A stretch of 63,946 nt of DNA, filler included, from Choristocarpus tenellus KU-1152 (lineage: Eukaryota; Protista; Phaeophyceae): assembly GCA_964200185.2 (NCBI GenBank). It is 11 parts of 11 records of this genome, joined end to end, with 100 filler letters (N's around TTAATTAATTAA, not from the genome) between each part and the next. Parts side by side here need not be neighbours in the genome. Positions count along the whole stretch, not along the records: positions 2,789 to 9,796 come from CAXNAD020006876.1; 10 more parts are not named here. One strand, written 5' to 3'. The notes under the pieces were generated by a model, which saw only the letters and a program-made list of their open reading frames with translations, did not search any database and was not told where the DNA came from. Made by a program: the position numbers and the translations under genes. Of this stretch, positions 1 through 63,946 are shown in pieces; position 1 is the stretch's first letter, and each line of letters begins with the position of its first letter.

Positions 1-43
1 AAGCCAAAAAATCCAACTTGTCCGTGGGGGGCCAGGCGGAGCG

Positions 44-211
44 GGGGGGGGGGGGGGGGGGTCTACACCATGGTGTCCATTTGGCTCGAAATCAGGAAAA
101 GTGCATTTAAATTATTCCGTCCGACGTATGTAACCAAATCACCCAAAAATCGCGACATGAAAAAATTGTCCCCAAATGGACAGCTGCCACCCCTCTCAGA
201 TACTTTGAGAC
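44..211 (+). mobile_element. MITE family A copy (left end degraded)
   Basis: poly-G, TCTACACCATGGTGTCCATTTGG...CCCAAATGGACAGCTGCCACCCCTCTCAGATACTTTGAGAC; homologous to 4453-4633. Confidence 0.85.
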
Positions 212-486
212 TCAATGGTAGAAGGTTCTGAGTGATGGCCTGCAGTTTCACCTTTCTATCTACTCCATGGTCGTTTCAGTTGAAAATAATCTATAACCTG
301 GAGCACCATGTTCAACATGTATCTCGTTCTGAGCAAAGGTGCCCTTGATCCCATCTCCAAGCTAATTGGATTTTCTTCTCCTAGTTGTGCACAAGCTGAA
401 GAAGCCTTAACAAGAGCCTTCAATGGATATAGCTGCTGCTTTTAGATATACTCTGGAGTAGCTACTAATAATCATTTCTCTGTCCA

Positions 487-698
487 GTGTCAAAGAATCT
501 TAGAGGGTAGAGCCACGTCCATTTGGGGGGCCAAAATCCAATGTTGCAATTTTGATGTAATTTTGGGTATCATGTTTGTTAGGGGATTGTCAATATCGCT
601 ATTTTGGAGTAGGTAAGATGTCATTATGAACCCGTGGGAAGCCAAGCCCCAAATGAACAAGCAGGACAAAACTCGTACCCTCTAAGATACTTTCACTC
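487..698 (-). mobile_element. MITE family B copy (internal deletion)
   Basis: TIRs GTGTCAAAGAATCTTAGAGGGTA ... TACCCTCTAAGATACTTTCACTC; reverse complement of 28749-29007. Confidence 0.85.
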
Positions 699-968
699 TC
701 AAGAGTAGTGATTTGCACAACGGCCATCTGACAGGATTCTGAGGTACCTCCAGAGACTATTAGTACAGGATTGGTCCATTGCAAATGGATAACATTTTGT
801 CCATACAACCTCCTCCTGCTGTCTAAATAGTTGATATCCGAGGATCCAATCTAATTGGGTGGTATGTGGGTGTACATACTATGAGATAACATTATATACA
901 CCTGGGTTAACGGGAAGGGGGTGACAATATGGGTAATCATATGTCACCATCGATCTGTTTTGGATCAG

Positions 969-1260
969 GAGGATAACAAGGCAACGGAGAGAATCGCAAA
1001 CTTGGAAACAGGAGATGAGTCAGAACTTTCTCAGGTAGAAGGGGAGTCTAAGGAGATTCAGGGTGGAGGTGTGGATGTGGGCAATAAAGTAGTGAGCGAC
1101 TCTAGTAGTGCAGATCAGATGTGTCAACAAGAGCCAGCTGCCAAGGGACCCAAACTCAAGTTCTCCTCCATGAAAACTGCAGCACCTACCAACAGCAACA
1201 CAAAGCCGACTTGCTTTGATCTTAATGAAGCTCGGATATCCAAGCAGGCTCGTATTGTCG
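969..1260 (+). CDS. Internal exon of an unknown protein (acidic/low-complexity)
   Basis: Open frame EDNKATERIANLETGDESELSQ...ARISKQARIV, bounded by a TTTTGGATCAG acceptor and a GTAAG donor. No recognisable domain. Confidence 0.5.
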
Positions 1261-2211
1261 GTAAGTGTCATGTTCACCATGATGGGCAAAACTGGTATCA
1301 AAGTACCTCCTATTTCTATGTATGGTGACTGCAGTCCTATAGAGTATTCATTTTTCCTACTACAGTATACATTGCAACGTTCCTCCTGCTGCTGCCTCTG
1401 CTGCACAATATACTCAATTTGGCTTGATGTTCAATTTGCTTCAGTATAGTGTGATATCACTGATTGTATCATGAAGGCACAGTCTTCAACTACCACATGA
1501 GTCTTGTCCAACTTATACTTGCACCAGTCTACCACCACATGCCCTGCTCAATGATATGAGATACAAGAATATACAAAGGATCGATCAACCTCTTCTTCGA
1601 TTTGTTGTACCTCCAACAACCCCCCGAAATAAGAGCCCCCTTGTAACATGATGCCTACATACCATAACTTCCATTGATACACATTGCCAATATTTTCTTC
1701 TCCATTGTGCAGAGCTACGTGAGCAGATTGCAGCTCTGAGAGCAGACGATATGGGACAGAAGGGTGCAACCAAGCACACTAGTGATGTCAAGTATAAGGT
1801 GTCTACAACCTTTTCTCTGTATAACAGGCATCAGTGCACGGACTAGTGTCAACCCCTTCGTGGTGTGTCAATACTATTGAGTTTAATGTTCGAAGTAGTG
1901 TTGTTTCCCACCCTTCATAGATGTGCCTGGGATAGGAACTCCGAGCCTAAGTAAACGAGAAGTACCCAGGTTTTGCCCTTTTTTGTATTTAAAGTCTGTT
2001 TTCTAATGCCTTAAGTTCTCACCGATATTTCTATGAAGTTCTGAGTTTGACTTGACAGCGTTTATTTCTCTACTGTTTAGAACTTGTCTGGCACTTTTCA
2101 GAAAATATCCTATACGCATTTGAAAAAGAAAACCGAATTTTGTACACTCTTGTCAGCATCCAAAAGAAATACAACTCGTGTGTGCCTCTGGTTTACTTTG
2201 ACTCTGACTCT

Positions 2212-2475
2212 CACTAATAATTGAGTTCTCTCCGTTTTGAATCCATCTTTCTATTTACTTCTGTGAGCAAGAATAATCTGATAATTGGGGTTTCTCTCTG
2301 TTTTGAATCCATTTTTCTATGTATTTATAAAAGGAAACCTCACTGATAATCGACCTCTCTCCTTTGTATTGAATCCATCTTTCTATCTACTCTCGTGTCA
2401 CAATAAGAGTCACTGATAATTGAGCTCTCTTCGTTTGGAATCCATGTTCCTATGTACTTGTGTGAGCAAGACATG
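2212..2475. repeat. Degenerate tandem repeat, ~4 units of ~60-70 bp
   Basis: Recurrent ACTGATAATTGAG...TTTTGAATCCATCTTTCTATNTACT...GTGAGCAAGA. Confidence 0.8.
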
Positions 2476-2634
2476 CTCTACCACCGTATGCACTCCTCTG
2501 GCAAACGGAACCAATTCTGATAGATTTTTCTCTTCTCCTTTTTGTCGTATGTTGTTACAAGCTACACTACAATGCAGGCGTATCTTGAGGTCCTAATTAT
2601 CCTTATCAATTGCCGACAAGATATTCTGAGTACA

Positions 2635-2688
2635 GAGCCAAAGTATCTTAGAGGGTAGGGCCGCGTCCATTTGGGGCCAAAATCCAAT
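2635..2688 (-). mobile_element. MITE family B end, truncated by contig end
   Basis: GAGCCAAAGTATCTTAGAGGGTAGGGCCGCGTCCATTTGGGGCC. Confidence 0.8.
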
Positions 2689-2788
2689 NNNNNNNNNNNN
2701 NNNNNNNNNNNNNNNNNNNNNNNNNNNNNNNNTTAATTAATTAANNNNNNNNNNNNNNNNNNNNNNNNNNNNNNNNNNNNNNNNNNNN
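2689..2788. other. Artificial contig-joining linker (N44-TTAATTAATTAA-N44); identical linkers at 9797-9896, 13146-13245, 16704-16803, 22653-22752, 26363-26462, 38077-38176, 51429-51528, 55081-55180, 61049-61148
   Basis: The same 100-nt spacer with a six-frame stop cassette occurs ten times. Separate 10-N scaffold gaps at 42741-42750 and 52451-52460. Confidence 0.97.
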
Positions 2789-2810
2789 CCCCCCTCAGAT
2801 ACTTTGGGTC
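2789..2810. mobile_element. MITE family A terminal fragment at contig start
   Basis: CCCCCCTCAGATACTTTGGGTC matches the family A TIR. Confidence 0.65.
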
Positions 2811-2830
2811 TCACTGCATATCACAGGGCT

Positions 2831-5800
2831 TCAAATTCCCCAAAATGTTGCAGGTTTTTTCGTTGGTTCTGCTGTCTTATCAATACAAGTCTTGATCATA
2901 TATTTGCCAAGCTTGATAACCAAGAACCTCCTCAGGAAACGAAGACCTGCATGCTTTTCTTTCTATCCAATTACTCTCAGTTGTACTACATGGCGTATAC
3001 ATGTATATATATGTGGTATGCAAAGATCTAAAGAATTAAGAAAAAGAAAGGACAGTTATACTATCACCATAGTGCTGCTATTCAAAACTCAATTGTTTAT
3101 TCGGGGGGGGAGGCTGCAAGAGGAAGAATGGATGCTGCTGAGTAGGGAGCTTACCGGCCAAGTCCTCTGTCTTAGCATTCTCTTCTTGGATGAGCTGCAA
3201 TAACTCTTCCTCGTTTCGTAAGGGCACTGTCAATTGCTGCAAACTCCCATCATTCCTGTTGGTAGACCCCCCTTTGTGTGGCAGTCTCTCCCAATTCCAT
3301 TTCCAGACTGGGTTTCCTGGGCCATTCTCCCTTTTCACTCCTTCCTTACCATTCCTCCTCCGTCCCCACTTCCCTGCCCCCAGAAGCCTCTCCAGTGCCT
3401 CCTCCAGAGAATGGTCAGATTTCACATCAAAGAGAGATGGCATCGGAAACAGCATCACCTCAGTCACTGCCCCCACCCCTGCCCTGGCCACTGCTGACTT
3501 CCTACCCTTTCTCAGTAATGGGGAGCTACCTGTGTCACCGGTGAGTACGATCCGGATGGCAGCCACAACATCACGGATTAGAAACCTATTTGAATGCAGC
3601 TCATCTCTGACACACTTGGGGAGTGACTGACTCAGTCCTTCAAAAAAATGGTCTACTCCCAACTGCTGTTGTTGATACCGCTCAACTAGAGTGGACCTGT
3701 TTGGAACATTGTGTTTCTCTCTCTTGTTGCCATTTTTTTCTTCTCTGCCTCTTGTGTTGTCATCTAGCGGTTTGGTAGCAAGCCTGGCTGAAACTGGACC
3801 ATTCTCCTGTTTCTCCTCATCTAAATCCCTGTACGGGTCATCGCCTATCCTTCTTGTTTTGCTATTCTTGCTCCGACTGCTGCTGTCTTCCTCCCCACCA
3901 TGTGCAGTCAACAATGGGTCTCCAACACCCCCCCATATAGAAAGGGAAATAGGTAGTACACCCTGTCCTAACACTCGGATAGGGATGACCTGAATGCCGT
4001 TCTGGACAGCCGCACACACCTCCATCAAGGACAAAGGATCCTGAAGGCATCCATCAAACATCAACCATATTAGGTTTAGTGCCTTTTTTACCTGTGTGGA
4101 TGCAACAGGGTTGAATGAGACACATTTTCAAATTAAGATTTTGGGGCTACAGTCACATATCTCACAATAGTCAAACGTCAGACTATGTTGTGTTTTGAGC
4201 TACACAGTCCATTGTCCCACCAGTGTTGCTAGTGTCGGCACAGGGTCTTCAAAGTGGGGAAGGTTTCAACCATCTGCAGTACAACAGGAGTGAATAGGCC
4301 TGACCATTTGGCAAGTAGCTCCCCTTCATAGCATGCGTAGATTGTCAGCATTTCGTCAGACGATACTTGACCACCATGGAGTACAATTTTTTTATACACT
4401 ACTTCAATGGACGACAGTGAAACAGAGGAATCACAGGTTCGATTATCAATCAGACCCAAAGTATCTGGGAGGGGGGGGGGGCGTCTACACCAGGGTGTCC
4501 ATTTGGATCAAAATCAGGAAAAGTGCTTTTACAGTATCTATCCGATGTATGCAACCAAATAACTCAAAAATCGCGACATACAAAAATTGAACCCAAATGG
4601 ACAGCCGCCACCCCCTCCCAGATACTTTGAACCATCAATCACTTGGAATGTTATCCTCCTGAAGCATGTGGGCTTTCCCTGGAGATTCAGATCTTCATAG
4701 TGCATCGAAGATGTCTTTAACTTCAGGGTAATTTGTCGCCAATAGGATATGGGGAGTTGAAGGTCTGATCTCCTACTACATAATGTATTTTACAAAGTCA
4801 GCACTGGTCAATCCTCGTGGATGAATATCTGCTTGGGTTATTATCATACTTTAACTCTCACACCTGTCCAGGCAAGACCGAATCCTAATATAGGATGTAA
4901 GGGGTTGCTAAACAGGGATGAGGGAGGTTCGCATATTCGCAATGCAGGTTCTTCTGTTGACCATGGCAGATATAAATCGACCCACCTGTGCCAAGTGTAA
5001 CTGAGGGTCAGCATCCTGACCACTCACATCTCGGAGGTACACATTCGGTAATGTGTTGTGAGGTAGTGTCCATAATGTTTGGAGGGAGTGTTGGAGACCC
5101 TTTGCAAACTTCCTTGCGGCCCGGATGAAATACATTGACTATGTGGCACAAGCAATGGTAACAGCAGGGATGTGGAGGGTGAGTCCTGCATGAATGCTGT
5201 ATGCTCAAGCTTCTTTTTTTTAGTAAACCCCAAATGCAAGAAAATGTGTATATTGTATAGTTAGCCTTAGAGCTATGGTTAGTCTAGAACTTAAGGTACA
5301 CACAGCTCCATGACTACCCTGACTAGAGATAAGCTGTTGAAAACCCAACATTAAGACTGGTCAGCAGCTACCTCTCCTGGGGCACCAACAAAACACCCCG
5401 CTGAGCGCCATCACAAATTTGACCCACTTTTCTACTGTCGCATCTTTATGGGAATACTTCGAGGTTCTCCAATTCTTTAAGGAGGAGGGAACGTCACATC
5501 AATAATAAAATCATTAGAATGTTTCTAGCAACTAGATTTCAATGAGGCATGACATGATGAGCAATAGTATGACCTTGCAAGGAGTGAGGTTGTGTTGTAA
5601 CTGACCGTAGGGAAAGAAATGTAGGCTGCGTGATGTGTCTTCAGAGCTCGTACAGCTGCGAAAGTGTAAGGACTTCCGCTCTGTTTGATCTTCTCCAGGG
5701 CTTCCTCTGTGCTCCTTCTTAGTTCGTTGAGGACATCGATAATACGATCTTGGTCAGGCTTGTTATTGATGGTGATGCGCACCAGCAATCGGCGGAGGTC

Positions 5801-6216
5801 ATCGCCATCCAGAGAACACACGATGCCCCCTCCTATGGCATTGTCTACAATCACCTTTTGGTAATTCTCAAATTTTTTACCCAATGCCTGCACCAACTGA
5901 AGGCAGCAGGAAGAGGCAAGGTAGGTGAGTGGTTCGAGTGGGAAGGCTGTCCGCTGCAACAAGTAACTCGACACAAATCTGATGGTGTTGTGATGTGTCG
6001 GGCAATCCACAACTTCCTACCAACTTTGCTACCTCGAAATCGCATCTCAAGGAGCTCATGGATTCTCTTCAAAATACAATTGAACTTGTCGTACTATTAC
6101 AACAGGTAAGTGTAATATGAAGAAAGACCGCAACAACCTCTCACCAAGGTCGCGAGGTCCGCGGGGTTCAAGTCCCGTACATCGTACCAGTTGAGGTCGC
6201 TGCGCAGATTTCCCAT
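2831..6216 (-). CDS. SAM-domain + TIR-domain protein with N-terminal myristoylation consensus; exons 6216-6145, 5896-5606, 5138-4986, 4091-3155 (or to the stop at 3078), putative last exon 2946-2831
   Basis: GT-AG introns give phase-0 in-frame joins. MGNLRS start; SAM-like LGKKFENYQKVIVDNAIGGGIVCSLDGDDLRRLLVRITINNKPDQDRIIDVLNEL; TIR-like THHAAYISF..ARKFAKGL..VYLRD..LAQVKKALNLIWLMFDGCLQDPLSLMEVCAAVQNGIQVIPIRV. Domains recognised by eye; the last exon has a weak acceptor. Confidence 0.72.
4453..4633 (+). mobile_element. MITE family A, complete copy (181 bp) in intron 3 of the SAM-TIR gene
   Basis: TIRs GACCCAAAGTATCTGGGAGGGG ... CCCCTCCCAGATACTTTGAACC; flanked by direct repeat ATCAATCA (4445-4452, 4634-4641). 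Confidence 0.92.
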
Positions 6217-6599
6217 GCCACGACAGCGAAGTTTTACGAGGGATGCACTTCTCTGTATATAGGGGAAGGGGAGACTATTTAAACGTAACAAAACTGTAAG
6301 TTGGAAGTAGTTGGTCATGAAGGTCTCGCATTTGAAATTGACAGTTACAGGAGTATTGTCAAGTTAAAAATTAGACTAGAAATGAACAGATGGAAAAAAA
6401 TAATGTACTCATGTATACCCAAGAACACAGTGGATCTTGTCAAGTAGGAGGCAAAGACATGTCACCATGGACATAAGGGAATCTACCTGTATTCATACAT
6501 GCCACTGCTCCACTGAACGCGACATCTCATTAGAGGTGGGGGGAGGAGGTCACTATAAAGGACGCAATTTATTTGTGGGTGGATTTTTTTGTGCCTTAA

Positions 6600-9000
6600 A
6601 GCATTGCCATCTCGTGTCCACAAAGCGATCATATCACACCTCTAGCCTGTGCAACTTCCTGAGCTTGCTTTGCTGCGCCCACCGCTGGTATGAAGGACTG
6701 TTTGGCATTGAATAGACTGTCTTTGCGCGCCACTCCTTCACTATCTCCAGTCGCTTACTTCCTATACATCTAGTACCTGGAGCATCCACATCTTCTGCTC
6801 TGATCTTTCGGTTATCACCTGCCTGAACGCACTCCATCCTCAACTCGTTTGTCTTGGGGCAATCATGCATGCTTACCTAATGCCATATGTTGAGAAAGCA
6901 CTCTCAATGAGTTGGTGCATTGGAAGAGAGTAGATATTCTCCATACATAACTCATAGAGTCTTGGGTGCTTCCTCACAGCATCCTTCGTTGGGTCATACT
7001 GCCTCAACTCCTCCCTCAACTGGACCTTCAGTTGCAACCAGACTAAAACACCCGAGTGTAAGCCGCTCCTTCTTCAATATCTCCAAGGCATCCCTCCACT
7101 CAGTACGAATCTGGGCGAAGTTCGCCCATATGCGCAGGGTTACCTACATGCCTAGACCACATGTTATCGCCATTGCCAAGCTCCTTGATGAAAAGAAGTG
7201 CAGCTACCCCATCTGATCCCAATGCCCGCCGATAGGTGGCTTTCCCCCGCCACTGGCCCACATAGAAAAGCAATCAAGTCTTGCTATTGTGTATGTTACC
7301 TCATGAGAGGCAGCCAGGAACTGGACACCACATCAGTTTATATGGGATCGAAATATTCGACTACAATGTGGAGTGCTACAGCTTTCTGCCCTCATGTCAT
7401 TATTTTCATTTTTTCCCGCCTTTCAGTTCAAGGGGTGATGAAATCATCTAGAGATGTGAAATCAAAGGGACGGATTGGGTCAGGTGGCTGACAAGACTCC
7501 AACAACATTGTTGGGCATTTCTAAAGGTGGGGCACCTACATCTTAATAAACGTTGCGGAATATGATCGTCCATCATGATCCTTACTTTCCTTGCTCCAAT
7601 AGGTGTTTTTGGTGATTCTATCAGAACAGTGTGAATACTGTTGTGGCAGAAAGGAGGGGAGAAATGAAGCCAATCGATGTGAGGAACAACCAACTCCATC
7701 CCAGTAGGCAGCAGCATTAGGCAAAGATAAGAGATATATTTGTTAATAGTTTTAGCACACACCCTACAAAAGGGAATACTAGCAGCAAAGAATACACTAC
7801 TTCAAAGTATGTACTGGCAATATATGATGGGTTGATGTAGATCTTTATACACTTCCACACTCAGACACATACATGCCCTCAAAAATAATACACCGATCAG
7901 CACTGCCTTGGCAGGGAAGGAACCTTTTCAAGGCAACCTCCTTACAGTCACTGCTAGCATTTTCCAGATCTTCCTTCCCTCAAGATACATTTGCCACTGC
8001 TGGAACAGTTTCCACTTAGTGTGGAGGCATCCAGTCAGCAGTGGCAACCCCATTGTTTCTTCTCATGGACCGGAAATCCAAACTCTTGAGCTCTACACAA
8101 TCATAGAAACTCATAATCCAGGGTACATTGGTTACTACAACACCACCATCCTAAATCTCTTCCAGCCAACTACACTCCTTTACACAGACGGGAAAAAACA
8201 CAACAAATTGATCGCCTTCGCAATGTTTTACGCACAAGGTGAACTGTACGGAGGAATCAGATAACACCAGCAATAATAATGCTCCCCCTCTACCTTGCAA
8301 TGGGTGTGTCAACACAACAAACTGCCTACAACGGCAGGGGCACAACGAATACGAACCCAACCTACGGTGCAACTGGTGTAGCCTAAAACAAGAGAATGTC
8401 CCATTGGCAACAAACCACCCCTCTTGCATGCAAAATCCCTTCTCTCTCTATACATATCTCCGATAATCTTTTTGGGGTCTCTGGGTCATCCTCTTCGCAA
8501 CTCGGAGAGTTCCATTCCAGGTTCACATTGCTGCGCCTCACTATCACGGTTTCTCAAAGAAACGTCCTGTGATAGATAGGTGTTTGTTAGGTTTGAGGGA
8601 GGGCAGGCAAGGGTTGTACAGAGCAAGTCAGTTTCAGACTTAGAAATGCACTTCAAGTCGCAAGCAATAGGTGACGCCACATCATTCCTGATAGCACGAG
8701 CTCACATACACACAGCTCTTGGGGGGGGCAAGAGCAGTAACTGTCTCTTCCATGAATATTAACAGTACCACACACAATTGCAATTGGCACTTGTCCCTTT
8801 ACACAACCACTACAGTGGGGCAGGTAAACGGGTCAAGCAAATGATCACAGTTTCACTAATGGCGATAAACTCTCCTCAGCTGTATCAATATCACCACCTC
8901 AGGTCAAGGCAATCCGCCAAAAGAGAAGAGGCATAGGGGGGCACCAAGCACTTCAAGTAGGACACAGTCTGGAGCAAAGCACTCTGCGCATTACACTGCC
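6600..9000 (-). pseudogene. Highly degenerate non-LTR retrotransposon reverse-transcriptase remnant
   Basis: Frameshifted RT-like motifs on the minus strand: DFTSLDDFI (~7435-7465), FCHNSIHTVLIE (cf. NAFNSIxRxxVLxE), PTGMELVV. Many stops; boundaries approximate. Confidence 0.35.
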
Positions 9001-9896
9001 CACTCCCTTCTTCCTGTCAGGCTTTGTCTGCTCTCCCAATCACCACTGCCGTTGCCGTGTCGGTTATCAATACTACATACATGCGTAAACAACCTCCCCT
9101 AACCTTGCCCCCAACCACAGTGTCACTTGCAAAAACTTGCTAGAAACAACACCGTCACATTCAGAGGACCAAGAGGCGGCCCTAAACCCCCACACGCATA
9201 CACTAAACAGAGGCTCAGAGGAAACTACCAAACAACAATGTGCAACACCTTCCTACACACCTCATTGTGGTCATCATGCTCCACAGGGAGGTAGGGGTTG
9301 TCAGGCTGGGGCCGAAACCGCCACCTGGAGGTAAGGACAAGCAAATGCAAAACAACACAATGAGACCAGGGACAGGAGATCAGAAAACGTTCCAAAACAT
9401 TAGAACAGAAGGACGCAGATTCGGACACGAGGCAAAGCGGGTCCAAACATCTGCCCAGTGTCAAACACCCAGCAAGAAAAGTGTAACCTCTCTGTACGTG
9501 TACCCTTTTTCGACACTCACCCTGTGATGACAAAAAATACCAGCGTGGCGGACTCCGTGGAGAGCTGTTGAAGCCACAACAGCTAACAAGGTGGGGGGAG
9601 GCAAACAACAACACAAAAGGTCAGGTAGGGTGAGCGGCAAAGGGCATCGGGGAAGTCAACCAACTTTTCCAAGCCCTCAACTTTCTTGGCTACACACACC
9701 CTATTGAACAGCCTTCACGGTACTCTTAGAAACGTTGTTTTTTTTTAGGGGGGGGGGTGGTTCGGTATTCTAATCCTTCCCAAGAGAAATTGCAGCNNNN
9801 NNNNNNNNNNNNNNNNNNNNNNNNNNNNNNNNNNNNNNNNTTAATTAATTAANNNNNNNNNNNNNNNNNNNNNNNNNNNNNNNNNNNNNNNNNNNN

Positions 9897-10222
9897 TCTC
9901 GACGTGCCATGCGCTTCAAACTAGAGTCACCAGGGAGATGGGCACGGAGGGGTCTGTTGGATTCTTGGGATGCCTCCCTACCTCCCCCCCCCGGGGCACA
10001 GGAGTAGGTGGATGGGAAGCACAGGAAGACAGTAGTACAATATTTGATAGTGGTGAAGTAACTGATAGAAGAGTGGTTTCCACTTACAGTGTTTTATAGT
10101 GTTCTCATGTTTAGGATATTTTATTTCTTTAGGGCAAATAACGACATATGTATGTATAGTTTTCATTGGTTTTCCCCCTGACACATCTGCAAAATGTCAG
10201 AGGGCATAATGATAAAATAAAA
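9897..10222 (+). mobile_element. 3' end of an RLE-type non-LTR retrotransposon (family C)
   Basis: Encodes SRRAMRFKLESPGRWAR then a 3' UTR ending CCCCCTGACACATCTGCAAAATGTCAGAGGGCATAATGATAAAATAAAA; homologous to 10650-11135, 43722-43760, 45006-45235, 51280-51428. Confidence 0.75.
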
Positions 10223-10649
10223 TGGTAGTACTTGAAGAATTGATCATATTTGTAATATATGTAAATGATAACTTTGTCACCGTATGATTCTATGACCGTG
10301 AGGTTGACTTAGGGAAGTGGTGAAGAGAATCATGGGGCAATGGACGAGATGAACCGTAACCATACAAACGAGCTTAAGGTTTCACAAGTCCACTGTAGAG
10401 AATTCAGAGTGGGGAGGATGACATGAGAGGAAATGTTCAGAAAATGTCAAGACGTGACAACAAAGAGAATCTTTGTTGTTCGGCATCTTTGATTGAAGAG
10501 GTATGAATAGATGTCTTTAAAAGATTCCACGCCTCAATCTCACGAAAGATCTTCCACTGAAATGCAGGATTCTTCACAAGGAACCTCAATCGGTATAACG
10601 GTATATGAAGTGGGCAGTAACAGTATGAAAAAGGCATGATGTTGTTGCA

Positions 10650-11135
10650 CCTACGTCATAATTGTAACCTCAACACCTTCGCTTTGGAAAGTTTTGGGCA
10701 CCTCGAGAAGCAAGTGGAAAGGTTTCTGGGTGAGCTAGCTACGCACGTGGTAGGGCGGAGAGGACAGGAGGTTATAACAGGAAAGGGGCTGTCAAATCCC
10801 GTCTACGACAGACAGTTTCTGTCACAACATAGGTAGCCCTATCCAGACGGGCCATGCCCTTTAAAGTGGAGCTACAAGGGAGATGGGCAAGGAGGGGCTT
10901 GTTAGATTCGTGGGATGCCTCCCTAGTCCATCATCCTGGAGTATAGGACTAAGCTGGGTTAGATGTACAGGAAGGGAACGGTGTAGCATAACTGGCAGTC
11001 AAATAGCGAATCTATGAAGTTTTTCTCATGTATAAGACCTGTGACCTCTTTAGAGGTTATTCTGACATGTAAGTAGTTTTTGCTGATTTTTCCCGTGACA
11101 CATCTCCAAAATGTTAGAGGGCATAATAAAATAAA
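10650..11135 (+). mobile_element. 5'-truncated RLE-type non-LTR retrotransposon (family C)
   Basis: NLNTFALESFGHLEKQVERFLGELATHVVG matches the C-terminal restriction-like endonuclease region (FAvEtfGxLG), followed by the same 3' UTR and tail. Confidence 0.7.
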
Positions 11136-38227: not shown

Positions 38228-41200
38228 CTGATTGCATTGGAATCGTCTAGAGACGTTATAACCCATGATTCTCAAATGAGAAAACGTGCACTTTGTCGAC
38301 AAATTGTGTTGCTTTTACAATACCTACACTGAACATATAAATTGTAGGCCAGCCTATATTGAATTACTGATGCACCCTTGGACATATGATAAGGATTCCT
38401 GTGTTGCAAGATGTACTAGCATACAAAAAATAAGGTTTTCATGGATAACGAAATATTGAAAAAAAAGTTCGGAAGAAGATTTTAGTTTAGAGAGAGCATT
38501 CCATTTGACGCGGACACCTTCAGATCCTGTTTTAATTCTTTCTTACTTTGAAGTCTTCCTCAAACATAAACAGCGATCGGGAAATTGTGTCGCACACTGG
38601 TGGTCGCTTTACATACCCAAAAAGGCAGAATCTATCACACTCTAAACATTTGCTCTTTTTCTAGAGCTACCTTTCTTTCGATTACTGGTTTACCTTGCTA
38701 CTATCTAAGCCAATACTCAAGATTTATATGTTATTGCAGACATGCTCCTTCTGCACATACGATATCTGTGCTTGACGCCTTGAACAAGAGATAAGTGTGT
38801 GTGTGTGTGTGTGTAGTTGATGTAAGCCAAAAATTATCGTCCTGTCAAAACCCACTGCTCCGAAATAGGTTTCCTTTCATGGGGAGGTCCAACCATTGGT
38901 TCTTGCTCCATAGCCATGGTTGTGTACATCTTGCTCAACACTGCATTGGGCGCTGGGAGATGAAGCTCAAGAGGAAGTGAAATGATGAGTAAGAACCAAT
39001 AGTGCTAGTCAAGAATATCTCATGGGCTGAGCCTAAATCACCACTGCTTCCTTGGCATATCACAGAGGTTGGGTTTTATGAATGTTGTAAACCATTTACT
39101 AATTGCTTGCCCTCCAACCAACACAATCATTGGACCAACAGGATAGAATTGCCCATGCTGACCTCTGGCACTGAGGCCCTGACCCATAGCCCTTAAATCT
39201 GATTCGATATTCACACTTATGTCTGAAGGATGTAACACTAAAAGTCTCAGAACAGGCACAAAGAGAGAGCAAGTTCCATGCCATGCTTGCTTCGAAGTGC
39301 TCCATAATTCCCAAGGGTAATGACGGCAAACAGTGAGCAACCGATTGTTCTTGACCCCAATGTCAGCAGCAGGTTAGGGTTACATTATGTATTTTTTACA
39401 TCAGCACGCTTTCCTGTGTCTAGAGTTGAGCTGAGCACCTGCTGCATGAAGTGGAATGTGCCTCAGGACCCAAAAACACATGCGTATCAGTGGTGGCCTG
39501 TACCACACCTAAACTACGTACTTGGAGTACGTACAAAAAGGGTATGTTTTGGCTCATTGGCGCTACATCCCAAGTACATACTTGGGTACTAATAGCATCT
39601 CCCCAAGAACCGTTTTTCTTCTACGTACGTGCACAGGCGTACACTTGTAAACGAGCCTCTACTATTAATAGTAGTAATAATACTACTGAAAATGCACAAA
39701 AAAAACTGGTTTACATATCTCGTCGTACATTAATGCGGTGAACCATCTACGTGAACAAGATCGAGTGGATAATCCACACATTATCACGCATATTTTTTCC
39801 CTAAATTCGACAAATACGTATGTATCTCGAAATATTTATAACATCAAGGATAATGTGTCCGAATGCTGTGTACATGGAGCACATTATTTATCTATGAAAA
39901 CATCAGTATGTTGCACAGTTCAATCGCTATTATGTAGAATTCCGTAATGTCCTGATCATATTGCAGTACTGCTACTGCTGCTACTTGCTCTACCTACCCT
40001 GCTTCACCCTCTGTGTTTGTGTGTAATGATGAATGTCATGCGCCTGCTCCAGGACCAGCCAGCCGTTTTGCTTCTGTTGGGAGGTGCAGTGAGTTTTAGG
40101 ACAGGGTCTCGAATACTATATCAACAGAGGAAAACTGAGGTAGCTGTACACTACAACAAATCTCCATTTTTTTTATGACTTTTTTGTGCCCCTCGTCCGT
40201 CCATCCATCCATGCTGTAGTAGGTATCATATTTGAATATAATTTAGGTACAAACACATATTATAAGCTATCTACCTGCAAAGATCTGAAGAGGAATCAGT
40301 GATTTTCACATCCTGAGCGAGGGGAGATGTGATGCTTTAAGTGCTCCTATTTGTCTACTATTAGTAGTACTCCTATATACTTCAACCTAGAGTATAATGT
40401 AGTCCTACGCTGAATTCGCTTCTTATGTGTGTACTACCACCTACTACCTCGTGAATGAGTGAAGTCGGCATGATGGCAGCATCGATAGAATTAGATAGAA
40501 GTCACGAGGACTGATGAGTCTTCCAAATTTTCCGTATTGATTATTAGGGAATCTATACCATTGTGGCAAGCAAAGCACATTATAAAATCTCCATCACCAA
40601 ACTATGATGCTTTCTGAATGGTTATGCAATGCTGAATTGGGAGCAGTTACTTGTGACACCAATGAAAAAATGCTCAATAGGGAGAGCAATGCTGAACTGG
40701 CAGCCTTGCTCAGTTTACCTCGCCCAACAAAGCTATACTGGATGATGTTGTTTCCAGGACAAAACATGCAAGTCAATATCAACCAAAGTTGAAGGTGTTG
40801 CTATCAGATCCCATAGTGGCACAAAGAAATGTATTGAATACTACAAGCATCAGTAATAGTGCGAATGATGTGAATTCCAGAATATTATAACTCCTTCAAT
40901 TAAGTGAGATCACAATGCTGATTGTTCGTTGTTAGCCCCCTACATTTGATTGAGAGGGGGGGAAAAAGTAATTTTTGTGGGAGGGTGTCTAGTGCTTTGT
41001 AGAGCACTAGAAATTTATACTACTACTACTGGGGTTAGCAAACACAAGGCGGCCTCTTTGCTCCTGTAAGTAGGTAAGTCTCAAGTAGATCTTGTATTTT
41101 TCTACGGCTACTCTTTTCCTTCTGTTACTGTTGAAGTATTTTTTTATAGGTTTTCTTACTGTAAGAAGCATGTTGAGTTTTAGTCCACCAGACCTCCACT

Positions 41201-41537
41201 CTTCTTAAACCAAGCAAGACACTTAGAATTTTTGGATAGAGCTCTAGAGTGCTTGCCCAGATGAGGGAGTAGTAGTCGTTCACGACCAACCCAAGTTCCT
41301 TGATTTTCTGTGGAAATATGACGAGAAAACATGATACGTTAAAGGACGCCAAAATCGATTCATCATAAGAAAATGTAAACTAGAGTCAATGAATTCGTGT
41401 ATGTCCGTTCTCATTCCCCCAGGCAACCATTCGTAAAACTTCTGATGTTTACCAAAATGCGAAAAGAGAACGAAAATAGACTGAGTTTTTCTCCTTCATT
41501 CAATAAACAATTATCTCGACAAATATCAACCCATCGG

Positions 41538-41610
41538 GGCCGCGTGGCCCAATGGATAAGGCGTTGCCCTCCTAAGGCAAAGATTGTGGGTTCAAGTCCC
41601 ACCGTGGTTG
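41538..41610 (+). tRNA. tRNA-Arg (anticodon CCT)
   Basis: 73-nt cloverleaf: GGCCGCG/CGTGGTT acceptor stem, D-loop with GG, TTGCC-CTCCTAA-GGCAA anticodon arm, GTGGG-TTCAAGT-CCCAC T-arm; T-run ~9 nt downstream. Confidence 0.95.
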
Positions 41611-43579
41611 CGGCATTGTTTTTCGCGTTTTAGTCGTGTGGGGAGGTCAGTACATAACCGAATTTTGTGGATTAGAAATCCATCAAGTCGTTCGCTCTAT
41701 CAATGTGGAAATCTTAGTTTTGATTATCCGAGTCCACATTGCAAGCAATACGGATTGTACACATATGCTGCTGTCCTAACTGTCAATCACAAAAGACGCT
41801 GCACCGAGATCGAGGTGGGAAGGCTTCATATCGGAGTGATGCCAAGGCAGATCTACAACAAGAATCAAGGGACGAGGCAGAGGGATGAGAGAGAGGTTGG
41901 ATTACTGAACCCAACGAGAAGCGAGGCAAGAACGGCGAAGGAGTAGAATTAGTCGAAGTGCAACAACAACTTACAGCAGTTACCCTTAAAAGTAGTGCAT
42001 GCAGTGTGTCAGTGTCAACATAGTCCCACACTGAAGTGAAGAAAAAATATATGCTATGTAGTAATAAAACAACTCTGTGACATATTAAACAACATTGCAC
42101 TCACTCAGACAACACAAAGTACTGTTGATTTCGCTTTTGTACTCAGAGTAAATGACAAAGGACTTTCCGGACAAGATAGAGCAAATGGGTACACAAGTTT
42201 TCCCTGACGGAATACGTCACAGACCGAATTACCTCCATTATTTGCTGAACAACAGACATTATAGGGGAACAAAAAGCCCTGAGTGCTGTCCTGGACAACG
42301 GATGCTACAGAGCAAATGATCCCGAGTTAGCAGGTATGCATGCGAAGGGAAAACCTGATAACCGCCACATGAACGTACAAGGAGCAAGATGGCCAGCATA
42401 CGGCCAAGATGGAGATCCGATAATAATTATGACCTACTCAAGTTGACTGTGAATTCTTCGCAGTATCGAGGTGACTGTGCAACAATGGAGACCCATCTGT
42501 TCGCAGGGGAAATTGTATGCATTCGAAATTTGAGCGACTCCCACAAGCGTTGATGTTCATTGAACTTGCAGAAGAAAAACGGAAGCAAGGTGGTCAGGAG
42601 AAGAACAGGTCTGCGTCTGACATCCTTCAAATTCCCATCACGCCTAACATTCGGCTAACTATCCCCAGATTAGACTGTGGCTGTAGAAAAGGAGACACGT
42701 TTGTCCATCAAATAAGCGCAAAATCGCTAGCGAGATTGGANNNNNNNNNNTTGGAAGAGCAATCAATTGTACCAGGATGACGCTGTCACAGTGGCCCAAA
42801 ATAATCAACGGCATCCCCTTGTGAAATAGAATGGCTCTATGAGAGTGAGTTGAATAGCACAACGAGCTTCATGGACGAGTTAGTGGCATTTCAGGAAACC
42901 TATGATGACTGACGTACGTCATGATAGAGATGCAGCAAAAAGGTAGCAGCCCAACCAGAACAAGGCACATACGTGTGCACTCACCACTATTTGGTATGTG
43001 TTGTTCTTTCTGATCATCTCTCTCTCTCTTTTTGGGTTAGCTATTCTTACTCCCTTCTTTCCTTTGTGTAAATTGTGATGAGTGGTGTTTAGGGTTACAA
43101 ATACCTGGTGTGGCAGTGACTTTTATCCCCCACCCTTTTCTCCCATGTGACCAGGCATCGTGTGATCAACGTAATGATGTACTATGCAAAATATGGGATT
43201 TTGTGGATTGTGTTTCTCTTCGATGACCTTTGTACCTACACTGAGTTCTTTCTCTTCCTTATTTCTCTCTTCTTTCGCTGCTTTCAATATATTGCACAAA
43301 GATAGAACATTTCTTCCGTATCATACTACGGAATATTTAGTGTTTTCTCCAATGGTACTGTGGTGTATCGATTTCCTCCAACTATGTATACCGATTGCCC
43401 TCACGACTGGGACCCCTAAGACAAATTTGAAGATAAAAATAATGTAAGTATTCATTTTTTGGAAGGCCTGGACCCTTGACGGTCTACGATAGACGTGCAA
43501 AGAGTACTGTTTTTTTAATATGATCGGGACAATCCTCAGCTTTTAACACACGTTTAGTAAAAACGTTGTTTGTAACATT

Positions 43580-43721
43580 GATGACCATGTAAGCTGTGGA
43601 TCATAATACTTCACCGACCTAGCAATCTTCAAAAACGCTTCATGCACTGGTTGCATCAAATGCGAATGGAATGCATGCGATACTGCAAGTAATTGTACTT
43701 TTCTTCCAGCAGCTTCAAGTT
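43580..43721 (-). pseudogene. Isolated fragment of a type I PKS/FAS acyltransferase (AT) domain
   Basis: ELEAAGRKVQLLAVSHAFHSHLMQPVHEAFLKIARSVKYYDPQL matches the LxVSHAFHSxLMxP AT motif; cut upstream by a LINE 3' tail. Confidence 0.7.
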
Positions 43722-43760
43722 CCCCCTGACGCATCTGCAAAATGTCAGAGGGTATAATAA
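43722..43760 (+). mobile_element. Minimal 3' tail of non-LTR family C
   Basis: CCCCCTGACGCATCTGCAAAATGTCAGAGGGTATAATAA, nearly identical to the tail at ~10174-10210. Confidence 0.75.
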
Positions 43761-45005
43761 TATATAGAATAGAGGTGCAAGGGAGAAGTGTAGCCGTTTC
43801 CTTATGAAGTGGGGCGACAATCCGGGACTTTAAATACCAGAAATATATTCCTGACTCGAATTCCTAGTTAGTTGCTCTATTTCTCAGGGAATCACTGTAT
43901 GAAATAAAGTAGAGGGATTAGAAAATAGTTTGTGATCATTTTGGACGAGCGTTGATTTAAGGTTAGAAGGGGATAACTCATATTCGTTTTGCACATGTAG
44001 TAAATAAACGATTGCCACTGCAACATAATGACAGTTGGGTGACAGCATTGGAACGACGGATTCCTCCAGTTCCTCAAACTTACTAATATGAGGTAGAGTG
44101 TGAGGTATAACATTTAGCTTTCCAGGTTTGTGTTTGACTGTTAAATCATTATTTTGAAGTGCGATATCCAAACCACAAATTATGTTATCTGTATTTGTAC
44201 TCTATGCAAGTAACACAATGCGGCATGATCTGTAATGCAGCTAAAGTGTATACCCCAGAGATACGGTTGCAAGAGAGTGATAGAGGAAACGACTGTATAA
44301 TACTTTCTAAATATAGATCTGAATAGTGATGCTAAACTTTATTGATTTTCTTGCTAAAGCAATGATACCTAAGTTATTAGGATGATTGACTCGGGGTTGT
44401 GCTAAAACCCCCAACACCACTCTCACTGGCATCAATGTGGACAATGAACGCTCTGGTAGAGTAAAGGAAATACGAGAACAGGGACTGCATCGAGCAAGTG
44501 TTTCGCTTTGAAAAATGAAAAATTCCACATCATGCTCCATTCCTCATTCTTTACCAATGTTCTTGCTGACACCTTTCATGGTAAGACAAACTAACGGTTT
44601 GATGACTGTGGCTAACCATACCTAGGACAATCGAAGCTCTTTGACAGTGGTGAATTTAATTAATTCAGTGATGGCACGAATCCGATACGAATCCCTTCAG
44701 ACGACAAAACATGACTCAACTACCGGACTTCTCTAGACCTAATTTGAATCTTTGACGGTTTCGAGGTTAAACCTGCTGCTTGCAATTTTTTGAGCTGGTG
44801 ATCTAATAAGAGGAACAACCTTTCTCGTATGAGAGGACAAGCAATCAAATCCTCCACGTAAACGACCAAACCACTAAGTGGACCAAAGCTGAGAAATGGT
44901 AAGGACAAGAAAGTTGAAATTGCTAGGGAATATTTGATACACTAAATGGCATCCTCGAAAAAACAGGTTTGGCTCTGGAAATGGCAAAAGCACACTTATC
45001 AATAA

Positions 45006-45235
45006 TTTATTATTATGCCCTCTGACATTTTGCAGATTTGTCAGGGGGGAAACAAATTAGGGTTAGGGTTAGGGTAAACTATACATATGTCGTTATTAGC
45101 CCAAAGAAATAAAATATCATAAATGTGAAAACACTGTAAAACACTATAAATGTGATAAACACTAATCTATTTGTTGATTCACCACTATCAATACTCTACT
45201 ACTGCCTTCCTGTGCTTCCAATCTACCTACTCCTT
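45006..45235 (-). mobile_element. 3' UTR/tail of non-LTR family C inserted in the gypsy RT; contains (TTAGGG)3
   Basis: TTATTATTATGCCCTCTGACATTTTGCAGATTTGTCAGGGGG...; reverse complement of ~10000-10215. Confidence 0.75.
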
Positions 45236-45568
45236 ATCTATATCAGTTTCAGCAACCAGAATATTATGCCAATATATATTCTCCATATTCACAAATGGTG
45301 ATAAATTCGGTACCACTCACGGTATAAAATATGTTATTCCATGTAAGAAATAGGACAAGTCTAACATGTTAATAGTTGAGCATTACTCCACTCTTCAACG
45401 TGGAAAGCCATCAGACTTGGCTATTATGGTAACAGGACTACCCGAGGACTATTTTGTTTTTGGTGCCTTGCTCTTCCATAGTGTTAACACTTTGGCCAAT
45501 AAGTTCTTGAGTGAGGGTTTTCTCTGCATGGGTTCCTATCAATGGACTTCATTCGTACCAGGCTCTAC

Positions 45569-45826
45569 GGGTGAAAGTATCTCAGAGGGTACGAGTTTTC
45601 CCATATTTGTCCATTTGCGGCTTGACTTCTTGCTGTTTTTTTATAACATTTTCCTATCCCGAAATGTTTCGGAGTAGGCAAAATGTGTATGATATTAAAA
45701 GGTGTGTCCAGAATAAGGATATCGACAATTCTTAACAAACACGATAGCCCAAATTAAATCAAAATCACAACATTGAATTTTGATCCCCGAATGGACGCAG
45801 CTCTACCCTCTCAGATACTTTGACTC
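45569..45826 (+). mobile_element. MITE family B, complete copy (258 bp)
   Basis: GGGTGAAAGTATCTCAGAGGGTA ... TACCCTCTCAGATACTTTGACTC; flanking CTAC duplication. Confidence 0.92.
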
Positions 45827-46318
45827 CTACAGGAATCTCTGCTTCAGCTAGAGTACACCTGCCTAGTTCTGTTGTGTTCAGCGAAAATACTGATCTGTGT
45901 CAAGCACATAGGTCAAAAAGTTGGAACACTTGTGACTGATTGAATGAGGTATATTTGAAAGCATCTGTCTTACTGAAAGTTTGATGAAACTCCTTTCTAG
46001 TTTTCTGAACAAGGCGAAATCAATATTCAGAGCCCCAACGGTGTTGGGTGTCTCATCACAAAGTGGGGTCAAGTGCCCAATAATCACAAGGTGTTTCTTG
46101 ATGTGAACTGTTCATAAGGTAGAGTTTGCCGTCTGTACCAACAACAATTTAGCATTTGCTGGCCAAGTACTGAGAGCACAAGCAATGGGATACTATTCCA
46201 TCAATGCATGGCTTTATTGTATTGGTCTACCTCAGGGATAAAGTGCAAAATTGGTTCCTCTTCAACGGTAGTACCAGGGGATAGGCCGTCAGCAGTTGTG
46301 CAACTGACGGTGATTTCT

Positions 46319-46597
46319 TGACCAGGAGTGGTATGTTGTAAAGTTTATGTAGATATTAAAACATAGGGTACTCTCTCTGTGATATATAGATACAGTTCAG
46401 TGCCATTACTCTGTGATGACTGGTGCTCTCTCTACTAGTAATGTTGCCTTAGTGTTAATGACCAGGAGTGGTATGTTTTAAAGTTTATGTAAATATTAAA
46501 ACATAGCGTACTCTCTCTCTGTGATACATAGATACAGTTCAGTGTCATTACTCTGTGATGACTGGTGCTCTCTCTACTAGTAATGTTGCCTTAGTGT
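46319..46597. repeat. Tandem duplication, 2 x ~140 bp
   Basis: TGACCAGGAGTGGTATGTT...AATGTTGCCTTAGTGT occurs twice, nearly identical. Confidence 0.9.
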
Positions 46598-48059
46598 GCA
46601 AGTACCCACACATCTTTATATGGACCTAATCGGTACATGATCATGACTTACCATTCCACTCTGGCCATTTGTTGAAATATTCCACACTGGACCCGTGACT
46701 TTGTGCCTTGATGAAGAACAATGAATAGCCTGATGTAGATATGCAATATTAATTTTACAAGGGGCTTGTGGTCTCAATTTCGCTGACTGAATTGGTGGGG
46801 GTGAGACAAGTGCAGACTACCATGTGGAATTTGCAACGTCCACATGGATAATCAGAATAATATCTACGTATCGTATGTACCATATATGATGTATATCAAT
46901 ATCAATGGATAATCTAATATCGGGTCCCTACAATACATGAACGTTGGGTAGAGCTCAACTGAAAATATGTTTCCATGTATCTGCCTCTACCTTTCCTCCA
47001 CTATTCCACTGGTGGTGTCTACCTTTCCTAATCTACTCCACCGATGGTGTGTATAGTGTATCAGCAGCACTATCTACGAACAGCATTGACAATAGTTAAT
47101 TTTTGATCCTTGGACTGGCAGAACGTATCAAGGATTGTACCAAAGGCCCGCGCCCGCATGACACAATATTCAACCAGTACTTTATCGAGACCAAGTTGGG
47201 GAATCACAAACCTTAGCAGGTAGTGTGGTATCACCTTATGTTAAGTGAAAAACGAACATATCCACGAAGATGTAGTGAACCATTAGCAGTACGAATATCT
47301 ATTGCACCAGGTGGGACACAATGCACACCCAAACGTTTGAGTTGAGGGGATTAATGAACGAAAAACCTCCTGAAATGCATGGTTACATCACTTCCTGTGT
47401 CTGTGATTAAGTCCTCTTCCTTTTGTTCTTTGACAGTGTCAGATACAAAAACTCTTTGAGACAAAAAGGTAAAGGTGTTGGAGTAGATGGATTGTTGAAA
47501 CATAGGCTTATCACCTTTTTATGCAATTGATACTATACAGTATTACAATTCATACTGACCGTTGATTGGCACAGCAGTACTGGTCGTTACTCACATTTTA
47601 CATCATCGACACTAAATCATAGGATCAATAATTACCATTGCAATTCCATCGTTGATAGCAAGTCTGAAACATTCAACATCTCTCAAAGATACAAGTACAG
47701 CATGTGCCACATGAGTTGTCTCAATATCTGAGATATTGATTCAAGTTCATTTCATTTCTTAATCTTCACAGCAGAACCACCAGTTGTATCTCATACAATG
47801 TTTTTTCTTTTTTCTTTAGTTGGCTTTGCTTCCACTCAGACACCAAACTCACTCTGCACGAAGTGTACCAGAAGCACAACTGGATGATACATATTCAGAG
47901 TTAACTCATCCACAAACTCTTTTACAACGACAGGTCCTTTGGAGTGAAGGGGTGTCATAGTGCAGTGAAGCACTGTTGAATTCATGTTGATGAACCTTGT
48001 GACATGCTCTGCACAGTCACAGGTTAAATGGTACAGAGTAATGGGATATTCCTTGGTGC

Positions 48060-48717
48060 AATAGGTGGGTATGGTGGAATAGTGGTGATTCGGGCATTGG
48101 TGCGGATGATGGCTAGGCTGGTGGCAGTGACGGCACTGGTGGGCTTAGGCAGTGAGGGCAACATTGGGGTTTGCATCAGACGCACAGTCGGTCAAGTCTA
48201 GGTCGTTGTTGTAGGTGACTTGAATTGCTGAGATGAGGGACTCTGTGGTGAAGCCTGAGTGGAACCGTGCTTGGCTCCAAAGAACATCATAGTTACACAA
48301 CGTCTGGAGAGAAGAGCTGCCTGCTGCCAGAAGTCACTGATGGTCTTACCAAATGCTTCAAGTTCAGCCTTGGCCCGGTAGAGCTGAAGTAGTCACTGGT
48401 CAAATTCCTCATCAGGTTCCATCATGCCCTGTTCAAATCAGCAGTGGACAACGTGCATCTGTTGTTTGGTGGCCTCTTCAAACTTGCTTTTGAGTGCATG
48501 TCAGGTTTTATTGCGCTGCTGTAGTCCAAGAAGGAGCTTTGATTGGTCCACGGTAGGTGGCAAGTAGGATACCGAACAGCTGATCGTTGTCTTCATCATA
48601 GGTGGATGTGGGGGTGGTAGTGGATGTGTGGGAGCTACTATGAACCAAAACAAGATGGGCTCAAGCCGCCACATGGCTCAGGATCACAACAAAGTCCAGT
48701 TCGAAGAAGTCACATGA
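48060..48717 (-). mobile_element. Inverted copy of the copia gag region (left arm of an inverted repeat)
   Basis: Diverged reverse complement of 48842-49488. Confidence 0.85.
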
Positions 48718-48841
48718 CCTCGTCTCGTACTATCTACCACCGTCTATCCACATTCACCACTGTAGACAAACCACCTACATCACCACGGAATGAATGCACC
48801 CTTAAAAAATACCATCTTTTCCGGTAACAACTCCTCACTCC

Positions 48842-50990
48842 TCATGGGATATCTTCAAACTGGACTTTGTGGGGATCCTGGGCCGTGTGGCGGCTTGGAC
48901 CCATCTTGTTTTGGTTCAGAGCAGCTCCCACACATCCACCACCACCAACCCCACCACCACCCCCACGTCCACCTATGATGAAGACAACGATCAGCTGTTC
49001 GAAACCATCCTCAACAACGGCCTCTCTGTCTCACATGCACTCAAAGGCAATTTTGAGGAGGCCACCGAACAAAGGATGCGCACTGTCCACTGCTGGTTTG
49101 AACCCTGTTCAGGGCAAGATGAACCCGGCGAGGACCCTGACCAGTGGCTACTTCAACTCAACTGGGCCAAGGCTGAACTTGAAGGATTTGGTGAAACCAT
49201 CAGCTACTTCTACCAGCAGGCGACTCTTCTCTCCGGACTCTCTCCAGACTATGATGTTCTTCAGAACCAAGTACGGTTCCACTCAGACATCACGGAGTAG
49301 TCCCTCATCTCAGCAATTCAAGTCACCTACAAAAACGACCTAAACTTGACCGACTGTGCATCTGATGAAAACCCCAATGTTGCCCTCACTGCCTAAGCCC
49401 ACCCTTGCCGCCACTGCCACCACCCTGGCCATCAGCCGCACCAATGTCCAAATCACCAAATCACCACTATTCCACCATACCCACCTAATACATCCTCCAC
49501 TGGCATCTAGTGCTCCTATCACATGTCCCAAACACACACTTACCAAGAATGTTATGCACAGTGCCACCAGCAACACAGCCACAGGCACAGTCACACCCAT
49601 TCTTGAGCCCCCTCCAATATCCACACACACACACACACCAGCCCAACTCCTTCATCACTTAGCTCCCCCCCCATCCCTCCCATTATCTACATACACAGCC
49701 ACAGCCACAGCCACAGTCACAGCCATTCTTGCACCTTTCCGGTATCAACACCCACACCCACCCCAGCCCAATTCCGTGAACCTAGTCACCTTAGGTCCTT
49801 CAACAACCTTGGAATCCGTGACAGACAATACCACCCTGTTGACCACCCTGGTATCCTCGCTGGGCAGCCCTTCCCACCCTCTTCGAACACCCTGACATCC
49901 TTGCTGGGGGATCCTCCACAATAACCTCCCTTCCTACCCTTTAGCCCTCATTTTCCCAGGCTTTGCCGAAACCAACTCCCACGGTCACCCTCAGGTATTC
50001 CGCCTCCACAAAGCCCTCTACGGCCTTCGACAAGCCCCCCGTGCCTGGCACCAAATCCTCCACCAAACCCTTACCACCCTCGGCCTCACCCACAGCCTTG
50101 CTCATCCCTGCGTGTACATCAGAGGGGAGGCTGGGGTTATTCTTTTCGTGTACATGGACGACATGGGCATCAATGGCTGCAACTCCAGACGCATTGACAG
50201 TATGCGACATCAACTCCAATAACAGTTCGACATAGAAGACATGGGCAAAGCTGAATACATCCTCGAGATTCGACTCCTTCCGGACCTGTACGTGAATACC
50301 ATACTGGATTGCTTCGGAATGGCTAACTACAACTCATTGGCGACGCGTGCAAACCATCATGAACTAGGCCCGTCAACCTGACTCTCCACTACCACCCCTC
50401 GACAAACACCACTGCCAAACCCCAGTTGGCATTTTACTCTCGACATTTTCCATATGCTGTAATACAACTTGGTACATGACCCCCCCCTCACAGCTTCACT
50501 GGATTGCTGCCAAGCGTGTTCTGCGCTACCTCCAGGGTGCCCCTGGCTTTGCCCTTGGACACTGTGCCACCCTGTCCGATTTCATCGCTCAGCACAGCTA
50601 TGCAGACGCCAGCTACGCCAGTGATCCAGTAACTTGGTCAAGAAAGAAACAGTCCACCATCGCCCTGTTCAGCACCGAAAGTGAGAGTCATGCTCCCAGC
50701 TTTGTAGCTCAGGAATCTCACTATCATCGCAGTCTGCTGTCGTCTCTGGGATTTGATGCCAAGAACCCCCTCACTATTCATGAGGATAACCAGGGCGCCA
50801 TTCACTTGGCCAACAACTTAACCTACAGCCTTGCGACCAAGCATGTTGGCGTTCGTCTTGCCTTCCTCAGAGAACCTGTTACTGCCGGGCCCATCCCGGT
50901 TGTAGACATCTGCACCAACCTTCACTTCCTCATACCCTCACCAAGAACCTACCGTAAGTACGCTTCCATCTGAACCTCATGTAACCTCAC
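48842..50990 (+). mobile_element. Degenerate Ty1/copia retrotransposon (gag, RT, RNase H remnants)
   Basis: gag-like GEDPDQWLLQL..LEGFGETIS..LLSGLSPDY; RT LHKALYGLRQAPRAW...FVYMDD (~50000-50170); RNase H WSRKKQSTIALFSTESE...EDNQGAIHLA..TKHVGVR. Confidence 0.88.
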
Positions 50991-51279
50991 CAAAAATGGA
51001 CTCCTACTTACGTTTTCCGTTGTATTAGGACTGTTTATTTTTGTTCCACACACGATATCCATGATGTTTATTTTTCTTATAAGTCCTGGAGATTTCTAGT
51101 GTTGAATGAAACTCTGCTCATCATTCTTCTGATTATTTTGAGTTTTTTTATTCGTAGCCGAACGTCATACTCCACCATTGTTTTTTTACTTATTTCAATT
51201 AGGTGCTTGATGTTAATGATATTATGAAGTGGGGCCTCGGCAAGCAAGTGGAATGCCTCCTGGATGAGCTGGCTACTCA

Positions 51280-51428
51280 CATGGTAGGGGGGAGAGGAGC
51301 GGGAGGATACTGCCGGAAAGGAGTAGTTAAATCCAGGCTACGACAAATTGTTTCGGTGACTACACAAGTGGCATTGTCTTGACGTGTGATGCGCTTCAGA
51401 CTAGAGTCACCAGGGAGATGGGCACGGA
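51280..51428 (+). mobile_element. 3' coding end of non-LTR family C, truncated by contig end
   Basis: GVVKSRLRQIVSVTTQVALS*RVMRFRLESPGRWAR; matches 9897-9950. Confidence 0.7.
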
Positions 51429-51542
51429 NNNNNNNNNNNNNNNNNNNNNNNNNNNNNNNNNNNNNNNNNNNNTTAATTAATTAANNNNNNNNNNNNNNNN
51501 NNNNNNNNNNNNNNNNNNNNNNNNNNNNGGGCTATGAATTAA

Positions 51543-51720
51543 GGGTCAAAGTATCTGGAGGGGGGTGGCGGCTGTCCATTTGGGGTCAATTTTTTCATGT
51601 CGCCATTTTTGGGTGATTTAGTTGCATACGTCGGATGGATAATGTAAGTGCACTTTTCATGGTTTTTGCCCAAATTGACACCCTGGTGTAGACCCCTCCC
51701 CCCCCCAGATACTTTGGGTC
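51543..51720 (-). mobile_element. MITE family A, complete copy (178 bp)
   Basis: GGGTCAAAGTATCTGG ... CCAGATACTTTGGGTC. Confidence 0.92.
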
Positions 51721-52382
51721 TACATTGGGGGTATGTGATGAAGCCCTGAACATTAGGGTCAACACTCATTAGGGATATGCTCTGGGTATAATAGGGGAAT
51801 ATTATGTAAATATATATATATATTATATATATAGTGAAAATATATATACTTCAAAGCAAGCCTATTACTCCAGAATTTATCACATGTAATGGAGAAAACC
51901 TCAACATCTGATTACTGATATGTGAGCAAGCTTCTTTTATGAAGATCCTGATTTTTTGTTTATTTCATTTTCCAGTAGAAGACTCCAGTAAATCGCTACT
52001 GCTTGTGAAGGGGTCTGGCTGTGACTATGAGGGTTCAAAACTGAAAACCCCCCTGCCAGTCATAGGTTAAGGTTTGTTGCTAGTATCAATTACTATGTTC
52101 ACAAACTCGGGGATGTATGCAATTAACTAATCCAGAGTGAACAGAGTTGGATCATCATATTTGTGAATAACCAAAATCAACTACCGGCTTGTTTTTTTTT
52201 CTGCTTGACCCTCACAACCACTGGGGAGCGTTCAACCCAGTCAATGGATGCAGAGTATGATTAAACCAGTTTAGCAGGATTCAAAGATGCTTCTGTAAAA
52301 CGAAAGTAATTTTGAGTGCAGTTCTACTGTAGGTGAATATGGTTGCACAGCTTCTTTGGAGCATATCATATGCCAAACCCCA

Positions 52383-52636
52383 GAGTCAAAGTATCTTAGA
52401 AGGTAGGACCACGTCCATTTAGGGGACAAAATCCAATGTTGCGATTTTGANNNNNNNNNNGTGTTTGTTAGGAAGTGTCAATATCCATGTTCCAGACACA
52501 CCTTTTCATAACGCATACATTTTACATACTCCGAAACATATTGGAGTAGGAAAATGTCATAATAAAACCCCATGGGAAGCCAAACCCCAAATGGACAAAC
52601 AGGGAAAAACTCGTACCCTCTATGATATTTTCACTC
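52383..52636 (-). mobile_element. MITE family B copy (spans a 10-N gap)
   Basis: GAGTCAAAGTATCTTAGA ... TATGATATTTTCACTC; flanking CCA duplication. Confidence 0.88.
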
Positions 52637-52699
52637 CCACCAGATAGACACCAAATAGTTGGTAGTCCTTTCTACCCTGTCTAGGTTCACATGTGTGTC

Positions 52700-53700
52700 A
52701 AGCCTCTACACAATCCAAGTAGACACCACTTTATGACCAATGGGGAATTAATCTACACAACTTCAGGGAATCAATACTATTTCAAGTCAGATGACGATAT
52801 CGCCCGGCAGCAAAGGTCTATATTTTGCTTTTCAGTGGGGAGTTAGACATGCAGAGACATTAGTGTTGTGAGTTCGAAAGATTCAATCCACCTGATTTGT
52901 TTAAGTGAGAACAAGTCAATAGTATGACAAAAAGATCAGTTAGTCTGTTGTATTGATATTTCAATGCCTTTGTCTTTGAGTAGAAGAAGTCAGGCAGACA
53001 CAGTGCTTTGCTCAAGACAACACCCCAGAGTATCTTTCCTTGGCTATGTCTGCCAGAAGACTCTAGAGGCTTTGGGTCTAGATACTTCAAGTAGCAGGGT
53101 ATGTCATCCCTCACGCAGAGTATATGGTGTCAAAGAAGACCAACTGAAGGATGTCCATACGCCATTCCAGAAGAAGGGCATATCGTGTTTTGGAGGTATG
53201 TAAAGTTGGAAGTCGATCACAATCAAGGTGGGACAAGCTGGGCGCAACACAGACGGTACTACAAAATTTACACACTGCCCGTGCTATCTGTTCTGAGAGA
53301 CTGCAACAGGGTTTCGTAGAGCATCCCTTGCAATCGAGGGTGTGTAAGTAAGTTCAGCTGCTGCTGGTGAAAGGGTGGTGGAAGCCGCGTTGAGGGAAGA
53401 CATGGAGATGTCAGCACGAATTGAATTTGATTCCTTCGTACTGGTAACATGCAAAAAAAAAAAAAAACATTCTCAAAATACGCGAGTGGGAGTTTTGAGA
53501 AGAGGAACTTCAATGATCTGCTCAAGTGGTACCGAGAAAGAGCTTCATCCCTTCCATGCAAGGCCAAACTTGCCCGCCATGTTTTGGCCATTCCTATTTC
53601 TTAGGCAGACCTGGTGCAAAGAGTTGGACTCTGACGATTTGCAACCCCTCGTCTTCCTACGCAATACCTGACTAAAGGTAGATGCATGGGAGGATGTCAA
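52700..53700 (+). pseudogene. Degenerate hAT-like transposase remnant
   Basis: NDLLKWY...AKLARHVLAIPIS* (~53510-53605) resembles the hAT C-terminal dimerisation motif; upstream extent uncertain. Confidence 0.4.
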
Positions 53701-54863
53701 GGATGCTAAGAAGGGAAACTGCCACCTGGAGACTGGAGGAATCAATTCGTCACAACAGTGTGGAGTCACAATTATATTTCCTAAGATTGGGATTCAAAGC
53801 GGCGGAGCAAACTCAACAGAACCGCCAAAATAACCTAGTCTCGAAATATACCAGTTGTACAATCTGTTTCTCATTTCTTACTACTTCGATTTCATCATAA
53901 AATAGAACATGTACTTCATTCAATGTACAGGAGGGTCTTTTTTTTTCATAATTCTACTACTATCTACTTTGTATTTTATACTACTTCAAGTCGAAAACAA
54001 TTCAAACTATATGTCGTCTACTTCTGTTTTGTTTGTGCATGTTCTCTTCTGTGGACCTTCTCTCATCTATTCCGTCAAGAACATCTGCGATCTTGAAATA
54101 AAATACCAAAAACTAAGTATTGTATAAAAGGTAATGGGAAATCCCTCTTCTCAAACTCCCAATCACATATTTTCTTTTCATAGCATTTCTTGACCAAAAC
54201 TTTGGTAAATAATTTATCTCAGATATGGAGCATGGAGGATGGTTATGCTTCTGATTGTGGAAAAAGATTACATAATTTAATTTTCAAGTCCGATTCTTCG
54301 CTTTGTGGATAGACAGAATTCTTTCTATTCATTCGAATCAATGGGATAATTTCCAGTCGATTATTAAAGTACTCATACATTTTTCGTATTCACATTAAAA
54401 ACACTTTATTCTTCCAATCATGGCACTTGTGTTACGCAGTGAATTATGAGGACGCCTACCTTACATGACACATGGCACTTCTGTATTACATTGCTTCCCT
54501 ACTACTTGAGCTCCTTGAGGAGATATTGATGAGGGAGGCAATGTTTTCAGAACTATTCATTTCTAGGCAATGTTGCCAATGGGGGTATCATATCCTCTCA
54601 AGGAGTAGTCACGACACAGATAGAGACAGCGTCTAGCCGCCCTTACACTCTTTCTGTGTCTTCCCCTCCTCTCCCTCTCTGCCCCATCTTTAACATTGTG
54701 TGCCTTCTAGATATCCCAGTCAACAACTACTGCGTGTTTTCCAATACCTTCTGGAGGTGTCAATTGGATTATGTGTCACATATTTAAGCCTGGAGTTCAG
54801 CATTCAAAGTGCTTCCTCGTGTATGTCCTACCTCCAAAAAAGGCTGCAAGTAGGATAAAATAT

Positions 54864-55080
54864 GGTCCAAAGCATCTGGGGTGGGGTGGTGGCTGTCCAT
54901 TTGGGGTCAATTTTTTCATGTCGTGATTTTTGGGAGATTTGGTTGCATATGTCGGAAGGATAATGTAAATGCACTTTTCCTGATTTTGACCGAAATGGAC
55001 ACCCTGGTCTCAGCCCCCCCCCCGCCCCCCCCCCCCCCCCCCCTCCCCCCCCTCCCCCACTCAACCCACCAAACCCCCCC
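54864..55080 (-). mobile_element. MITE family A copy, broken at the poly-C tract by the contig end
   Basis: GGTCCAAAGCATCTGG..GGCTGTCCATTTGGGG...AAATGGACACCCTGG then poly-C. Confidence 0.85.
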
Positions 55081-55202
55081 NNNNNNNNNNNNNNNNNNNN
55101 NNNNNNNNNNNNNNNNNNNNNNNNTTAATTAATTAANNNNNNNNNNNNNNNNNNNNNNNNNNNNNNNNNNNNNNNNNNNNTTTAACACCACACCCCCCCA
55201 TC

Positions 55203-55242
<40 letters not shown>

Positions 55243-55312
55243 TTAAAAATTCCCCCCCCCCCCCCCCCCCCCTTCCATTGTTGCCTTCCATTGTTTTGTA
55301 TTCTTTCAACAG

Positions 55313-58300
55313 GCACTGATCCCAGTGGCTCAGGACTCACTCTCCCATGGCGCCCTTCATGTGATCCTGCCATCTCTGAAGCTGGCTACGGCAGATCTGT
55401 TGGGTGCACTAGCTGCAACCCCGCCATCCACTGTATCGCGTTTTAAGGGACAATTCTCCCGTTTGTTGGTTCAGGTATTTAGACCTCTCTTGGCAGATAG
55501 AGGTAGCTGGTGCATGAAGGGACAGGGGTTTTGAGTGGGCGAGGGGTGGATGCAGGTAGTACTCATGATTCCAATGCTCACTCTGTGTTGCAAGAACATA
55601 CCTCTACTCTGCTGAGGGTCATACTTTTACTACAGTACTGTTATATTTTTGTAGATTCGGAAGTAGAGATATTGAACCCAAGAGTCCTTTGTATTATGTG
55701 CTCTTGTGAGGGGTCCTGTGAGGGATGAGCCACACAGGACATCTGTGGAGTATAGTCTCCAGGGCAATATTTGTATCTGCAATTGTGTGATGCTTAAGAT
55801 GCTCCAGGGGAGCAAATAGAATTCCTTTCTCAGAGTCCTTCAACCTCTACATAAATATGTGTAATGGTTTACCTTACAAGGTTGATCTCAAACTTGCACG
55901 TAGCATACACATTTCAACCCTCTTCACTACCCCTCCCCCCACTCAGACTCACAAGCACTTCACCCTCATGCTGCTGTCACTGTTTTTCCACACACCCAAG
56001 GCCATGGCAAAGCCCTCAGATGCCCCTAATCTCCGCACTGCTGGGTTCCGCCCCCTAACCCGGGCTCTCACCCAGCTTGGTGCAGCAGCTACAACTTGCC
56101 TGGGCCTGCCAGCTCTTCCTACTATTCTCGAGGAGGTACGATCAACGCTGGATCTACCTGGGCCCAAGGAAGGGACCGGTGTTGGGACTATGGGCAGTGA
56201 TGGGGCCAACAACATGGGAAGCAATATTGGGAAAGTGGGTGGGGGTGGGGGTGGGGGTAGGGGGGGGGGTGGGCATGTGGAAGTTTCCCGGTCTGCCCGC
56301 AAGAGGTCACAAAAGGTGGTCAGGAGGGAGAGGGAGAGGGAGGCTGAGCGAAATCTTAGTGCCGCCTCCAGGGGTGAGAGTAACAGTGCAGAGAGTGCTG
56401 GTGGTGTGCCTCTGTGGAGGGGGGGCAGGAGGGGGGAGGGAGAAGGGGAGGCTGCCTGTGCAAGTATAGAGTGCTTGTCACGCCTGGTGCTTTGTTGTGG
56501 TGCAAATCTTGCACTGGAGGGAAGGCAGGCAGTTGAGCATGTTGTGCACCAAGGGCTGGTGCAGCTCTCGAGTGGTAGAGGAAGGGTTGTTGGGGGGTTG
56601 GGGGGTGGGAGGCGAGTGAGAGGAAGGAGCCTGGTTACAAACGACCCTTGTGTGACGGAGAAGTTCTTGCAGCTTGCACATGCCTGCCTTATGGTTCCTC
56701 TGGTGAGATGCTGCAATACCAGGGTCAGCTCTACAGAAATGAGGGCTCTAGGCCAGATTTTGGTTGTAGAATGTTCTTCAAAGAATGGAGGTGCAGAGTC
56801 TTGGACTTGGGAGAAGAAGTGTGGGAATGCCTTTTGGGGGTGTTGGAGAGGATACATAGCACAGGAAAGGCATCTGTGCTGGTGTCAATGACTGTGTCCT
56901 GCTCATTTTTTTTGTGTGAATGAGTGAAGGAAAAAAGCCTGTCATACAAAGAGTTCATATCTCACTCCCCAATTTGACAACTTAGCCTTCACGGATGGGA
57001 ATCTGCCTAACAGCACTTTGGCCCTGAACCAGTCTGTAATAAAATTGTAAAATGTGCAAAACCCTTTCAAACTTGTTTTATATCAATGCCCCACTCCAGT
57101 TACCAACCCCACCCCCTGTCTAATCCCACTAATTACCGTTGCCCATGTTGTCTTTGTGACACAGGTGGATGGAACACGCAGCGGGTGTCTCCCTCTAGCA
57201 GTGGCTGCATTCAGGGCCTGCCGTTCCCACTCTGATGATGCAGTAGTGGTAGCAAGCCAGGTGGGCCTGGCAGGGTGTGATGTTCTGCTGCATCCGAGGG
57301 CTGCACCATTGCATCTGCCCCATGCTATCACTCACCAGGCCCGGGCATGGGGCTCTGAGAGGGGTGTCATAGGTGAGGCTTGAAGAAAATGTTGATCTTG
57401 TTTTCTTGTAGGGTAATTTAGCTGTATGAGCAATTTTTTCTGCTTGCTTTTGAATAATCTTTGAACGTTTGTATGATACGTGTACATACTATTTCCTGTC
57501 CAACATGGCACTGTAGTTGTGCCTTCTTTGTGTGTCTCAAATGATAACATGCTAACACATCCGGTACACAAAGCATCTCCTTGTGGGATAGGAGGGTGCT
57601 GTTTCATTGTTCCATCCCCTTGGCTTTGAAATATGGTGCAAGGCATTTTGTAAGCGTTCATAGATGCTCAGGTCCTACAGGATTAAAATATAAGGATTCT
57701 GTATTCCAATAAATTCAACTGCACTTTGCCGTACTGGAACACAGAAAATTGTAACCAGAAAGTTTAACATTGGCAATGCACTACACATCAACAGCTTTCT
57801 GATAGGTAAGAATGTTGAGATATGCAACACATTTTGCGGAGTGTCTCTGGCAGCTGAACCACTGGTGTGATAGTTCATTCGATCATAGAGGTTTGGATTA
57901 GAGACCACTGTGAAATTGTTATTATTTATCGTGTTTGTCTGAGCCTGAGGGATAACAAACTCACGGTCAAAACATAAATTAAAAAAAAAATAACTACACA
58001 TGAGAAATAAAAAAAAGTGCAAATGCAAAAGAAAAGTGGAAACAGGTTGAAGGTAAAGGTGGAGGTTGCCAGCGTCAAAACGGTGATTATTGGTTCAAGT
58101 CGAGGCCAGACAATGTTTTAGATTAAATCATTGACAAAGTATAAGGTAAGTCAATGATGCCATCAATTATTCCTCTCACCGATATCAATTATTTATAGAG
58201 TTTCTCCCACCGATCACACTTGGCCAATACTGCATCGATACACTGACTGCAATGACCAGCTTTTGCTCCTATCCTATTGGTATGTCCAACCACCCTTTGA

Positions 58301-59148
58301 TGTCTTGACTAGGCCTGGGATGGATAGGCCCTAAAAGTGCTGAAACAAGTGAGGATGAGAATGATGGGATAAAGGAAAAAGAAGATTTCAACTCATGTGA
58401 AAGGGACGGTACAGGGAGGGAGGTAGGGACGCTGGAGGACCTGCAGACAGAACATGCATCATCAAACAGTAGACCTGGTGACAAACTTCCTACCATGAAG
58501 GGTGAAAGGAAGTCTGAGAGTGGTGGAAAGGATGAGGATATAGAGGGTGATGACACAGGATCAGTTCGTGAAAGTTCCACCTTAAAAGCAGGGAACAGGG
58601 CTGGGCTAGGTGATAGGGAAGATGTTTTATCCTCTCCTGCCCCTCCGATTATTGGGGAGGCTCAGGGACTGGGAGGTGGTTCGCCAGGCAGGGTTGGGAA
58701 GTTGGCAGTAGGGAGGGAAGATCATATATTGCCTCCAACACCTGGCCATAAAGGCAAGGGGAAGGGGAAGGTCAAGGTGGGGGTAGACATCACTCAGCCC
58801 TTAATTGCGAACAAGCCAGTTGTAGTGGACTTGAATGTGAGTGGGGAGGGGTTAGGGTTAAGAGAAGGTCCAGCATTGAAGCGCCAACGTTTGGGTGCTG
58901 AAAATGAGACTGAGTCAGGTGTTGCTACCAGATATGGTGTCTTTATTGAGGGGGAGAGGGAAAATGCTGTGGCAGAGCGATGGTCCAGAGAAATGTTACC
59001 TGATAGAGGCGGTCAAGAAGTAGCTAAGGTGGGAAGTTTTCCGGTGGTGGGTACTGTTAAGGGAGACGATGTCGAAGATGATGATGATGATGATATGATG
59101 TCGTTCCCTGGAATAGTTGATGCTGACCCAGATGAGGAAGATTTGTAG
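55313..59148 (+). CDS. PELP1: PELP1/Rix1-like pre-rRNA processing (rixosome) protein, 3' part; exons 55313-55474, 56001-56702, 57165-57372, 58313-59148
   Basis: Phase-consistent GT-AG exons; helical region ending LAGCDVLLHPRAAPL (cf. PELP1 HPRVPPL) and an acidic tail FPGIVDADPDEEDL*, as I recall in plant Rix1/PELP1 homologues. Confidence 0.75.
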
Positions 59149-61226
59149 GCGATATCTGTAGGTACTATTATTGAATTGGGATGTATAATACTTCATGCTT
59201 CCAAGTATTGGATATCATTTTGGTGTGGTTGGAAGACAGTCCTAGAGTAAAGAGTCGTTACAATGGTGTCTGTGGATATTATTGGATGGAAATGGTTGGT
59301 GTAGTTTTGCAAGTTTGAGTTGGGAATATTGCATCGAAAATGCAGGATTGCATTGACTTAAATGGACAGTGTGGACCACTTTTGGCTGATGCGTGAAAAT
59401 AACCTTTACTTTTTGAACTGAAGTGTATATATTGTTGTTTGTGAATTGGGCATTGTGATAGGGAGAGTGTGGGTCATGCAGTTGGACCAACTCGATTATC
59501 GTTCCTCTTGTTTTGATGTTCATGTTTTACTGTTGTTGAGCGTGGAAGGGCTAACCCCCCTTAACTGCTTTCCAACAATCGTTTCCCCCTTCATCTATTT
59601 CACACACTGTTGACCCTAGGACGAGCTTTGATACACCTCTGTAACCATCAGCTTTCCTTCCACCTTCTGTATCCAAGTGGGCAGATTGTATGTGAACATT
59701 TCTACCCTGTGCCAGTTGTTACTGTGGGTAACATGCAACTGGCAGGGGGGAATTTTCTGATTAGTTAAAAATCAAGTGCAATCCATATATTCCTCCATCG
59801 AACCACATAACTACCAGTCTTCCATTGCCGATGGCATAGCCAGGACACCCGCGATACATTGACTTTTCTTCCTTGCAAATATTTCATATGTTCAAGTTCT
59901 TTTGCTCAGTCACATCCCTCCTTTCAACATTGGTATCAGTACGAAAAAGTTCTCCACTATTCTCTATTGTTTATTAATAATAAAGTTGCCTCTGTTGTGC
60001 ATCAGTTGCTGTTGTTAATCAATTAACTAAGTAATTGAATGCATGGGGCATGGCGGGGCACTCAAGAATTTTCCTGACTGCTTTGAAGTATCTGAGTGCT
60101 GCTTGTTGTGAGTCCCATAAAAAGTCGACGATGTTTCACAGGCAAATGAATATAACCCGTCTCCTCTCCATGGTTTTGGGCACACTTCTACTACTCTACC
60201 CACCACCTCTTGGTGTTTACAATTATCTACCCTCCCTAAGCTGTCCCCTCCTGGTCCCAAACCTTCCGCAACCAGTCAACCTCTTATCTGTCCTTGGGAA
60301 AAGTTTCATGAATTACTTGGTTTTGATTTGATTAGAGGAGTCGACGTATTATTTTTTAAGTCATGGATTGTATGCAACAACATAGAGGAGATAGATGAAC
60401 ACAACCCTTAATGCTTGTATTAAATATAAGGCATCACAATTCGCTTCTATTTTTTTGTTTGAAGAAATAAATTGCATCAGAGACTTCTACAACTGCAACT
60501 CCTACAGGCAATGGGACGTTCTCCATCCTCCACCAGTCATCCATGCCTGAATCTTCTTAACTTGTTCATCGTAGGAATGAACCAAGTGTTTTCCGTAGAA
60601 TGAAATTTTGTACGAATGTAATTCTCTGGTATTCACCCCACCCAGACTTGTGTCAGAGTCTTAAATATGAGGGCCGTACTCAATTCCACTTTCCCTGTTT
60701 GGTTGGTTTCTGCCGATAACAGCCTCTCGGCAAAATTGAGGATGGAGCATTTTATGGAGGATGAGTTTAACCCAAAATGGTGCGCAGAAAGTGCCGATAT
60801 GTTTTTTTTTGTAAATGTTGCGGCACTTTTTAAGGGCTCCTTTTCGAATGGGAATCCATGCCGAAGGTGCTAGTAGGACATACTTAATTGATCTTGTATG
60901 TTTCCAATGTTCCGAAACCAAAAGGTAAAAAAAAACTGGCACCCTACAATTTTTGAAGTGCAAAATCTTGAATTGTTGGACATTTAACAGGGGATCCTCA
61001 AAATTGAGGAAGGCGCGGGACTATGAGGATGGTTGTTTTGCGAAAACGNNNNNNNNNNNNNNNNNNNNNNNNNNNNNNNNNNNNNNNNNNNNTTAATTAA
61101 TTAANNNNNNNNNNNNNNNNNNNNNNNNNNNNNNNNNNNNNNNNNNNNGGACCTCTTCGTACGAATATCTCAGTCGTGCCCGAGATATCGTTTGTTGCGA
61201 TCTGCCCCCCCCCCCCACCCTGTCAG

Positions 61227-63509
61227 ATATGCCGATCTGCATTTATCTATTTTCTTGGGCAAGTTGTTGGACTTGTAACACATCGCAGTGGGTGAACGGG
61301 GCAAGGGGTAGGTGAGAATATCATTATTATTTCGTAAAAACCCTAACGCTCGTGTTTTGGCTCTTGTTGGGTTTAGAACATTCAAATGGATCTTGAAAAC
61401 TATAGATCCGCTTTTTTGTCGTCTCTTGTATTTTCAAAATACTAAGGTCGCCAAAAAGCGTTTTAGTATTTAAATAAATTGTGTGTACCAGTTGGAAGTG
61501 GCCGTTTAGTTTATGGAAACTGGAAACGTTTGAGACCCATAAAATGTGTGCTTGGTATTTTCAAAAATGGTAAGAACGGTTATTACTGGATTTATTATTT
61601 CTAAAAATCCTCATGCACGTGTTTTGGTTGTCCTTGAGTTTCGAAGAACCAAATGACACTTCAATACTCAAATAACCCCTTTTTGTCGTCTGTACAGTTT
61701 TAAGAATGCATATGTCCAATAATTTAAGATTTTGTATTTAAAAAAATTAGAGGGTACCACTTTTTTTGACCTTTTGGTTTCTGAATATTGGAAACGTACG
61801 AGATCAATGAAGCATGTGCTTTGTGTTTAAATAAAATGTAAGTACGGGTATAATAATCGTTTTTACAACTTCTGCTAACACATCTCCCATCCATTTATAT
61901 ACATACGTGCGCTACTACGATAGGAACGGCACGAGCAAAGATAAGGACATGGGTCCGAAGCGAGACCTGGTGATGTACTGGATAGACTACTGGGCTGATA
62001 CATACGGGCAATTCATGCCTCACAAGTCCACAATTGTGATCTACGCCGCGAACAAACAGGTAGGTTTTGCCCTTAGTTGTTGTGGAGAGGTTGGCCGCAC
62101 CCTGTGTTGGAGGATGTTCATTACTTGGATCAGTCTGATATTAAGGTTCAAAGAACATGTGAAGATTCGTACCAAGGGCTATTTTTTTCGTTTGCTATGT
62201 CGAGACTACAATGTTGATGATGATACTCTTCGTCGCTTTTACGAAGGAAGGCGCAGTAACTGTTATTTCGACGCCGTGTACACATACTCTGCGGCCCCGG
62301 TCCCGGTCTGACATTGGCAGGAAAAGTGTGTACTTCGTGTGTCTAAAACGCTTCGCGATGATGATGATTATGATGGTAGATTCGCCTCCTTTGCCACTTC
62401 TGTAAATGGCAGCGAGGCCTGAACAGAATGACGCTCATGGCAGATTTACGAAGATCATTGTGTTTGCTCTTTCGTAACACACGATGTAAGCTTGCTTGAT
62501 CCTGTCTTCCGCGTTCTCAGTCAGGTTATTGGTCAGCCCGCCTCCAAGAGATCTTCCAGGGTTGTTCTTCGAGTGTTCCTTCTCAGTAACTCCTCACTTG
62601 CCCACACAACCAACATTTTTAATTAGGAGCTATACAAGGATTTTTGCAAAGAGGCAATACGAGTGTATCCTGACGACCCTTCCAAGTGGGTAAGCAGGGC
62701 GCACTTCCTCCGGTTGCTCAGAGAGGACAGGCCCAACATCAGGCTGAGGGTAGGAGGCGAGTTTATGAAATATGACATATGTGTCACCTTAAAAGAGAAG
62801 CGGCACGGTGCGCCTGGTGTAAAACCCACGAACGACTCCACCGTCCTCGAGTCCATCGATAAGGAGCTGTCAGACCATCAAGAGGTATGTGTCCAGCGTT
62901 AATTTTGCAACAAGCGTACAGTGGCAACATGTCGCCGTCATTGCCCTCCATTTCGAAGAACATCTGTTTCCGTTTGCGAATGAAGACTCCCACACAGGTG
63001 CTAATGGCAGCAGCCTAACCCTCAATCACCGCAAAAACGTTCTTATTATCTGCCCACACACATTGTATGATAGACTGCTTCCTGGTCGTGTACAACGGGG
63101 TGTAGGAGGGACAGGTACTGTCGCGGCTTCTCAGGCCCCGTACGTACGTGCTTCCGACAATCCCCATAATACTGTGTTTGTATTGAATGCAGCATTAAAA
63201 AACATATCCAAAGACAAACATTTATTGTTACCTACGCTCCATTTTGTTACTAACCTGATACGTGTTAACAAGTGGCCATTTTTTTACAACTCTGAGCAGA
63301 TTTATTTGATTTACCGACGTTATGTTGCTCTCCCCCATTCGCCAGATTATCCAAGTCGATCGGCTGGTCATCACCAACATCACCAGCAGCGCCATGCGGG
63401 CCAAAGCCGATGGCAAACCTCTCGGCTTCGTGTTCATGTCCGCAGACGCCGCGAACCAGACAGCACACGCCCTCCCAGCACTTTACCCACCTACCCACAG
63501 CGGTGGCAG
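61227..63509 (+). pseudogene. Degenerate intron-containing Sola-like DDE transposase gene; exons ~61227-61307, 61907-62059, 62627-62884, 63346-63509
   Basis: ICRSAFIYFLG; WIDYWADTYGQFMPH..NKQ|ELYKDF..SRAHFLRLLREDRPNIRLRVGGEFMKYDICVTL..DHQE|IIQVDR..FMSADAANQTAHALP. Motif order recalls Sola-type transposases (CxxAF, GxxMP, KCDxC, H, first catalytic D). Joins of exons 2-4 are phase 0. Lesions: stop in exon 1, AC instead of AG acceptor at 61905-61906, probable C-to-Y change in KCDIC. Confidence 0.6.
61324..61860. repeat. Diverged tandem repeat, 2 x ~270 bp, intronic
   Basis: Shared blocks in the same order: AAAAANCCT..CGTGTTTTGG..CAAATG..TTTTTGTCGTCT..GTATTTAAA..GTACCA..TGGAAACGT..GTGCTT..GTAAG.ACGG. 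Confidence 0.7.
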
Positions 63510-63836
63510 GTAACCACACGCATGCATAGTCCATCTGACAACAAGTCTGCAGCCGCACGCAGAACAGAATAGACGACCCTGTTTTATTCTACGAATGAGT
63601 GCAAAGTCCCAAGAAGTAACCGCCAAAACATACTCACATAATTCCACTACCAATTTCGGTCGTCATGATGACGACGCACCGTAGAACCTTTCTTTGCACG
63701 ATTCTTTGATTCATGTCCTTCTTATGAGGGGCTACTCTGAGCGCCAGAAAATCATGGCCGCACACGTCGAAGGTCAATTCGCTGAGGTGTTCTTCACTCC
63801 TATCAATCTTGGAGGAGGTACGTAATGTTGGTCGTG

Positions 63837-63946
63837 GGCTCAAAGTGTCTGGGGGGGGTGGCGGCTGTCCATTTGGGGCCAATTTTTTCATGTCGCGATT
63901 TTTGGGTGATTGGGTTCCATAAGTCGGATGGATAATGAAAGTGCAC
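63837..63946 (-). mobile_element. MITE family A copy, truncated by window end
   Basis: GGCTCAAAGTGTCTGGGGGGGGTGGCGGCTGTCCATTTGGGGCC... Confidence 0.88.

What the first reader, a model, noticed from the sequence alone, without database searches (positions are those of the whole stretch)
2831..6216. Putative myristoylated SAM-TIR (SARM1-like architecture) immune/NADase protein in an alga-like genome
Seen: four or five exons splice in frame to MGNLRS..., a SAM-like segment, a short helix, then a TIR-like segment with a Glu in PLSLMEVCAA. The TIR is followed by a long charged low-complexity insert and further helices (FFEGLSQSLPKCVRDELHS..DVVAAIRIVL). The ORF track splits this into unrelated ORFs, so it is easy to miss. 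Established: MGxxxS is the N-myristoylation consensus; SAM-driven oligomerisation activates the TIR NADase of animal SARM1; enzymatic TIRs need a conserved Glu. Inference: a membrane-anchored, ARM-less SAM-TIR could be an independently assembled oligomerisation-activated signalling or cell-death module. I do not know of a characterised example in brown algae.
Basis: partly seen in the sequence, partly recalled or inferred. Interest (0 to 1): 0.78.

Follow-up and report, generated by a model that had tools for sequence, protein, structure and literature searches.

The report
Brown-algal membrane SAM-TIR-ARM signalling protein
This is the front part of a conserved brown-seaweed gene whose protein likely carries a fatty membrane anchor, a SAM clustering domain and a divergent TIR domain, and, judging from a kelp relative, likely continues into armadillo-like repeats and an endocytosis (EH) domain, so it would combine the building blocks of the animal axon-death enzyme SARM1 in a new order, although enzyme activity is untested.

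Summary
Four phase-0 GT-AG exons on a 7-kb contig (identical to an NCBI partial protein of Choristocarpus tenellus) splice into an open frame. Exons 1+2 are 66/121 identical to an Undaria pinnatifida model that also starts MGxxxS, and exon 4 has 16 homologous clusters. SAM and TIR are below Pfam cut-offs. Profiles I built from bacterial domains support TIR well (probability 94%, E 1.5e-7) and SAM more weakly. Glu196 falls in the conserved TIR Glu column and is present in 18 of 18 homologues that cover it. 'ARM-less' is probably wrong: exon 4 ends at a likely conserved donor (3155/3154), the contig stops inside that intron, and the Undaria model continues into ARM-like repeats, a coiled coil and an EH domain. 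Weak points: no RNA data, exon 3 is missing from the Undaria model and adds no significant profile score, the active-site Trp is absent, both structure models were too poor for a fold match, and the C-terminal domains rest on one gene model. Verdict: an apparently undescribed TIR architecture (myristoyl-SAM-TIR-ARM-coiled coil-EH), not a SARM1 orthologue. NADase activity about 40%.

The parts
6145..6216 (-). Exon 1 (residues 1-24): MGxxxS N-myristoylation-type start and first helix of the SAM-like domain
   Evidence: 50% identical to the Undaria N-terminus, which also starts Met-Gly-x-x-x-Ser
5606..5896 (-). Exon 2 (residues 25-121): rest of the SAM-like domain (to about 5711), a linker helix, and the likely TIR betaA strand (about 5626-5609)
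   Evidence: tblastn 53% identity, E 4.8e-28 to the Undaria model; SAM HMM 15.0 bits against a maximum of 8.0 in 1000 shuffles; Atlas SAM lead 0.86. The betaA label is by eye, from the recalled TIR consensus
4986..5138 (-). Candidate exon 3 (residues 122-172): would supply TIR alphaA, betaB, BB loop and alphaB
   Evidence: Phase 0/0, open, GC 0.49 against 0.42-0.43 in the flanking introns, ACTCAC upstream of the acceptor as in exon 2. Profile support not significant. Absent from the Undaria model
3155..4091 (-). Exon 4 (residues 173-484): TIR betaC-alphaC-betaD, a variable charged insert (about 3926-3660), a conserved helical block (3659-3537), and a conserved WNWE...DLAG linker (3299-3155)
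   Evidence: 16 homologous clusters; conservation line; profile-profile match to TIR_2, probability 93.9
4020..4022 (-). Codon of Glu196, in the conserved TIR Glu column
   Evidence: Glu in 18 of 18 homologues that cover the motif
2789..3154 (-). Start of likely intron 4 (phase-1 donor GTAAG); the contig ends inside it. The read-through stop at 3080-3078 lies here
   Evidence: the Undaria model splices on at the same point
4452..4634 (.). MITE-like repeat with terminal inverted repeats in intron 3; very high copy number; part of another copy lies at the contig end (2811-2789)
6253..6280 (-). Pyrimidine-rich AG 36 nt upstream of the ATG and in frame with it: a possible 5'-UTR intron acceptor or, less likely, the join to an upstream coding exon
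   Evidence: the Undaria model starts at the equivalent Met
2689..2788 (.). 100-base N spacer with a TTAATTAATTAA linker: an artificial join. DNA at 1-2688 is a separate contig
   Evidence: the 7008-bp segment 2789-9796 equals the contig length recorded for P0001

Best explanation
The window holds the 5' part of a conserved brown-algal gene for a likely myristoylated SAM-TIR protein that likely continues, off the contig, into ARM-like repeats, a coiled coil and an EH domain, and that would act as a membrane-bound, clustering-gated TIR signalling switch. Shown: the exon chain, conservation of exons 1, 2 and 4, the Gly2/Ser6 start in two distant brown algae, TIR_2-type homology with the Glu in the catalytic column, and the C-terminal domains in one Undaria gene model. 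Inferred: myristate anchors the protein to a membrane; the EH domain recruits it to NPF-bearing endocytic proteins; the SAM domain and coiled coil cluster the TIR domains; the ARM-like repeats and the conserved linker hold the TIR off until a trigger; the clustered TIR cleaves NAD+ through Glu196 to give a local signal. A role in defence is plausible by analogy only.
For: Open four-exon frame with canonical sites. Undaria model P0018: 66/121 ungapped identity over exons 1+2, MGATAS start. 16 homologous clusters of exon 4, 15 of them at E <= 1e-10. TIR: family profile against 67 bacterial TIR_2 domains gives probability 93.9, E 1.5e-7, score 41.1 against a maximum of 17.0 in 100 column shuffles; weak Pfam TIR_2 hits at the same place in 9 of 16 homologues; Atlas TIR_2 cluster at 0.90. 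Glu196 aligns with the column that is Glu in 23 of 25 rows, and that profile finds AbTIR at E 1e-25 and SARM1 at E about 5e-10. SAM: 15.0 bits against a shuffle maximum of 8.0; 9 of the 10 best named Atlas hits share the SAM family or clan. Continuation: in 18 of 18 read-through ORFs the two residues after [DE]LA fit an N|GT-R donor (inferred from residues, DNA not seen). ARM_LRRK2 E 0.0031 on the isolated region; EPS15 EH domain E 1.6e-4. In SARM1, SAM domains drive octamers, ARM autoinhibits and E642 is catalytic (PMC8266388 passages; PMC7688312 abstract).
Against: All SAM, TIR and ARM Pfam hits are below cut-off, and no window piece hit TIR_2. The Undaria SAM region scores only 0.8 bits on my SAM HMM, and the SAM profile-profile probability is 42%. 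Exon 3 adds nothing significant: HH score 41.1 with and 40.1 without it, 95 of 100 shuffles reach it; 69 and 115 of 1000 in two HMM tests. The only full-length model lacks exon 3; if that is real, the BB loop is missing and the TIR cannot be an enzyme. The Glu-4 position is never Trp in 13 homologue rows (Phe 8, Leu 2, Tyr, Ser, Val) and is Leu here; SARM1 W638 and BB-loop residues matter for activity. The Glu is one of 31 invariant columns, so its conservation is not special. The two ARM-like repeats resemble each other only weakly (83 of 2000 shuffles reach the score). ARM, coiled coil and EH rest on a single, C-terminally cut gene model that could join two genes.
Confidence: 0.42

Rival explanations
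1. Same gene and architecture, but the TIR is a non-enzymatic interaction module, and the protein is a membrane-trafficking or receptor-adaptor scaffold that links endocytic NPF proteins to TIR- or SAM-bearing partners.
For: No Trp at Glu-4, short and divergent BB-loop region, large inserts after betaD; the Undaria model lacks the alphaA-betaB-alphaB exon; EH domain and coiled coil are trafficking-scaffold parts; many TIR domains are adaptors (established knowledge: MyD88, TRAM).
Against: Glu kept in 18 of 18 covering homologues; Phe or Tyr at Glu-4 is also common among bacterial TIR_2 domains (9 of 25 rows).
Confidence: 0.35
2. The Undaria model is a chimera. The SAM-TIR gene continues past DLAG but with a different C-terminus, and the EH domain (or ARM and EH) belongs to a neighbouring gene.
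For: Only one full-length model was found; it is cut mid-EH and already disagrees at exon 3; no transcript was seen.
Against: An ORF holding the second ARM-like repeat (P0019) is recorded with the same contig count and longest contig (3; 19,242 bp) as the Undaria exon-4 ORF, which fits close linkage; the linker helix runs straight into the first repeat.
Confidence: 0.13
3. One reading: a stand-alone, ARM-less SAM-TIR of 509 aa that ends at the stop at 3078 and is active by default or controlled in trans.
For: The frame is open to that stop; ARM-less SAM-TIR isoforms exist in animals (C. elegans TIR-1b, PMC10121217 passages).
Against: Similarity to every homologue ends at DLAG, at a consensus donor; NCBI marks its model partial; the Undaria model continues.
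Confidence: 0.05
4. A real conserved gene, but the SAM and/or TIR labels are chance resemblances of an unrelated alpha/beta and helical protein.
For: No curated-threshold hit; no PDB sequence hit for exon 2, exon 4 or the family profile.
Against: Three partly independent methods point to TIR_2 at the same residues and three to SAM, with shuffle and cross-family controls.
Confidence: 0.05

Closest known systems
SARM1 / C. elegans TIR-1 (ARM-SAM-SAM-TIR NAD+ hydrolase)
   Same: The same three domain types appear (SAM, TIR with a Glu in the catalytic column, ARM-like repeats in the Undaria model), with SAM directly before TIR.
   Different: Order is SAM-TIR-ARM; one SAM, not two; about two LRRK2-like ARM repeats; extra coiled coil and EH domain; MGxxxS start; long inserts in the TIR; no Trp at Glu-4; betaC-alphaC loop too short for the SARM1 SS loop; no sequence hit to SARM1 chains in the PDB.
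TIR_2 family (PF13676), including bacterial TIR NADases such as AbTIR and unnamed haptophyte TIR-like clusters
   Same: betaC-alphaC-betaD matches the TIR_2 profile with the Glu in register; the nearest Atlas clusters are haptophyte hypothetical proteins and a cluster with 42% TIR_2 members.
   Different: Scores are below the Pfam cut-off; the N-terminal half is poorly matched; about 90 residues of variable insert and a family-specific helical block follow betaD.
EH-domain endocytic adaptors (EPS15, plant AtEH/Pan1)
   Same: The last 49 residues of the Undaria model match the EPS15 EH domain (E 1.6e-4), after a long coiled coil.
   Different: EH is C-terminal and cut off in the model; these adaptors carry no SAM or TIR (recalled).
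TRAM/TICAM2 (myristoylated TIR adaptor; recalled, no call)
   Same: N-myristoylated TIR protein linked to endosomal signalling.
   Different: TIR-only, non-enzymatic, vertebrate; no SAM, ARM or EH.

Membership tests
SARM1/TIR-1 orthologues | Domain order ARM-SAM-SAM-TIR | tested here: not met
   Window and Undaria model give SAM-TIR then ARM-like repeats; the Met start precedes SAM in both
SARM1/TIR-1 orthologues | Two tandem SAM domains | tested here: not met
   Only about 115 residues precede the TIR; one SAM match
SARM1/TIR-1 orthologues | SS loop (SARM1 622-635) and W638 before the catalytic Glu | tested here: not met
   About 9 residues between betaC and Glu-4, like ordinary TIR_2; Glu-4 is Leu here and never Trp in 13 homologue rows; SARM1 numbering from PMC8266388 passages
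SARM1/TIR-1 orthologues | SAM-driven oligomer and ARM autoinhibition | not testable with these tools
   Needs biochemistry or structure
TIR domain superfamily (TIR_2) | Profile homology to TIR_2 | tested here: met
   hhalign probability 93.9, E 1.5e-7, shuffle maximum 17.0 against 41.1; Pfam hits weak and below cut-off
TIR domain superfamily (TIR_2) | Complete five-stranded TIR fold including alphaA, betaB and BB loop | tested here: inconclusive
   Depends on exon 3; AlphaFold2 models of exon-3-less sequences were low confidence and fold searches were uninformative
Enzymatic TIR (NADase) | Glu in the alphaC catalytic position | tested here: met
   Sequence alignment to the conserved Glu column; no residue-level structural superposition on SARM1 E642 was obtained
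Enzymatic TIR (NADase) | Glu-dependent NAD+ cleavage on self-association | not testable with these tools
   Needs an assay
SAM domain | Profile match over the five-helix domain | tested here: inconclusive
   Significant over about 32 central residues for the window and Atlas lead 0.86, but Undaria scores 0.8 bits and hhalign probability is 42%
N-myristoylated proteins | Met-Gly start with Ser at position 6 | tested here: met
   Both the window and the Undaria model, with positions 3-5 differing; the consensus itself is established knowledge; the modification is untested and an in-frame acceptor lies 36 nt upstream
Armadillo (LRRK2-type) repeats | Tandem repeats of about 42 residues matching an ARM profile | tested here: inconclusive
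   Undaria only: PF23744 E 0.0031, 16.3 bits, cut-off 26.2; period 45 and 42, weak self-similarity; not in the window
EH domain | Two EF-hands with the NPF-binding Trp | tested here: inconclusive
   Undaria only: first half matches EPS15 EH and ends at the aligned Trp; the model is cut there

The most novel reading that the evidence does not exclude
Brown algae independently built a SARM1-like switch from the same parts in another order: a myristoylated SAM-TIR NADase restrained by C-terminal ARM repeats and parked at endocytic sites by an EH domain, which couples membrane uptake (for example of a virus or oomycete parasite) to NAD+-derived signalling or cell death.
Probability: 0.2. Interest if true: 0.82.

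Novelty: new variant of a known kind. Interest (0 to 1): 0.52.

Why it matters
Brown algae evolved multicellularity separately from plants and animals, and their immune signalling is known mainly from candidate receptors (ROCO, NB-ARC-TPR). This family falls below Pfam thresholds, so domain surveys would miss it, yet it is kept between Choristocarpus and kelp. If the TIR is active it gives a testable NAD+-signalling or cell-death effector in brown algae and a natural permutation of SARM1's parts, tied to endocytosis. If it is inactive it is still a TIR architecture that my searches did not find in print.

Tried and rejected
RNA evidence: no RNA holder was listed; the two holders are contig sets that match the window letter for letter outside the repeat, may be its source, and end at the same contig end. 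No genome assembly is held. Pfam on 6 and 8 window pieces gave no SAM_1, SAM_2 or TIR hit. PDB sequence searches with exon 2, the TIR part of exon 4, the family profile and P0019 gave only chance hits. A word-based search with exon 2 for longer proteins found nothing among 405 candidates; one with P0018 found only two single-exon ORFs among 7992 candidates. No related loci in metagenome contigs or prokaryote genomes. AlphaFold2 of P0018 (pLDDT 56.9) predicted beta-alpha-beta at the TIR core, but fold searches returned only small Rossmann-like fragments at E > 0.5 and coiled coils; the exon-4 model was poor (pLDDT 48.2, best Z 3.8). The SAM homodimer prediction gave no answer. A weak tblastn match of the Undaria ARM region at 1828-1793 (E 43) was rejected: it is on another contig and opposite a plus-strand exon-like frame. 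Candidate fifth exons in 3154-2789 were rejected. Of 8 candidate phase-0 exons of 25-80 aa between exons 2 and 4, the profile score could not single out mine; it ranked fifth, and three of the four above it share its acceptor at 5138, so its donor is also uncertain. An insert-free alignment did not settle which C-terminal segments are alphaD, betaE and alphaE. Earlier scan findings: six look-ups, nothing relevant.
Full report
Source and layout. The window is a chain of short contigs joined by 100-base N spacers. The finding lies on a 7008-bp contig (2789-9796). A search with exon 4 returned one protein, P0001, an NCBI 'unnamed protein product, partial' of Choristocarpus tenellus recorded on a 7008-bp contig. 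It is identical to exon 4 apart from a 14-residue gap and a few intron-derived residues at its start. The window is therefore brown-algal, most likely that species (Phaeophyceae). That public model covers exon 4 only and carries no Pfam domain.

Observation. Exons 6216-6145, 5896-5606, 5138-4986 and 4091 onward have GT-AG borders, are all phase 0, and join without a stop. Exon GC is 0.49-0.60 against 0.40-0.46 in the intron stretches outside the MITE. No RNA run was listed, so splicing is judged from homology.

The gene is conserved. phmmer of exon 4 against 1.84 billion representatives gave 17 hits at E <= 0.001: P0001 and 16 others. These 16 look like single-exon ORFs; all 16 were looked up and are unnamed Logan or ENA records, so their species are unknown and 'brown-algal family' rests on two named species plus shared intron positions. 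One cluster holds P0018, a 735-aa Undaria pinnatifida gene model. It matches exons 1 and 2 at 66 of 121 positions without gaps and starts MGATAS, so Gly2 and Ser6 are kept while positions 3-5 differ. An in-frame AG 36 nt upstream of the ATG leaves a small chance of an upstream coding exon, but the Undaria model starts at the same Met.

The gene does not end in the window. All similarity stops at DLAG, where the window reads GCCG then GTAAG (3155/3154). In 18 of 18 read-through ORFs that reach this point, the next two residues are those an N|GT-R donor would give (Gly, Ser or Arg, then Glu, Lys, Gly, Arg or Ser; two of the 18 duplicate a cluster already counted, and I saw no DNA). P0018 splices on into an ARM-like region (PF23744, E 0.17 in the whole protein, 0.0031 alone, below cut-off), a long predicted coiled coil and the first half of an EH domain (EPS15, E 1.6e-4). 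No such exon lies in the remaining 366 bp, and both contig sets laid on the region start at the same contig end, beside a MITE end. 'ARM-less' is therefore most likely an artefact of the contig break. The C-terminal domains rest on this one model.

TIR. No window piece hits Pfam TIR_2, but 9 of 16 homologues do, weakly and at the same place (E 0.0055-0.24), as do P0018 and 2 of 4 further proteins. The Atlas puts exon 4 residues 1-190 next to haptophyte hypothetical proteins (0.93) and a cluster with 42% TIR_2 members (0.90). I collected bacterial TIR_2 and SAM_1 domains and used 67 TIR_2 matches picked by hand from those given as loci (weak or partial ones and several near-duplicate cyanobacterial tandem domains left out) and 28 of 29 SAM_1 loci. 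The family profile matches the TIR_2 profile at probability 93.9, E 1.5e-7, score 41.1; 100 column shuffles reach at most 17.0 and cross-family controls 9-15. Glu196 sits in the column that is Glu in 23 of 25 rows of a mixed alignment. That profile finds AbTIR, with its WxxxE motif in this column, and SARM1 chains (the SARM1 alignment itself was not printed). Glu is present in 18 of 21 fetched homologues; the other three do not cover the region.

Against an enzyme. The Glu lies in a block of invariant residues (31 invariant columns). Position Glu-4 is never Trp (13 rows) and is Leu here. The betaC-alphaC loop is short. SARM1 needs W638 and BB-loop residues D594 and G601 for full activity (PMC8266388 passages). 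The BB loop would come from exon 3, which the Undaria model lacks. Exon 3 fits the TIR pattern by eye and has exon-like GC and an acceptor like exon 2's, but it adds no significant profile score (41.1 with, 40.1 without, 95 of 100 shuffles reach it; 69 and 115 of 1000). I put exon 3 at about 75% real and NADase activity at about 40%; both are judgements.

SAM. The Atlas gives SAM clusters at 0.86, with 9 of the 10 best named hits in one family or clan; Pfam gives a SAM-like family at E 0.18. My SAM HMM scores residues 1-100 at 15.0 bits against a maximum of 8.0 in 1000 shuffles, over residues 33-64. The Undaria protein scores 0.8 bits and the profile-profile probability is 42% (score 24.4, shuffle maximum 19.7). 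SAM is likely, not proven.

Structure. AlphaFold2 could only be given sequences without exon 3. The P0018 model has strand-helix-strand at the TIR core with pLDDT 70-90, but overall confidence is low and no fold search was informative.

Mechanism. The most likely reading is a lipid-anchored scaffold at endocytic membranes in which SAM and coiled coil cluster the TIR, and the ARM-like repeats with the conserved WNWE...DLAG linker restrain it, by analogy with SARM1, where SAM octamers and ARM autoinhibition control the NADase (PMC8266388 passages; PMC7688312 abstract). Every step after the domain list is inferred. The close rival is the same architecture with a non-catalytic TIR.

Known or new. 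It is not a SARM1 orthologue by domain order, SAM number or active-site loop. SARM1 homologues with the Glu are reported in choanoflagellates, as are TIR proteins with ARM or ankyrin domains (PMC6040629 passages), and ARM-less SAM-TIR occurs as C. elegans TIR-1b (PMC10121217 passages), so SAM-TIR and TIR-with-ARM pairings are not new in themselves. Eight literature searches bearing on algal or myristoylated TIR proteins (seen as listings) showed no paper on a brown-algal SAM-TIR or a SAM-TIR-ARM-EH protein. A brown-algal ROCO paper mentions TIR only in other organisms (PMC11378527 passages). PMC10197012, PMC12993054 and PMC3410857 (passages) added nothing on this. The library lacks most subscription papers, and I opened no supplements; domain tables of the brown-algal genome papers could list this gene.

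Verdict. A real, conserved, partly annotated gene with a probably new TIR architecture. Interest 0.52.

Noticed in passing
window 4452-4634; copies near 45-208, 12822-12938, 16506-16682, 35084-35244, 51543-51721, 54863-55031, 63837-63946: A roughly 180-bp MITE-like family with terminal inverted repeats and extremely high read depth; several copies or ends sit at contig ends, which likely explains the fragmented assembly.
   Followed up: partly
whole window: The window is a concatenation of 11 contigs of 2.7-13 kb joined by ten 100-base N spacers with a TTAATTAATTAA linker, plus two 10-N gaps; neighbours across spacers need not be linked.
   Followed up: yes
window 37534-38076 (-): 3' exon of a fatty-acid desaturase (PF00487, E 2.9e-18), cut by a contig end.
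   Followed up: partly
window about 3789-3689 (-): The NCBI model P0001 lacks 14 residues (42 nt) here relative to the window's frame; such a short intron may be a prediction artefact or a real in-frame micro-intron within the variable insert.
   Followed up: no
window 885-1846 (+): Two exon-like plus-strand frames (ending at GT donors near 1260 and 1798) on the neighbouring contig; no Pfam hit for the first.
   Followed up: partly
window 6634-7143 (-): Three short stop-bounded frames upstream of the gene that read like one decayed, frameshifted coding sequence, possibly a transposon remnant; no Pfam hit.
   Followed up: partly
window 48806-50973: GC-rich region with frames that look by eye like a decayed copia-type retrotransposon (RNase H-like end at 50368-50973); no Pfam hit at E 0.01; label recalled.
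   Followed up: partly
exon 4, window 3299-3155, and homologues P0002-P0022: The WNWE...P..R.EE..ELI..E..DLAG linker after the TIR is as conserved as the TIR core but matches no family; it is a candidate regulatory element.
   Followed up: partly
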